From: Tetramitus jugosus
Taxonomy: Eukaryota > Protista > Heterolobosea
Assembly: GCA_937625935.1 (NCBI GenBank)
Contig: OW569357.1
Location: 434,001-498,000 of the forward strand
Reading direction: 5' to 3'
DNA length: 64,000 bases
Made by a program: the position numbers and the translations under genes. How positions within the stretch are numbered: position 1 is the stretch's first letter; each line of letters starts with the position of its first letter. Below are positions 1 through 64,000 of this stretch, in pieces. The notes beneath the pieces were generated by a model, which saw nothing but the letters and a program-made list of their open reading frames with translations, did not search any database and was not told the origin of the DNA.

Positions 1-91
1 TGATGTCTCTGGTCCATCCTTGAGTCGGAACGAGGTCAGAGCTTTGTGAGGATGATGATGGGTCATCGTTGGTATCCTTATTGTCAGTCAT
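1..91 (-). CDS. 5' end of a gene running off the left edge (MTDNKDTNDDPSSSSQSSDLVPTQGWTRDI...)
   Basis: ATG at 91-89 on the minus strand, preceded by the A/C-rich leader seen at other genes here; frame stays open to the window edge. Confidence 0.55.
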   Translation of the reverse strand, partial: MTDNKDTNDDPSSSSQSSDLVPTQGWTRDI

Positions 92-448
92 TTTGTTGTG
101 TAGGTGATTTGTTTGTTGCTAAGAAAGCTCGATCACGGGATTTTTTTTCAGTGTTTGATTCGGAGAAAGGCGAGACATAGGCTTAATTCGGAGCTCACAA
201 GATTCATGCTAAATTCAATGCGTCATGTCCTTCTGATGGTTCTCAGAGTTGCATGTCATGATTGATAGTGGACATCACAATTCATGTGGTGAATTGCATA
301 TTTGGTTACACAAGGTGCATGACGTGCTTGTTTTTGACAAGTGTCCCAAAGTGCCATTAAAAAAAGCTGAGTTCAAAAACTGTTCGTGAACTTGTGGGAA
401 CAGAAATTGAACGAACAATAAAAGAACAGAACCGGAGCAAAACAAAGA

Positions 449-2116
449 ATGAACGACATGGAAACCACCAACAATGACAGTGACACTCTCTTCGAGGTTT
501 CTTTTTCTCTACCAGAGGAAATATATGTCAACATATTTTCCTTCTTGGAGCCATCTGATCTTTCTCTTGGCGTCTCTCTTGTCTCACACTCGTGGAATTA
601 CTTTTCCAGTTCCGATTTGCTTTGGCGCCCTTTGTTTTACAGAAAATTTGGCGCCAGAGGTCTTTCAAAAGTTTTAGCGGTGAAGCTTTCACCAGAGAGT
701 GATGGTCATTATCATGAGCTCCAACACGAACAAGAAGAAGAAGAAACTGAAGTGGAGGCAGAGCAGGTCTCTCACGACAAGTATGACTGGAAGGGCTTGT
801 ATCGATACAAGAGCTCTATGGACCAAGTGTGGTACGGGAACAGCAACAAGCATCCTCGTGTGTCAAAGCTAAGAGTTCAACCTCCAGCATCTTACGTGTC
901 TTCCCCAACTCTGGCCAATCAGAGAGCTAATGACTCTACAAGTTTCTTTGGTTATAACAGTATGAAGGGATTGCGCTGTGGTCCAAACCTGAGTGACCTT
1001 TGTGTGTTTACGAGCGTAGGAAAAGAAATTGTTCGCCGTACGTTCAACATGGATCAATGGACTAATCAACGTGTGCACAATGATGACGACGAAGAAGATG
1101 TTCAAGATTCTGCTGCTGTTGATACAAATGATGCGAGTGGAGTTGAGGTTGTTGATGCAGATGTAGTGTTCCCTGTCCAGTCACAGTTTACTTGGTCCAT
1201 TGACTACAATCCGATACGTTTCGGAAATCGAATGATCAGTGGAGGCATTGAGAACTGTCTTCGAGTGTGGAATGCCGATAGTGGTGAACTAATGCACGGT
1301 ATTGAAGTACAGAAATGTGGTATTTGGAGCAATCGAATTTTGGACAGCTCTCATGTCGTTGCCGGATTCAGTGACAATCTCGTAAAGGTGTTCGATGTAA
1401 ATAATGCAAGTCAACCTGTTGCAGTCTATACTGAAAATGAAGCGTCGGTTTATGATGTGGACTGTGACTCTGAACTACCAGAGACTAATCTATTTGTTAC
1501 TGGTTCCTCGGACAAATCAGTTCGAGTATTTGACATTCGCGTCCCCAACGAGAGTGTTATCAAACTGAAAGACCTACCCGATGCCATCTACGAATTGGAA
1601 TGCAGTCAGATGGCAAATGATAATATTGTTATCGCGGGAACAAATCGTGGTAGTATTCTAATGATTGATATTCGAATGGCTAGCAATGAAGACTCTGCTA
1701 ACACTGCCAGTCTGGTTTGCAATTTCCCACTGGCATATGGAAGTGCAATCAGACAGATGAGTTACAATGGAAAGAGATTAGTCGTGTGTTTATCATATGG
1801 TACGGTTGTAGTAACAACAGACCGGAGTGTTGAGGTTAACTTTACTCCCCAGGAGTTAAGTGAGCTTTACAGGAATCACATTGATGTACAACAGATAGCC
1901 CTCACACCAAATTTACCATTCAGAGTCACAAATATGTTCACAGATCGTGAAAGCATGTGCATGTATGCAGATGATGAAGTAATGATGGTGGGAACGAGTG
2001 CTAACTACTTGTCACTCCTTGACTTCCGAACAACAGCACGGCCTGCGCCTCAAGTCACTCATCAAACAGATGAAAGGTCTCCCTTACGCAAACCAAGTAC
2101 TTGTCTCCTACAGTAA
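449..2116 (+). CDS. F-box/WD40-repeat protein with C-terminal CaaX motif
   Basis: F-box LPEEIYVNIFSFL...SLVSHSWN...LLWR; WD repeats (SGGIENCLRVWN, AGFSDNLVKVFD, TGSSDKSVRVFD); ends in CLLQ*. Confidence 0.85.
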   Translation: MNDMETTNNDSDTLFEVSFSLPEEIYVNIFSFLEPSDLSLGVSLVSHSWNYFSSSDLLWRPLFYRKFGARGLSKVLAVKLSPESDGHYHELQHEQEEEETEVEAEQVSHDKYDWKGLYRYKSSMDQVWYGNSNKHPRVSKLRVQPPASYVSSPTLANQRANDSTSFFGYNSMKGLRCGPNLSDLCVFTSVGKEIVRRTFNMDQWTNQRVHNDDDEEDVQDSAAVDTNDASGVEVVDADVVFPVQSQFTWSIDYNPIRFGNRMISGGIENCLRVWNADSGELMHGIEVQKCGIWSNRILDSSHVVAGFSDNLVKVFDVNNASQPVAVYTENEASVYDVDCDSELPETNLFVTGSSDKSVRVFDIRVPNESVIKLKDLPDAIYELECSQMANDNIVIAGTNRGSILMIDIRMASNEDSANTASLVCNFPLAYGSAIRQMSYNGKRLVVCLSYGTVVVTTDRSVEVNFTPQELSELYRNHIDVQQIALTPNLPFRVTNMFTDRESMCMYADDEVMMVGTSANYLSLLDFRTTARPAPQVTHQTDERSPLRKPSTCLLQ

Positions 2117-2846
2117 ACCGTAAGTAACTACAGTCAATACTCGCGACTGATCAAACTTGTTGGCTGACATCTTTATTTTATGCGCTCTTTCCATCCTAAG
2201 AAAGTTTTATATATCGGGACAAGCGATCTGTCACTGATCATGATCACACCAATGCCCCACAATGGTGGTTTGGTGACTCAAATATTCGAATCTTTGTTCA
2301 GATGATAAAAGATGTTTTTGGAGGTATCATCCAGTGATCAGGCGGATTTTGTGGTATTTTTACACTCAATATTTTTGGTTGACTTCACATTTTCCCTTCC
2401 TGTCAGCCCACGATACCTAAAACATCAGAACTTATGACTCATGTTCTATTTATCGAGTGTAGTCTCTTCGAGTTAACATCTATTCATACTCGGACATGCT
2501 CTCAGTTCACACGCATTTCATAACGTTGATCACACATCGATAATAACCCAGAGCATCCGATAACTTTTAGAAAAAACACACCAAGGTTACGGTGCATGTG
2601 AAATTACTACTCTCTTCATCTATTGAAATAATCCGCGTTGAATACATAAAATATTCTTCCTCCCTACCCACACCACCCCAACAGTCGCCAAATAGTTATT
2701 TGAACAGACCAAAATCCCAACGTTACAATCAAAAGCATCTTTTCCCCACTGGACTCCTTCGCAACATCTCGATACACGCTCTCCACTTCCAATTAAAAGA
2801 TCAACGGTCACCAAACCATCCATTACAACAAAGATACTCTGACTCT

Positions 2847-4727
2847 ATGCAATCCAACATGGTAGAACCCAAGATGACGCAAGACATCGATAGTAACAAC
2901 ACCAACAACGCATCCAACACCAACAGTACCACCAACACTACTGTTAAATTTCAATCAGATTCTGCTCCTCGAATGTCAATCACACGACCAGAGTCTCATC
3001 AACCACTCTCACTGATACAACAACAACAACAACAACAGTTCACACAACAGTTTTCAGAGCCACCACCCATGAGAGCCAGTCCACTGTCCAGTCAGACACT
3101 TCCAGGTCAACTGACAACCAACATAACCAACATTAGCTCTTCATCTACTGCATCTGACAAGACCTCCATGCCAACAGCAGTATCCATCACAGAGAGTAGA
3201 GCGTCACCCTCGTCTGCTGCACGATTGAATCCCATCGAGCCCCCCGTGTCGCTCATTGGTCCATCCAACAGCACCAGAGTCTTTGATTTTCCTTCAACGA
3301 GTGGCAGCTTAGCAGGTGAAGTAAGTCAACAACACCTCTTATCTGGCGCAGGACGCCCCATATCGCTCACTCCGCCTCCAAGCTTTACAACGAGCTCAGC
3401 GGCGTCGGTTCAGCCAACACACAGGGCATCTAGCGCATCCCCCACTCTACCAAGCGCTCAACCAACAACGGAGAAGAGAACGTCCAAGTTTCCACTGCCT
3501 CCCTTTGCAGTTGGTCAACCAGCCAAGCAACAACAGTCGTTACTGGACACGGGAGGGCCGATACCACCCCTTCCCTCCTCATTGTCCAATATCAGAGCCT
3601 CTCCCACAGCTCCTTCCACTACCTCTGCCTCCTCGTCTCACTTGCTGCCTTCTCCTGGTCGTTTGTTGAATCAATACAGTCCCACACAACCAGCAGGCAT
3701 CTCAAAGCAAAACAGGTTGGCAATGGGTCAGTCGGAGATGAGCATCAGTCCTGTTCCCTACGACGAGGATGAAGAAATGAGAGAACTACATCTGAAGAGA
3801 AAGCACTACATGCAACAAAAGGAAGAAGAGTATGCCAGTTCTTCCGGAAGAAGAGATGGTGATGGTGATGAAATGATGGGTGAAGTCAGAAGATCACCTG
3901 CTCTCCATCGCCCACAATACCTGAGCGGCTCAAAACTCCCCTCTTTACAATCACAATTCGCTCCTGAATTCGCTGGAGGCTCTCAACAACAACAACAACA
4001 ACAACCACAAGCACTCTATTCTCAACAGGCAGCAGCTCGTAGAGGATTTGGACAACCACATGCCTATCCATACTATGGTACAAGAGGTCCCAGCAGTAGT
4101 TCTGAAGATATGGAAATTCAAAACTACAGTGATGATGAAAGCATCAGTAGCAGTGCCAGTGCAAGCGGCGTAGGGTATGAAGAAGATGTTGAACAGCAGC
4201 AGCAACAACCACCGCCACACCACATGCCATTGCACTATGGTCACCCCTATCATCAAGATTACCGTGACACCGTTAGCACAGGAAGAGGAACTTCATCTTC
4301 TTCTCGGCACTTGCCTCTCAAGCTTCAACAAAAGTCAACCAAACCATCATCCTTGTCTCCACCGTATAGCAAGAGATCCAGATCACCGAGCTCTACATCG
4401 TCCTACAGCAGTGACGAAGAGAATGCACCCACTATTCATGCCTCGTCCAGCAGTTCTCTGTCTCCTTCTGCAGCTCGATCGGATCAAACCTCCAAGCAAA
4501 GCAAGTTCAACCAAGGTGCGTGGACCACTCATGAACATGAACAGTTTCTCCAGGGACTTCAGGCGTGTGGTCATCAATGGAAGAAGATTGCTGTGCAGTT
4601 TGTTCAAACGAGATCTAGAAGACAAGTCGCCAGTCACGCACAAAAGTATCTCGAAAGAGAGAAGAGAAGGAGTGCCATGTCAAAGAAGGACTCTCGAAGC
4701 ACGAATCGCCCCACCCTCATCATCTAA
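2847..4727 (+). CDS. Myb-like (SHAQKY-class) transcription factor with long disordered N-terminus
   Basis: C-terminal GAWTTHEHEQFLQGL...WKKIA...TRSRRQVASHAQKY; S/P/Q-rich remainder. First plausible ATG is at 2847 (the ORF track starts at an upstream GTG). Confidence 0.85.
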   Translation: MQSNMVEPKMTQDIDSNNTNNASNTNSTTNTTVKFQSDSAPRMSITRPESHQPLSLIQQQQQQQFTQQFSEPPPMRASPLSSQTLPGQLTTNITNISSSSTASDKTSMPTAVSITESRASPSSAARLNPIEPPVSLIGPSNSTRVFDFPSTSGSLAGEVSQQHLLSGAGRPISLTPPPSFTTSSAASVQPTHRASSASPTLPSAQPTTEKRTSKFPLPPFAVGQPAKQQQSLLDTGGPIPPLPSSLSNIRASPTAPSTTSASSSHLLPSPGRLLNQYSPTQPAGISKQNRLAMGQSEMSISPVPYDEDEEMRELHLKRKHYMQQKEEEYASSSGRRDGDGDEMMGEVRRSPALHRPQYLSGSKLPSLQSQFAPEFAGGSQQQQQQQPQALYSQQAAARRGFGQPHAYPYYGTRGPSSSSEDMEIQNYSDDESISSSASASGVGYEEDVEQQQQQPPPHHMPLHYGHPYHQDYRDTVSTGRGTSSSSRHLPLKLQQKSTKPSSLSPPYSKRSRSPSSTSSYSSDEENAPTIHASSSSSLSPSAARSDQTSKQSKFNQGAWTTHEHEQFLQGLQACGHQWKKIAVQFVQTRSRRQVASHAQKYLEREKRRSAMSKKDSRSTNRPTLII

Positions 4728-5174
4728 ACATGTAACAGTTGTTCCAGAGAATTCACACTCACACATACAGTTGTACAAGATCTCAGCTCATGAGAATGAT
4801 CGAAACAAGGGCTTCTTATAAGAAACACCGGTACATATACCAACCTACATACAATAATAACCAAAAATGATGCTTAGCTATAGGAACACTATGCTACGAC
4901 CTAAGAGAACACAACAGAGAAGATACAAATAGAAGAAAAGGCAAATTTTGAGAGTGACATTCAAACTCTGATACAATCAAAACAGTGACAGACAAACCAT
5001 CGACTACATACAAACAAAAAGGCAATGAACATATGCACATAGAAAATAAAAGGGTGGCAAAAGACAATTCTTTTACACATAAATAGTCTTATTATTAAGT
5101 GTTTTTCTATACAAGCATGCTATATGCTGAGATTCGTCTTGTGACAATTGCTATTCAAAAGAACAAACTATGAT

Positions 5175-6848
5175 TCAATTGATTCCCAATTGTGCCTTGA
5201 GTTTTTGATTCTCCAACTGTAACTTCTCAATCAGTTCATCTCTATTACCCAATTGAATTCGCAGTGATAAACACTCTGATTCCATCTCTGCCATCTTCTC
5301 TCTCATCTCTTCAATCGCTCCATAGAAATCATCTCTCGTAAACGTAACAGTATCGCTATTATGTCTCATTGTACCATATTCTTCATCGTCTTGAGTCCTT
5401 TGATGATGAGCGTGTTCATCAAGTGGCTCGTTCCAAAATGATGATTGAAAAATGTTGTTTCTCGACTTTCCAAACAAGTTCGGTTCTTCCCACATTCCAC
5501 CATTCGTCGTTCCATATACTCTGACTGATCCATCCTGATAATCGTCATCTTCGCCATGAATCACCATTGTTCCACTGTCGTGTATCACCATTGTTTCACT
5601 CGAGTATTCGCCTGGATAATCATGAATGACCATTGTTCCCATTGGATACGATGAATCATCATCTTCTTCTGCTACCTCTTCTTGTTCGTGTTGTACTACT
5701 TGTGCTTCTTCTTGATCCTTCTTGTTTTGTTGTTCATCGACTTGTTTCCTCGTATTGCTATCCTCTTGTTGATTAATCGTGGTGTGACTCTTGTCAATGG
5801 CTGCCGTCGTGCTGCCCGCTCCTCTCTCATCCACCATCGCATCACTCGAGATGCGCAGACTCTGTCTCAGATGATCCATCCACCACTTTTTGTGTGATGC
5901 ATCACTCAACACAAACACTTCTTTTATTTGATTGTCAACCAGTAGAGCAATGGACAGTGGTGACCCTTCTACTTCCTTCATGATGACATGTTCATCATTG
6001 CAACTGACTCTACATGCAATCACATCAGCAATCTGTGTGCTGTCATGTGACTTGTAGAAAATGATTTGTTGTTGCTGCGGCTGTCCTGAAGGACCACTAC
6101 TGCTATTGCTATTGTTATTGCTACTATTCGTTGCAACAACATTAGAGCTAACAGTAGTAGCTGTAGCAGTAGAATTAACGACGTTAGAGCTAACTGCAGT
6201 TGCACTACGAATGTACACAATAGATGGCTTGAGGTAATAAATGGAAGAAATGTGATTCTTTCGAATGACATAACCACCTTGATGACTCCAACAAGCAGAA
6301 GTAGTGGGAGTCAAAGTAGGACTAGAGTCACTGTTGCTTCTCTTGTTGGGGAATTGCTTCAGAGTGCTCTGAGTGAGGCTGTTGGTAGCAAACGTAGGGT
6401 TCCACTTGCTCTCAAACAAGTGCTGAATCACTACATTGATATTATTCTGTAGTGCGCTCACCCAATCCTCCGCTTCCGCCACGGTCGGAACTAATAATTG
6501 TACGGTTTGTACCGTATCGCTCTTTTTTTCTCCGACGACGGACAAAAGCTCAGAGAGAGTGAGGATGACAAACGAGGAGGACGGTGGCTTGTGAACAGTT
6601 TGTTGTTGAACGGTTGTGAATGGTGTGAGTTGATATTCTGAGCTGTTGGTCGATGATGTTTTGATACTCAGTTTTCTTCGCTTCAGCTTGGCAATACATT
6701 TGCTCTGTGCGCCTCTCGTACAGAAAAAAAGCTTTCCTCCTTTTTTGTGGTAGGTGAGTGATGTTGTAGGTGTGGTGGTAGGTGATGATGTTGCATTGCT
6801 ATGATTGGTTGACGATGCTATTGGTGAATGACTATGCTGATTGGACAT
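5175..6848 (-). CDS. PH-like domain protein with repeated (G/E)TMVIH motifs and C-terminal coiled coil
   Basis: PH-type terminal helices (LLVPTVAEAEDWVSALQ; FVLSDASHKKWWMDHLR); acidic linker with GTMVIHD/ETMVIHD/GTMVIHG/GTMRH; heptad-rich C-terminus. Confidence 0.7.
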   Translation of the reverse strand: MSNQHSHSPIASSTNHSNATSSPTTTPTTSLTYHKKGGKLFFCTRGAQSKCIAKLKRRKLSIKTSSTNSSEYQLTPFTTVQQQTVHKPPSSSFVILTLSELLSVVGEKKSDTVQTVQLLVPTVAEAEDWVSALQNNINVVIQHLFESKWNPTFATNSLTQSTLKQFPNKRSNSDSSPTLTPTTSACWSHQGGYVIRKNHISSIYYLKPSIVYIRSATAVSSNVVNSTATATTVSSNVVATNSSNNNSNSSSGPSGQPQQQQIIFYKSHDSTQIADVIACRVSCNDEHVIMKEVEGSPLSIALLVDNQIKEVFVLSDASHKKWWMDHLRQSLRISSDAMVDERGAGSTTAAIDKSHTTINQQEDSNTRKQVDEQQNKKDQEEAQVVQHEQEEVAEEDDDSSYPMGTMVIHDYPGEYSSETMVIHDSGTMVIHGEDDDYQDGSVRVYGTTNGGMWEEPNLFGKSRNNIFQSSFWNEPLDEHAHHQRTQDDEEYGTMRHNSDTVTFTRDDFYGAIEEMREKMAEMESECLSLRIQLGNRDELIEKLQLENQKLKAQLGIN

Positions 6849-7454
6849 TTTTTGTTGTTTTGTTCCTTGCTGCGATTTTGATTTCCGTCGGTGATGTTCA
6901 GTTTACGTCCAGTGATGATTTCGCGCCTTGCACAAGCGATGCAATGAAAACAGGATGTATGAGTTGGTTTTGTGACAAAATGGTGGTGCTGTTGTCGTTG
7001 TTGGAGATATTTTGTGTAGCTTCGAGTGGTGGTGGCGTGGTGGAAGGGGTTGTGACGAAACGTTTTGTCGATTGGTGAATACCCTTACCAGACACTTGAC
7101 ATCGCAATGACCGCGGAAAGGACAAAACAATTCCCACGAGTCTGGAAATGCGAACACGGCGATTTCACACAACAGGTCAAAGCAATCTAAACCAGAAAGC
7201 TGGAGTAATGAAGGAGAAAATTGAATCAGGTAGAGTTTATGCTTCACATTGGTTCAGAGAGCTAGGTTTAGAATTGAATGCAATTTTATCATCATACAAA
7301 ACGTTTTTTGTTTATCACAGGAAACATGTTGCTAAATTTTGACTTGATGACTGGCGCCGTGAGAACCTTTCGAAATCACATGTGGGTTTCGATTACTCCG
7401 TCCAACAGAGTATTAATAATGAGAGAATAAGAAATGCTTGTTGAAAGAACAATC

Positions 7455-10073
7455 CTAAGATACTTTACTGCTGGCGCCTCGTCTGGGTTCTTCTCTCAAA
7501 TTGCTCAACCTATCCAATTCTTCTTCGCTGCTGATAATGTTCGAGTTCATGGAATAGTAAAGGAACAGTTGCATGTATGGTACAGGAGTCAGAGCATAGG
7601 GTCTCGATTTGAAATTCATCAAACCACGCACGACACCAGCCATTGAACTCTTCTTCGTGAAGTTAATGTATGATCTCACAATGTCATCAGTGATCTCACG
7701 AGGTGTTCCCTCTCCAGTGTTGTTCACGGTGACATTGGCATCCTTTTCGGTTGTCTTCTTGGTGGACTTATTGCCCTCATCAAAGAAGACGAGATCAGTG
7801 AGACTTACACCTAAATAGGGCAAGCAACTCTGTGTGGGAGACACCTTCTTCAACTCCTCTCGATAATTCTTTCGGTTGGATGAGAAGGAACAAACATCTT
7901 CCAACTTCTTAAATTTCATTCGATCAGGAGCACCGATGGCCTCCCACGTCTTTTTCAATCGATGCACTGGATTACTAATCAATGCCATCATAATTTCAAA
8001 CAACGTGTTAAAGTTGTTGATCTTGAGACATGCGTCCGCAACATTAATAAAGTGTTTCAACAGCTTTGCCCGTTCCTTGATATTCTCCACGCGTAGTATC
8101 AGTGTGGCTACCCAGTCAGTCATCATGTTCGACCGGGAAATGATCTCCGATATGTTTGGAGCAGTCCACTCCTTTGAACTCTTGTTCCATCCGAGTGCTA
8201 ACAACTCCTCACCGGTAATCTTTTGAAAGATGGCAAATTCAGAAATGGTCAACTGTCGTGCAATCTCAATGGGATTCAAATCCAAAATGTTGATCAAACG
8301 AGCATCCTTTGGCTCTCTGCTCAGATAGTAGGGCTTTGGAGCACTCTTCATCAATTCTTCATACCGTTCCTGCGCACTCAATGAATCATCCATTCCATCA
8401 CCCATGCCCACACCACTATTACTCACCATGCCCATCATGCTACTATCACCCAAACTTCCCACTGATAATCCACCACCACTCGATCCAAAGCTATCACCAC
8501 TATCGACACCATTTCCAACACTGGATGCAGCATTCTGTTGTTGAAACTTTGTCAGAATCTTTCCAGACACCTCTGCCAAATCAAACACAATGTTCTGAGT
8601 AAATAATGTAGATGATGTTTCTGCATCAATCGCCTCTTCACCTTCATCAATCGTACACACATAGGATCCCAGTCCTCCAATAAACGAATACAAATCACCA
8701 ATCATATTTCGATCAAACATGAGATCCGTTTGACAATCAATGATCCATTTCTGGACAAACAAGGACACCCGTTGAATCATTCGATTCTGTTTCTCCTTGC
8801 CTAGCACAATGAGTCGATTCTGTTGTTCCTCACTATTCACAGCTGTCATTTTTGCTTCATTTTTCTCATCTTCCCCATCATTGTTCTTTTCATCATCATC
8901 ATTACTACTACTATCTGATGACAAACGATTGTGAAGTGACAATTCTTCTTCTTGTTTTGTCTTCTGTTGTTGCACGAGACGATCGAGAACAAACTGAAGT
9001 CTAGGAATCACTTGTCGTGCAGTCATAAACGTCTTGTACGTCGTTGTAAAAATCACAATAAATGACTCGTGACTAAAACCATATCGCAATCCAAACTCCA
9101 AGAATTGATCCACTGTTAAATAACCAAATTTTTGATCCGTTTTCAAAATGTGTTTCAACTGTGGCAATGTTCTTGATCCAATACAGACGTGAACATCATT
9201 TCCATCTCTTTCCATGACTGATTCTGTAGTCGATTGTTGTTGTTGATCCATATGATTCACCTTGTTTTGTTCATCAAAATCATCAATCAGCGCACTAGCC
9301 AGTGCCACATCATCACTAATGCTGCTTTGCTGCTGTTGTTGTTGTTGCTGCTGTTTTTTAAATGATTTTTGAGTGGAAAAAAAACTTTTGCGCACAGTTT
9401 TTGCATTGTTCGCATCACCGTGCACGTGATAATTGGATGGTAAAGCGGGCAGAGATCCTCTGTGAATATTATTGTTGTTTCCTCTACTGAAAACAGCTGA
9501 AAATCGATAATTATTATTATTGCTATTATTATTATTATTGTTATTATTACTATTGTTTGTCGTTGGAAGAGAATTGGATCGATTGGCAATGTCATTATGA
9601 TTTGCATTTTTGTTATTATTGTTGTTGTTATTATTGTTGGTGAATAAATTGGAAAAAATGGAGAGTCGTGGACTCGCTCTTGGTTTTTCCTTGATCAAGA
9701 CTGCTTGTTGTTGTGATGTGTCATCTTGTGATTCATTCTCTGTTGTTGATGATGATGGTGTTTCATTCGTATCCACAACAACAACAACATCTTCGTTGGG
9801 TGATGCATCATTGTTGTGAGAAGTGGTGACCACACTAATGTCTGGTGATGGGAGTGGCACTTTTTCTTCTTCAGCATGTTCATTCGTATTGTTGTTGGTA
9901 CCACCATCATCATTGGTCGTTTGCTCAACAACAACCTCGACTTCATTCGTGATGGTAGTAGTAGCGATAGTAGAAGTTGTGGTTGTTGTGTCTACGCTCG
10001 TCGTGAGAACGGTGCTGTCATCATCATCATCATTGTTGTTATTATTGTTGATGTGATGTTGTTGGTTTACCAT
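7455..10073 (-). CDS. Ras guanine nucleotide exchange factor (REM + CDC25 domains)
   Basis: FTTTYKTFMT (REM); DLNPIEIARQLT, NNFNTLFEIMMAL, RLKKTW, CLPYLGVSLTDLVFFDEGN, INFTK (CDC25); poly-N/Q/T N-terminus. Confidence 0.95.
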   Translation of the reverse strand: MVNQQHHINNNNNNDDDDDSTVLTTSVDTTTTTSTIATTTITNEVEVVVEQTTNDDGGTNNNTNEHAEEEKVPLPSPDISVVTTSHNNDASPNEDVVVVVDTNETPSSSTTENESQDDTSQQQAVLIKEKPRASPRLSIFSNLFTNNNNNNNNNKNANHNDIANRSNSLPTTNNSNNNNNNNNSNNNNYRFSAVFSRGNNNNIHRGSLPALPSNYHVHGDANNAKTVRKSFFSTQKSFKKQQQQQQQQQSSISDDVALASALIDDFDEQNKVNHMDQQQQSTTESVMERDGNDVHVCIGSRTLPQLKHILKTDQKFGYLTVDQFLEFGLRYGFSHESFIVIFTTTYKTFMTARQVIPRLQFVLDRLVQQQKTKQEEELSLHNRLSSDSSSNDDDEKNNDGEDEKNEAKMTAVNSEEQQNRLIVLGKEKQNRMIQRVSLFVQKWIIDCQTDLMFDRNMIGDLYSFIGGLGSYVCTIDEGEEAIDAETSSTLFTQNIVFDLAEVSGKILTKFQQQNAASSVGNGVDSGDSFGSSGGGLSVGSLGDSSMMGMVSNSGVGMGDGMDDSLSAQERYEELMKSAPKPYYLSREPKDARLINILDLNPIEIARQLTISEFAIFQKITGEELLALGWNKSSKEWTAPNISEIISRSNMMTDWVATLILRVENIKERAKLLKHFINVADACLKINNFNTLFEIMMALISNPVHRLKKTWEAIGAPDRMKFKKLEDVCSFSSNRKNYREELKKVSPTQSCLPYLGVSLTDLVFFDEGNKSTKKTTEKDANVTVNNTGEGTPREITDDIVRSYINFTKKSSMAGVVRGLMNFKSRPYALTPVPYMQLFLYYSMNSNIISSEEELDRLSNLREEPRRGASSKVS
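9509..9555 (+). repeat. (ATT)n/(GTT)n-type microsatellite encoding poly-Asn in the RasGEF
   Basis: ttattattattgctattattattattattgttattattac; similar coding trinucleotide tracts occur across the window. Confidence 0.8.
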
Positions 10074-10253
10074 TCCTTTATGCGCTTACTGGTGATTGAT
10101 TCGAACGACTCTCTCTCACTTGTTTTGTTGTTTTGGAAGAACATGAATTGTTGGACGACTGCCGCTTGTGGGTGTTGGAAAGGGGACGACGTTTATTATT
10201 CCGACATCAGAACAAAAATGACCGTCAATGTTGTTCCAAGCAACAAATCATTT

Positions 10254-12464
10254 TCAGTATCCGCCACCATCCAACTCCACCGTCCAATCAAACTCCTTGA
10301 ATTGGTCAACGAAACGCAGCACTGCCGTCTTCTCTTGTTCCAGATGAGAGGTGCGTAACTTTGCTTCGTTGGCATTCCTGCGTAGCAGACCGCAGACTAC
10401 CTGGCGTCCCAACAGAAAAGAAAACTTGGATTCGTCTTCAATCACGTGAGCATAGCCACCATTGATTCCAAATTCAACATGAAAGTAAGGAAACTCCTTT
10501 GGTATACTCTTCTTGATTCCTCTTCCTCTTGTATCGATCAACTTTGAGTTCTCAGAGTATTCAGTGTCGCACTCGAGTATGGCCTTCTTGAAGAATCCGG
10601 GAGCCTGTGCACCTGCATCCATAGGAATCGGTATGCATTCAATGTACGCGTGCTTATTCTTTCGAATACAATAGGGAGTGACAGTCTCAATAAATAATAC
10701 ATCTCTATTCTGGGACGCAAACAATTTCTTCAACGACTGCTTAAATCGTTGTATTTCGTACCATTCGTCCTCATCAGTGTCTCTCATTGATGTTTGATGT
10801 TGAAATGTTGTTATAATACAGTGTCCGTCCACAAATGAACCAAATGGTGATAGCATCAGAAAAGCTTTGTCGCCCAGTGCAACAACCATGTGTCTCTTGA
10901 ATGTCTTGCTCGTCTTGAAGCAAAATTGACACGTCTCTGATTCATTCTTCTGAGTGTTGTATTCTTTGATTTGCTTGCTCTTTTGATGTTGCTCATGTCT
11001 GACTCGCTTTTCCTCCATTCTCTTGCTGCTCAGTCCCTTTGCGGACTCGTTACGTGTTCCAAATCGCTCTAATCCCTCGGCTGTATCATCATACTCGTCA
11101 TCCCATTCTCGTCTTCCGTATTTCGTGTTCTCTCCCATCTTTTTGAGCATGGCATGATCGAAATCTTCCACACCACCTTCTTTTGTTTCTCGCACAATTG
11201 TCTCCAGATCAGATTGAGAAGTCAAGGTGCGCATCTCTTGCCGAATTCTTCTTCCCTTATCATCAAAGGTTGGTAGGGTAACAACGGCTTCTTGCTCAGT
11301 ATCAACCGAAGAGGATTTAGCCTTTTTCTTCTCTTCCAGTTCTTTGATTAATTTGTCATGCAAATCCATGTTGCCCATGATCTTTGCCTTCATTGCCCGT
11401 GCAGCCAACTTGTTCAATTCTTCTTCGGATGTGACGTTTTGCGTAGTTGAAACTGACGATGTCGCAGGGTGATCAGAAACGACCTGTAATCGAGATTCCT
11501 GCGCCTCACCAGAAAATTGAGAAAAACGATTATTGCCTCCATCAGACTTGTCACGACTCTGTGAAGAATAGCGATCTTCCCTTCTATCTCTTCTCACTTC
11601 ATTTTTGTCATCACGATCATAATGAGAACTTCGACTTTTACTGCTGCTACTGCTACTGCTCGCACTAGGACTACTTCTCCTCCTTGTTCTTGATTCATCA
11701 TCTTGTTTCCGCCTGAGACTCTCTTCAGGCGCTTTCATTTTTGATTTATAACTGGCACTGAACTCTGCAGAGCGAATACGGCGATACTCATCCTTTTCAT
11801 TTCTACTGCTACTGCGACGATCGTCACTCTTTGATCGCCAATCTTCAACAACACGAGAATCATCTCGATTGGACGAGGCATGTGTTTGTTGTGATGTTTG
11901 ACGCAAACTTTGTTTCATTTCATGGCTCGTAACACCCCAATTATTTCTCAAATAATCATCCACATTTCCACCATCTCTAATTGCTCTCTCTTGCGCTCTC
12001 AACAGTGCTTTTTGTCTCCAACTAGAAGCTCCAAACGACAGTACATTGAGTTCCGATGATGAAGATGACGTTGTTGTATTTGATGATGATGATGATGATG
12101 GTCCATGTTTTTCATGACCAGGAGGCAATCCATTTCCACCATTTGCAAAATAAGGGTTTAGTTCTCTGACTTTGGCCACATCTTCACTCGTTTCCTTTGT
12201 TTGTTGCTTGTTGTTGCTATTGTCTCCAAGATTGTTATTATTGTTTTCTTTGGTTGATGGTGGTGGAGCGAGCATCCATGATTCACGCTGTACATTTTCT
12301 TCCGACGATAATTTTGGCGCCAAATCATGATCGTCGTCGTTGGCACGATGTCGTTTGGTTTGTGATGATAAATCATCGGAATCAATCTTTCTCTTGTTGG
12401 TGGTCGTGGTGGATTCAAAAGGTTGATGTGATCCATTCTTGATGATCACTAATCCTCTCAGCAT
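10254..12464 (-). CDS. CWF19L2: CWF19-like protein 2 (CwfJ C-terminal domains, spliceosome-associated)
   Basis: RELNPYF..GGNGLP, NKLAARAMKAKIMGN, CQFCF, GHCII, HAYIECIPIP, FFKKAILECD, PYFHVEFG..GGYAHVIED, FKEFDWT. Confidence 0.93.
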   Translation of the reverse strand: MLRGLVIIKNGSHQPFESTTTTNKRKIDSDDLSSQTKRHRANDDDHDLAPKLSSEENVQRESWMLAPPPSTKENNNNNLGDNSNNKQQTKETSEDVAKVRELNPYFANGGNGLPPGHEKHGPSSSSSSNTTTSSSSSELNVLSFGASSWRQKALLRAQERAIRDGGNVDDYLRNNWGVTSHEMKQSLRQTSQQTHASSNRDDSRVVEDWRSKSDDRRSSSRNEKDEYRRIRSAEFSASYKSKMKAPEESLRRKQDDESRTRRRSSPSASSSSSSSKSRSSHYDRDDKNEVRRDRREDRYSSQSRDKSDGGNNRFSQFSGEAQESRLQVVSDHPATSSVSTTQNVTSEEELNKLAARAMKAKIMGNMDLHDKLIKELEEKKKAKSSSVDTEQEAVVTLPTFDDKGRRIRQEMRTLTSQSDLETIVRETKEGGVEDFDHAMLKKMGENTKYGRREWDDEYDDTAEGLERFGTRNESAKGLSSKRMEEKRVRHEQHQKSKQIKEYNTQKNESETCQFCFKTSKTFKRHMVVALGDKAFLMLSPFGSFVDGHCIITTFQHQTSMRDTDEDEWYEIQRFKQSLKKLFASQNRDVLFIETVTPYCIRKNKHAYIECIPIPMDAGAQAPGFFKKAILECDTEYSENSKLIDTRGRGIKKSIPKEFPYFHVEFGINGGYAHVIEDESKFSFLLGRQVVCGLLRRNANEAKLRTSHLEQEKTAVLRFVDQFKEFDWTVELDGGGY

Positions 12465-12930
12465 TGTTGTTTTGTTTTTGATTTTTTCTCGCGAGAGAAT
12501 GTTCTTTTTTGTTCAATCAGTTCGAAGAACTTTGCACGTCCGAAAACACAAAGAGCTCTCTCTTGTTATCTTCCATGACAAGGTGATTTTTCAGTCCAGA
12601 CCTGTTTGTGGGATACAGACAAGGTCCTGTTACACCAAAACACAAGTCCCTGAAAATTTTGGTGTAGCTGTAGCTGGATACCATTATGATGATCCGGCTG
12701 ATTACTAGGCAGTAGGCAGGGAGACATTTCTGGCATGAAAGATTCCTTTTCATACCCCGTCCTGGATTCACCGCGGATTCATCAAGAGAGGCGAAGACAC
12801 GTTTCGCGGTGTCGTTGTGCAGTTAAATTCCGCGGAAACAGATTACCCACAGTCCCAGAAGCTGTGACTGAGTTGAAAACCGCAAAAAACAACCAACAAC
12901 AACACAACAAACACCAAGAGCAACACACAA

Positions 12931-13725
12931 ATGATACCCACACAATTCGCCAAGATTGATGATGAAAATCAACTGCAAGATGAAACCCACACCAATGAAG
13001 ACAAGGGATACATAGCCGTCGGTGACAAGTGTAGTCACGATGAAGGAGCTTGTCGTGATTCAGTTTACAATAAACTCTTTGAAGGTAACAAGACTTTTGT
13101 GAGAGACATGAAGCATGAGGACCCAGAGTACTTTGAAAAATTGGCGCGAATCCAGAGCCCGCAATACCTTTTAATCGGATGCTCCGATTCCCGCGTTCCA
13201 CCGGATCAGCTTACGATGACCAAACCCGGAGAAATTTTCATTCATAGAAATGTGGCCAATTTAGTAGTGAACACGGATTTGAATTTGATGGCTGTTCTTC
13301 AGTATGCAGTAGAGGTGTTGAAGGTGAAGCACGTCATTGTGATGGGTCATTACAATTGTGGTGGTGTCAAGGCAAGCATGGAAGGCACTCATCATGGTCT
13401 CATTGACAAGTGGCTCAGAAACATCAAGGATGTGCAGAGATTGCACTGGGATCAATTGTCTGCTGTAGACGATTTCGAAGAGAGATTCAAGCTGCTGGTT
13501 CAGTTGAACGTTCAAGAACAAGCATTGAATTTATGTAAGACTAGCATTATACAAAAGGCTTGGGCCATGGGACACAATGTTCATGTCCATGGATGGATCT
13601 ATGATATCCACACGGGGTACATTAAGGATTTGAAGATTGAGGAGAAGGCATGGGATAGAATCAAGCCCATTTATCAACTGCATTTCCCAGATGTCGAACA
13701 ACAAACGAACAACGAATCAGACTAA
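12931..13725 (+). CDS. Beta-class carbonic anhydrase
   Basis: Zn-ligand motifs IGCSDSRVP and GHYNCGGV; PGEIFIHRNVANLV; VHGWIYDIHTG. Confidence 0.96.
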   Translation: MIPTQFAKIDDENQLQDETHTNEDKGYIAVGDKCSHDEGACRDSVYNKLFEGNKTFVRDMKHEDPEYFEKLARIQSPQYLLIGCSDSRVPPDQLTMTKPGEIFIHRNVANLVVNTDLNLMAVLQYAVEVLKVKHVIVMGHYNCGGVKASMEGTHHGLIDKWLRNIKDVQRLHWDQLSAVDDFEERFKLLVQLNVQEQALNLCKTSIIQKAWAMGHNVHVHGWIYDIHTGYIKDLKIEEKAWDRIKPIYQLHFPDVEQQTNNESD

Positions 13726-13875
13726 AAACAATGGTACTCGTGTGCGACAATACTCAATGAACTTCACATGTTACAACTCATGTGATTGATGGCTCGTGAA
13801 ATTAAATAAACTTTTAACAATGATTGTCGAGTTCACAACTTAAGCAACACCAACGAAAATTTAACAAAAACAAAT

Positions 13876-15004
13876 TTACTTCCTCTTGGATCTGTCTTGT
13901 GATCTTCTGTTCTTTCCAAGTCTCTTGTTTGGTTTTTGAACACCACCACTCTTACTACCTGTTGGCTTCTTTCCTCCTCTTTGTGGAGGACCACCACGCT
14001 TGTGTTGTTGATTGTCTCTCTTGGCATGAGGAGCAGCGGCAGCATTTGCTTTTCCTTGCTTGACATCATCCACATTCTTCTCCAGATCGTTAATATCAAA
14101 CTCCTTACCAGCACTCTTCTTCTTCCACATTTTGATAGCTTCGAGATTGGCCTTCTTCTCATCCAATTTCTCTTGTAGCTTTGCCACTTGAATCTTTTTA
14201 CCGAGCTTCTTTTGTTCTCTTTGCTTTCTGCGCGACTCTCTTGCTTCAATGACCTTCTTTGAGTACAGCAATTTGTCTCTAATCTTGAGCATGTGTTCAT
14301 CTGACTTGACCATCTCTGCAAAGTAGTCATCTGGTCTGATGCATGGTATATTTTGGTTTGTTAACCGTGAGACTGCTTCATTGGCTGACAACAAAGCTTG
14401 ATTGTAACTACAAAGATCATATTGTAAACCAGCGGAGAGGAGAAAAAGAATACAGTCAGAATGGCGCGCACAAAAATTAAAAAAAATTACAAATACAGAG
14501 CAACCAAAAAGAATAGTAACAACAAATAACAACATACAATGACAATTCTCTCTCCAAATCATCTTCGTGATTCTTGACACTCAAATCCTTGAACGAGTGC
14601 AGCGTAATCGTGTGTATCCATGGTAAGTGTTGAGACAATTGAATGTCCTTTAGCTTTTGTTCCAAGCCTTCCTTCTTATACACCTTTTCACTGCTTCTCA
14701 ACAGAGCAGTTGCCAATTGATTAGGCTGTTCTCTCTGCTCCAATATTTTATGAGCTTTTTTTAAATTCAAATAAGCTTGCAATTCACGTTCATCTAATTC
14801 ATCTTCCAAATCAGCGTTAGTTTCTTTTACTCTCTGAGCAACCTTCTCATAGTAATCATCTTCCATTTGATGTTTGGTGAGTGGAACGTGTGTCTCTTCG
14901 ACTTTTTCATATGTTTCGACAAGTTTGGTTGCTTTTGAGTTTTTGGCATTCTTGATGTCTTGTTCGACACCACGCAATATATTTTCATAGTTTATCAGGG
15001 ACAT
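13876..15004 (-). CDS. EBP2: rRNA-processing protein EBP2; two exons (15004-14538, 14407-13876)
   Basis: Removing the GTATGT..TAG intron 14537-14408 gives DDLERELSFYNQAL; RPDDYFAEMVKSDEHMLKIR and the K-rich tail are EBP2 hallmarks. Confidence 0.92.
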
Positions 15005-15313
15005 GGTTTAGAATTGTTTGTTGGTTGGGAGTCAATTAATTTTTTTTCTCTTGTTGTGTGGTCAAGTGAAAAAATTTTTGCTTTGTGTTTTTGTGTCGGA
15101 TGAAGGTGCGATTTTTGATTGAAGTCTCAGTTTTTGTGAATAGGTCGGATTAATTTACTGTTGTTTTGAGAGAAAACTGAAAAGAGCACATGGAACAGAC
15201 AAGCACACGAAGGAACCAGGTTGTTGTATTCACCACCAGGTTTCATCAGGTAGTGAAAACACACAGTGGTGGTATCAATACAACTTAATGGATCCAATGG
15301 TGCATCATATCAC

Positions 15314-16126
15314 TTACTCTTCTTGTTCTTGATTGACATCGAGGGACATTGCCTGTATGACCCACTTCTTCAAATTGACTTCAGTCAGAGTCTTCATCAT
15401 TCTGTGATCTTCATCTTCCAAATACACTTGAACGTTCTGATTGTCGACACGGGATCTGGTTGCATAGTCTACAGAGTCTTGACATGGAACCATATTGTCC
15501 TTTAGACCATGGACAATAACAGTCTTTGGAATGGTCCTTGGAACAATGATCTCCTTTGTAGACTGTCCCAATCTTCTTGCCCACTCCTCTTGAGCAGGTG
15601 CCAACATGAGCAATGGATTCTTGTAAAAGTATTTTTGAGCGCGAATAATTTCGGCGACAACAGCACCACCGTAACCGCCCGCAACAATCAAATCAGGCTT
15701 ATAGTTCTTAATGTACCTTCTCTGTGTGTCCAGTGATTGTTCAAACGTTTGTCTCAATACTTTTCTCATGGCCCATCGCACCAAAAATGCCAATGCTGTT
15801 CCCGATGCCAACACAAACGCAATCATAGAGTACAATCGATTCTTCTTTATACCGAGAAGATAGGCAACATAGGCAATGACACCTGCACCACCCAATGAAC
15901 CAAGATTGACCAAAGCTTTTCCTCTTTTCAATGTCTCAACTGTTCTCATATCAGGGCACTTTGTTCCTGGGAAGACTCTTGTGAGCATTTGAGCTCTTCT
16001 GTCTCTGTTGGAACCTTCCAATCCGTGAACATAGAGAATTTTTAGTGTTTTTAAAATGTCGTCGACAGTGGCGGTAGTGGTAGTCGTGTCGCTGTTGTTC
16101 TCAATGGAAGAAGATGAAGAAGACAT
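15314..16126 (-). CDS. Membrane-associated alpha/beta-hydrolase-fold protein with Gly at the nucleophile position
   Basis: LYVHGLEGS; two hydrophobic segments; nucleophile elbow DLIVAGGYGG; VHGLKDNMVP (Asp) and EDEDHRM (His). Confidence 0.75.
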   Translation of the reverse strand: MSSSSSSIENNSDTTTTTATVDDILKTLKILYVHGLEGSNRDRRAQMLTRVFPGTKCPDMRTVETLKRGKALVNLGSLGGAGVIAYVAYLLGIKKNRLYSMIAFVLASGTALAFLVRWAMRKVLRQTFEQSLDTQRRYIKNYKPDLIVAGGYGGAVVAEIIRAQKYFYKNPLLMLAPAQEEWARRLGQSTKEIIVPRTIPKTVIVHGLKDNMVPCQDSVDYATRSRVDNQNVQVYLEDEDHRMMKTLTEVNLKKWVIQAMSLDVNQEQEE

Positions 16127-16430
16127 GGTTTCTAATTCGATTGATATTGTTCGTTGTGTGTTTTTTTTTCGTGATCTGTTTTTTTTCCGGCGAACCGAAC
16201 GGAAATTTAAATGGGAGAATTCGCAGCCATCTGATTTTTTCGATTGCTATGGATGTTTATCACAGACTGTTCAGATCTAACAAGCTTTGGAATTAGGATC
16301 TAAGGTCAGTTGAAAAGAAGAGTTGATATTATCGTGAATGAGTACTCAGTGTCTTTGGCATTGTGAACATCTTCCCACCGATGAAAAAGATGAAGTTCGA
16401 AGACTTAGTGCACTTCATTCCATTATCCTT

Positions 16431-18497
16431 TTACTTTATTTTCGAAATTAAGCGTAGGAAGGGCCATTCTACACGCTTTGACAAGAGTGAGCATAATAGA
16501 TGGTAGCAATAATGATGGCAGTTGTTGCTAGCAATCATGTACGTTTCTGACCCTCCCCATTTGACATCAGATGTTGGATCCGGTATGCACTGTCCAGATA
16601 GAACAGATAGATCCAATACAGAGTTTGTTGATGCTCTTTGGAATGCGTCACGAGGAGTCACACGCAACCAATGGATTTGAGCCAGAGGTGCTTCGACATC
16701 TGTTTCAGATGACAAATCAGTAATGTATCCCGCGCAGTTGGATGGCTCAGAGTAGAGTAGTGTTGGATTCGGTAGCACGTGTCTTCCATTGATTGTCCAC
16801 TCTGTCACAACTATGCAACCAGGAGCACCTAGTGCCAGCGCCTCAGCTGTTACTGAAGATTCAGGCCGCGCTCTCCGAGTCACTGCATCAAGCACACCAA
16901 ACTCATAAACAATTACTTTGTTGCCGTGCTTGTGTGCCAAGAAAGTGTGGAAGCTGTACAGTGGATTCTTTGGACATGTGAACCATCCTAGATTGATTTC
17001 TGAGTTTGGAACACCATTCTTCCAACAACCAACATACAATCCACTCGGCCAAAACTCTTGTATGTTGTACCATCGCTCACTGTCTCTCATCTCGAACATG
17101 TGACTGTTAGGACATGCATCAAACAGCTTGTATTCTGTTGGCAACTTGAAAACCATATTTCCTCCCTTGTACTCGTGCAAGTAACCAAACTTTACAATTG
17201 TGTCCGAAGCGGATGTCGCCGTTGTTTCGCTTGACGTTGTTTGCTCGCCTCTCTTGCTTAGTTGCTGTTGCACATGAGCTGCAATTTCATTAAATGTACA
17301 ATATCCATCTGGATGCTGCGTGTACCAGGTCGTTGATAAAGCATCACTCAAACAATCAATCATGGGACTGATTTCTCGTCTCTGTTGCACCGATTCCTCA
17401 GCAACGCCAGATGCAAGCACGCATTTACACTCTTCCTCCATTGATCGCCGTAGGTTACTTCTCGAATCCACTCTTGGAGATTGCCTCTTATTATTATTCA
17501 TATCGATAGAATTATTGTTCTCTGCTGAATACAAGTTTCTTGAGAAGCAACAATCGAACACAAGAGTCACATGTTTCGCATCACAATACTCTTCCACAAC
17601 ATTCAACAAATCTCTATAGTACAGTGCATTATGGACCTTGTTTCCTGCTGATTCATCACCCCAGCGATACCCATGACAACAAAAGTACTCTTGCGTACCC
17701 GAATTCTTCAATTGCTCGACTTGTGAATGACCACACAACACAATCATTACTCTTGCATTGCGTTGATGAGCATTATTCTGTTGAGCAGCATTGACATCCA
17801 TCTTGCCATTGTTCACCACAGTAGATAAACTAGTTCTCACTTGTTCGAGAACAGTAGAAGCACTCGATACTTGATCATCGAGCATGTACACGACTCGAGG
17901 GAATCGTTCACTATAGTGTCCCAGTCCATTCTCCAACATGTGACCCAATCGTCTCACTGCACTCAACGAACCATTCAATTTTTCCATGTTTGCATAATTT
18001 TCACATGCAATCAATATGGCAATCGACTCATCATATTTACAATTTTCATGATCATTATTACTACTATCACTACTATCACTACTACTACTACTACCAACAC
18101 TAACACTAGCACTAACACTACTATTACTATTACTACTGCTACTACCAGTGTGATCCTTGTTGTGATTCACATCCATTTCTTCACTACTTTCATTAACATT
18201 CACTTCTAATTCTTCTGCTCCTTCTTCTTGAACTAATTCATTCAGATTCTTCTTATGGTGATGATTCTGGTTGTTGTTGTTGTTGTTATTGTTGTTGTTC
18301 GTTTGACTCTTTCTTCGATGTCTCTTATGGTTGTTATTTTTAGATCGGGTGAGTTCTGGATGATTCAACAAGTGATCGATTGCAGCGTGAACAGATGAAT
18401 AATGAGTGGCTTTGAGTGCCTTTTCGGCCAAGTGACGAGAGAAGCCCATTTCCATCATGGTCTCAATTGCTTGATTCATTTTATCTGTATTCGTCAT
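16431..18497 (-). CDS. UBA + caspase-like (C14) + PPPDE/DeSI-like permuted papain-fold protein
   Basis: UBA MMEMGFSRHLAEKALKAT..SVHAAIDHLL; C14 motifs AILIACENY..L.GS, MIVLCGHS, LVFDCCFS; C-terminal FHTFL...YEFG and YMIASNNCHHY. Confidence 0.72.
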   Translation of the reverse strand: MTNTDKMNQAIETMMEMGFSRHLAEKALKATHYSSVHAAIDHLLNHPELTRSKNNNHKRHRRKSQTNNNNNNNNNNQNHHHKKNLNELVQEEGAEELEVNVNESSEEMDVNHNKDHTGSSSSNSNSSVSASVSVGSSSSSDSSDSSNNDHENCKYDESIAILIACENYANMEKLNGSLSAVRRLGHMLENGLGHYSERFPRVVYMLDDQVSSASTVLEQVRTSLSTVVNNGKMDVNAAQQNNAHQRNARVMIVLCGHSQVEQLKNSGTQEYFCCHGYRWGDESAGNKVHNALYYRDLLNVVEEYCDAKHVTLVFDCCFSRNLYSAENNNSIDMNNNKRQSPRVDSRSNLRRSMEEECKCVLASGVAEESVQQRREISPMIDCLSDALSTTWYTQHPDGYCTFNEIAAHVQQQLSKRGEQTTSSETTATSASDTIVKFGYLHEYKGGNMVFKLPTEYKLFDACPNSHMFEMRDSERWYNIQEFWPSGLYVGCWKNGVPNSEINLGWFTCPKNPLYSFHTFLAHKHGNKVIVYEFGVLDAVTRRARPESSVTAEALALGAPGCIVVTEWTINGRHVLPNPTLLYSEPSNCAGYITDLSSETDVEAPLAQIHWLRVTPRDAFQRASTNSVLDLSVLSGQCIPDPTSDVKWGGSETYMIASNNCHHYCYHLLCSLLSKRVEWPFLRLISKIK
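18055..18145 (+). repeat. (ACT)n-type coding microsatellite (poly-Ser linker of the caspase-like protein)
   Basis: ctactatcactactatcactactactactacta...actaacacta repeats. Confidence 0.75.
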
Positions 18498-18740
18498 TTT
18501 CCTCCTGAGTCAACTCTTACTTTCAACACACACCAGTAAAACTCTACTTTTATTCTGTACACAAAAGAGTTTTGTTGATGGATCTGTTTTTTTTTTGGGG
18601 AGGTTTGGTGTTTGGTGACTTTTGTTCGTTCATTGTTGGTTGCCATGGCATCAACTATTTTTATCTCCAGAGATAAGCTTGAAAAACCAGTCAGGCAGGG
18701 TAAACTTCATAATGAACTTTGATCACACAATTCACAAAAG

Positions 18741-20135
18741 CTATTGTTGAGACTCCATAAAGAACTCCTGGAGGGCCTCTAGGTTTTTGGCAATGTAACT
18801 CTTGGAATCTTCATCTTGTTGCGAAAAGACATCTTGATGCTGGGAAAGAGGAAATTTCAAAGGGCTTGACATGGGGTGCCTTGCAACCTGGGGAGACCTC
18901 TTCTCTTGAATGTCACGAACAACTTTGATAGCAGACTTGGGTGAAGGTCTATTGTATTCGTGAGTGGTGTCCATACTAGATAGCTCCCGTACCTCGTGAA
19001 CAACCGGTTTGAAGAATGTAGGGGATGTTAACATGGACTTGAATATTCCTGTTATGATCAGTAAATCTGACTCATGTGCATAAAATTCGCTGCCGTAAGG
19101 TGTTAAGGCTGAATTTCCCTGTTGAAAAGAACCAATTGTGAGAACGTTTGAAACTGTTAGATCATAAGATGCTCCCATGCGTTGCATCACAGCATATTGC
19201 ACCTCTAAGCCATTCATTAATATTCCTGCCGTACAGCTTCTATGAATGCTACTGATGTTATTAGCAGCGGCTAACATAATATCTCCTACCATTTCTAACA
19301 TTTGACGATGCCTCTTTGTTACTACCTTGTTGTGCAACTTGGAATTCACCTGAATGATTACTACCATTGGCAATGGAGTGTTTCTTGCATGTGTTTGAGC
19401 AAAACCTCCTTCTTCTAATAGTCTACTTATTGTGTGCTCAATGAAACAGTCAATATACCTTTTCACTCTCGATACTGGCCCAAACAGTGATGGCAGATCA
19501 TTGCGCGATCCTGTGCTAGACTCGACCAAGGATAACGGTCCATAAACGGAACTCTTCACACTGTACTGGAGAGATAGCTCCTCGATCCAATCAAATGGGA
19601 CATCTGACTGACAAAATCGGCTATTGTCGATCTTTAGCCGGTACTTGTGTTTCTTTTCTGCAGCAAATGGTTGCGATTCCGAGTGCAAACTCTCATATTG
19701 ATCACTACCTACGTTGGGGTTAAAAAACTGTGTAGCAATAGATTTAGAATGAGTATAAGTTTGACACTCTGCAGGGAACATCCATTCTATTCACTTACAT
19801 ACCCTATTGAACACATACTCTTTCCGTACCAGGCATTGTCCATGTTTTAAGGGCTTTGGTTTCGGTATTGCTTCTTTGTCATCACAAATGACGTATTTGG
19901 CCAAAGCTTGTGTAGCTACTACTGTTCCTCCCATCGCTCTCTCAATCAAGTGTTTTAATTGTTCTTTGGAAGCGACAACATCCTTACTTGTCCTCGCTGT
20001 GTGGGTCGCATAGCCGAGGTGGTGGATATAAAATGTTTTACCTCTCAATGTCGTGGAGCTCTCATCCTTTACCATGTGATTGAGCACAAAGTGAACATGA
20101 TTCACAAAACACTCTTCTTCGCTGGGATCGCTCAT
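18741..20135 (-). CDS. BRCT-domain protein with C-terminal degenerate PD-(D/E)XK-like domain; predicted exons 20135-19803 and 19727-18741 (5' end uncertain)
   Basis: BRCT-like LRGKTFYI...LKHLIERAMGGTVV...KYVIC...LVRKEYVF. A phase-0 GTATGT..ACAG intron (19802-19728, 75 nt) joins the 144-aa and 346-aa ORFs in frame. Confidence 0.55.
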
Positions 20136-20749
20136 GTTTCTGTTTGTAGATGGATCGTCTTCGGGCCAGTTCAGGGATCTAAATTTTCCTTCAATTACCC
20201 GATTGAACGGAAAGATGAGATTCACAAAGTATTTAGGGCGAAACAGGACTGTTTATGGATGTCCGGGCATCCACCACATATCACATCCATCACAAGTCGC
20301 CTATTATTTGGCTGATCCACACATGTTTTCCTTCCTTTGTCGCTCTGATGGATGATGTGCTTCTCCCTCTACTACGATTCTCCCAACTAGAGAATAGAGT
20401 GAACGTGAGGTGCTGGAGGTATCATCACCAAAAGTTCCAATTTGCCACTGCTGCTTGCGATCACAAAACTCTTCCAGAGAGACCCACGTACAACAAAACG
20501 CAAACACTCATCAAACTTGTGATCTCTTGCGCACTTTATTGAAGTACTTCCAAAAGCTCAAAATCCCACACCCCACCAAACAGATTTCGGTGTCACGTCC
20601 ATCGCTCGCTATCAACAAAAATTATTCTTGCATAAAGTACTCGCTTTTAAATTGTCACAAACACCACACAACAACAAAAATTTTTGACCATCCGGAAACC
20701 CACTTCTCACCACTGCCTCTAGACCAACACAATAACACATTACAACAAC

Positions 20750-22612
20750 ATGACCTCCTCTTCCACTGAAACTGACAAGAAAACTCTTCAAAAGCACAAG
20801 CTCTTTGAATTTGAATTTCGGACTGTTTTCGAAAATCCAAAATGTTTCCCCGTTTTTCTCAGTCAAGCTGCCAATGAATACAATGCAGAGATCGTGATCA
20901 TGTTTACCCATCTCGAGTGGTTTCATGCCATGACAGCGGATCGCGCCAACCTTTTTGAGCACTTTATCACGCTCACGGAAAAAAATGGCTCCTCAGGTAT
21001 ACTCAAAGGCGCCAAGCAACGGATACTGGGTCTCGAATTATCCCGATTGGGATTACAACAACAACAACAAAATGGTTCACTGACGGACAGATCAGGCAAT
21101 ACGACTCCAACTTCTCCAATCTCACCCAACAAGCTCGCATCCTTTTTCTCCAGGGTTCGTCATCCGTCTTCCCCATCGACATCACACCAGAGCTTTCAAA
21201 GCGACTTTACAAACATTTCGCTCAATGAAAAGGAACAAGACTTGTGCAACATGTGTGAGCTGTATGCGCACTGTGCGAGCTTGATGGAGGTATTTGTCAA
21301 GAATGGAACAAAGCACGAGGTGAACATTTCTCACGGTGTTCGAAACGATCTGACCATTCGTTGGGAAGAGTTCATGAGATTGTACTATCAATCTGTGGAA
21401 GTCATTATTGGACACAATGAACAGGAAGCTGAGTCGTCATCTGCTGCTTCTTCATCCTCGCAAGCCAATAACACGACACAGCATGAAGAATATTTATTGT
21501 GTGACTCTGCACAGGAGCTCAAGAAGCAGTGTGCTCTCTTGTTTAACAGTTGCCGTTTGGCACTGGAGATGACCTTGTCTGATGACATGTTTCCGCGATT
21601 CAAGAGATCAAAGACTTGGCTCAAATTTGTTCAGTCGTGTTCATTGGACGAAATTGCAAAGTTTGGTGAAAATAGAGCCTCTTCGACAATTGAACCATTG
21701 CGGCTATCGTTGGAAGATATGGCAAGATCAATGATCACTCCAAAGGATGTCTCTCTCGCTCGTGTTATCCTCAGAGATTACTACCATTGGAAAGTATTGA
21801 AACAGAAGAAGTTGGCACTTTACTACTCTGACATTCGATTTTTGCAGAATGATGCATTGGGAGTACATGGTCACTTGAATGCATACAAGACGACTTATGA
21901 GTTCAACACAACTGCTGCCAATTTTGCTGCCATGTTTCTGTCGAAACAGTACTATACAGCCATCTCAGAGATGGAAGTGGATTGTGTTGCCTACATTCCC
22001 ATGGAGACAAGACCGGTCACTCCAAACACTCCCTCTGCTGCCAACGTTGCCAACATGGTCTTCCCTGTCACTGGCAGTAGCAGTACGACGAATGCACGTA
22101 ACATCAATAACATTCTGTCGAATCGCACGAGAGATACTCTCGAACAACCAAAGGAGATTATTCACTATGGATCAACAGTGCTGTACGAGAAGAAGAGTAC
22201 CGCGTTGGTCAAGAGAGAGTTTGTACAGACGAGTACAGTGTTTTATGAACCAGGAACCCGTTCCTATTTCTATGTATTCAAGTATTGTGAACACAAGGAT
22301 CTACCAGAGGTCGTCAAGGGATTTGTCAGAGGAGTCTCTTATGGTGTGGCTTCCTTTACTGAGAATGCTGGCAAGTGCCGCTACAATTCTGTTTTCATGG
22401 TCAACTTAAAGGGATTAATGGCGTCCAAGAAAGAGAAACCTGGCCTTCTGGCTCGTCAAGGTGTTGCCTATCACACCAAAGGAACCATCAAGAAGATGGA
22501 AGAGTATGTCGAAGAAGCCAGAAAGGTTAACTTCCAGTTGGAAGACGATCTGCAATTGATGCGTCCTCTGCGAGAGTACTGTGCTGAATTCCAGATTGTG
22601 CCAGAAGTATAA
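20750..22612 (+). CDS. RGS domain + START-like domain protein
   Basis: RGS: FPVFLSQAANEYNAE, FVKNGTKHEVNISH, LSDDMFPRFKRSKTW. START-like C-terminus: KREFV, EHKDLP...GFVRG, MVNLKG. Confidence 0.8.
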   Translation: MTSSSTETDKKTLQKHKLFEFEFRTVFENPKCFPVFLSQAANEYNAEIVIMFTHLEWFHAMTADRANLFEHFITLTEKNGSSGILKGAKQRILGLELSRLGLQQQQQNGSLTDRSGNTTPTSPISPNKLASFFSRVRHPSSPSTSHQSFQSDFTNISLNEKEQDLCNMCELYAHCASLMEVFVKNGTKHEVNISHGVRNDLTIRWEEFMRLYYQSVEVIIGHNEQEAESSSAASSSSQANNTTQHEEYLLCDSAQELKKQCALLFNSCRLALEMTLSDDMFPRFKRSKTWLKFVQSCSLDEIAKFGENRASSTIEPLRLSLEDMARSMITPKDVSLARVILRDYYHWKVLKQKKLALYYSDIRFLQNDALGVHGHLNAYKTTYEFNTTAANFAAMFLSKQYYTAISEMEVDCVAYIPMETRPVTPNTPSAANVANMVFPVTGSSSTTNARNINNILSNRTRDTLEQPKEIIHYGSTVLYEKKSTALVKREFVQTSTVFYEPGTRSYFYVFKYCEHKDLPEVVKGFVRGVSYGVASFTENAGKCRYNSVFMVNLKGLMASKKEKPGLLARQGVAYHTKGTIKKMEEYVEEARKVNFQLEDDLQLMRPLREYCAEFQIVPEV

Positions 22613-22823
22613 ATAAACCCAACAACATCTGAGGATTCGGAACAGCGATATCTGCATGAAACCTGTCGCTGTCAACTGTCGCTGTTCCAAATCAACATCA
22701 AAATAATTGAACAAGTTCAGAGAATATCCCCTTCAGTAAAAACACCAAGATTGACATTTAATTACCCCAGATAACACAAACGAACAACACAATCAACTCT
22801 TTTCCACCTTCGCCGATCATATC

Positions 22824-23579
22824 ATGTCGTCCAAAGTCATTACCATTCCGTTCAGTGAGGAATCGATTCAAGCATTTAAACAGGTCATGCAGAACAAACT
22901 GGAACAATTCAAGAGTGAAGCATGTACCGACAGTCGTCAAATCTGGAAATTCGACAGTGAAGTCAACGGTGTTCAAAGGTATCGCAAGATTTCTGCCCCG
23001 GATGATCCCCATGCGACATACAAGGGCAAATATTGCATCACTGATGCACAAATGACAGCAAGGCAGTTCACACACTGGATCAAGTCTGTGGGTGAGAATG
23101 TCACGCTGAAAAAACAAAGAATTTCATCTCCGATCCTCGAGAGTAACATTATCGAGTGTGAGCTGTTGAACAAGGGCGAGGACAGCAAGCAGAGAGTGTA
23201 CACGATGGAGCAATTGTTGGTGGAAACACCGTCGTCTCTCGTGTCCAACAGAGAATTCTATATTATTAGTGTGTTTGAATTTGTGTCGGATGATGAAGCT
23301 TTCTATGTGCAGACGAGTATCGAACATGAGCTTTTGCCTGATACATCGGGTTTTGTTCGAGCTACTCTGAAGATTAGTGGATGGCATATTGAGAAGAGCA
23401 AGAGTCAAGGAACGGAAGATTACGAATCCAACACTGATCTCAATGCAGTGTTCTTGTCTCAAGTAGACACTGGAGGATGGTTGCCTGCATGGATTGTGAA
23501 TACAGCAGCACCAGAGCAAGTGTTGGTCATTGAGAAGTATGCCTCACTATTGAAGGAAACGCGCAACAACAACAAATAA
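22824..23579 (+). CDS. START lipid-binding domain protein
   Basis: VSNREF, SIEHELLP..SGFVRA, SGWHIE, QVDTGGWLPAWIVN. Confidence 0.9.
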   Translation: MSSKVITIPFSEESIQAFKQVMQNKLEQFKSEACTDSRQIWKFDSEVNGVQRYRKISAPDDPHATYKGKYCITDAQMTARQFTHWIKSVGENVTLKKQRISSPILESNIIECELLNKGEDSKQRVYTMEQLLVETPSSLVSNREFYIISVFEFVSDDEAFYVQTSIEHELLPDTSGFVRATLKISGWHIEKSKSQGTEDYESNTDLNAVFLSQVDTGGWLPAWIVNTAAPEQVLVIEKYASLLKETRNNNK

Positions 23580-23870
23580 AGCATCATGAATGTGACTTCT
23601 GTAGTTCATGTAGTTGTGCAGCTGAACGCTCCGTTGGGACGAGCTTTTTTCTTTCCCAGGACATGCTCTTGAACAAAAGAGGAGTAACCAACTGTCGCCC
23701 CAAAAAAAAACATCACCTGTTCCATGTCGGGTAAGGTCCGCCCTGAAGTACGGAATTTATAAATACGATGGATCATCCAGAAGATGGTGGGGACCACTAC
23801 CAAGACAACCAACCATCCACATCACACAGAACAGTTTCTGAAACCATCATTAACAACAACAAGATAAATC

Positions 23871-24857
23871 ATGGGAAATCAATTACAAGCTGAAAATCGG
23901 CAACTGTCCGTATCTGTTGAATCAGATTTGCCACCTAAGCGATCATTAACTGACTGGGATGACAGTGAACTATTGTTGAGAGTCAAGTTACTGCAGAGTC
24001 CTCAAATGGATGGTCCTTGCTCTGAAATTACTCGCTACATGCACAGTATGGCACTCGAAAGAGAAAACAACAGCAACAACAATAGAGAAAATGTTGCTTC
24101 ATCGGCATCACTGCCACAACAAGAAGGTAGTTCCACGAATGATAACACACGGAGAAGATCACTGACATCTTCGTTTCCAAGTGCCAGAAACAATAACAAC
24201 GGTAGGCTAGTGTCTCGCTTGTACGATGAAGAAATTGGTAGTCTGTATTGGAACATTTGTGCTCTGAGCTACTTGGACAATACGTACTCCAAATGTATGA
24301 TGTCTCGTTTCGGATCCAATCTTGTCAATGACACTGTGAGAGAGTTTTATCGAAACGTTAGAGGTGGTCCTTCTGTGATGGGAACAGAGACGGGTATGAG
24401 CCAAGTGGTTTCAGCTGCTGATGAGTGCCTTTCTCCAGAGTTGAATCGCTCGTTTAGTCATCGTTTGACTCAACTTACATCGAGTGATGTGAGTGATCAA
24501 CTGTTGTCTCAAGAGTTTGAACCAATGGTCTATCAATCCACTACATCACTCGACATTGTCGATGTGTCAAAGGGGCAAGTGAAACGGAAATTGCAAGACA
24601 CGAGAGCAGGTGCCTGCAAGCAATATGCATCTCCTAATCTTCGTTCGAGCTCTGATGATAATTCACTGAACTTTGCCTACCAGTACACAAGGTTTCAACA
24701 GTGCGCAATTGCAAACATGTGTGCCAATGAGATACGGTCTTGTATGGAAAGCAAATCCGATGGCTCATTTTCAACATGTTTCGCCTCGAGAGACTACGGC
24801 AGTAAGATGGAGAGATGTGTAAGCAAGGTGAGGGAATCTTTTGAACAACAATCGTAG
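23871..24857 (+). CDS. Hypothetical protein with possible N-myristoylation (MGNQ) and Cys-rich C-terminus
   Basis: 328-aa ORF after an A/C-rich leader; MG start; five spaced Cys in a helical-looking C-terminal region. Confidence 0.65.
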   Translation: MGNQLQAENRQLSVSVESDLPPKRSLTDWDDSELLLRVKLLQSPQMDGPCSEITRYMHSMALERENNSNNNRENVASSASLPQQEGSSTNDNTRRRSLTSSFPSARNNNNGRLVSRLYDEEIGSLYWNICALSYLDNTYSKCMMSRFGSNLVNDTVREFYRNVRGGPSVMGTETGMSQVVSAADECLSPELNRSFSHRLTQLTSSDVSDQLLSQEFEPMVYQSTTSLDIVDVSKGQVKRKLQDTRAGACKQYASPNLRSSSDDNSLNFAYQYTRFQQCAIANMCANEIRSCMESKSDGSFSTCFASRDYGSKMERCVSKVRESFEQQS

Positions 24858-25118
24858 AAAAGGGAAGTGTAGTTCTTAGCATGTAAATAAAAGGAGATTT
24901 ATAGCAGAACGAGCGAATTTCTAAGGAGGTTTCACCCACAATCGATCTATATCATCCCGACCGTTGTCCACCGTTTACGACACCTTCCCCGATTCAAACG
25001 GTTCTAGAATCTCCGCGGTATTGTTCCAAACCAATTAGCCGTACGGCTAATATCCTTGTGTTTATTTTTCATTGTTTGCATGTGCGCAACTTTACTTCCA
25101 TCACCCAATAGATATCGT

Positions 25119-26321
25119 ATGGATAATAGTGAAAGAAACCACATGTATCACAACGACAAGAAGACCATTGCTACAGATTTTGGTCCTAGTGATCCCCAAT
25201 CTGACTCCCACTTTTCTCTTTCCTTGCGTTCTTCACCTCTTCCTATCATCGATAGAAGAACGAGTGGTGGGAATGTGTCGAATAATCTAGGTCAGACCTT
25301 TGGCTTGGATCATGGTGGTGAGGGTAATGCTGAGAAAAAGGTATCTCCTTCCACCTCGAGTAATTCTGTCCTTAATCATTCAGCTTCTCTCTCCTCAATC
25401 GACATTAATGTTTCTATTATCGTCATACGGCAGTATTGCACTCGATTGATTTCGTGGAGAGGCTTCAGTATGGAGTCCATCTTCCATCCTCATGTTGCTT
25501 CTATTGTGTTAGATCGGAAGAAGAGAGAGGAGACACTAGCTAATTCAATGGACTATGAAGCGGTGAGCAATCTGGTTTTGCACAATAATCATGTTCACTA
25601 TGACAAGGAGAACAACGACTTGAGCTCTTCTCCCCCTCATCCCACTAGATTGAGATCTGACAATGCTGTTGCAAGACTTTCAGTTCTTAGTTTGGAGAAC
25701 AAGTGGGACATATTGAGTCACATACACGAATCGTATTGCTCCTACGAGAACGAGAAATCCAGGAGGTTGGAGGAATTGATAAAACTGATTCACGAGGACT
25801 CGTTTGTTGTTTCCTCCGTGGAAAAGTGGTGGGAGTATCTCAAGAATGGAAGAACAGTAGCTCACAGGAAAGCTCTAACTTATACATTACTTAAGATTGT
25901 AGATATTCTAGTACCTTATTCGATTTGGTCTCCCTCAGGGAAAGTGGCTGCAATCCAGGAGGATACACGAAGAATACTAAAAAACAATCGGCTTGTGGAG
26001 TTCAATCACTTGCAAGACACTTTGATGATGTTGTGTGATAATTGGGTCAACATGCGCAAAAGACATGACATCAATAACATTATGGAAATGTCCAGAGATC
26101 ACGCAAAGTCTATTGCGATGCAGTACCATTGTTTTCTGGATGATTTATTGACTAAAGTGGTTCCTATGAACATTAAAAGAGAGTCTCCGAGCGAAGCTCT
26201 TTCATCAACCGCACCACCTCTTGCAAGAACTCAATCTCTACAACATCGAATTCAGCAGCAGTGGAAACACAATAAGTCCATTTCCTTCTCACAAATGGTC
26301 TGGACCAAGGAAGCAGAGTGA
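25119..26321 (+). CDS. Hypothetical protein, possibly with a degenerate EF-hand-associated helical domain (both ends uncertain)
   Basis: Long open frame; pattern WW...Y.LLKIVDILVP...IQED...LMMLCDNWVN...Y..FLDDLL. Confidence 0.55.
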   Translation: MDNSERNHMYHNDKKTIATDFGPSDPQSDSHFSLSLRSSPLPIIDRRTSGGNVSNNLGQTFGLDHGGEGNAEKKVSPSTSSNSVLNHSASLSSIDINVSIIVIRQYCTRLISWRGFSMESIFHPHVASIVLDRKKREETLANSMDYEAVSNLVLHNNHVHYDKENNDLSSSPPHPTRLRSDNAVARLSVLSLENKWDILSHIHESYCSYENEKSRRLEELIKLIHEDSFVVSSVEKWWEYLKNGRTVAHRKALTYTLLKIVDILVPYSIWSPSGKVAAIQEDTRRILKNNRLVEFNHLQDTLMMLCDNWVNMRKRHDINNIMEMSRDHAKSIAMQYHCFLDDLLTKVVPMNIKRESPSEALSSTAPPLARTQSLQHRIQQQWKHNKSISFSQMVWTKEAE

Positions 26322-26711
26322 TACTTGAAAGATCCAATTCGAACTGGTTGCCTTTCATAGAGATACGATGAATTCTAACTGCTGGAAATCAAAGAAGGAC
26401 AAGATGAGCAAGGAAACCTCAATGGGCAGGTTAAAGGAGTCGAATCCCTTGAAGTTATATTCATTTCCCAAAAGAAGTTCTACACTAAATTAACTCATTT
26501 TCTTGGTCCTTGTTGCTATCCTTTCTGTAATTTTAGAGTCATCAGGAAGTTGTGATAACGAACGGTGTATTTTTTTCGTATTTTTAGGTCAACCTACTTC
26601 CTTGAATATTCGGCCAAGGAATACAACCTGCTGTATATCTTCTTAAGAGTCTCCAGGAGAACTTAACCAATTCAAAACAACAAACATAAGAAGTACAGTT
26701 GAACTGATAGA

Positions 26712-27689
26712 ATGAAAATCATTGTTGCACTACTCGTCTTGATTGCTCTTGTCGCTTTCGCAGTTGATCCTTCTACTGCCTCCAGAGTTAGAAAAACTCG
26801 TTCTGTAAAGACTGGTTATACTTGTGGTGGAGTTACATGCCCTCCTGGTGATCTTTGCTGTTCCAATAACTATATTGGATCCTTCAGAAACCAGTGTTAC
26901 AGCCCAAAGACTCACCACTGTATTCCTGACGATTTCCGACCAGCTCAGAACTGTCTCTGTGGAAAGTATGATGGTTGCTGTAATGAGGTCTGCTTTGATG
27001 CCAAGTTTTACACCTGCGATCGCCATACTGGTCAATTGAAGCCTATTTCTCAAACTCCTCCTCAACCCTCTCATCCATCTTGTAAGAAACACTGCCCAGA
27101 GAAGTCCTATCCACCTCCAGAGCCTACTTACTCAGAGCCTACCTATCCATCTCCATCTCCTTCCTATCCTGAGCAGAGCTGCCCAGAGGAATCTTATCCA
27201 ACACAACCAAGTTACCCTGCTGAGTCAAGCTACACTACCGAGTCAAGTTGTCCTGAAGAGTCATATCCTACACAACCAAGTTATCCTGCTGAGTCAAGCC
27301 ATCCAGTTGAACCAAGCTACCCTGTTGAGTCAAGTTGTCCTCAAGAGTCATACCCAACTGAACCAAGCTACCCTGCTGAGTCAAGTTATCATGCTGAACC
27401 AAGCTGCCCTGAAGAGTCCTACGCCCCACAACCTTCTTATTCAAAGCCATCACACAGTGGCACTTGTGGACAATTTCAGTGCGGTTCTCAAGACTTATGC
27501 TGCTCAAACAACGTGATTGGTTTCTATACTGATCAATGCTACTCTCCAAGCACACACCATTGTATACCTGACGAGTACTCACCTAACAAAAATTGCCTCT
27601 GCGGAAAGTACGACGGTTGCTGCAACGGTGTTTGCTTCGATGCAAAGCACTACATCTGCAAGGGAGGATCCATTGTCTGGAAGGGTTAA
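26712..27689 (+). CDS. Secreted protein with two Cys-rich CBM52-like modules separated by a Tyr/Pro/Glu/Ser repeat spacer
   Basis: Signal peptide MKIIVALLVLIALVAFA; two near-identical TCG..C..DLCCSNN.IG...QCYSP.THHCIPD...NCLCGKYDGCCN.VCFDAK.Y.C modules. Confidence 0.8.
   Translation: MKIIVALLVLIALVAFAVDPSTASRVRKTRSVKTGYTCGGVTCPPGDLCCSNNYIGSFRNQCYSPKTHHCIPDDFRPAQNCLCGKYDGCCNEVCFDAKFYTCDRHTGQLKPISQTPPQPSHPSCKKHCPEKSYPPPEPTYSEPTYPSPSPSYPEQSCPEESYPTQPSYPAESSYTTESSCPEESYPTQPSYPAESSHPVEPSYPVESSCPQESYPTEPSYPAESSYHAEPSCPEESYAPQPSYSKPSHSGTCGQFQCGSQDLCCSNNVIGFYTDQCYSPSTHHCIPDEYSPNKNCLCGKYDGCCNGVCFDAKHYICKGGSIVWKG
27095..27450 (+). repeat. Coding tandem repeat, about 18-nt unit (e.g. CCAAGYTAYCCTGCTGAG) encoding [PS]SY[PH]xE / SSCPEE
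   Basis: Recurring YPTQPS-YPAESS-...-CPEES blocks visible in both DNA and protein. Confidence 0.85.
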
Positions 27690-27873
27690 ATTCTGTCAGA
27701 GGGCAAGTGGCGCCACACATGTAAATAATATAGGGATTGTTTTAATGGCAATCTCACAATAAATCATCAACTCCTTTCATGATTCTCTTCTGTGCACCTG
27801 TCCTCTCTTTTTTAAGGTGATACCCCGAGCTTGAAAACAACAACCTTCAAACACAGAACAAACTCCTCAGAAC

Positions 27874-29172
27874 ATGCAAGAAGTTGTGACAATCCAAAAT
27901 CGCATCTTACCAGGGTCTTCTGTGCTGTTGGGCCTAGGATACAGTAACTATGGTGAATTGTGGATCAATGACACACAACATCCAAAGGTGAAGGTAGTCG
28001 GCTGCGAATTCAACCTCCAGGGTATGAAGGAACGAGAGGACGGTTACACCGTGGATCATGGAGCAGATCAGTTCTTGAGGAGTCAAGGTCAGAGACACAT
28101 TAAGCAAATTGCGTGTGGTTCCTTGCATACCCTTCTGTTGGAGTTCAATGGAAGGTGTTGGGCAGTGGGTGATAACGCGGATGGACAATTGGGTCTCGGT
28201 TCAAACAAAAAAGCAAAGTATCCTACGTTGATACGAGGTGATATTGAAAATCAGAGAATAGAGTGTATAGGCACCGGTGGGTGGTTCTCTGCCTTTTTGA
28301 GTGTCACGGGACAGGTGTTCACTTGTGGTAACATTGCTCGCCAGTTTTGGGACAATGATCGTCAGATTATGGTTTCAAACCATGGTGAAAAGAAACAGAC
28401 ACAATATATACCCCGAGCTGTCATCATGAAGGATATTCATGATGGTGTGAATCGAATATGTAAAATTGGTTGTGGTAATCGATTTCTGCTCATGCAAGAC
28501 CTGGCCACAATGAACGTGTACGAATTGGGAAATCCAAACCCTCATCTTGGACGGGAACAAGACGATCCATATCCATCACTCACTCACTACATTCATCCTG
28601 TGACACTCAATAGGAATCTCATTGATTTCCAATGTAAGAAGATCGATGGAGGAGAAATATTTTCAGTTCTGTTGGACTACAAGGGTAATTTGTTCACTGC
28701 AAGTTTGCAAGAAGACTATGTCTGTGTACAATCTCTTCGTACGCGAAATGTACCTGTGATTGATGTTTGTTGTTCCTGGGCTGAGTACATAGCTCTAGAT
28801 GCGAGTGGGCTTGTGCACATTGGCAATGTTGCGCACAAGGAACTTGTTACTCTGCTCTCTTTGGGTCCAATGAAACAAATAGGTGCAGGTATCATTCAAA
28901 TGTACGCTCGTTCTGGCCAGACTGTGTTCAAGATTTCTGAGGGTACAGCAAGTGACCAAACGACACCAGAGCAACTTCAATTTGAGGAGGAAGTCGATCT
29001 GAAGGAGAAGGAATTTATTCAATTGACTGGCTGTTACTTCACAACAATGATACATTTAGCCAATGTGAAGTGCTTGCCACTCATGCCCAACATCCATTCG
29101 TTGCGAATGAGACAAGTTCTGTGCGATGTGACCATTATCTGTGCCGCAAACAACAACGACTATGAAATGTGA
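27874..29172 (+). CDS. RCC1-repeat (beta-propeller) protein
   Basis: IKQIACGSLHTLLL...GRCWAVGDNADGQLGLG, IGTGGWFSAFLSVTGQVFTCG, IGCGNRF, IDGGEIFSVLL. Confidence 0.85.
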   Translation: MQEVVTIQNRILPGSSVLLGLGYSNYGELWINDTQHPKVKVVGCEFNLQGMKEREDGYTVDHGADQFLRSQGQRHIKQIACGSLHTLLLEFNGRCWAVGDNADGQLGLGSNKKAKYPTLIRGDIENQRIECIGTGGWFSAFLSVTGQVFTCGNIARQFWDNDRQIMVSNHGEKKQTQYIPRAVIMKDIHDGVNRICKIGCGNRFLLMQDLATMNVYELGNPNPHLGREQDDPYPSLTHYIHPVTLNRNLIDFQCKKIDGGEIFSVLLDYKGNLFTASLQEDYVCVQSLRTRNVPVIDVCCSWAEYIALDASGLVHIGNVAHKELVTLLSLGPMKQIGAGIIQMYARSGQTVFKISEGTASDQTTPEQLQFEEEVDLKEKEFIQLTGCYFTTMIHLANVKCLPLMPNIHSLRMRQVLCDVTIICAANNNDYEM

Positions 29173-29362
29173 AGCAATCTAATCAGTCATACCCTCCCTG
29201 GAAGTTCAAAAAGGTTTTGAAGGAAACAAACTCCAGAGAGCTTTCACTGGTGTTTCAAGGATCACGAAATGAACATCACAATCACAGCAAAAATTCGTGT
29301 TATCGACCAATAAAAAAAGAAGACACACGTGTGTTCGCACCTTGACTTTTCGCTGGCTAAAA

Positions 29363-32300
29363 ATGGGTAATACCAATGCAAAGGGAGAAGAGAGAGTGTT
29401 GCTCAAGAAAATGCAGAACCTCTCTCCTACAAATGATTCCATTCCTCACTGGCGATCCACTCTGTTGCAATTCCTCAGGATCAATGATGTTGATTTCGTT
29501 GCTCGTATGTTGTCGTAAAGCTTACTTACTTTTTATCCTTCCATTTGTGTTTGTATGGCCACAATTAATTGTGCTTGTTTTGTTGTTTGCTAACACAATG
29601 GTCGATCATAACAACGCTGTGATGAATATTGGAATGATGTGTATCATCATAGTGGATGATTTGGATAGTTCCATTTTGAAAACATTGTGTTCTCAGTTGG
29701 CTATTGTTATTGGTGGTGGTGGTGGCGGCGATAATGGAGAAGTAGGATTGGAAAAGAACTTACGCACTCATAGCAACAGTAAGAATGACAAGGATGTTGA
29801 TGATGAAGATTACATTATGGATCAAAATGTGGATGATGAACTAGAATATCGCAATACACCTCTTCAATTGATTCTATTGAAGAGTATGACCAAACTGTTG
29901 CATAATCCTTACCTGTACAAGAAGTGTTCTGTGGAGGGACGTGTTGTCGTGTCTACTATAACACCACCATTGTCATCATCAATTCCTGCTGTGAATGACA
30001 ATAGTTCTGTTGCTACAATGGGTCATGATGATAGTGGAGTCGATTCATCATCACACTATGAATCATTAGACAATGAATTGCCCAAAATTTCCTTATTCAA
30101 GTTTCCAATGGATCAGATCATTGTTGCACCTGTTGCGACTATTGTTCAACAGGGTAATCCATCCTTCATGTATGTATGTTTTGATTGATCCTTTGTATCT
30201 GTGAGAGGAGAAGAACTTAGATCATTCGTGTTCGAACAAACAGATTGGAAGCCTTGAAAATGATTCAGTGTGTTGTTGGCCGGTTTGTTTCTCTGAATTT
30301 GGGAGATGGAGATGATGTGCGTGATCACTTTGAAGTTGTGGACAATGAAATCATTGCTGATATGAAATATGTGTTTGTGAGAAGTGGCGGTTTGCAATTG
30401 TTGGGGGATGTCTTGAAATTTGCCATCTCCAACATTGGGTCATTGAATGATGATGAACAACAGCATAGAGTAAGCGAAGATATTTTGGTGCTCACTCTTA
30501 ATATTATGCGAGAGTTTGTCAGCGATAGTGCCAAAGTATCGACGAGTGAAGATGTTTATATGCGATTTATGAGGTATGTTCACGAGTGTTGGATTCATAC
30601 AAGACATAGTATTCATTTCATGCATATTGACATGAATTTCTTTTGTTTGATTCATATTTAGGTTCTTCTGCTCTCCCTTCAACAATGCAAATTATGATTC
30701 TTATTTTCTATCTGACTTGCTGCCATTGATGTATGGAAAGCAGTACAAATATGTTCAAAGTATGCTCCGATCAACCGCATCATCGCTCATAAAAGATATG
30801 CTTCAGGAGTCAACTCCAGCGATGACCACATATATGATGCAATCCTCAGTCATTTATTTGGTAGTCTTGAGAGAGTTAGAACTGATGATTCAAGTCTTAC
30901 AGCGAGGTGACAACAACGAAATGAACGAATTGATGAACTGTATCGAACTGATCCAATTATTTTCTTCATCTATCCAGCCTGATGTAGGAAACGAGAATCG
31001 CGCAATTCTAAGTAATGTACTACCGAAACAATTATGCGCACTTTTATTTTCGGGAGGAAATCGATCTGATTTTATTGAAGCATTATCTTCGAATATTAGA
31101 TCTTCTAGCTTGATATGGAATGACACGACTAGAAACGAGCTGTTTACCTTCGTTGTCTCTGAAACACAATATTGCGAGAAGTGGCTAAATCAATTGAAAC
31201 AAATACCGTTAGATACGTTCGATTTTCTTGTTAATGCCTCCAGTAGCATTTCACTAGAGTATAAGTCCTTGAAGAATGAGTTACAAACTGGTGGATTGTA
31301 CATTTATGCCTTAGTCGAGCAAATTCATCGGTCAAAGAGTGTCATATTTGAAATAGATGGAGTAGTGATTGACGAACTTTTTGAACAAGTGGTAGTTTTC
31401 TCAATGGAGAATGCTGAAGAGCTTACCCACATTCTATCGAGTATTAGAGTGCTCTATCGTCACTGCGCCAAGTCTTACTTGTCAACAGATCTGCGACGAC
31501 ACGTTCGAATAATTTGTCACCTCCTGGGTCAAAATTCAAGCAAATATTACCTATCAGCTTTGTTGAAGCTCTTTGAGACATTATTGCTCGTGACCAGTTC
31601 TCCCAGTTCACTTTTAGAGCATTTCTTGACCCACAAAGGTGATTCGCATCTATTTGGTCATGTGAAACGAATTCAAGCAGATTTCATTGGAACTGATAAC
31701 TCTATCACGCCATTGGATAAAACCGCGCTGATATCGATTCTCTCTATTATCTGTCGCTTATGTGCAGTGATTCCTCGATTCACGATGAAACTACTTGAAG
31801 ATGATACATATCATTCCACGATCATCAATTCTCTTTTACTAAAGGACTTGGATGTGACAGATGCCACATTGGTATTTGTGGAAAAATGGATAGAATCTGC
31901 GAAGCCATTCAGCTTGGAATTCGAATCATGTCTCTATCAGACTGGTATATTCGAGTTCTTGCTGTATAATCTAAAGGTTGGCTGCACGCGCACAATGGCT
32001 ATTTTCTTGAGTGTGTTCGAATCGAAGCAAGAAGGCCATGAATCCTACCTTAATCGTCTATTGCCTTCTCGTATCACTTCTCTGTTGTATAAGCCGATTA
32101 GAGGTTGGGCATATGGGGATAATATTGACCATTTTTGTAATCTCTTCAATGGCAAGGGTTCTCCATTTTCTCTCTGGTCTCAAAGCGATGCTCTCGCATT
32201 GCACTCCAACATTGACAAATCACTACTTGGTTATATCAGAGATTTCCGTGGTGATGCGCGATTTACGTCTAGTTCAACAATAATTGAGTATGAGCAGCCC

Positions 32301-33506
32301 GAGAATCAAGTTGAAATTAATGGTTTTTATGTGAGTCAGATTGCACAAATGGAAGATGAGGACTTGGTGGATATATCAGAGCCAGAGGTATTGTTGCAAC
32401 AATTAATTCGCTACAGTTGTGAACACAAAATGAATCAAACAATCTTGGAAGCACAAATTAAATTGTTCAGACAAATTTCTGGGGATACTCGCTCCATTCC
32501 CTCTGAAGTATGTAAATATCCGCTGTTCCCGCAGCTGCTCCAAGATTTTGTTGGCTTTGTGACTAAGGTGAAAGGGGAATCAGTTGGCCAACATAAAACC
32601 AAGAAGGGACGAAAACAAAAGGTCTCAAAAGAAGCCACAGAAGGGGATCAACAAACGGAGAATGACACAATTCTTCTTTCTGAATTATTGGCAACGATAT
32701 TTGAACTTCCAGATGATATCTCCAGGGATAACAAGCTTTTGTTTATGCTTGAACACCAAGGCTTTTCGATTCTTTCGGATCAAATATCAGATGTTCTATC
32801 TCACAAGTGCTATTCGACATTAATCAACATGATTCGAATCATGTCTTCTCTGAGCACAGTGCTTTCTCACATGGAAATTGGTCCTGATGTTATGCCGTCG
32901 AACGTTTACTCTCGCCTGAGTGTCTTGTTTTCCAGCGACATGGTATCGAATAACCCTGAGCTTGCTCTGTGGGCCATCACAGCTGAAACTCAACTAATTC
33001 AACGTCGATTTAGTACTGAGCCAATTAGTGAGCTAACAATTCGAGAGAATGCATCTTTCTTCGTTAGGTTGCTTGAAGTCGGCATCTTGTATCGTCAATT
33101 CAACTCTTCAGGGGACGAAGACGGTGACTTGAGTCAAATGAAGAAGTCCGTGTGCTTGACAGCTATTCAATTATTGCAAGCCGTGTGTGTCAGGGAGCAA
33201 GGCAACACGTTGAAACAACTAGTTCAAAGATGGTTATCAAAGAAGGTGTTTGACCTGTTTCAGAGTGTTCCCAACCCACTCAGAAAGAGGTTGAACCATG
33301 ATGATGTCGAAGAAGAACCCGTTATGAGTCTAAACAACTTTTTTGAATTTGTCAGATGTGATCCACGCTTTGCCTCCTACGTGTGGAACGAGAAGATGAG
33401 AACACTGCTGCAAGAATTTGTGACCCAGTTTTACGCACAGAACCCGAGTGGTAACTCGTTCTGGGAGGAGTTTAGCCTCCGTTTCTCAAACGAATCACAG
33501 CAATAA
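29363..33506 (+). CDS. RME-8/DNAJC13-like IWN-repeat alpha-solenoid protein lacking a J-domain; exons 29363-29504, 29653-30169, 30244-30573, 30662-33506
   Basis: Three GTATGT..AG introns with matching phases join the ORFs. Motifs SSLIWNDTTRNEL, Y.SLKNELQTGGLYI, SYLNRLLP, KYPLFPQLL, YVWNEKMR; MGN start. Confidence 0.7.
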
Positions 33507-33689
33507 AGTCTAAGTCACCATCCATTTGCATCAACAGCCCACTCTCCTGTCCTTCGTTCCCTGTGTGACTGATCCAGAAGGTAGTGGATGGATCTGAAAA
33601 AGAAATCAACCAAGACGAAGAAAACGAAGGAGAATATCTGTTGAAGAGATTACGTCGTATCGACGAATCACAAGTTTATCTTGTGGTTT

Positions 33690-34361
33690 CTATCTCATCG
33701 CGGCCAGAACTGCTATGAACACTAATATATACATCTTGTGCAGTGAAACAAAATATGAAGAGTTTCCCGGTGAGGAGGAACAAGTTGTTTTTGCAACATA
33801 TGGCTGATTCTTGTCATTTCCACCTGGGCCATAATTGCAAACAACAGTATACTTGTAGGCCACATTGCCACAGTACGCTCTTCCACATCCAACTTTAAGT
33901 GATTTAGCCCACACCACCTGTGTGTAATGGCTACAGACCTTACCTGTTCGACACGTATTGGTCTCCAAATTATAGTACTGCTTCTCGCTGTCCCAGAGAG
34001 TTACCGGCTGACTTAAGTCTGTAACTTCAGCTGTGGAGGCAAAGATATTCTCACCAATGTCGAACACATAACCTAAAGAGCGCTTCGGATTGTGATCAAT
34101 GATATACCTTGAAGAGGCAGTGCAAGAATTAACCCAATTTTGCGCAGTAGCTGCCAAGTCGTCATCCCAAACTAGATCAGGCATGGTTTGAGCTGCAGGA
34201 TATACAGCGGCTCTGGCATTGTTGTGTGCTGCGAGAATGGCAACTTTTTCTTCGGAACTCAGTGGACATGGAGTTTTTGTGATCTCGTGGCAACTCATCT
34301 GATGTGACGTGAGCAAAAGAACGAGTAGAATCAACGACCGAATGTTCATATTATTATTCAT
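33690..34361 (-). CDS. CAP/SCP (PR-1-like) secreted protein with hydrophobic C-terminal tail (possible GPI anchor)
   Basis: Signal peptide; LAAHNNAR, LVWDDDLA..AQNW, IGENI, CSHYTQVVW, VGCG, VVCNYGPGGN. Confidence 0.93.
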   Translation of the reverse strand: MNNNMNIRSLILLVLLLTSHQMSCHEITKTPCPLSSEEKVAILAAHNNARAAVYPAAQTMPDLVWDDDLAATAQNWVNSCTASSRYIIDHNPKRSLGYVFDIGENIFASTAEVTDLSQPVTLWDSEKQYYNLETNTCRTGKVCSHYTQVVWAKSLKVGCGRAYCGNVAYKYTVVCNYGPGGNDKNQPYVAKTTCSSSPGNSSYFVSLHKMYILVFIAVLAAMR

Positions 34362-34825
34362 GTTGTTTGTTTGTGATTGGATTTAATGACTTAGGTTCAC
34401 ATACCCATGCGAAGCTTTTATGCCTGTTCACTTGACATGTGCGAATCCACTCAACCGCCAGAGAGCGGAATGATTCTCAATGGCTCTTCAGTACTTCTGT
34501 CGTTGATCAACAACTCTTACGAATCATGCATCACCACCTTACTTGAATTACAGCGTTATTAACATACTCCAACAGAACAGTACAGCAATGCATCCATCAA
34601 TTGATTCGTTCTATGCAATACAACGACAGACGACTTGAACGAGTTGATTCCGAACGAATCCTTTGCGCCTTGCGTACTCCATATCGACCACAAGTGCATG
34701 GACAACACTTGAACTTGATCTTATCACACGAGCTCCAATACAACACCCACCGGACCCGAACCAATTTCTGTTTCTCCGCTCCTTTCCCATTTGTTGAATC
34801 TTCAATCTCAAACAGACCAAAAGAA

Positions 34826-35734
34826 ATGCACAAGAAAGTGGACAAGAACGAGAGCATGGAAGCAAAGGTTGAGTTGTGGCACTTGGCACCTGCACCCGTG
34901 ACTAACACACTCCTCCGATTGGATTTTCTAATCACAAGATACCTATTCCACAATTTCTCCAATATTGTTCATCGACTCGTGAACAAGGAAAATGAAGCAA
35001 GGAAGAATCGGTTGACCAAGCTGTGGAAACTGTTGTCTCTGAGTGCAGATGGATTTGTTTGGGCTCTATTGTTGTCTCTATCCTACCTCTGTAGCTATGC
35101 TTATTCTGTTAGTAATGATGAGGGTGGTGGTGGTGATGGTGTGACAGTAAGAAGGTCGCACGACAACAATTCAGTGTTTGTTCATGTGAAATTTTTCATG
35201 TTTTGCTGGTTGAGTAACGTGTTGCTTGTTGCCAGTTGTAAGCTATGGTTGAAGAGAGTGAGGCCACATGGTCACTCTTGGTTCTATCATCCTGGTTGGT
35301 CGCCTTCCGAACGCGATCTCAAGAATGGTGCTGGTACGGCACCACAGAGCAAGCTGAAAAAGCTTGGAAGATCCATACGATCCATTCGCACGGTGCTTGA
35401 ATCAAAAACTCCTGATCAATACAGTCTCCCCAGTGGTCACTCATCGAGCAGTATGCTCATTTGTGTGCTACTGATGAATCACCTGACACATTTCACTCAA
35501 AACACGACAGCCGTTTGGAAGGAAGCTCACTTTTTGATGTTCAATGTGTGTGCAATGGTGCTACTCTTTGGTTGGGTGTTGCTCGTGGGAATGTCGCGCA
35601 TCTGCACTGGAAAGCACTTTCTATCCGATGTTGTCCTTGGATACGGCATTGGTTTGACTGTTGCCATGAGTGGCATCACTCTACGTTCTCTATATCCTCA
35701 TTCATTCATCGATAACAATCAATTTTTATTTTGA
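34826..35734 (+). CDS. PAP2-family membrane lipid phosphate phosphatase
   Basis: Three PAP2 motifs: KLWLKRVRP, SLPSGH, SRICTGKHFLSD; several TM helices. Start approximate. Confidence 0.9.
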   Translation: MHKKVDKNESMEAKVELWHLAPAPVTNTLLRLDFLITRYLFHNFSNIVHRLVNKENEARKNRLTKLWKLLSLSADGFVWALLLSLSYLCSYAYSVSNDEGGGGDGVTVRRSHDNNSVFVHVKFFMFCWLSNVLLVASCKLWLKRVRPHGHSWFYHPGWSPSERDLKNGAGTAPQSKLKKLGRSIRSIRTVLESKTPDQYSLPSGHSSSSMLICVLLMNHLTHFTQNTTAVWKEAHFLMFNVCAMVLLFGWVLLVGMSRICTGKHFLSDVVLGYGIGLTVAMSGITLRSLYPHSFIDNNQFLF

Positions 35735-35864
35735 GACAGACACAAGAGCTCTTTGCTGCCAGCTTGAAACTAAGTCTGTAAATTGGCAGCAACTAAAAAT
35801 TGAGCACCAGAAAAAAAACAAGATCTTGAGTTTCAATCAAAGGACCACTTTCATCAAGATCACA

Positions 35865-36950
35865 ATGGTCGGGTTATTCATCTCCATTCTCTCCGTTCTA
35901 AGCGTGTTGTTGCTCGTGGCATGTCTTCTGTTCATTTACTATTATCAAGCACCTCCAAAAACCAAGAGATCAGATGACAAGGTTGCTATTGCTACTCACA
36001 AAAAGGACAAAAACAAGACTCATCCCAAGTTACATTATGAAATATTTGGAAATGGACCGATTCACATTGTTTATATCGTAGGATTCGCAACAGGTTGGCA
36101 ATGGTGGTACGACAATGTGATTCATCTGCAAGAAGAACTCAATGCTCATTCTGAAAAATTTTCTATTCTGGTGTTTGATAATGCTGCTAGTGGAAAATCA
36201 TATACTCCAAGAGGGTTGGCCACACCAAAGATGATGGCGAGAGATGCATGGGAACTCGTGCTGGGCGAGCATGTCGGATGGAGAAAGGTTCATTTGATTG
36301 GTCAGAGCATGGGAGGCTTGATTGCGCAGGAGATGGTTCAATTGTTCAATGAACGGAACGCCACAGCGGAGAATCAAGAACTATTTGGTTCTCAAGGTGA
36401 GCTAGTGAACGATGAAACAGTGTCTATTGAATCCGTTTCGTTGTTTAATACGTTTGTGTCCTTTTATCACATTCCGTATGGTCTTCCTTTGCTGTCAGCG
36501 ATGAAATTTGTGGCTCTATCTCCATTCCAGAGAACGAACCAAAAACTCGTAGGTCATGTGCTTAAACAAATGTTCTCTGCCGAATTCTTGGCCAAAGAGT
36601 ATGCAGCTCTCGAGGAAAAATTCAAGGGAATGTTCCATTCTTCATCAGTCAACACAATCGGCAGTGTCAAGCAATTCTTGGGAATGATGGTACATTTCAA
36701 GTCTGCCAACAGTTTTGTTGAACAATTCCGTCGTCTCAAGAAACCTGTATTGATTGTTTGTAGCTCTGGTGACATCATGGTAGCTCATCGAAATTCATTA
36801 GAGATGTTCCGGTTGCTCAATGAATCAAACCCGAACTTTACAGTAACACTCGAAATGGTTGAAGGTGCAGGTCACATTGTCAATTCAGAGGCAGCTGAAA
36901 GAGTGAACGATTTGCTCTACAAGAAATGGTTAATCCAAAACACAATGTAA
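35865..36950 (+). CDS. Alpha/beta hydrolase with N-terminal membrane anchor
   Basis: TM segment at MVGLFISIL; VFDNAASGKS, HLIGQSMGGLIAQ (GxSxG), SSGDIMV, EGAGH. Confidence 0.9.
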   Translation: MVGLFISILSVLSVLLLVACLLFIYYYQAPPKTKRSDDKVAIATHKKDKNKTHPKLHYEIFGNGPIHIVYIVGFATGWQWWYDNVIHLQEELNAHSEKFSILVFDNAASGKSYTPRGLATPKMMARDAWELVLGEHVGWRKVHLIGQSMGGLIAQEMVQLFNERNATAENQELFGSQGELVNDETVSIESVSLFNTFVSFYHIPYGLPLLSAMKFVALSPFQRTNQKLVGHVLKQMFSAEFLAKEYAALEEKFKGMFHSSSVNTIGSVKQFLGMMVHFKSANSFVEQFRRLKKPVLIVCSSGDIMVAHRNSLEMFRLLNESNPNFTVTLEMVEGAGHIVNSEAAERVNDLLYKKWLIQNTM

Positions 36951-37146
36951 AGCCGTCGCAAATTTCGGAGCTGTAGAGCGTCGTGAAATTGACATAAAAC
37001 TGTCGCTCAATTATCCCGCCAGATGACACTTGAAAAACCAAGCAACGGTTCTTGCCGAAAATCCGAACCACCTTGTTGTTTTGTGTTTGCTGCTTGTGAT
37101 CCAAAACAGACAAACTCAACACAAAAACAAAAAGATTGAAAGCGAC

Positions 37147-40100
37147 ATGTCACAACAATCATCGTTGAACGCGCCACATGCGACCAAAAACAATGATCGA
37201 CGAAAAACGGTCATTCAAAAATTTCAATTGAGCAAAATTTTTTTCCACGAAATTCCTTCGATCGAAAATCATAATGGCGGTGGCGGTGGTAATGAAGCAC
37301 CACACTCACATAACAGTAACAGTCATCATCATGAAAGAAAACGAAAGAGGTCCATCATGGTGCCTGTCAACGCAGGTGCCACCACTCTCAAATCACTGTT
37401 TGTTTCCAAAAAGAAGAAAAAGACGGAAGAACACAATAAGAAGAAGAAGCAGAGACAAAAATCGAATTTGGCTCTTGCTACGGCTACTAGTGTGCATTTC
37501 TATGATGATGATGACGAAAATGATGATAATCAACAGAAGAACAAGGTGTCTGATACGTACATGTCACCTAGACAACGCCGTCGAGGTGTACATGAACAGA
37601 ATGATAGTGTCATGTCTCTTGAGGATTTCTTTGACATGATGACTGATGAATCTCAACAACAACAACAGAATGTTGAGGATAATGATGATGATACTAGTAC
37701 GACGACAACTAGTAAGAGTCATGGGAAGAGTAAGACTGGTCAAGCGTTGCCCAACTTGCTCAAATTTCGACGATTGTTGTTGGACAATGTAACACAGCAG
37801 AATATTGAACTCGCATTCCGAGAATTATTAAAATGTATATTTTCACCGATTCATAGTCAATTCTTGGTGGATGATGATGATGATGATGTATCTGCTATGG
37901 CGACGAATGCTTCTCCTCAGAGAAACAAGGGCTCAAAAACGACATTGACAAGTGAAGCAAGTGCGATATTGATTGATGAATCGGATGACAATTTGTGTTT
38001 GAGGTTGGTGGATTGTGTGCGGAGTGCATTTGCAGGTGCTTCTGATGGTTTTGAGGCCATATGGGAGGAGTTATATCTGAGTTCGTTCCCTCCTCAAGTC
38101 AATCGTATCACAAAAGAACTTATTCAATTGAATGCCACGGATTTTGGATTACACAATTTGTATTTGAGAAAAGATTTGATTGAGAGAGCAAAAGACTACT
38201 ATTCGATTAACAATTTTTCAAATACGAGACTTTACAATACGTGGAGGGAGCGCGAAATGCAAATGACGGAGCACTTGATTGATGTGGCGCGAAAAATTAG
38301 ATCGAACTCTCCATTTTTGTTCCGTGTTTCGATACGAGTGAATCATGCGTCGATGAAATGTTCTGGAAAGAGTATGCCAAAGAATTTTTTGTTGTTATGT
38401 TTACTTTTTCGTTTCATTGTTTGTGTGTGTGATTGCGAAATGTGGTGTTGACTCGTAAATACAATCAGAAAAAACAAGTGATTTTGAATGTAAGATAAGG
38501 CTGTCCAATGACACAAAACAATTGGCACAAGTCAAAGCAAGTGCGGTAGGCTTGTCAACAAGTGCCGATGAAACTAATTATTCGATTCAATTCGAACAAA
38601 AACATATATCAGTGTATGTCGCTTACTTTGTAGTGTTGAAGTGTTGTATCTTGTAGTTGTTGTGATTGCTGACAATATATCACATATTTCAATGAATAGA
38701 GATATAACAAACAAGGAATGTGACATTATACTTAATTTATTCAAGAAGGGAAACGTTGTAAAAAATATGAGAAAATACGGTGAAGTGAGACTCTCATTGC
38801 CCTATTTAATTCAGTTGATGCACCCAAAGCACAGCTCATGGGGCTGTCATGTCTATGAAACGAACTTTGATGTTATGGAATATTCTTCAAAATCTCAATC
38901 GAACATTCAGAACAAGATTGGAGAGATGAATGTGACATTGAACATGCGAATGCAAATGTTTCCGAGAATAAGGAGTGATCATATTGCTGTGCGGGGAGAT
39001 CAAGCGCCAAGCTTCCATTTTCTTTTCGATATTATGATTGATAAGTTTATCGATTACAATATGCAGCACAGACATTCGAGGAATCGATTCGAATTATTAA
39101 CTTTTCATCAAAAGTGGTTGATTGAAGAGTATTGCAATCAACATGGAATCAGTGAAATTTATAGAAAATTGTCACTGATGAGACTGATTGTGCGTAAGAC
39201 TGACATCTTACTGCTTTCTGTGAATGAATTTAGACAGTCAATTGATTTCGTTATCAATGGTGTCAAGTCAAAAACAGTGATCGCATCGAGAAAAGAATTG
39301 GATATGCTCGTTGGTATTAAGGACGAATTGGTCAAGAAGATTGAATTTATATTGGCGCAGTTTATCACATTATTGGACGGAGGCAGCCGACACGTACTCG
39401 AAGTGTTGGTTGAACTATTGGAGTATATGCAAACGAAGAATGACATTGAAGAGGAGTCAATGACTCCACAAGAGTTTGCTGGATATTTGGAATCGTTGGT
39501 ATCTCGCGCGGTCGATCAAGACTATCGCAATTTGAGAAAGGAACAAATCGAGATGTGTGAAGAAGATCAAGAGAATATCTGTGCTGCCTCCTTGATCAAA
39601 TTGATTCAATTAATGAGTGGAAGAATCGAGTACATTATCTATTATTCATCCGTGATACCAGAGTATTTAAAATTCACATCAACAGCTATTCGATTCTACT
39701 ATGATAGAATCGCTGAGGACTATGAAACTGTGTTCAAGTTGTCTGGATTCTCTGGATATCAAATGTTATTCTTCTGTCGAAAGTTGGAGGAGTATCATGA
39801 TGAGATTAGTGAATGTCTAGGATTCAATGTCACGAAGCGAAGAAATTTTAGAACGATCGACATACCGACAATCAGTCGTGGATATGAGGAAAAGTATGTT
39901 CAAGAATTGAAATCGAGACTCATCACCCATATTCAGAGAGCTGTGGAATTGGAAACATGGAAGCCAGTTGGAGAGAAGTGCTTGCACAGTCAATCGTTGG
40001 TTGATTTTTTCACTTCAGCTAATCAAACACTGGCATACATGATTGATGTGGAGTTCATGACCGAGAGAATATTGAATTTGTATTGCGAGGCTGTTGGTGA

Positions 40101-42435
40101 TTGTGTTGTAGAGTATGCCAAGATATTGCAGTTGTTGTGCATCAGAGAGATTCTGAGATACAATGACTCAAAGCAACCGACGCGTAAAAGCTTGTTAAAT
40201 TTACAAAATTTACTGAACAGTGGCACCAAAGATGATGCGCACAGAGAAATTGATATTACACCTGAATTCACAATCAAGTTGAATAACATTGAAGCTTCCT
40301 CTCAACAATATCGACATATTGTGAAATCTGTCACCGAAGTCAAGTTGAAAATCGAAAATGATGACACGAGCGATGAATATGACGAAGTAACGGACTCGGA
40401 GAAGGATGATGATTCATCCAGCAAGGACGACCAGAGCGAGACTGAAAAGGACAATCATACGCAGGTAGACAAAGAAGATGAAGATGATGACATCGAAAGT
40501 GAGAAAACTGCATCTATTGTGACAAAATTCTCGAGCACAATGAACGATTTGAACATTATTTGTGATGACTTGATATCGTTGATCGCTTTGCAGTTTGAGC
40601 CAACGATACAATTGACTCTGATGAGAACAATGCAGCAACTTAAAAAGGACACAAAGAAACAATCTGAACTTACGGAGGAGGAGATGATTGACATGTACGG
40701 AAAGAGTGTTTGCAAGTCGTTTAAGACTATGTTTCTTGACTCTGTATTAACACCTAACCTGGCTACGCTGTCTGAGAATATCTATCACACTGCATTCAAG
40801 AAAATATTACGCTCCATATATGCCATATTCCTCAAGCAATGCGAAGATATTCTCATGCCAGATATTTCATTTGGTCACGTGTCTCACGATATTCTAAACT
40901 CGACTCAAATGGTCATTCTGCGACATTTAGTTTCTTATGTGTCTACATACTTTTCTGGCGATGGTGAAGGAATACAGGAAGATGTTATGGCAAAACAAAG
41001 ACGATTTATTAACTCAGTCTTTCGCATGTCAGAAATGTCAACAGAGAAACTGATTGAACTATACACCAAATTGACGAAAACGAGCGGTGGCAGATCATCT
41101 CCCATCAAAGGATATCATGCATTGTCTATCCTGAGTACACGACGAAAAATGGACAAAACTGCTGCAAAGTTCATCAAGGACAACACGGATCGAAGTTTAC
41201 AAATGTTGTTATTGCACGAATTTGGCATCAACAGTGATGCAGAACATCAAAACAACTACTCAACATCAGTTGTTAGCTCCTATCCAGCTATGAACGAGAA
41301 TCTGAAGAGAGGCAAGTGCTTCCTTCTTCCCAGTTTTCTGTTGTGGAAGCCATATTATGGTAAATCAACCAAGGGTGATCCATCATTTGCCAAAAAGCTG
41401 ACTGCCATTGATCGTTTCGGATGTAAAATCAAGATACTCTTGAATCATGTAAGAGAGTTGAAACCTTTGAATCCACTTGTTGGCAAAGGAATCAAATTCT
41501 TCTTGAATGATAGAACCACTGTCCGAATATACCTGGAGACCAGAAAGGCCAGAGATCAACTATTGCAACAAATTGTGCAAGAGTGCAAAAAGTTGGAAGT
41601 AATGGTTACTGTACTCGAAGCCACAACGAAAACAAATCAAAATGCTCACCAAAAGAATAGAAATATCACGACGAATAACCTTGACAGTTCGGCAATCAAT
41701 CCTGCACTGGTGCTTCCCAAGGACATTGCAAAAACATTGCAGTCCAGATTTGGAATTACAGCCACGCTCATTGAACGATTCTCCTGCAAGTGCTCAATCG
41801 GAAACCAAGATGAGCATGGCACATTGTACTTGTTCGATAACTGTTTTTGCTTCGATGCATTTGGTAACTACAGTATCGATGCGTCGGACTTGATTGCTTC
41901 ATGGCACAAGGTGGACAAGATTGACTATTACCCACAGGAAATGGAGATTGTCATGACATTCAACGACGGAAGAGTTGTTTTGTTCTATCGTTTTCTAACA
42001 GAGATGTCTGTTGTTAAGCGATGCGTGAGTCAACTGTACAACACTTTTAAGAGCAACAATGATAACTTGACGACACTCAAGTCATCAGATCCGAAAACTT
42101 ACTTTACTGCCAGGTTTGGCTTCAAGGGCGACGCACTAAACAAATCAATTGCGTGCAGTGTACCTGGTTCAGCATTCTTCCCAATCTATGGTGTGTTATA
42201 CATTGGTTTTGAGAATATTTGTTTCGAGAAGGATAATCAACCAGGTTTCATTTCTTTCACTCTGAAAGCAATCCAGTCAACTTGCGTCAAGTCCTGGAAT
42301 TGGCGAAGTAATAGCTGTCTCAGCATAACTGTTGCGAGCAGCACGACAACGGAACCACAGGTTCACAAGTTTATTATTCCTAACATGGCAGACCAAGTGG
42401 AAGAGTGGCTCAAACAGGCAACTACAAACTTTTGA
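37147..42435 (+). CDS. Munc13/BAIAP3-like protein: C2 + MUN (MHD1/MHD2) + C-terminal GRAM/PH-like domains; exons 37147-38371, 38469-38613, 38700-42435
   Basis: Two phase-compatible introns reconstruct a C2-like segment (RVSIRV...TSDFECKIRL...ILNLFK...YGEVRLSL). MHD1 motif RAVELETWKP...HSQSLVDFF, IKLNNIE; YFSGDGEG; GRAM-like GTLYLFDNCFCF and GVLYIGFENICF. Confidence 0.78.
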
Positions 42436-42630
42436 AATGTTGTAAGGCGCGAAAACATCTGTAAAACATCCAATAAACCATTCGACCTCCGAGACATTCC
42501 AAATCAAAGATGGAACATCAAGGTCGATTCCAATTGGGAACTCCGAAACGCAAAAAATATTTTTTCGGCCGAAAAATCAAACAACAAGAAATCAACAACA
42601 AAAAAGTAAAACAAAAGCATAACAAAAAAA

Positions 42631-43389
42631 ATGAAGCTCTACCCTCAACCCAGTGCCCCTCTGCTGGACCTCAACTTTGGCAACAATGAAAACTACAACA
42701 TTCCTCAACAATCTCCCCTCTCTGAATACGAATATCAAAAACAAGAACAGCAACCACTTGTGACCAATGAAAATCTGCCATCAGAGTTCCAGAACATTGA
42801 TACAAGCAAGTTTCATCTTCACAAACTCGATCGATTTCATGACTCTCTCACATCACTTGCCATTCTCTATCATGTTCAAGAAGAAGACATTAAACGATTG
42901 AATCGATTTACTGATTTGGACCTGTATATGAAACCATATCTCATTATTCCAAGAATGAGTGTCAATGCACTGTTGACCGAGTACAAGCAAGAAACATTGA
43001 GTGTTGCGCAACAATTATCGCGCGAACAAGACAAGCAACGGCGGTTGACTACGGTTTTTTCCCGCGTTCACAAAACGGCGACCCTCGAAGAAGCGCGGTA
43101 TTATTTGAGCTACAATGATTGGGATTTGGAGCGCGCCAAAAATCATTTGATGGAAGACAGAGAATGGGAGAATCAACAACAAACGAAACAAGAGTCACAT
43201 CAGTTATGGTTGAATGAGCCCAATAGTGGTAGTAGTAGTGACAGTGGATATTATCCTAGGAGCAGCACGAGCAGTGGAGTTCCATTGTTGAGTGGCAGTG
43301 GAAATCTTGTAAAGAGAGGTGTGAGAAGAATGGATGAGCATGAGAATGCGACAGTGACGATGCGAGAAGGTCATCATCATGTTCTTTGA
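42631..43389 (+). CDS. LysM + UBA-like domain protein
   Basis: LysM HKLDRFHDSLTSLAILYHVQEEDIKRLN...YLIIP; UBA-like TLEEARYYLSYNDWDLERAK. Confidence 0.78.
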   Translation: MKLYPQPSAPLLDLNFGNNENYNIPQQSPLSEYEYQKQEQQPLVTNENLPSEFQNIDTSKFHLHKLDRFHDSLTSLAILYHVQEEDIKRLNRFTDLDLYMKPYLIIPRMSVNALLTEYKQETLSVAQQLSREQDKQRRLTTVFSRVHKTATLEEARYYLSYNDWDLERAKNHLMEDREWENQQQTKQESHQLWLNEPNSGSSSDSGYYPRSSTSSGVPLLSGSGNLVKRGVRRMDEHENATVTMREGHHHVL

Positions 43390-43560
43390 TTTTCATGATT
43401 TTGATGATTGTATTATAATAGCGCTGAAATAAAGATTTGTACAGTAACTCGGATTTTATGGCAAAATAAATTATTTATTTTTCATTGTATTCATGTTTGG
43501 ATGTAGCTTTTGCTTTGTTCTTGGCAATCGTACAACCAGATCAGATGAGTAACCATAAAC

Positions 43561-44644
43561 TTAGAGGGATTGATAGGTCTCGCCCTTGTTCGTAATCTTT
43601 CTAAACAAATCAACAATGAGCATGACACCGTCCTTCAGCAAGAATGGAATGTCGATCCAGAAGCGAACATTAGGAATCATCTCGATTCCTTCCTTTTGTA
43701 ACTTGAACTTGCAAATGACAAATCCAATGACAAAGTACAGAATGAGAGCGACAGCAGACAAAGTGAGAATGAGACCTCCCCAACCATAGACACAACCTAA
43801 AGCTCCACACTTTCTTCCAGTTGGACCACCTGGAGATGGAGGATTTGGTGTATTATCACACAAATTAGGGCAAGCACACTTGGATGTGTATTCAAACACA
43901 AAAACACTTGTCGCAGCGCTAGGCATTTGATTTTCCTGAACAAATCGGAAACCTTGAGCTGTAGATGCAGTCGGATCGCAGAGAACATGAATCTCTGCCT
44001 TGTTTGTGTATCCTTCGACTTTGGTGTTATCATAGGTAATCTTGAGACCTCCCTTGGGATCAGTTGGATTGAGCATACTAGTTCTGACAGAGCCTTGAGT
44101 CACTGTATCGGAGAGAGTGATGCAGTCAGATCCACTGGCTTGTCTCTTGATGGCCATGGATTGTTTTCCAGGACAGTTTTGTGTTCCCTTGAGATTGTTG
44201 CAAATTTGTACAATATAACGATCATTGTCTGATTTTGCTTCGAATGGACCACCACTGCATCATGTGCCACATGGAAGCAACACAACAGAATGAGAATTTG
44301 AACAAACGAGAATTTTGTGGGAAGGTGTAAGCGAGCGCTCATTTTTTTTCTGTAAAAGCTTTCACATTTTTCACACGCAAGGAACAAGAAGGGGCAGCAA
44401 TCCATAGCCATGACATAAATAAAGCTTCGCCTCCCTTGGGCTGAGCTCATCCTTGCAGCTTCTGGCATGTGTCGTGAAAAAGAAGATGAAGAAAATGAAA
44501 AACATACGTTGAAGGTAAGGCCTTGGACAGTAAATACTTGTTGGAACCAGCTATGAAATCGCATGGACTGCTACATTGAATAAGAATTACATTGCACAAA
44601 ACTAACAGTACAACCGCAATAAAAATGCTGCTTCTCGTCATCAT
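43561..44644 (-). CDS. ATG27 / cation-dependent mannose-6-phosphate-receptor-like type I membrane protein; exons 44644-44508, 44254-43561
   Basis: Signal peptide; splicing gives the MRH-like YIVQICNNL...C; LKITY, HVLCD, FEYTSKCAC; TM helix then YFVIG...GIEMIPNVRFW.DIPFLLKDG; YQSL sorting motif at the C-terminus. Confidence 0.88.
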
Positions 44645-45238
44645 TTTTCCCTAAAAACAAAATTTGTGTGTTGACTGATTTTGAACTCGATGTGTGAGAC
44701 CTCCAATGTGGAGATTTTTAGCGCGATTCGGTTTCTGCGCCCTTCCATCGAGTTCGTAGAAACTTGAGAAATACGTGTTGGGCCCTTTCCAGTGGATAGG
44801 TTGAAGGAAGTCCAGCAGCAGTACTTAACACAGTGGTGATTGTATTCTATGATAATAAGCAACAACAAGAAATAGATTCTGCCAAATGGAAAATCTCCGG
44901 TAATTGAGTGAAGAAGAATACAGTATTGAAGTCTCAAAGAGCTCCTTGGAAATTCAAACAACATTGCGCAGAGCTCCGGAAATTATACCTGTTACAAAGA
45001 TTGGTCAATCAAACTGTTCGCTGTTACAATGAAATAACCAAAACTTCCCATCTCAGGGGAATATTTGCAGAAGAGTTCATTCCTTTTGTTGAAGCGCGCA
45101 TGTTTTGTCCGCAATGTTTCACACCGCGCCAAAGGATCTCTTCAAAGAGTTCTGAAAACACCAGAAAAACATTGAACAAGACATAAAACATCATCAATCA
45201 CACATCTACTACCAACCATTTGAAAGATTGATAAAAAT

Positions 45239-48200
45239 ATGAGTCAGTCTACAGACGCACCCAGCAGTCGTTCCAATGTTGTTGATAAGTATATGGAGAA
45301 TGAGCAAGACGATGAGACGCTTCAGAAAGAGTGTCCAGAAGTGAATGCCAACTTTATCAGCAGATTGTTATTGTATGTTGATTGATTGTATACTCTTTTT
45401 TTTACTGTGCACACATCACGATAGCATGTAGTCGAACGAAAGCTAAACAACTTGTTCTCTCGTTCTCTTGTGGACATGTTTAATGTGTGAAAATAAATTT
45501 TTTTTTTGCTTTTGGATATAATAGTTGGTGGTTCAATCCATTGATTGCTACAGGTTACAAGAAACCACTGGAGATGTCAGACATGTATCAATTGAGACCA
45601 ACTGATGAGGCACATCACTTATCGAGTGAATTGTGGAAGAATTGGTACTCTCAATCGAATCCTTCACTGCTCAAAACTCTTCACTTGACATTTGGCACAA
45701 GGTTCTATCTGGCTGGTCTCATCAAACTGATCTATGATATCATTCAGTTGACTTCACCCTATTTTATCAAGTTGATTGTCGATTATGTGTCAAATACCAA
45801 TGCACCAATGTGGCAGGGATACCTCTATGTGATTCTACTGTTTCTATTGAATGTAGTGGGTACCTTGATGATCAATCAATACTTTCACCAGGTATGTTGT
45901 GCATGTGTGAGTGTCTATTGAACAAGCCAGTTGTATTGATTCATTTTTTTTGTTTGTGCGTTACATGCTGTTTAGGTCATGTCTCTTGGTATGAATGTGA
46001 GAACAGCATTAAGAGCAGCCATCTATAAGAAGTCATTGTCATTGTCGAGTGAAGCAAGACAAGCAATGAACACTGGTGATATTATTAATTATATGAGTGT
46101 GGATACTCAAAAACTGTGTGATTTGTTGTCGTATTTGCACATTATTTGGTCTGCAGTTTTCCAAATTGTTGTCTGTCTCGCATTTTTATTCTATTTTATT
46201 GGAGTGTCGGCGGTGGCTGGACTAGTGATTATGATTATCATTATTCCTTCACAGACACTTGTTGCTCGATTTACTCACAAGATTAGAGCAAAAATGCTAA
46301 AGTATTCTGGAGGTGAGTTGATTTTGACTTTGTGCTTAGCTTGGCTATTGATCATTGTACTAATGCTGTCTTTTTTGTTTGTTGTTGCCGAATGATTAGA
46401 TCGTGTCAAGACAATCAATGAGATATTGATGGGTATTCGTGTCATCAAGTTTTACGCATGGGAGAATTCATTTTTGCAAAAGACACTGGGCTTTAGAAAT
46501 TTGGAACTGAAACAGATTAGAAACGCCATGGTCCTCGGTACTGTTAGTGCTACTTTTCTAGGTTTGTCTCCACTCTTTGTTTCTCTGAGTACATTCACCC
46601 TTTATGTCTTGCTTGGAAACACATTGAAGGCATCAATCATTTTCCCAGCATTGGGTTATTTCAACATGCTTCGTTTTCCATTGTTCCTCCTGCCAAACAT
46701 TGTCACAAGCTTGGCAGAGTCAAGAGTGTCAATCAGGAGATTGAATGCATTCTTGCACGCCGAGGAAATTACTCCAGTGAATGTCGAAGATGATGCAACA
46801 ACGTCCATTAAGATCACAAATGGAGATTTCGCATGGAAAACAACTACTGCAACGAGTGGACCAGAGCACGAAAAGACAAACTCCAAGAAGAAGAAGAAGG
46901 GTCAGGGATCCTATTCCAAATTGGATGAAAAGGAGGCTGAATCTCCAACTGATGACGACAATGTTAAGTTAACAGATGAGGACAAGGAAGAAGAGGAGAA
47001 AGCAAGCACTATCGGCACATTGAAAAATATTAATCTCACTGTTCCAAAGGGCTCTCTGACAGCGATTGTTGGTCTAGTAGGATCAGGAAAGGTATGCTCA
47101 TTTTTATTGCTTTGCTTTGTTCATCAATCAAACAAATATTAATGCATTTTCTTCGACCAAAGTCTTCTTTGTTGAGTGCGATTATTGGTGAGATGAAGCA
47201 GGTGAATGGGACCACAACTATTTCATCCAATATTGCCTATTGCCCACAGCAAGCTTGGATTCAAAACTGCACTGTCAGAGAAAACATCACTTTTGGTTTG
47301 CCATTTGATGAACAGCGATATAGAGATGCGATCCAGTATTGTGCACTTGAGCGAGACTTGGAAATCTTACCAGCCGGTGATGCTACAGAAATTGGTGAAA
47401 AGGGTATCAATCTATCTGGTGGTCAAAGACAACGTATTAATTTAGCTCGTGCCGTCTACTCGAATGCTGACACCTTCCTTCTCGATGATATTTTGTCCGC
47501 TGTTGATGCTCATGTTGGTCGATATATTTTTGATGAGTGTATTATGAAACTTTTGAGAGACAAGACCAGAGTTTTGGTGACTCATCAGTGGCAATATTTG
47601 AAGTATTGCGATCATGTTGTTGTGATGAAAGATGGCACCGTCGTTGAGAGTGGAACTCACGAAGAGTTGATGCAAAACGGATCTTTTTCCGAAACATTGA
47701 AAACATTTACGAACGAAAGCGATGCCCACGAGGATGAAGAGCCAGAATCGAACACAGAGAATGCAGAAGATACCGAAGTGGAGAAAGTTGAGGAGAAGAA
47801 GAAAGAGTCAACTGTCGGTAAGCTCATGGAGAAAGAAGAGAGAGAAACTGGAAGTGTCAAATTTGACGTTTACAAGAAGTATGCCAAGTACGCAGGTGGT
47901 TACCACTACACTGTCATTATCCTATCTCTATTCGTTTTATCTCAAGCTACATTGATTGGAAATAGCTACTGGTTGGCTTATTGGAGTGACCAAACATCTG
48001 ACAAGGTAGGCAAAACTCCTCGTCCTATTCGATTCTATCTGGGTATTTACTTTGCCTTTGGTGCTGCAGCTGTGATATTGCAACTGGTAAGAGAATTGAT
48101 GTTTGCACTTGTTGGATTAGTTTCGTCGAAGAATTTGCACGCCAAAGCACTCAACAACATTTTGCGTGCTCCTACAAGATTCTTTGATACGACTCCTGTT

Positions 48201-49765
48201 GGTCGAATCATCAGTCGTTTCTCCAAAGATACGGAAAGTATTGATAGTTCAATCATTTTGAGTTTGAGATCATTCCTCAGTACTGCCTTCGGAGTGTTTG
48301 GAGTGTTCCTTATTATTGCATATGTCACACCACTTTTCCTAGTGCCTGTTGTGCCTATTATGGTTGGCTATTACTTCATTCAGCATTACTATCGTAGCAC
48401 TAGTAGAGAACTGAAAAGGCTTGACTCTATCTCAAGATCGCCACTATTTGCTCATTTTAGTGAGTCGCTAACCGGTATCAGCACCATCCGTGCCTACAGT
48501 GACCAAGAAAGATTTATGAAAGAAAACGAGAAGAAGCTCGACACGAACAACAAGGCCTTTTTCTGTCAACTATGCTCACAGAGATGGTTGTCTGTTCGTT
48601 TGGAGATGATTGGTACGGTTATTTTGGCTGCTAGTGCACTATTTTGTGTGATTGGAAAAATTTTGCCTGGTTTCGCTCGAGTCGATGGTGGAATGGCTGG
48701 TCTCGCATTGAGCTACGCTCTTCAAATTACTGGTTCATTGAATTGGACAGTGAGAGCATTCTCTGAGACTGAAGCAGCAATGAACTCTGTTGAAAGAGTG
48801 TTGCATTACTGTGAGGAAATTGACCAAGAGGCTGCCTATGAAATTCCAGAGACACAACCAAGCGAGGAATGGCCTCAAACAGGTAACATTTCATTCAAGA
48901 ATGTGTACATGAAGTACCGTCCTGATTTGGACTATGTTCTCAAAGGTTTGGATGCATCAGTCTACGGTGCTGAAAAGATTGGTATCGTTGGAAGAACGGG
49001 TGCCGGAAAGGTATGAATTGCAACTTTTTTTGATAACTGTTTCCGTTCACACAAACACTTACTGACTCTCTCTACACACAATAGTCAACGCTGCTGACCG
49101 TGTTGTTCCGCTTGACCGAGTTGGACAAGGGCTCCATTACTATTGATAATGTTGATATTTCGAACATTGGTCTCCACGATTTGAGATCCAGGTTGTCGAT
49201 CATTCCTCAAGATCCTGTGTTGTTCAGCGGTACAGTTCGATTCAATCTCGATCCATTTGATAACCACACGGACAGAGAGGTGTGGCAGGCACTTGAGAGA
49301 GCTCACATCAAATCACTGGTCGAGAATCTCCCATTGCAATTGTCAGACACTGTGGCCGAGTATGGTGAGAACTTTTCTGTTGGTCAGAGACAGCTCTTCT
49401 GTCTCGCCAGAGCCATCCTGAGACAAACAAAGATTCTCGTGTTGGACGAAGCAACAGCCAGTGTCGATTTGGAAACTGATGCTCTCATTCAACACACTGT
49501 GAGAACAGAGTTTGCAGACCGAACTGTGTTGACCATTGCTCACAGATTGAACACCATTATTGACTCTGATAGAATCATGGTTCTCGATCAGGGAGAACTC
49601 GTCGAGTTTGACACACCAAGAAATCTGCTGTCTGACAAGGACAGTCGCTTCACAGGTCTGTGCCGCCAGACTGGCAAGCAAAACTTCAAGTTTTTGAAAC
49701 AAACTGCATTTGGAGAAATTTCGTTGGCTGAGGAATTGCAAAAACAATCAAGCTCTAGACTCTAG
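45239..49765 (+). CDS. ABCC/MRP-family ABC transporter; exons 45239-45372, 45525-45891, 45976-46312, 46400-47091, 47163-49010, 49085-49765
   Basis: ANFISRLLFWWFNPL, GLVGSGK|SS, GEKGINLSGGQ, FFDTTPVGRI, GRTGAGK|ST, ENFSVGQRQL, LDEATAS; five phase-consistent GT..AG introns. Confidence 0.95.
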
Positions 49766-49970
49766 AAATGCCCTTTTGCAAGATCAATTGACAACAACAC
49801 ACAATACATTCATTTTTGACATTTCAATTTGTTGTCCCGGGAATTCTCGTAAAGCACGAACATGGTCGGAATAAGCTCACGGAACAAAATCTGAACTCTC
49901 GGAGAAAAACTCGATCGAAAAACAACCAAAATCAAAAACAAACAACACAACAACAGAGAGAATATCACCA

Positions 49971-50705
49971 ATGCCATCATCATCCACATCAACGACCGTG
50001 AAAACACCACCACTCTTCTCTCATCACGTCTGGGGAAATAGAGGGCCTGCACGAATGGCACTCACAGGCTTTGGTCTCGGCACTCTTTTTGGATTGAGTC
50101 TCTTTGTGTTGCTCTGGGCAAGAAACTCTTGGAGCAATTATGCCTTTTATTTTGCTGCACTCTCCTTGTTTCACCTGTGGGAATTTTGCTATGTGGCCAT
50201 GTTTCATCCGAATGAGCTCGGGTTCAATTCCTTCCTCCTGAACCACTCCAAAGCGTACACGACTGCTTTTTTGATGGCGAACGCCGAGTATTTGATTGAA
50301 CGACTTTTTTTGTTGCCGACCGCGTGGAAAGCAAACCCTGTGTTTACGGTTCTGGGCGGAGTTATGGTCGCCGGAGGATTGGCGATTCGAATTTTGGCAA
50401 TGTATACAGCAGGGAGTCATTTTCATCATTTGGTGCGTGAGGAACGTGAGGAGAATCACAAGTTGGTCACATTTGGTATTTATCAATACTTTAGACATCC
50501 TTCGTACTTTGGATGGTTCTGGTACTCTGTTGGCACGCAAGTCTTGCTGTGTAATCCTGTGTGCGTTGTTGCCTATGCCTACGTTTCATTCCTGTTCTTC
50601 AAGGATCGAATTGCAGATGAAGAAGAGAATTTGATCAAGTTCTTTGGTAATGACTATGTCCAATACAGGAATAGAACTATGGTGGGCATTCCATTCATTC
50701 ATTGA
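49971..50705 (+). CDS. ICMT: Isoprenylcysteine carboxyl methyltransferase (STE14)
   Basis: SFLLNHS, AMYTAGSHFHH, HKLVTFGIYQYFRHPSYFGWF, RIADEE..LIKFFG.DY..Y, GIPFI. Confidence 0.96.
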   Translation: MPSSSTSTTVKTPPLFSHHVWGNRGPARMALTGFGLGTLFGLSLFVLLWARNSWSNYAFYFAALSLFHLWEFCYVAMFHPNELGFNSFLLNHSKAYTTAFLMANAEYLIERLFLLPTAWKANPVFTVLGGVMVAGGLAIRILAMYTAGSHFHHLVREEREENHKLVTFGIYQYFRHPSYFGWFWYSVGTQVLLCNPVCVVAYAYVSFLFFKDRIADEEENLIKFFGNDYVQYRNRTMVGIPFIH

Positions 50706-50792
50706 GTGAAAAGTTCTGTGCAGTCATAAAACTATTATTATTGTATATTCATGCAAGTTTAAAACCACGTAATTATTTATTATTTCAGAAAA

Positions 50793-51179
50793 TTACAATT
50801 GTTTTTGTTTGCGGAACTGTGAAGCGAGATCGGACAAGGTGACCGATGCCTTGTAACCTCTGATTGGTGTCATATCTGCATAATGGTACGTCTTTTGGCC
50901 AATCACCTCTCTTGCTCTCTCCAAACTTGGTTCTTCATCACCAACAAATTGAATGACTTGATCTTCAGCAGAGTAGCTGTATGAGCCCGTAGCAAATGAC
51001 AAGTAACGATCTGTTGTCGCAAATGGAATGGCTTCTGTTTCAATTCTCACATAAACAAATTGAGCATTGGCACAAAAGTAGTACGTGTGATGATCGGTAC
51101 CGTTTTGCAAGTGTGCATGAGCAGTGGTCTTTGTCCATTTGGTTCCAGGTAAATCTTCGATCGATACTTGAGATGACAT
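50793..51179 (-). CDS. Small hypothetical protein (about 128 aa, beta-rich)
   Basis: ATG at 51179 after an A-rich leader; open frame MSSQVSIEDLPGTKW...; no family recognised. Confidence 0.55.
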   Translation of the reverse strand: MSSQVSIEDLPGTKWTKTTAHAHLQNGTDHHTYYFCANAQFVYVRIETEAIPFATTDRYLSFATGSYSYSAEDQVIQFVGDEEPSLERAREVIGQKTYHYADMTPIRGYKASVTLSDLASQFRKQKQL

Positions 51180-51289
51180 TCGTGCACAGGTTTCTTCTTT
51201 ATTTACTTTTTGTTTTGTTTGATCAACAAGTTTCCAGTGGGAAGATGAACATTTTTTTTCGCAACACGTCAGCCTCTGGATGTTGGGTT

Positions 51290-53740
51290 TTATTGTCGTT
51301 TGTGGGCCAGCTGTTGACGCTTGGAACTGCCACAAGATGTTGAGAAATCTGGATGAGTTTGTAGCTCTGAACATGACCGATCAGCTGACAATGAATCGTA
51401 CAAGAGTGACTTGGCATCAGTCCTCACATCGCTCAGTGTTGTTCGAACGGGAAAGGATGCAAAGTCTCTGAGCGTCATGTGCAAATCCTTTAGAGACAGT
51501 AGCTTGTTCAAATTGGATCCCAGTGTATCAGTGACCATGTGCTTTGGTGCAATGAGTGTCATGAATGGATTCTCGTGTTCCCACCTTGCTTGCTTTTCGT
51601 TGGCATAGATTGGACCATAATGTATTCCGTGATCAGCCAAGAGCACGAGCACAGTGTTCTTGATCATGCCAGATTCAACGTACCACTGCAAGTGTTTCTT
51701 GACATTGGGATCCAATGTCAGTGGCTGCCTCGAAACTGCGTCATGCACCTCATGACTCGCACTTAGGATAAAGTTTGGCAAGTCGTGGTACTTTGTTACG
51801 TGATCTCTCGTCCAATCCAACACTACATCACTCATGAATTGTTGTCCGACACAGGGGCACACACGAGCATTGTAATTGAAAAAGTAGGCTTGATCGTGGT
51901 TGACACGATGAGAGATTAGATGATACGCAGGATATGTATCAAACGTTCTCCTGTGATTCTTCAGACCATAAATATTGCCGATACCAGAGTCACCAGCATC
52001 TTCTCCCACACTTGTCACATAACCCAATTGATTCAACGTTTCCCAGATGAAGGGCCGATCATTGGGATGATTGGCATGCCAGTTCATTAGATGAGAATCC
52101 GATGTTTCATTATCCTTGACTGAGCGACCCGTAATGAACGCATACATGTTTGGTATGGAGTTGCATCCGAGCACCATATTGTTTGAAAAGTCCAAGACTT
52201 CAAAGTCTGCATTCATTTGCTTCATTTGAGTCAAGTACTCTGAAGTGTGAGGAAAATGCCTGTAGAAGAAATCTCTACTCGCACCGTCAATCAATACAAC
52301 ATGAATATTGGGAGGTTGCGAAATTTCCGCTTCAGTGGCCTGACCTGGAACTGACTTGCGAACGTTCGATTTCCATTGTTTCAAGAGACGTTGCTTCTCC
52401 TGGACCATTGATTCATTTCGCACCACTTGCGTAAAGTAGTTATGAATGGAAAGCTCTCTCTTTGTATCAACACAAGCTGTATGAATCACTGTGAATTGGC
52501 TCGTGTCCACTGCCAATTGACTACTCAATGTTCGGACCAGCAGAGCAAAGTTGTCCGTGATGAAAGTTGACAGTTCAGTCAAATAACGACCAACCGACTC
52601 ATCCTTATCATCACTATCATCACTCAACTCCACTCGTTGCTTCAAAAACTCGGATAACACCTTGGCAATCAACGGCTGACTCGGAAACAATTTCCAACTC
52701 CGTCGTACTAAGTCGGGACTATGAAAAATCATATCGCCCGACGGGTCAAAATACACCGGAATCGAATGTTCTGGAGGAACAGCTCCCAAGTGCGAAGTTT
52801 GTCCGGTGCATGCCATGTCCTTGATCATTTGGTCTTTTTTGCTCCAGGTTGTGTGTTGGTCAAAACACTGTCCCTCAAAACGATGTAGCTTGGTCTTGGT
52901 CATGAATGGTGTGTGAACTGGCATTGAACACGAAGGATGATCAACAATATTGATATAGGTCATTGCTCTACTGAGAATTCGATTGTACTGCTCTTGAAAC
53001 ACTGGAGACACTCTTTGGTGAAACCACACTGAGAACAAGCTCTCGTCACTATTAGTAGAGCTATTGATATTGAAAACATTCTGATTGTTGAATGAAGGTA
53101 GAAACAAGTGAGTGAAAGCTTGAGTCACCAACAACCATAACAACCTGTCATCTTGCTGCTTATTTTTTTCAACTGAACTTTCATTGCTATGAGGATGAAA
53201 AATCTGGCTTGATTTTTCAACTCCAATCGTTGATAATGTTGGATCGTTCATGTTATAGCTCCATATCGGAGTTGTTGAAGTCGCAGGAGGAAATAGGAGA
53301 AGGATCGTATCGGCAGCATGTAATGCGAACAACACGATGATAAATAGTAGGAAAAGGAGAGAAATGGAGGACCAAATGCGAATCGATGAATCAGTCGTAG
53401 TTGTTGTTGTTGTTGTTGTTGAAGAGTGCTTATTGTCGTTTTTGCTATGATGGCGAAGAGTATTTTTCGAGTGATCGTCATCGTCACTGGGTCCGATAGT
53501 AAGAATGGTGGACTTGCCTTGACTTGTACTTGTGGATGCTCCGGCAATGTGAATCACTGTTGTTGTTGTTGTACTTGTAGGTGATGATGTTGACAATGTT
53601 TGACGTAGTTTGGCAGAAGAGGTGGAGGGGTGTTGTTCGTGTTGGGGTGAAGTCGAAGTTGAAGGGAAGCATTGTGGTGTGATGTTGTGGTTGGCGCAAG
53701 GTGGTACCACATGATGGTTGTGATGAAGTCTATGATACAT
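51290..53740 (-). CDS. DUF229-like alkaline phosphatase/sulfatase-superfamily type II membrane protein
   Basis: Single N-terminal TM; PNIHVVLIDGASRDFFYRHFPHT, GCNSIPN, GYVTSVGED, HEVHD, LLADHG, EHENPF. Confidence 0.82.
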   Translation of the reverse strand: MYHRLHHNHHVVPPCANHNITPQCFPSTSTSPQHEQHPSTSSAKLRQTLSTSSPTSTTTTTVIHIAGASTSTSQGKSTILTIGPSDDDDHSKNTLRHHSKNDNKHSSTTTTTTTTTDSSIRIWSSISLLFLLFIIVLFALHAADTILLLFPPATSTTPIWSYNMNDPTLSTIGVEKSSQIFHPHSNESSVEKNKQQDDRLLWLLVTQAFTHLFLPSFNNQNVFNINSSTNSDESLFSVWFHQRVSPVFQEQYNRILSRAMTYINIVDHPSCSMPVHTPFMTKTKLHRFEGQCFDQHTTWSKKDQMIKDMACTGQTSHLGAVPPEHSIPVYFDPSGDMIFHSPDLVRRSWKLFPSQPLIAKVLSEFLKQRVELSDDSDDKDESVGRYLTELSTFITDNFALLVRTLSSQLAVDTSQFTVIHTACVDTKRELSIHNYFTQVVRNESMVQEKQRLLKQWKSNVRKSVPGQATEAEISQPPNIHVVLIDGASRDFFYRHFPHTSEYLTQMKQMNADFEVLDFSNNMVLGCNSIPNMYAFITGRSVKDNETSDSHLMNWHANHPNDRPFIWETLNQLGYVTSVGEDAGDSGIGNIYGLKNHRRTFDTYPAYHLISHRVNHDQAYFFNYNARVCPCVGQQFMSDVVLDWTRDHVTKYHDLPNFILSASHEVHDAVSRQPLTLDPNVKKHLQWYVESGMIKNTVLVLLADHGIHYGPIYANEKQARWEHENPFMTLIAPKHMVTDTLGSNLNKLLSLKDLHMTLRDFASFPVRTTLSDVRTDAKSLLYDSLSADRSCSELQTHPDFSTSCGSSKRQQLAHKRQ

Positions 53741-54067
53741 TTGGTGGTCTAGTGGTTGGGTGGCAGAGAGATAATTGTTGACAAAAAACGCCTCCCGTCA
53801 GGTCATAGGAGAATATTCCCTGAAGTTCAAATCGCCATGACAGAATTTTTTTACGGCGGATTATCTTGGCGGGAAGTTGAACTTCGCTGCCTGAAGCGAC
53901 CAGAGCTATTGTATTTGTAAGTAGCAGCATCCGTACAAGGTTTAGCAATCATCCTTTTGGATAGTAAGCACAACCTGAGCTCCCGAAGATCCGTCTAGTT
54001 GCAATCGTTCAATTCAAATACAACGGAGCTCCATCTGTTCATACAACATCACAATTTATTTTACAGG

Positions 54068-54880
54068 TTAAAAAACAGAATACTTCAAACGAAGCAAACG
54101 ATCTGTTTGAGTAAAGAGACCACAGCCGCCAACTGTGTCATCATCAGACAATAACTTATTACTCTGAGAATAAAGTTTCATCTTTTGACATGACTCCGTG
54201 TTCTCCTGCTCAAAAATGAGCTCCTTCAGCTTTTCAATCGAAGTATTTGGAGCTTCACTCCGCTCCAATGTCAGCACAATCTTGCGATTCGATGGTGTGA
54301 GAACACGTATGGCAAATGGTTTACAAACACAAAACAGAGTCAACTCTTGATCGCTGTCATTAGCCTTCCTTTGCTCAGCAACAAACTGTTGATACAGTGG
54401 ATACAAATGACATGAGTCAACGAGCTCTACGCCCTTGTATATCACTGACAATTCACTAGAGTTGAAATGATCGCTCGCTTTCTGAAGCATCTCACTCTTC
54501 AACTGTAGCACAGTATCACAGTTTGATTTCATCTCTAGAGCAACATTCTCCAAGCGATTTGAGCTCTGGGACAACCAACGAACATTTACAGGAAATTCGC
54601 GCGGAACAGCAGCAGAAACACCAAAAGAATGCAGCTGTGGCGGCTGAAAAATCTCTCGCTTCTGTGTGGTGAAAATGAGCAAGTCATCGTGAAAGAGCTG
54701 ATTGTTTCGCGAGATTTCGCCTCCCTTTTCAGTAAAGAGCTTGGAAACAGTGATTTCATTGTCAAACAAGGACTCAATGTCCGTAAACAACTGTTTCATA
54801 TCATCATTGCCTTGATCCCACAAGAGAACCTTTCCCTTCTGTGGATAAGTACCATTCTTGAATATATTGAGTCTGATCAT
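54068..54880 (-). CDS. Protein of three tandem beta-grasp domains (DCX/KHA-like + two ubiquitin-like)
   Basis: IFKNG...GKV...KLFTEKGGEI (DCX/KHA-like); TVLQLKSEM...VIYKGVELVD and SIEKLKELIFEQE...KLY...LLSDDDTV (Ubl). Confidence 0.65.
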   Translation of the reverse strand: MIRLNIFKNGTYPQKGKVLLWDQGNDDMKQLFTDIESLFDNEITVSKLFTEKGGEISRNNQLFHDDLLIFTTQKREIFQPPQLHSFGVSAAVPREFPVNVRWLSQSSNRLENVALEMKSNCDTVLQLKSEMLQKASDHFNSSELSVIYKGVELVDSCHLYPLYQQFVAEQRKANDSDQELTLFCVCKPFAIRVLTPSNRKIVLTLERSEAPNTSIEKLKELIFEQENTESCQKMKLYSQSNKLLSDDDTVGGCGLFTQTDRLLRLKYSVF

Positions 54881-55397
54881 CGCGTCTTGTCCTTGGCTTT
54901 TTCTGGTTTAGTTTTTCACTTATCAGAGATCTTTTCTTCGTCTTTGTGCAATAAAAAGCTTTTTTATGAAGCTTCACAAAAGAACTTGAGCCAAAAGTTG
55001 TTGTGAGTTGTGTAAGCTTACACAACTACCCGCAGCTATCAATCATCAGTGAGGTACTTCCTCGAACCATTTCTCACGGTCGCATGTGAAAAATTGGTCA
55101 TCATAGACTGGCTCATCATCTTGTCATCATCAGGTTCATTGTTTGATACTATCAATATTATTCACACCCATATCCTATGAGCCTAATAAATTTCTCACAA
55201 GAAGTATGTACATGCTATAGACAATTATGACTTGTGGTTGCTCATTTTGCAGTTGCATTTCTCTCGAGTAGGAGAAAAAGTTTTTGTGCAATGTTCAATC
55301 AACGTGTGCTGGTTGACTGAGGTTCATGCGAAAAGTAAAAAACTCAAAATCTTGAAAACAAACAAACAACACCAATCGTCAAAAAACATATATCAAC

Positions 55398-55715
55398 ATG
55401 CCAAAGGGTACCGTTATCGGAATTAAGGGAAAGAGAGGATTCCCAGTCACCAAGAGAGCCATCGAAAAGAAGAAGGGCAGAACTTCCAAGAGAAACAAGT
55501 TTGTTCACGAATTGATCGAAGAAGTCGTCGGTGTTGCTCCATATGAAGCTAGATTGATGGATTTGATTGACTTGTCTGAAAAGAGAGCTCAAAGATTCGC
55601 CAAGAAGAGACTCGGTAACTTGAAGAGAGCCAAGAGCAAGCTCAAGGATGTTGAAAACATTAAGAGAAGAATCAGAAGAAGAGAACAAGAATTGGCAGAA
55701 AAGAAGAAGGAATAA
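55398..55715 (+). CDS. RPL36: 60S ribosomal protein L36 (eL36)
   Basis: GIKGKRGFPVTK, KFVHELIEEVVGVAPYE.R, KRAQRFAKKRLG.LKRAK.K. Confidence 0.95.
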   Translation: MPKGTVIGIKGKRGFPVTKRAIEKKKGRTSKRNKFVHELIEEVVGVAPYEARLMDLIDLSEKRAQRFAKKRLGNLKRAKSKLKDVENIKRRIRRREQELAEKKKE

Positions 55716-55728
55716 ACTTCCCAACTAT

Positions 55729-56904
55729 TTACTCTTTATAAATTTGAACTAAACTTTTTCCGTCGCTCTTGATATACCCTCGGTACATTCCCTCCGTGTT
55801 GAATGGCATACTCACATTGCCTTGATTATCCACTGCAATGACACCACAACTGTCGCTCGGCATTTGGAAGATGACTCGTTCACATGCTTCTTGCAGCGTA
55901 GGTCTCGGTTGACAATACTTTAGTACACTGGCAATGTCGTGTGACACCACGTGACGAATAATTTCTTCGCCGTGACCTGTGCAAGAGATGGCGACAGTGT
56001 CATTTGCAAATGTGCCACAACCAATCATTGGACTGTCACCACATCGATTAAATCTCTTGTTGGTCATACCACCTGTCGAAGTAGCTGCTGCCAGATTACC
56101 GAAACGATCTAATGCCACTGCACCTACCGTTCCAATCTTTTCTGCTGATTCAGACATGACATCCATACTATCACTGCTACTGTTGCAGCTTGGAGTGGTG
56201 GTAATAGTGGTTGTTTCACTTGTTGGAGCCTTCTCTGTTGCGACTCTTGCGGTCGGTTCTTCCACAGAGTGATCAAGACTCGTCAACTGTTCTCCTCCCA
56301 CCAATCTCCTCTCCTTTGCAATGACAGACTGTAGCTGCTCCCAACGCCAATCCGTATAAAAATAGCTCGCATCATCCACCATCTCTACAGCATTTTGGCG
56401 CGCAAATTGTTCTGCACCTCGTCCCATGAGAATCACGTGCTTTGATTTTTCCATGACGCATCGAGCGGCGCTCACTGGATTCTTAATCAGAGAAACACCT
56501 GCGACGGCACCGGCATGAACAGTTGTCGCCGTCGTCTTTCCACCACCAGCACCACTTCCACTCTCTTGATTGGAATCATGATTCACTAAAAAAGTCATAA
56601 CGGAAGCATCCATTTCGTTTGTTCCTTCATGTGTGAAAACAGAGCCTTTACCTGCATTGAACAAGGGATCGTCTTCCATGAATCGTACGGCAGCTTCTAC
56701 GGCATCTAGGGCATTGAATCGAGCGTCATTTAGCTTTGCATAACCTGATTCAAGTGCTCTGTTCAATGCTGTTCTGAATGCTTGTTCCTTTTGTGGTGTC
56801 ATTTGACTTTGACGAATGGTACCTGCTCCACCATGGATAACAAGAACAAAGTTGGGTTGTTGATCGTTGGTTGTTGTTGTTGTTGTTGATTGTTGTGGCT
56901 GCAT
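55729..56904 (-). CDS. ASRGL1: Isoaspartyl peptidase/L-asparaginase (Ntn hydrolase)
   Basis: VIHGGAG, EDDPLFNAGKG, EMDASVM, GTVGAVALD..GNLAAATSTGG, RCGDSP, TGHGE, FNTEGMYRG. Confidence 0.95.
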   Translation of the reverse strand: MQPQQSTTTTTTNDQQPNFVLVIHGGAGTIRQSQMTPQKEQAFRTALNRALESGYAKLNDARFNALDAVEAAVRFMEDDPLFNAGKGSVFTHEGTNEMDASVMTFLVNHDSNQESGSGAGGGKTTATTVHAGAVAGVSLIKNPVSAARCVMEKSKHVILMGRGAEQFARQNAVEMVDDASYFYTDWRWEQLQSVIAKERRLVGGEQLTSLDHSVEEPTARVATEKAPTSETTTITTTPSCNSSSDSMDVMSESAEKIGTVGAVALDRFGNLAAATSTGGMTNKRFNRCGDSPMIGCGTFANDTVAISCTGHGEEIIRHVVSHDIASVLKYCQPRPTLQEACERVIFQMPSDSCGVIAVDNQGNVSMPFNTEGMYRGYIKSDGKSLVQIYKE

Positions 56905-57070
56905 TTGTTTTTTTCGTTGTTGGTTGTTTTCTCTGTTGAAAAGTCAGGCACCAAAATATTCCGTCTTTCATGAGAATCCGATTCGAAAGGACATTATCAA
57001 TCGTCTGACAAACGAGCGAGATTCAACACAAACAAAATTTTGTACTTGTTTCTTTTTTTAATACAACCCA

Positions 57071-58303
57071 TTAAAACACTGTTAAGAAGGCAAAGGTCAC
57101 ATAGACCAACAACACTGGATACGCCACCAGAGCTTTCTGATTATGCATGGCCAAATGCCCAACAAACATGCTCGCAGCGCTCCACGTGCTCCAAATGACA
57201 ACCAACAGAGAAATGACGGATCCCACCGTGCCCATCACTCTCACATCCAACCACAGTGGCAACAGGGCAGAAATAATAGCTAGGAAAACCATGGGCAACA
57301 GACCATAGCCCAACACACTCACAGTGTGCTGTATTTCAATATGTTTCTGTGGTGGACACATGAGATTCAATAAAAAGTACATGGCCAAGCAACCAATGGT
57401 GCCCACTCCATAAATGTAACCAAAGTGAATTTTTCCGCGCAAGAGCAAAACGAATCCGAGTGCCAAGCAAAAGAGCAGTGGACCAGTGAGATCCATGTCA
57501 TTCAAAATGTGATGCAGTTTTTCATCATCACTATTTCTACCAATGCTACTACTATTGTTATATGATGATGATGATGATGAAGTGGTGGTTGTCTGTTGTT
57601 GAGAGGAAGAAGTGATTCGATATTTTTGAGAGGCATATCGTCGCATTTTGGACAGAGGATTAAGAACAAATACACTTTTCGTCCAAACATCTCTAAAATT
57701 GATTCCAAGTTCTACAGAGATCGTCATACATGTAATGGTACGATTGCCAAAAAAAAAAATAAAAAAAATTTGTTTTTCATGAGTAAGACAAAGGAAAGAA
57801 GTGTCACAATGCCAAATATTGAGAGTGAGATACGTACCTTCCAACAATGGAACTTCATCAACCACAGGTTCATACGATTGATATGCATTGTTATTATTAC
57901 TACTACTACTACTATTGCTACTAGTGTTATTGTTCATATTGTTACTTGCTGATTTAAACCATGAGGTAACCCATGAGAATGATGATGATGACTGTTGTTG
58001 TTGTTGATCCATCATCATCATCATGTTATTATTGTTGTAATTTGTTGGATTGAACGGTTGTTGTGCGTTAGATGCTTGGAATGAAGTGGAGGGTGGTCTG
58101 ACGTTCATCATGATTGGTGATGGTGTAGTTCCTCTCTGTTGAAATGTTGATGAAGGATTGTTGTTATTGTTGTTGTTGCTAGTGTTGAATTGATCATTTT
58201 GAAAGAAATCATCATCATTGAAATTATTGTTTTGAAAGGATGGTGATTGAGCAGAAGAGTATTGAGTGGAGGAGGGGTGCCTTGGAAATTTGTTGGAATT
58301 CAT
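57071..58303 (-). CDS. YIP1: Yip1-family (YIPF5/7-like) protein; exons 58303-57838, 57711-57071
   Basis: Removing intron 57837-57712 restores PLLEELGINF; DLTGPLLFCL, GKIHFGYIYG, SVLGYGLLP, LVAYPV.LVY. Confidence 0.92.
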   Translation of the reverse strand: MNSNKFPRHPSSTQYSSAQSPSFQNNNFNDDDFFQNDQFNTSNNNNNNNPSSTFQQRGTTPSPIMMNVRPPSTSFQASNAQQPFNPTNYNNNNMMMMMDQQQQQSSSSFSWVTSWFKSASNNMNNNTSSNSSSSSNNNNAYQSYEPVVDEVPLLEGTYLTLNIWHCDTSFLCLTHEKQIFFIFFFGNRTITCMTISVELGINFRDVWTKSVFVLNPLSKMRRYASQKYRITSSSQQQTTTTSSSSSSYNNSSSIGRNSDDEKLHHILNDMDLTGPLLFCLALGFVLLLRGKIHFGYIYGVGTIGCLAMYFLLNLMCPPQKHIEIQHTVSVLGYGLLPMVFLAIISALLPLWLDVRVMGTVGSVISLLVVIWSTWSAASMFVGHLAMHNQKALVAYPVLLVYVTFAFLTVF

Positions 58304-58489
58304 TTTGTTCGGTTAGATACAAGTCGACTGTCAATGATCTTTGATGATTTGATTGTGTTTTTTGATGCGTGGCTTTGTCTTTTTTTGTCTATTTTTGTCG
58401 TGGAAATAAAGAACGAATACAAAACAAAAAGTCGTTCGAACTTGAAGGAGTATTTCTAATAAATTCTTAAGTGTTACAGAATGTTATTA

Positions 58490-59053
58490 TCAGAAATGAC
58501 CACTACTGCCACCACTTCTACCCTTCTTCTTCAGTGAATTCATCTTTTTTTGTTGAATTCTTTCTCGATCGCTCTTTGCACTTCTGCCGAGCTCATGCTC
58601 CATGACTTGCACAGGTTCATAAGCCGCTTTCAAATACTCTCTCAATCGTTCAATTGCATCCTGCATATTATCACTCTGTGTTCGATGAACCGTGCTCTGT
58701 ATCACTATTTCTCCTTGTTTATTCATCTTTGTAGCATAGAGCTCTTTGAGTCTAGCTTTCACCTCTTCTGGTATCCAATCAGCAGAATCAACATTGAACC
58801 GTAGATCCACCTTTGTGTTCACCTTGTTCACATTTTGTCCTCCTGGCCCGCCAGAACGTGCAAAGGAGAATTGTAGTTTCTCCGTTGGTATTTTTCCGTC
58901 GAAAGAGAGGGTCGAGTTGGATTGTTTGATGACCTTGTACCGATCCAGTAGGATTGTTTGTTGGGAACAATGATACAATCTCTGTTTTCCATGGATCAGC
59001 GATGATTCCGAATGCTTGTTGATTAGGCACCTCAAAGACAACGATCGTCGCAT
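58490..59053 (-). CDS. ICT1: Mitochondrial peptidyl-tRNA hydrolase ICT1/mL62 (ArfB-like)
   Basis: FARSGGPGGQNVNKVNTKVDLRF, HRTQSDN, basic tail; Arg-rich N-terminal presequence from ATG 59053. Confidence 0.93.
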   Translation of the reverse strand: MRRSLSLRCLINKHSESSLIHGKQRLYHCSQQTILLDRYKVIKQSNSTLSFDGKIPTEKLQFSFARSGGPGGQNVNKVNTKVDLRFNVDSADWIPEEVKARLKELYATKMNKQGEIVIQSTVHRTQSDNMQDAIERLREYLKAAYEPVQVMEHELGRSAKSDRERIQQKKMNSLKKKGRSGGSSGHF

Positions 59054-59168
59054 TTTTGTTTCTGTTGCCAGCGTTTCAGTTCCATCGCCGACTGGAATCA
59101 GAAAATTCAGAGCGCAGCACAGATTCCGACAAAAAAAATCGAAGGTTCGACAGGACCAAAAAACCAAC

Positions 59169-61688
59169 ATGTCAACAACAAGCAGAAATACCATGGATCA
59201 CAGTCCGATAACGAACAATACTGGTAGCAGTGTTGGTGATGAAGATCCCACACGATCAACAACAAACATTCATTTATTCAACAACAATGTTGACACTACT
59301 GAAACGACAAGCCATCATCATCACAACAATAATAACAACACACATTCGACTTCGGATTACGATGAAGATGAAGAAGAAGATGCCAATGACGCAGATTATG
59401 AATCATCCAACAATGAAAGTGACTTTGATGAAGATCATCATTCACCAATCATCATTACTACGACTTCTCAACAACAACAGCAGCATGGCTACCTCACAAA
59501 CAAGATGTATGATGATTTGAATCGTCGAAATGATGTACCAGAGGAAAAACGTGTGACTTTTGAACAATGTGCTGACGACTTACTCATACGCAACAGTAGT
59601 ATAGATGATCATTATCACCATCATCATAGCATGTCTGATCCATTTCACATTTCTGATGTTCAAGTCATTCCCGAAGTGACATTGATGGAGGATGAAAATG
59701 ATGATGAACAGGCAATTGCATTATCGTTGCACAAGAACAGCACTAACAATGGCAAGAATTCAATCATGACCAGCAATGGAAACAGTGCTAGTGGTGAAAT
59801 TACAATTCAAATACCATCGTTGCCTTCAGAGACAACCATGTCTCAAATGGATTCTCTGTATGATTTTGGAACTCCACCTTCGTCTGGTGGAGACAAGGAG
59901 CGAATGAATCATTTGAAGAGTCTCATGTTGGCTGATTTGTCTGTTGGTCACGTTCCCTTGACTCAATTCTCTGTGCCATCCACGATTGTTCTTCCATCTG
60001 AGCAGCAAAAGGCCAGAAGCTATGCGATTGGGACAAAGGTTCGACGGAGAGATCGAATGATTCACGAGTCATTTCGTCAGAGGAGACAAAAGCAACGAAC
60101 AAAGCAGAGTGAGAGGCGGTCGGGTAGGGGAATCGGAGAGAGTGTTGATGGTATAAGCACATTGATGGACTCCGGTGATAGAAGAGGCGGCTTTGCGAAT
60201 AGAGATAGAGAAAGTGAGAGGTATTCAATCGATGAAACAGCAGAGTTATCTCTTCCTTCCAACAGTACTTGTATACCGACATCGAGAAGCATAGAGCAGT
60301 TGGATCGTATGGAGTCTCGCTCCTCTCGCTTTGGTTTCACAAAAAGGCATCCATGGGCCAGAAAAATTGCGGATTTCATGCTAGGCGGTCCCTTGTGGAC
60401 AAAGACAAAGCGTTTGAAACGATCAACCAGTTTACAAGATGTTGGAAAGGAGGATGAGAAGGAAGTTCAGGCCACCATCATTGATTTGGGCTATGCGCTC
60501 TCAATTTACGGCACCCCAGCTCACAGATTGGAGTATCATTTGGCACTAGTTGCCAGTTATTATGCTCTGAATTGTACGACATATTCGACACCGAATGGAA
60601 TTTGGATCACATTTGGAAACTATGTAACCGATACGACAACAACGACTCACTTTATTAAGATTCGAGGAGCTTCACTCAACTTGTCCAAGCTATGTTTATT
60701 GGACGAGGTTGCAGAGAAGATTGCGAGTGGTACTATGGCGATTTCTGAAGCTCGAAAGGCAATCAAAGAGGTGATTGAACTAGAGCCAGTGTACAGCAAC
60801 TTTATCTTTATTATTTTCTCTTGCTTTGTTCAAGCAGGAATGTTTAGTGTTTTCTTTGCTGCTAATTTTGGTGAGATATTGGCGTCATTTGCTGCTGGAT
60901 TAATAGTGGGTGCATTGAGTGTTCTTGCATCCAAGTATGAAGCACTCGCTCAAGTGAATACGATTGTATGTGCTCTTGCTGCAGGATTTGTTGGATTGTT
61001 GTTCCGAATCATTATGTCATCCATTGTACCGATATCAGTGTTTGTAGTATCACTCAGTGGAGTCATTTCGTTACTACCTGGATTGACATTTACGTTGGCT
61101 ATTTCAGAATTGTCATCAAGGAATTTGTTGTCCGGATCTACCAGATTGATCTCTGCGTTCGTAACAACGATACAGATTGGATTTGGAGTTCTCGTATCAG
61201 ACAGAGCAAGTCAATATCTATCAATCATAGCATCGGTGCCCGAGGTTGTTACTCGGCATTACCATTCGGTCTTTACGCTGGCTGGCATTATTCCAGTTGT
61301 TGTCATGGCCACAGTGATATCATTGAAGGCACCAAAGTACCCTATTGCATTTGTGTTCATTTTGCTAGATGCATATGCTGCTTTCTTTTGCACGTATTAT
61401 GCGACGAGTTACTTTGGTGTCGAAGTAGGAACAATGCTGGGCTCGTTTGTTGTTGGATTTATTTCAAATGTGTTTGCCGCGGTTTCAGATCATCCAGGTA
61501 TTGTTGTGTCAGCCTGTGGCATTATTTTCTGTCTCCCTGGAGCCCTTGGAAAGAACTCGGCTCGAATCCTCATTGAAGGAGATCCCACTCGTTTTGTTCT
61601 CGAGGTTGTCATCATTGGAATATCGCTTACAGTTGGTCTCATGTTGAGTGATGCGTTTGGATTCAAGAGAAAGAAGTTGAACTTGTAA
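59169..61688 (+). CDS. ThrE/PRM10-like (threonine/serine exporter family) membrane protein
   Basis: LGYALSIYGTPAHRLE, LNLSKL, LLPGLTFTLAISEL...SG..RL, GIIFCLPG; about 10 TM helices after a long disordered N-terminus. Confidence 0.88.
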   Translation: MSTTSRNTMDHSPITNNTGSSVGDEDPTRSTTNIHLFNNNVDTTETTSHHHHNNNNNTHSTSDYDEDEEEDANDADYESSNNESDFDEDHHSPIIITTTSQQQQQHGYLTNKMYDDLNRRNDVPEEKRVTFEQCADDLLIRNSSIDDHYHHHHSMSDPFHISDVQVIPEVTLMEDENDDEQAIALSLHKNSTNNGKNSIMTSNGNSASGEITIQIPSLPSETTMSQMDSLYDFGTPPSSGGDKERMNHLKSLMLADLSVGHVPLTQFSVPSTIVLPSEQQKARSYAIGTKVRRRDRMIHESFRQRRQKQRTKQSERRSGRGIGESVDGISTLMDSGDRRGGFANRDRESERYSIDETAELSLPSNSTCIPTSRSIEQLDRMESRSSRFGFTKRHPWARKIADFMLGGPLWTKTKRLKRSTSLQDVGKEDEKEVQATIIDLGYALSIYGTPAHRLEYHLALVASYYALNCTTYSTPNGIWITFGNYVTDTTTTTHFIKIRGASLNLSKLCLLDEVAEKIASGTMAISEARKAIKEVIELEPVYSNFIFIIFSCFVQAGMFSVFFAANFGEILASFAAGLIVGALSVLASKYEALAQVNTIVCALAAGFVGLLFRIIMSSIVPISVFVVSLSGVISLLPGLTFTLAISELSSRNLLSGSTRLISAFVTTIQIGFGVLVSDRASQYLSIIASVPEVVTRHYHSVFTLAGIIPVVVMATVISLKAPKYPIAFVFILLDAYAAFFCTYYATSYFGVEVGTMLGSFVVGFISNVFAAVSDHPGIVVSACGIIFCLPGALGKNSARILIEGDPTRFVLEVVIIGISLTVGLMLSDAFGFKRKKLNL

Positions 61689-61798
61689 GGTGGGTTGCAA
61701 AATTGAGTGGCGTTGTCCTTCGCCTTGTGGAGTTCTTCCCGTCTTGGAAAATTTGTCATCCAATCCCAAACAAGATAAACACCACACAGCACAACATT

Positions 61799-63586
61799 AT
61801 GATAAGAAGAAGGATCATTCGAATTCGTTTGGGATATCCCATTCATAATAAACACAGGAGCAATGCCATGAAACGTGTCTTTTCTTCGTCCATGAAAACC
61901 GTAAAAGAAGAAAGGGAGTGCACTTTGGAAGAAGGAGTGGATCAGTATCCTTCGCAAGAACAACTCAAAACTTGGAAGTTGGAAAGTGAAGCAAAGAACA
62001 AGGCCTTTGCTCGATCTCTGAATGCCTACAACCTGTTCTTGTGGATGAAGCCCAATGATGCCCTTATCAGATTCAAAAAGGGTCGCATGCTCCTACAGAA
62101 TGGTTACTTGAATGAGGCGATCGAAACATTTCAGTCATCTCTCGAAATTGATGAAAATTACAAGCTATCACATGTTGCTCTGGGATCGGCATATCAGATG
62201 AAGAATTGTAATGGTGTAGCGCTGGAACACTATGTCAAGGCATTGGAAATCGATCCAAACTATAGTCTTGCTCACTTTGGGATCGCTGTATTGTATTCCA
62301 AGCTGCACAAGAATCATGAATCGTTGAATCATTTCCAGAAAGCACTGAGATTGGACTATGAGCAGAAAGTATCTTTTAATACCGTGAGGATGGAGGGGCA
62401 GTACAAGGATCTACTCTATAAAATGTATCAAGACGCAGTGCATGACCCCAGTAAGGTTTTATCGAATATTTACCTCGAAGAGGATTACAAGTACATTGAG
62501 TCAGAAATAACCGGCGATCATACAGTGATTATTCCAGACAAAAGTAAATGCCGCTCGTTGTTCTTGGACTACAAGTCTAAAGCTGGAGATATTGTCGCGC
62601 CAGGAGATGAGATATCATCGGTTGAAATGGAAAAGGTATGCATTAGCTTGTATGCACCAGAAGCAGCCCTCATTACAGATGTGGTGGACAATCCTGAATA
62701 CTCAGTAATCCATCCAGGAACGCCTGTTGTAAAGTACATACCGCTGCAAGTCCGAAAGCTGAAGCCTATCGGACATGGCGACTTCTTACCAACGATACAG
62801 GATGTATCAGCGGAAGATGCGGCAAACATTATCAAAACGGCCAACAATGTTGTAGTTTTGAGCGGTTCTGGCTTATCCAAAGAGAGTGGCCTGAAAACAA
62901 GAAAGGATATGTGGACCACCTTGTCGAGAGAGAAGTATGTCGGCAATTGGAATTTCACACAGGAACCTGAAAGATTATGGGAGTTAGTCAAGGACTTTCT
63001 AGGTGAAGCAAATTTTGATCCTAAACCCAATCCTGCTCACTATGCAGTTGCTGATCTGGAAAAGATGGGATATGTGAAGGCAGTTATTACCCAGAATGTT
63101 GATAATTTGCACCAAGTTTCAGGTAGCACGAATGTCATTGAGATGCATGGAACTTTGTCTGAGACAATCTGTACTACCTGTGATGTTGTCCATGGGCGTT
63201 GTATGGATTATTTGAATAGTGATTTTCCTCCCAAGTGTCCATCATTCCGCAACAAGGAGTGTTGCGTGAATACCTCCAATACAACTGGTATTCTAAAGCC
63301 AAATGTTATCTTATTTGGTGATCTCGTCGATTCAGACAAACTCAAGAAGGCATATGAACTCGTGATGAATTGTGATGTATTGTTAGTTGTAGGAACAGCT
63401 GCTGATGTAACACCTTGCTCAGAACTGCCAGCAATAGTCAGTAAGAACGGTGGTACAATCATTGAAGTGAAGAGGAATCATTCAAGACTTGCCAACCATC
63501 AACTCAAGAACCATAAGTTTGTCTCCGGTGAAGCAGCCACAATTTTACCTGCGATTGTGAATCATATCTCAAAAGGCCGTGACTAA
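61799..63586 (+). CDS. TPR + lipoyl/biotinyl-carrier-like + Sir2 (sirtuin) fusion protein
   Basis: TPRs (EAIETFQSSLEIDENY, ALEHYVKALEIDPNY); lipoyl-like KAGDIVAPGDEISSVEMEKV.....AP; sirtuin GSGLSKESG, PNPAH, ITQNVDNLH, EMHG, CxxC, LKPNVILFGD, VVGT. Confidence 0.88.
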   Translation: MIRRRIIRIRLGYPIHNKHRSNAMKRVFSSSMKTVKEERECTLEEGVDQYPSQEQLKTWKLESEAKNKAFARSLNAYNLFLWMKPNDALIRFKKGRMLLQNGYLNEAIETFQSSLEIDENYKLSHVALGSAYQMKNCNGVALEHYVKALEIDPNYSLAHFGIAVLYSKLHKNHESLNHFQKALRLDYEQKVSFNTVRMEGQYKDLLYKMYQDAVHDPSKVLSNIYLEEDYKYIESEITGDHTVIIPDKSKCRSLFLDYKSKAGDIVAPGDEISSVEMEKVCISLYAPEAALITDVVDNPEYSVIHPGTPVVKYIPLQVRKLKPIGHGDFLPTIQDVSAEDAANIIKTANNVVVLSGSGLSKESGLKTRKDMWTTLSREKYVGNWNFTQEPERLWELVKDFLGEANFDPKPNPAHYAVADLEKMGYVKAVITQNVDNLHQVSGSTNVIEMHGTLSETICTTCDVVHGRCMDYLNSDFPPKCPSFRNKECCVNTSNTTGILKPNVILFGDLVDSDKLKKAYELVMNCDVLLVVGTAADVTPCSELPAIVSKNGGTIIEVKRNHSRLANHQLKNHKFVSGEAATILPAIVNHISKGRD

Positions 63587-64000
63587 ACTCTTGCCTCCAT
63601 AGTGTAAAACCATGTAATGCATCACATGATATTCCTTGATGTAGTCCAAACTACTATCCGGATTCTTTGCTGAGCCTAGAGATGTCACTGGGACACAACT
63701 AAAACAATATTCTGCTCACATAACTTTGCTCCCTTGAGACCACCTCCAATCTCGTCAGTCTCTCTCATGGGTGTCTGTGCTTGAACTTGTGTGGTACTGT
63801 CAGCACTTCTGTGTCTTCTCTTCTTCCTTGTCAGAACCTTTTCTTATCGTTCGACAGTTCATTTCTTGCACTCTCAGCACCCGTAAGGGAAGACAGCTCT
63901 CGAAATCCTTCTTATTTGCTAAACTTTTTTCGTGTCTTCAAGGCAGTCCGTGTACTGAGAGAGTTCTGGAAAAGGTTCATTGTTTCTTGTGTTGTTGATT

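Follow-up and report, generated by a model that had tools for sequence, protein, structure and literature searches.

We describe here a protein of the protist Tetramitus jugosus that, read from its sequence, would be directed to ubiquitin and carry two thiol-hydrolase domains, in a new architecture assembled from known kinds of domains; this is the reading towards which we lean. The gene was found in a stretch of 64,000 nucleotides (the window), and the protein joins a UBA domain, a caspase fold and a conserved C-terminal domain, an order that is kept in all five full-length members of its family. A preliminary description of the same DNA had already proposed the succession of UBA domain, linker, caspase fold and C-terminal Cys/His domain, and both the domain matches and the family alignment bear it out. 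It had also held that no described protein combines these domains; indeed, in the protein libraries and the literature searched we found no other description of a UBA domain, a caspase fold and a PPPDE/LRAT-type domain in one chain, beyond the small family to which the protein itself belongs.

The gene, its transcript and its family

The complete single-exon coding sequence occupies positions 16431-18497 on the minus strand, the strand on which all features discussed below also lie, and encodes 688 amino acids followed by a TAA stop codon (16431-16433), in agreement with the list of open reading frames and with the preliminary description. This ORF is real, unspliced, carried on one RNA and under purifying selection. 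Contigs from RNA libraries cover positions 16425-18565 with zero joints and span the whole ORF, and both intergenic flanks are bare of such contigs. The preliminary description had called for confirmation that a single transcript is involved, and the contigs provide it, as they cross both protease-like domains without joints. Environmental variants of the ORF comprise 20 synonymous and 13 non-synonymous changes, the latter located mostly in loops and linkers.

The family is small. An exhaustive search of 1.84 billion protein representatives with the C-terminal domain returned three matches, one of them a stand-alone C-terminal domain, an occurrence that fits an autonomous module. A word-indexed search with the whole protein retrieved one homologue, whereas the caspase segment by itself retrieved none, owing to the length window of that search; a scan of metagenome contigs added one further full-length member. 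Viral and prokaryotic genome contigs scanned for relatives of the C-terminal domain yielded none, and no synteny was found between the gene and the neighbours of its homologues. The family was seen solely in contigs of amoeba-like eukaryotes from soil and water, that is, in a handful of related organisms; its scope, a few soil and water protists, is tiny.

The UBA domain and the caspase fold

The UBA domain announced by the preliminary description occupies residues 8-48 (18354-18476) and includes an MGF loop. It matches two Pfam profiles (PF00627 / PF22562) above their curated cut-offs, UBA_7 with E 2.2e-10 and UBA with E 1.3e-9; the scores are 40.7 bits where 27 are required and 38.1 bits where 22.4 are. 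In the PDB, UBA chains are the top sequence matches, with the UBA domains of USP5 and USP13 among the nearest solved ones. The domain is present in all five full-length members, and the motif EMGFSR, in the MGF/hydrophobic loop through which UBA domains contact ubiquitin, is shared by P0001, P0002, the L008 ORF and the window protein. The domain is followed by a disordered, low-complexity linker rich in Asn, Ser and His (residues 49-150; 18048-18353), previously noted as a poly-N/S linker and visible directly in the translation. Neither its length nor its sequence is conserved, as seen in the alignment with P0001 and in environmental contigs, which carry in-frame length variants within it.

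The second domain (residues 155-415; 17253-18035) is a caspase-fold (Peptidase_C14-like) domain of the bacterial type with an intact predicted His-Cys dyad, an assignment that is supported by homology. Of the five family members, four exceed the threshold of the Pfam Peptidase_C14 profile (PF00656), with 32-45 bits where 21.4 are required and matches spanning profile positions 2-193 or 2-208 of 233, and these homologues are 34-43% identical to the window copy over the domain. The window copy itself has no Pfam C14 match, either as a whole protein or in segments, probably because of its low-complexity inserts. The best specific caspase model is that of the bacterial EACC1-associated caspases (NCBIfam caspase_w_EACC1, NF047832), which matches over its full length and below threshold: the window copy gives E 2e-7 and 30.7 bits, P0003 51.1 bits and the L008 ORF 48.0 bits, where the cut-off is 140 bits. 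The generic caspase model of PADLOC matches P0003 and the L008 ORF, the homologues match no PADLOC model beyond this one, and the window copy matches none. In a PDB search with the profile of the domain the only hit was metacaspase-4, at E 1.7.

The predicted catalytic residues lie at the positions given in the preliminary description, which had called the dyad intact. His257 (17727-17729) stands in VLCGHS and Cys316 (17550-17552) in VFDCC; GH(S/A) and FDC are invariant in the five members, the Cys motif reading FDC[CYNH] overall. Each residue follows a hydrophobic strand (VMIVLCGH, then VTLVFDC), in the order expected of caspases, and both motifs are co-linear with the GHG and DSC of a genuine C14 protein in the same genome. 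Moreover, the environmental variants at and next to His257 and Cys316 are synonymous only. After the catalytic Cys comes a variable Asn-rich loop (residues about 322-352; 17442-17534) whose length differs among homologues, where the inter-subunit linker between p20 and p10 would be in a caspase; in the environmental variants this is where non-synonymous changes gather, together with a 3-nt deletion. The amoeba protein thus shares with bacterial-type caspases and orthocaspases (Peptidase_C14; NF047832) the fold family, as judged from the homologues that pass PF00656, the succession of His and Cys after hydrophobic strands, the variable post-Cys loop and an SG..(D/E)ES strand in the p10-like part. 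In contrast to them, it is eukaryotic, bears an N-terminal UBA domain, has FDC instead of DxCHSG, belongs to a family that scores 31-51 bits where NF047832 requires 140, and has no known EACC1 partner. AlphaFold2 modelled the caspase domain with a pLDDT of 46.4 (4-row alignment) and the C-terminal domain with 41.7 (5-row alignment), low values due to alignments that were too shallow, and Foldseek with the caspase-domain model returned noise only.

The C-terminal domain and the permuted NlpC/P60 enzymes

A Ser/Thr-rich linker (residues 416-435; 17193-17252), in which four of the 13 non-synonymous variants lie, leads to the conserved C-terminal domain (residues 436-688; 16434-17192), an orphan family with an NC box of the PPPDE/LRAT type. 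The environmental variants in this domain number eight synonymous against one non-synonymous. It holds 35 invariant residues, including five Cys, three of which (residues 491, 561 and 588) could suggest other chemistry or metal binding; a classical zinc module is unlikely, as paired CxxC motifs are absent. The MORN-like repeat of the preliminary description turned out to be a single GLYxxCWxNG motif that forms a conserved part of this domain, and the MORN profile (PF02493) gave no match at E <= 10 with the whole protein or with segments.

The preliminary description had read the C-terminal region as a permuted papain fold. We regard the domain as probably a new and very divergent branch within the papain-like thiol hydrolases of the circularly permuted NlpC/P60 type, on the basis of its NC box and of four invariant residues. 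The NC box aligns with the PPPDE profile in hhalign (score 32.1, P 2.9e-4, probability 40%) over about 30 columns, all at the Cys helix, and the maximum score among 198 column shuffles was 22.3. With the same PPPDE profile, RTE1 scored 33.4 and LRAT 39.0, and they too matched at the NC box alone and no more extensively. In the Cys-side part all five members exceeded 1000 of 1000 shuffles; the His-side half, by contrast, showed no sequence similarity to PPPDE above shuffles, and its hhalign comparison with the N-terminal half of PPPDE was not significant. The His-before-NC signature previously reported is present and invariant (YSFHTF...YEFG and NNCHHY), but Pfam Peptidase_C97 (PF05903) matches in two of the five members, at 12.8-13.6 bits against a cut-off of 29.2 and only at profile positions 101-126, which correspond to the Cys helix.

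The catalytic tetrads of permuted NlpC/P60 enzymes have been published (PMC3142127; PMC9012467), and all four positions have invariant counterparts in the family. The candidate catalytic His517 (16947-16949), invariant in six of six family sequences, lies on a predicted beta-strand (79-89 by DSSP, in the low-confidence model). Glu532 (16902-16904), in YEFG, is the candidate His-orienting acid and follows His517 by 15 residues, the spacing of His49 and Glu64 in YiiX and BcPPNE (PMC3142127). Tyr653 (16539-16541) stands seven residues ahead of Cys660 (16518-16520), as Tyr101 does ahead of Cys108 in PPPDE1 (Tyr-x6-Cys; PMC3142127). Cys660, the candidate nucleophile, is in NNCHHY, where a predicted helix begins, and aligns with the PPPDE NCNHF; Y-x4-N-N-C-H is invariant across the family, and the one variant at Cys660 is synonymous. 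The tetrad argument is post hoc, and random placement of 35 invariant residues reproduces the pattern in 1.1% of trials. The domain has in common with PPPDE/DeSI and YiiX/YaeF, LRAT/PLAAT, RTE1/TMEM222 and Cln5 that His comes before Cys and that an NC-x-H-[FY] box stands at the start of a helix, and its linkage to the group by sequence is as low as that between members of the clan. Unlike PPPDE, it is about 100 residues longer, has extra invariant Cys and Trp residues, resembles PPPDE at the Cys helix alone and shares its chain with a UBA domain and a caspase fold.

A PDB search with the profile of this domain found no PPPDE, LRAT or Cln5 chain. The profile gave nothing against the genome's own Cln5 homologue, and membership of the Cln5 family was dismissed. 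A feature search of the Protein Atlas with the C-terminal domains of the window protein and P0002 placed a PPPDE cluster second, with scores of 0.75-0.76 that serve as leads only. The low-confidence model has a strand-turn-strand around His and Glu and a helix beginning at Cys. Shape searches from it (Foldseek PDB, VIA-align wide and Atlas) returned noise only; the top Atlas row was a cluster partly carrying TseH, which we take to belong to the NlpC/P60 family, with TM values of 0.33/0.42.

Proposed function, alternatives and known systems

We infer ubiquitin binding, substrates and activities for all family members from sequence. In the function we favour, the protein would be cytosolic and its UBA domain would dock on ubiquitinated proteins or on ubiquitin chains. 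Next, the polypeptide would be cut by the caspase-like domain, and these substrates would lose an acyl-type modification to the C-terminal thiol hydrolase, whose putative active site consists of His517, Glu532, Tyr653 and Cys660. This modification could be a ubiquitin or ubiquitin-like isopeptide, or a thioester like that handled by PPPDE1/2, for which thioester removal has been shown. Overall, this would make the protein a ubiquitin-directed, two-headed processing enzyme akin to Ddi1 or to UBA-bearing deubiquitinases. Ddi1/DDI2 is arranged as UBL, retropepsin-like protease and UBA, and its ubiquitin-binding module delivers the endoprotease to ubiquitinated substrates. The working logic would be alike, but the Ddi1/DDI2 protease is an aspartic one of unrelated fold, and a second hydrolase domain is missing from it. 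USP5 and USP13 also combine UBA domains and a thiol protease in one chain, although the USP fold is unrelated. Caspase-2, which is reported to bind poly-ubiquitin and to trim chains (PMC11567894), likewise links a caspase fold to ubiquitin binding, but through a UIM-like region instead of a UBA domain and without a PPPDE-like partner domain.

Three other readings have to be weighed against the two-headed enzyme, and the most serious of them concerns the C-terminal domain. It could be rich in beta-strands and serve binding or regulation, perhaps holding metal, with an NC box that is convergent; what remains would be a caspase-like protease targeted by its UBA domain and equipped with a domain for substrate recognition. 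The confinement of the PPPDE likeness to some 30 columns, the shuffle-level score of the N-terminal part, the five invariant Cys and the barrel-like core of the model, with its lipocalin-like and Gid4/Gid10-like matches, are all in keeping with such a domain. These barrel matches, however, reach Z values of at most 4.4, which is the level of noise, and come from a model of pLDDT 42; no CxxC-type metal motif exists, the invariant His, Glu, Tyr and Cys stand at published spacings, and recognised clan members are equally hard to connect by sequence. We consider a binding domain rather unlikely. It could also be speculated that the caspase fold is a non-catalytic scaffold or dimerisation pseudo-protease and the C-terminal domain the sole catalyst, given that the window copy falls below the C14 threshold and that FDC[CYNH] stands where characterised caspases and metacaspases have QACRG or DxCHSG. 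Against this, His and Cys have stayed invariant among members of such low identity, and variation at and beside them is silent; a pseudo-protease is very improbable in our view.

The third reading is the model of the preliminary description, a protease-effector switch with UBA-driven clustering, in which the UBA domain would sense ubiquitin chains and the caspase, activated by proximity, would cut the chain of which it is part, thereby licensing the C-terminal hydrolase, or setting it free, as an effector of death or immunity. Bacterial caspase-effector defence modules would in this view have a eukaryotic counterpart within one chain, with a danger sensor (UBA), a licensing protease (caspase) and a latent hydrolase effector, acting as an amoebal cell-death or immunity switch. 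Its caspase domain is closest to the bacterial EACC1-associated caspases, which bear variable C-terminal effector regions behind the caspase, an arrangement also seen in the amoeba protein (PMC7159879), and in prokaryotes linked effectors have been shown to be licensed by proteolysis (bioRxiv 10.1101/2025.11.14.688446). The autonomy of the C-terminal domain, which also occurs alone, is compatible with such an effector. Nevertheless, the Ser/Thr-rich linker that separates the two protease-like domains is mostly missing in homologues and conserved in neither length nor sequence, which argues against a conserved release or cleavage site there, and the family is single-copy, with selection of the ordinary purifying and not of the diversifying kind. 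Both the switch and the analogy with bacterial defence modules appear improbable to us.

Should the C-terminal domain prove to be an enzyme of the permuted NlpC/P60 group, two unrelated thiol-hydrolase folds would be joined here to a ubiquitin reader. The amoeba protein would allow the connection between caspase folds and ubiquitin to be tested directly outside animals, a question for which, to our knowledge, only yeast and plant metacaspases and caspase-2 have served so far. In addition, the C-terminal family, if true, would be a new branch of a superfamily whose chemistry includes isopeptidase, amidase, acyltransferase and S-depalmitoylase reactions. Because its caspase part is of the bacterial type, the gene also bears on the transfer of conflict-system parts into amoebae.

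At the 3' end of the gene, an AATAAA hexamer (16435-16440) falls within the last codons, directly 5' of the stop, and RNA contigs from two libraries terminate at positions 16425 and 16428.

A constrained gene with a single transcript

The gene under study is an open reading frame of 2,067 nt (16431-18497, (-) strand) for a protein of 688 aa, and the motifs of the preliminary description were all seen in it, which makes that account of the sequence accurate. RNA contigs from four libraries (three soil metatranscriptomes and one oligo-dT) were placed on 15900-19100, leaving out the repeat at 18042-18150; these were assembled from environmental strains with 95-99% identity and are not reads from the strain that was sequenced. 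They span 16425-18565 without joints: contig X10 (2,098 nt) runs from 16470 to 18565, and contigs X7 and X9, from 16425/16428 to 18041, include both protease-like domains. None of the four runs gave an RNA contig covering the intergenic stretches at ~16155-16424 and 18566-18698, and thus the signal behaves as RNA rather than as contaminating DNA. As had been proposed, the gene gives one unspliced transcript in these assembled contigs of environmental strains. In two libraries the contigs stop 3-6 nt beyond the stop codon, at 16425 and 16428 (-). An AATAAA hexamer lies within the last codons (AAA ATA AAG TAA), at 16435-16440, and the 3' UTR thus appears to be extremely short, its poly(A) signal being part of the coding region.

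Purifying selection acts on the gene. Within the reading frame, 20 of the 33 listed substitutions in the environmental contigs are synonymous, and the 13 replacements are concentrated in the low-complexity linker, the loop that follows the caspase Cys and the inter-domain linker. In the conserved C-terminal domain (C-domain, residues 436-688) we counted eight synonymous variants to one replacement, the codon of Cys660 shows only a silent change, and the indels within the reading frame have lengths divisible by three. In-frame length variants of these strains at 17497, 17800, 18195 and 18324 (-), comprising one deletion (3 nt) and three insertions (12, 12 and 9 nt), sit in low-complexity parts; variation in the folded parts is nearly all synonymous.

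The stretch was found, whole or in part, in runs from 15 studies, which sampled soil, groundwater and sediment. Across these studies, soil, groundwater, sediment and hydrocarbon metagenomes and metatranscriptomes contain sequence nearly identical to 16300-18700, so the organism or its close relatives are common, and transcriptionally active in soils.

A UBA domain and a likely caspase fold in a narrow family

The protein opens with a UBA domain (residues 8-48), as previously claimed: Pfam UBA_7 (40.7 bits, E 2.2e-10) and UBA (38.1 bits) both match above their curated cut-offs, and the closest solved sequences are the UBA domains of UBXD, Sts-1, USP5 and USP13. An Asn/Ser/His-rich, low-complexity linker follows (residues 49-150). 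The homologues do not conserve the basic patch HKRHRRK (residues 57-63; 18300-18330, (-)), a possible nuclear localisation signal in this linker.

A word-indexed search returned one homologue, P0001 (571 aa), with the same architecture and 39% identity by BLAST or 43% in a MAFFT alignment. An exhaustive HMMER search of 1.84 billion representative proteins with the C-domain gave only three matches: P0002, which is near P0001; P0003 (536 aa), on a 24.7-kb JGI contig; and P0004 (175 aa), a stand-alone C-domain adjoining an actin gene. A metagenome scan added L008, a contig whose frame-0 reading frame (nt 112-1980) encodes UBA, linker, caspase fold and C-domain. The gene call of P0003 starts too late, its UBA being encoded upstream in the same frame (L006:258-368 (+)), and the three-part architecture is common to all five of the full-length members. 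For P0004 (L007:1878-2750 (+)), the public call extends into a GT...AG intron, and the NNCHYY exon is missing from it; WxRF and NNCHYY both come from this second exon (L007:2481-2747), and the two exons were kept as separate, unjoined alignment rows. A possible ATG start of this gene would give a protein beginning Met-Gly (MGNLPF...).

The gene is single-copy in the window's genome, and the viral and prokaryotic genome contigs scanned hold no relative of the C-domain. As the preliminary description had supposed, the protein libraries and the paper library searched gave no protein, named or described, of this architecture. The parts are of known kinds, the C-domain amounting to no more than a new family in a superfamily already recognised, and the distribution is narrow.

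The dyad of the putative caspase domain lies where it had been reported, with His257 (VLCGHS) at 17727-17729 and Cys316 (VFDCC) at 17550-17552, both (-). The window copy itself has no Pfam C14 match, probably because of two Asn/Gln-rich inserts, and reaches only a sub-threshold 30.7 bits (E 2e-7) against the NCBIfam model "caspase, EACC1-associated type". Four homologues, 34-43% identical over this domain, do pass Pfam Peptidase_C14 (32-45 bits, cut-off 21.4), covering profile positions 2-193/208 of 233. Both P0003 and L008 have matches to a PADLOC caspase model and, over its full length, to the EACC1-type model, the latter at 48-51 bits and thus far below the cut-off of 140. GH and FDC are invariant in the family; in a profile alignment, not significant alone, they pair with the GHG and DSC motifs of a genuine C14 protein from the window's genome, and the p10-like SG..EES strand with its ISGCQDN. 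We accept the domain as a likely caspase fold with an intact His-Cys dyad; its AlphaFold model, at a pLDDT of 46.4, does not confirm the fold. The family Cys motif, FDC[CYNH], differs from both QACRG of caspases and DxCHSG of metacaspases.

The C-terminal domain

The C-domain carries YSFHTF...YEFG and NNCHHY (the NC box, around Cys660), from which a PPPDE/LRAT-like enzyme had been proposed. We compared the family with a profile of two PPPDE proteins of the window's genome and eight database PPPDEs. In hhalign the Y-x6-C-H helix is aligned (P 8.5e-4 with five rows; P 2.9e-4, probability 40%, with seven), the real family alignment scoring 29.1-32.1 and column shuffles at most 22.3, and for each member the Cys-side part scores above all 1000 sequence shuffles. 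RTE1/TMEM222 and LRAT are recognised PPPDE relatives, and those of the window's genome match this PPPDE profile, too, at the NC box only, scoring 33.4 and 39.0; weak linkage through the NC box is thus normal within the superfamily.

In permuted NlpC/P60 enzymes, published structures place the catalytic residues at four positions (PMC3142127, PMC9012467): His49/Glu64/Tyr127/Cys154 in BcPPNE, His49/Glu64/Tyr115/Cys128 in YiiX and His38/Glu47/Tyr101/Cys108 in PPPDE1 (PMC3142127), and His166/Glu183/Tyr258/Cys280 in Cln5 (PMC9012467). His517, Glu532, Tyr653 and Cys660 are invariant in all six family sequences, with Glu at His+15, exactly as in YiiX and BcPPNE, and Tyr at Cys-7, exactly as in PPPDE1. 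When the 35 invariant residues were placed randomly, such a pattern arose in 1.1% of 200,000 trials, a post hoc figure that already accepts any of four spacings for each side.

Against this, the His-side half matches the PPPDE profile no better than shuffled sequence, and a PDB profile search with the C-domain returned no PPPDE, LRAT or Cln5 chain. The AlphaFold model (pLDDT 41.7) is unusable and all fold searches with it stay at noise level; in it, His and Glu sit on two successive strands, and a short strand leads into a helix that begins at the Cys. We consider it reasonably probable that the C-domain forms a strongly diverged new branch within the permuted NlpC/P60 group. It is no member of the Pfam PPPDE family; Peptidase_C97 reaches only 13 bits (profile positions 101-126). 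The MORN-like repeat also falls away: there is no MORN match, and the single GLYxxCWxNG motif is one conserved C-domain element, present in the stand-alone form too.

The best canonical PPPDE protein of the window's genome (570 aa; L003:223-1935 (-), G000 contig 29) is rich in Gly, Met and Asn in its middle and carries a long helical region at the C-terminus, which may be a PUL/PUB-type Cdc48-binding region. An RTE1/TMEM222-like protein (L005:1348-2190 (-), G000 contig 22; Pfam RTE1 E 2.5e-51) has its RTE1 domain split by a poly-His/poly-Thr insert, and its NNCHHF box is of a type identical to the NC box.

A proposed function and a possible place of self-processing

Both protease-like domains are shown, at the level of sequence, to keep intact catalytic-type residues. 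The UBA domain would dock the protein onto ubiquitin or ubiquitin-tagged proteins, the caspase-like domain would cut a polypeptide and the C-domain would hydrolyse an acyl linkage. Ddi1, a ubiquitin-receptor protease, offers an analogue, as do USP5 and USP13, in which UBA domains are joined to a thiol protease. Caspase-2, reported to bind and trim poly-ubiquitin, is a further analogue (PMC11567894). Since PPPDE enzymes reportedly show weak activity as deubiquitinases or deSUMOylases and efficient activity as S-depalmitoylases (PMC9012467), an isopeptide and a thioester are both plausible substrates of the C-domain.

It had also been suggested that the caspase releases the isopeptidase. Such a switch would parallel bacterial caspase-effector modules (PMC7159879; bioRxiv 10.1101/2025.11.14.688446), whose bacterial type of caspase fold the window protein shares. 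However, the junction between caspase and C-domain, 20 Ser/Thr-rich residues in the window copy, is almost nothing in the homologues, which makes a conserved release site there unlikely. Self-processing, if any, is more likely to fall in the variable loop after Cys316, at the p20-p10 position, than at the domain junction.

Follow-up and report, generated by a model that had tools for sequence, protein, structure and literature searches.

A specialised sirtuin clade that is tied to a dedicated lipoyl carrier outside the dehydrogenases has already been described. SirTM is linked with the carrier GcvH-L, a Zn-macrodomain protein and LplA2 (PMC4518038; PMC12440151; PMC11490716), in a bacterial operon or, in eukaryotes, as a fusion. 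The SirTM class is defined by a QG motif in place of HG and by the linked macrodomain (PMC4518038), and ADP-ribosylation of lipoylated GcvH-L both protects the lipoate and regulates how it is handed over to E2 (PMC12440151). The His-type Zn sirtuins SIRT4, CobB from E. coli and SrtN from B. subtilis, for which the lipoyl-lysine of E2 subunits is the proposed substrate, have lipoamidase activity and lower the activity of PDH/KDH (PMC5596343). SIRT4 is mitochondrial, and the lipoylated proteins of eukaryotes are mainly found in this compartment (PMC12354856). Here, we describe a gene of the heterolobosean Tetramitus jugosus that encodes a sirtuin with a lipoyl domain of its own. By analogy, the protein most likely works like the lipoamidase sirtuins, and its gene logic resembles that of SirTM and GcvH-L.

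The gene was found in a stretch of 64,000 nucleotides of contig OW569357.1 (positions 434,001 to 498,000, forward strand), which is hereafter called the window and to which all coordinates refer unless stated otherwise. An intronless reading frame runs unbroken on the + strand from the ATG at 61799 to the stop codon that ends at 63586. As judged from the frame and its homologues, the protein of 595 amino acids consists of a presequence-like N-terminus, tetratricopeptide repeats (TPRs), a lipoyl domain and a sirtuin domain, and the architecture that an earlier note had read from the window was confirmed in a single 595-codon frame. The start codon is also in frame in a strain from a metagenome, and it agrees with the start of a paralogue of the same layout on contig C44 (76% identity), in which the motif around the carrier lysine reads E-M-D-K. 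The metagenome contains strain variants of both Tetramitus genes. Between the paralogues, dN/dS is about 0.10 for the sirtuin, 0.34 for the TPRs, 0.34 for the lipoyl core and a noisy 0.63 for the whole lipoyl domain. Contigs from RNA libraries span positions 61767-63681 piecewise, and three of them stop at 63652-63681, immediately past the stop codon. The earlier note had pointed to a donor-like site (AAG/GTATGC at 62636), use of which would remove part of the lipoyl segment. Splicing at this site was rejected because four sets of contigs, three of them from soil metatranscriptomes and the fourth from a run of the organism itself, read through without a skip, and because the paralogue keeps the part of the domain that lies downstream of the site; assembled contigs as such cannot prove an mRNA origin, and a rare splice form may exist. 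The gene is intact, duplicated and represented in RNA libraries. In soil strains, a T>A change at 63584 removes the stop codon and adds a C-terminal extension of seven residues, as in P0001. A gene for an exporter of the ThrE/ThrE_2 family (59016-61688, +), whose N-terminus is long and of low complexity, ends 110 bases before the start of the sirtuin frame and is not conserved beside the paralogue. Further upstream, a frame on the other strand (58490-59194, -) has a GGQ motif and, by eye, resembles an ICT1/ArfB-type peptidyl-tRNA hydrolase.

The Arg-rich and acid-free N-terminus (61799-61888, +) is a putative mitochondrial presequence. It has a net charge of +7 over the first 20 residues, and the earliest acidic residue is at position 37. 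The presequence, which the earlier note had raised as a possibility, is supported by a comparison of composition: the net charge of the first 20 residues is +2 to +7 in nine of nine members of the eukaryote and virus type versus -3 to +1 in 14 bacterial TPR-sirtuins. Such basic, acid-poor N-termini support mitochondrial import, as far as composition can indicate it. The TPR array follows at 61994-62368 (+) and comprises three clear repeats at residues ~88-190 and a weaker one ahead of them, in agreement with the three to four repeats that had been counted before. Five Pfam profiles (TPR_1, TPR_2, TPR_8, TPR_11 and TPR_17) exceed their cut-offs across residues ~66-190, with E-values of 1.7e-12 for TPR_1 and 9e-14 for TPR_2, and the array also matches consensus TPR structures.

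The middle segment (residues 238-316; 62510-62746, +) had been recognised in the earlier note by the E2 lipoyl-domain pattern with its modifiable lysine. The Biotin_lipoyl profile of Pfam (PF00364) matches the T. jugosus protein weakly, with an E-value of 0.043 for the whole protein and of 0.002 for the segment alone (18.3 bits, gathering score 22.1). The cut-off is passed by the same segment of P0040 (E 2e-8), by the N-terminus of P0042 and by 11 bacterial partners. Moreover, the segment is in register with the E2 lipoyl domains encoded by the same genome, with glycines at -16 and -10 and a glutamate at -3 relative to Lys279 (AAG at 62633-62635, +; context E-M-E-K-V-C), which aligns with the lipoylated lysine of E2. 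The best match among solved structures is the E2 subunit of 2-oxoglutarate dehydrogenase. An AlphaFold model of the segment, built from an alignment of family members alone that held no E2 sequence, is all-beta (pLDDT 75.5). The first Foldseek matches of the model are human E2/E3BP lipoyl domains (TM 0.72-0.76), the top ones including PDK-L2 complexes. VIA-align gave a Z-score of 9.7 to 3crk_C, which ties with further domains of the barrel-sandwich hybrid fold, both lipoyl and biotinyl ones among them (Z 9-10). The earlier reading of the segment was thus borne out by register, by the profile match of P0040 and by the fold. A model of the full-length protein, for which the alignment had four rows, reached a pLDDT of 39.

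The domain scores 27.6 bits with a profile made from E2 domains only and 15.7 bits with a smaller biotinyl profile, and the E2 profile outscores this smaller profile in all ten family domains that were compared. The Met-Lys-Met motif occurs in no carrier; instead, the members from eukaryotes and viruses have the context x-[DE]-K. The lysine is kept in 22 of 22 linked members, at a domain identity of only ~20%. On the strength of the model and the profiles, the middle segment is a lipoyl-type domain, lipoyl rather than biotinyl. A chance resemblance is excluded by the fold, the profiles and the conservation of the lysine. Glutamate at -3 is usually required by the ligases; it is kept in the eukaryotic and viral members and variable in the bacterial carriers. 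A cysteine at +2 is found in eight of the nine eukaryotic and viral members and in one bacterial member. The domain shares with E2/E3BP lipoyl domains the fold, the Gly-16/Gly-10/Glu-3 spacing and the lysine at the tip of the hairpin. However, the T. jugosus chain has neither an E1/E3-binding nor an acyltransferase domain, and the cysteine at +2 is common in the family. The genome of T. jugosus holds other lipoyl-type domains. One locus (L019/L029; G000:C8:66574-67047, -) encodes tandem E2-type lipoyl domains with intact lysines, and the protein ends in a short tail of hydrophobic residues; no acyltransferase core is in frame, and the product could be a membrane-anchored lipoyl decoy. A similar half-domain with a tail is encoded at L030, and L026 encodes a lipoyl-like domain without the lysine.

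The sirtuin domain (62801-63583, +) is matched by the SIR2 profile of Pfam (PF02146) at residues 356-539 with an E-value of 3.5e-33 and 115.5 bits (cut-off 24). The features of a sirtuin deacylase are present, namely GxGxS, QNVD, the catalytic HG, four Zn cysteines and a motif of the FGE type, and the catalytic His450 (E-M-H-G; 63146-63148, +) is invariant in alignments of the clade. Thus, the complete Zn sirtuin with a catalytic histidine that the earlier note had announced holds for His450, QNVD and the Zn cysteines, but the domain is not canonical. Its cofactor loop reads G-L-K-T-R-K-D-M-W (62888-62914, +), without the conserved phenylalanine of GIPxFR. The canonical G-[IV]-P-x-[FY]-R loop with its aromatic lid is replaced by L-x-T-R in every member of the clade: LxTRxxLW was found in 27 clade proteins versus the canonical loop in 185 ordinary sirtuins, with zero overlap. 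Furthermore, GTA stands for GTS and EVKR for EIN. The phenylalanine of this loop, Phe33 in Sir2Tm, governs the release of nicotinamide (10.1101/027243). As the loop phenylalanine, the serine of GTS and the asparagine of EIN are all changed, the chemistry may differ from ordinary deacylation.

The best sequence matches of the domain, at 35-40% identity, are class U and archaeal class III sirtuins (Sir2Tm, Sir2Af, Plasmodium Sir2A, NF040867), with which it shares the fold and the catalytic motifs; Plasmodium Sir2A and archaeal Sir2 are also the closest solved structures. However, the protein stays below every NCBIfam equivalog cut-off (all those for CobB are missed, with 199 versus 320 bits) and carries extra domains, and its clade is split from the ordinary class U/III sirtuins on a long branch with a support of 100/100. 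The phylogeny that had been proposed as a check therefore places the sirtuin in a separate, TPR-bearing clade; the tree leaves the direction of transfer unfixed. SIRT4, CobB and SrtN are stand-alone enzymes with the canonical GIPxF/YR loop; the clade, in contrast, is phylogenetically separate and has the LxTR loop, its own carrier and TPRs. The genome has 14 SIR2 matches in total, among which other fusions were noted by eye: with a CCCH-like zinc finger (L004), a ZPR1-like domain (L006) and a UBP-type zinc finger (L010).

A family of related proteins was gathered by iterated searches. The clade members carry TPRs ahead of the sirtuin; Pfam detects them in most, and in the most divergent proteins they are weak or visible in the alignment only. 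A lipoyl domain accompanies the TPR-sirtuin in 22 members, in four layouts. The order TPR-lipoyl-sirtuin is found in the two Tetramitus genes and in P0040, which is encoded on a eukaryote-looking contig. Six proteins (P0042, P0049 and P0158-P0161) have the order lipoyl-TPR-sirtuin, and six others, from a Polyangiales genome and relatives, have the order TPR-sirtuin-lipoyl followed by a further C-terminal domain. At seven bacterial loci, one of which is apparently frameshifted, the carrier is encoded by a translationally coupled downstream gene, which overlaps the 3' end of the gene for the sirtuin and whose product has the lipoyl domain at its N-terminus. In a control of 640 kb, a lipoyl domain was present at one of 98 loci of ordinary sirtuins. 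The link between sirtuin and carrier is therefore stronger than the earlier note could know. To arrive at the four layouts, domains must have been fused or shuffled independently at least twice, and since the carrier is a separate protein at seven bacterial loci and is fused in three orders elsewhere, a fixed single-chain geometry in cis is not essential. It can be stated that this is a second, independent pairing of a sirtuin with a lipoyl carrier beside SirTM and GcvH-L.

The carrier is not universal in the clade. Twelve proteins of Myxococcales (Archangium, Hyalangium) are TPR-sirtuins without a fused carrier, and none was found within 6 kb at the one such locus that was checked. In one intron-rich eukaryotic copy, which contains an assembly gap, no lipoyl domain was seen. 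The distribution of the clade is patchy: members occur in predatory myxobacteria, where about 2% of the 401 genomes from the order have one, in amoebae and in a giant virus. No conserved third gene was found around the bacterial loci. Apart from repeat artefacts, a search of 50% representatives with the linker and the lipoyl segment returned only the copy from the strain and a pair of E2 proteins. The C-terminal parts of the carriers are variable. The idea, formed by eye, that those of the operon partners (L148, L149, L155, L157-159) are dead E2 cores was not confirmed (hhalign probability below 1%, E 0.06-0.15, no match to PF00198). The partner at L150 (2211-3263, +) differs from those at L148, L149 and L157-159 and has, by eye, a TIGR02996-like motif and leucine-rich repeats behind the lipoyl domain. 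The bacterial TPR-sirtuin-lipoyl fusions (L045:5030-5896, L151-L156) have a C-terminal domain of ~290 residues in common, for which neither a Pfam match nor a convincing Atlas match was found. A split of the lipoyl domain by inserted TPRs in the lipoyl-first group was also considered and dropped, as the N-terminal domain aligns as a whole. In the lipoyl-first and bacterial members, a short strand with the sequence A-P-[IL]-[VI]-T lies ahead of the sirtuin (62711-62743 in the window); it resembles the last strand of the lipoyl domain and is possibly a relic of the order TPR-lipoyl-sirtuin.

At least one member of the family comes from a giant virus. P0161 is encoded on a contig of 629 kb, where it is flanked by genes for Rpb2 of RNA polymerase and for VLTF3, a late transcription factor of the poxvirus type, and because of these flanking genes the contig is that of a giant virus. 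The contig of P0042 is virus-like, and those of P0158 and P0160 are AT-rich and intronless. The contigs of L042 and L044 are AT-rich (30-32% GC), intronless and gene-dense and may belong to a giant virus or a compact eukaryote; the neighbours of the fusion genes encode eIF5A, ProRS, ADE2, phosphoglycerate dehydrogenase and histidine kinase/response regulator proteins. Scans of IMG/VR revealed no clade members. A survey of viral NAD+ systems from 2022 lists one sirtuin from NCLDV, and lipoyl domains are nowhere mentioned in it (PMC9503650).

That the clade has been linked several times to a carrier whose lysine never varies suggests that lipoyl-lysine is the mark handled by the clade, which probably controls protein lipoylation. 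We consider it about 50% probable that the sirtuin is a dedicated NAD+-dependent lipoamidase or acyl-lipoyl eraser, or a sensor, with its own carrier as the cognate substrate, and that in Tetramitus it acts on the mitochondrial 2-oxoacid dehydrogenases. The protein would be imported into mitochondria, where the lipoyl-transfer enzymes of the host would modify Lys279 as they do with E2 domains. The sirtuin, with its loop remodelled for a bulky group, would then cleave lipoyl- or acyl-lipoyl-lysine in an NAD+-dependent manner, with the E2 subunits of PDH, OGDH and BCKDH as substrates in addition to its own carrier. The carrier, as the nearest and preferred substrate, could report the supply of lipoate or its redox or acylation state and gate the enzyme. 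The outcome would be a brake or quality control on the 2-oxoacid dehydrogenases that responds to NAD+ and lipoate, and giant viruses might carry the sirtuin and its carrier to retune the mitochondrial metabolism of the host. Besides the linkage, the kept lysine and its E2-like context, the conserved histidine, QNVD and Zn site speak for an eraser, as do the low dN/dS of the sirtuin between the paralogues, the lipoamidase activity of other His-type sirtuins, the presequence-like ends of the eukaryotic and viral members and a protein of the BPL/LplA/LipB family encoded in the genome. The changed residues of the loop, GTS and EIN, the variable Glu-3 of the bacterial carriers, the Myxococcales proteins without a carrier and the weaker constraint on the lipoyl domain than on the sirtuin speak against it.

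The alternative that has survived best, although we regard it as unlikely, is that the clade has converged on the SirTM-GcvH-L system, so that ADP-ribosylation by the sirtuin, of the lipoylated carrier or else of a partner, would create a protected lipoate reservoir or a redox switch that supplies E2 subunits with lipoyl groups. In its favour are the altered cofactor loop and the fact that SirTM, too, is paired with a lipoyl carrier that is dedicated to it and non-catalytic (PMC4518038; PMC12440151). However, HG is kept here, and a Gln-to-His mutant of SirTM, which has QG, loses all ADP-ribosylation (PMC4518038). Moreover, the carrier is of the E2 type rather than the GcvH type and is the fusion partner itself, the TPRs are N-terminal, and the hosts are Myxococcota, Heterolobosea and a giant virus. 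In five bacterial genomes, neither a macrodomain nor a lipoate ligase gene is linked to the clade sirtuin; both are located on other contigs. Membership in the SirTM class was rejected because the histidine is invariant, the macrodomain and ligase genes are elsewhere and there is no conserved third gene. In one genome (G943:C1:5456873-5459731), genes for a macrodomain and a BPL/LplA/LipB-family protein lie less than 3 kb apart, far from the clade sirtuin.

A lipoyl domain that is unmodified, or modified only passively, could instead serve for docking or mimic E2, and an ordinary deacylase would thereby be recruited to E1, E3, the PDH kinase or phosphatase or the lipoyl ligases, where acetyl or succinyl marks would be the substrates. 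PDH kinases bind lipoyl domains, and the PDK-L2 complexes among the structural matches fit such a role, as do the varying ligase-recognition residues of the bacterial carriers and the free position of the domain in the chain. An invariant lysine among variable neighbours, however, is what one expects if the residue is modified, and not if the surface is a mimic, and this explanation ranks a little lower and is improbable.

Lower again, and doubtful in our view, is a conflict or immunity module in which the carrier serves as an integrated decoy, the TPRs act as the sensor and the sirtuin, which lacks the lid, would hydrolyse NAD+ once the lipoyl mark is attacked. The patchy distribution over predatory myxobacteria, amoebae and a giant virus, the variable C-terminal domains of the bacterial carriers and the lost loop phenylalanine would suit this model. 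In contrast to anti-phage SIR2 NADases, however, the Zn-binding SIR2 domain is nested beside class U/III deacylases, and the proteins match neither SIR2_2 of Pfam nor a PADLOC system model, the single PADLOC match being 29 residues long. Furthermore, no defence-island neighbours were seen at the bacterial loci, and a host NADase trap with a presequence is unlikely in a virus. That the lysine carries biotin or another acyl group is very improbable: lipoyl and biotinyl carriers have the fold in common and score equally well as structural matches, and the T. jugosus protein has methionine at -2, but the higher E2 scores and the missing Met-Lys-Met motif argue against a biotin carrier, as does the lipoyl-type N-terminal strand with a P-x-L/M surface loop in P0040 and the bacterial members.

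The lipoamidase or acyl-lipoyl eraser thus remains the preferred reading. Neither a fusion of a lipoyl domain with a sirtuin nor the LxTRxxLW clade was found described in full-text searches of an incomplete literature library; the earlier note, which knew of no chain with lipoyl, sirtuin and TPR domains, agrees with this result, and the clade and the fusion are probably undescribed so far. More tentatively, and with a probability below that of the preferred reading, the TPR-sirtuin and its lipoyl carrier may form a new functional class of sirtuin that has a remodelled loop, that reads the lipoyl mark on its dedicated carrier and either erases or transfers it, that is mitochondrial in amoebae and that was captured together with its presequence by giant viruses for use against the 2-oxoacid dehydrogenases of the host. 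The case for sirtuins as physiological lipoamidases has so far rested on the generalists SIRT4 and CobB. A sirtuin clade that is repeatedly tied to a lipoyl carrier offers a single-protein, directly testable system for the chemistry between sirtuins and lipoate, and the loss of phenylalanine from the loop may bring to light a sirtuin mechanism that differs from the usual one. Finally, the giant-virus copy with its presequence-like end suggests that viruses may control the oxidation of pyruvate and 2-oxoglutarate in their hosts.
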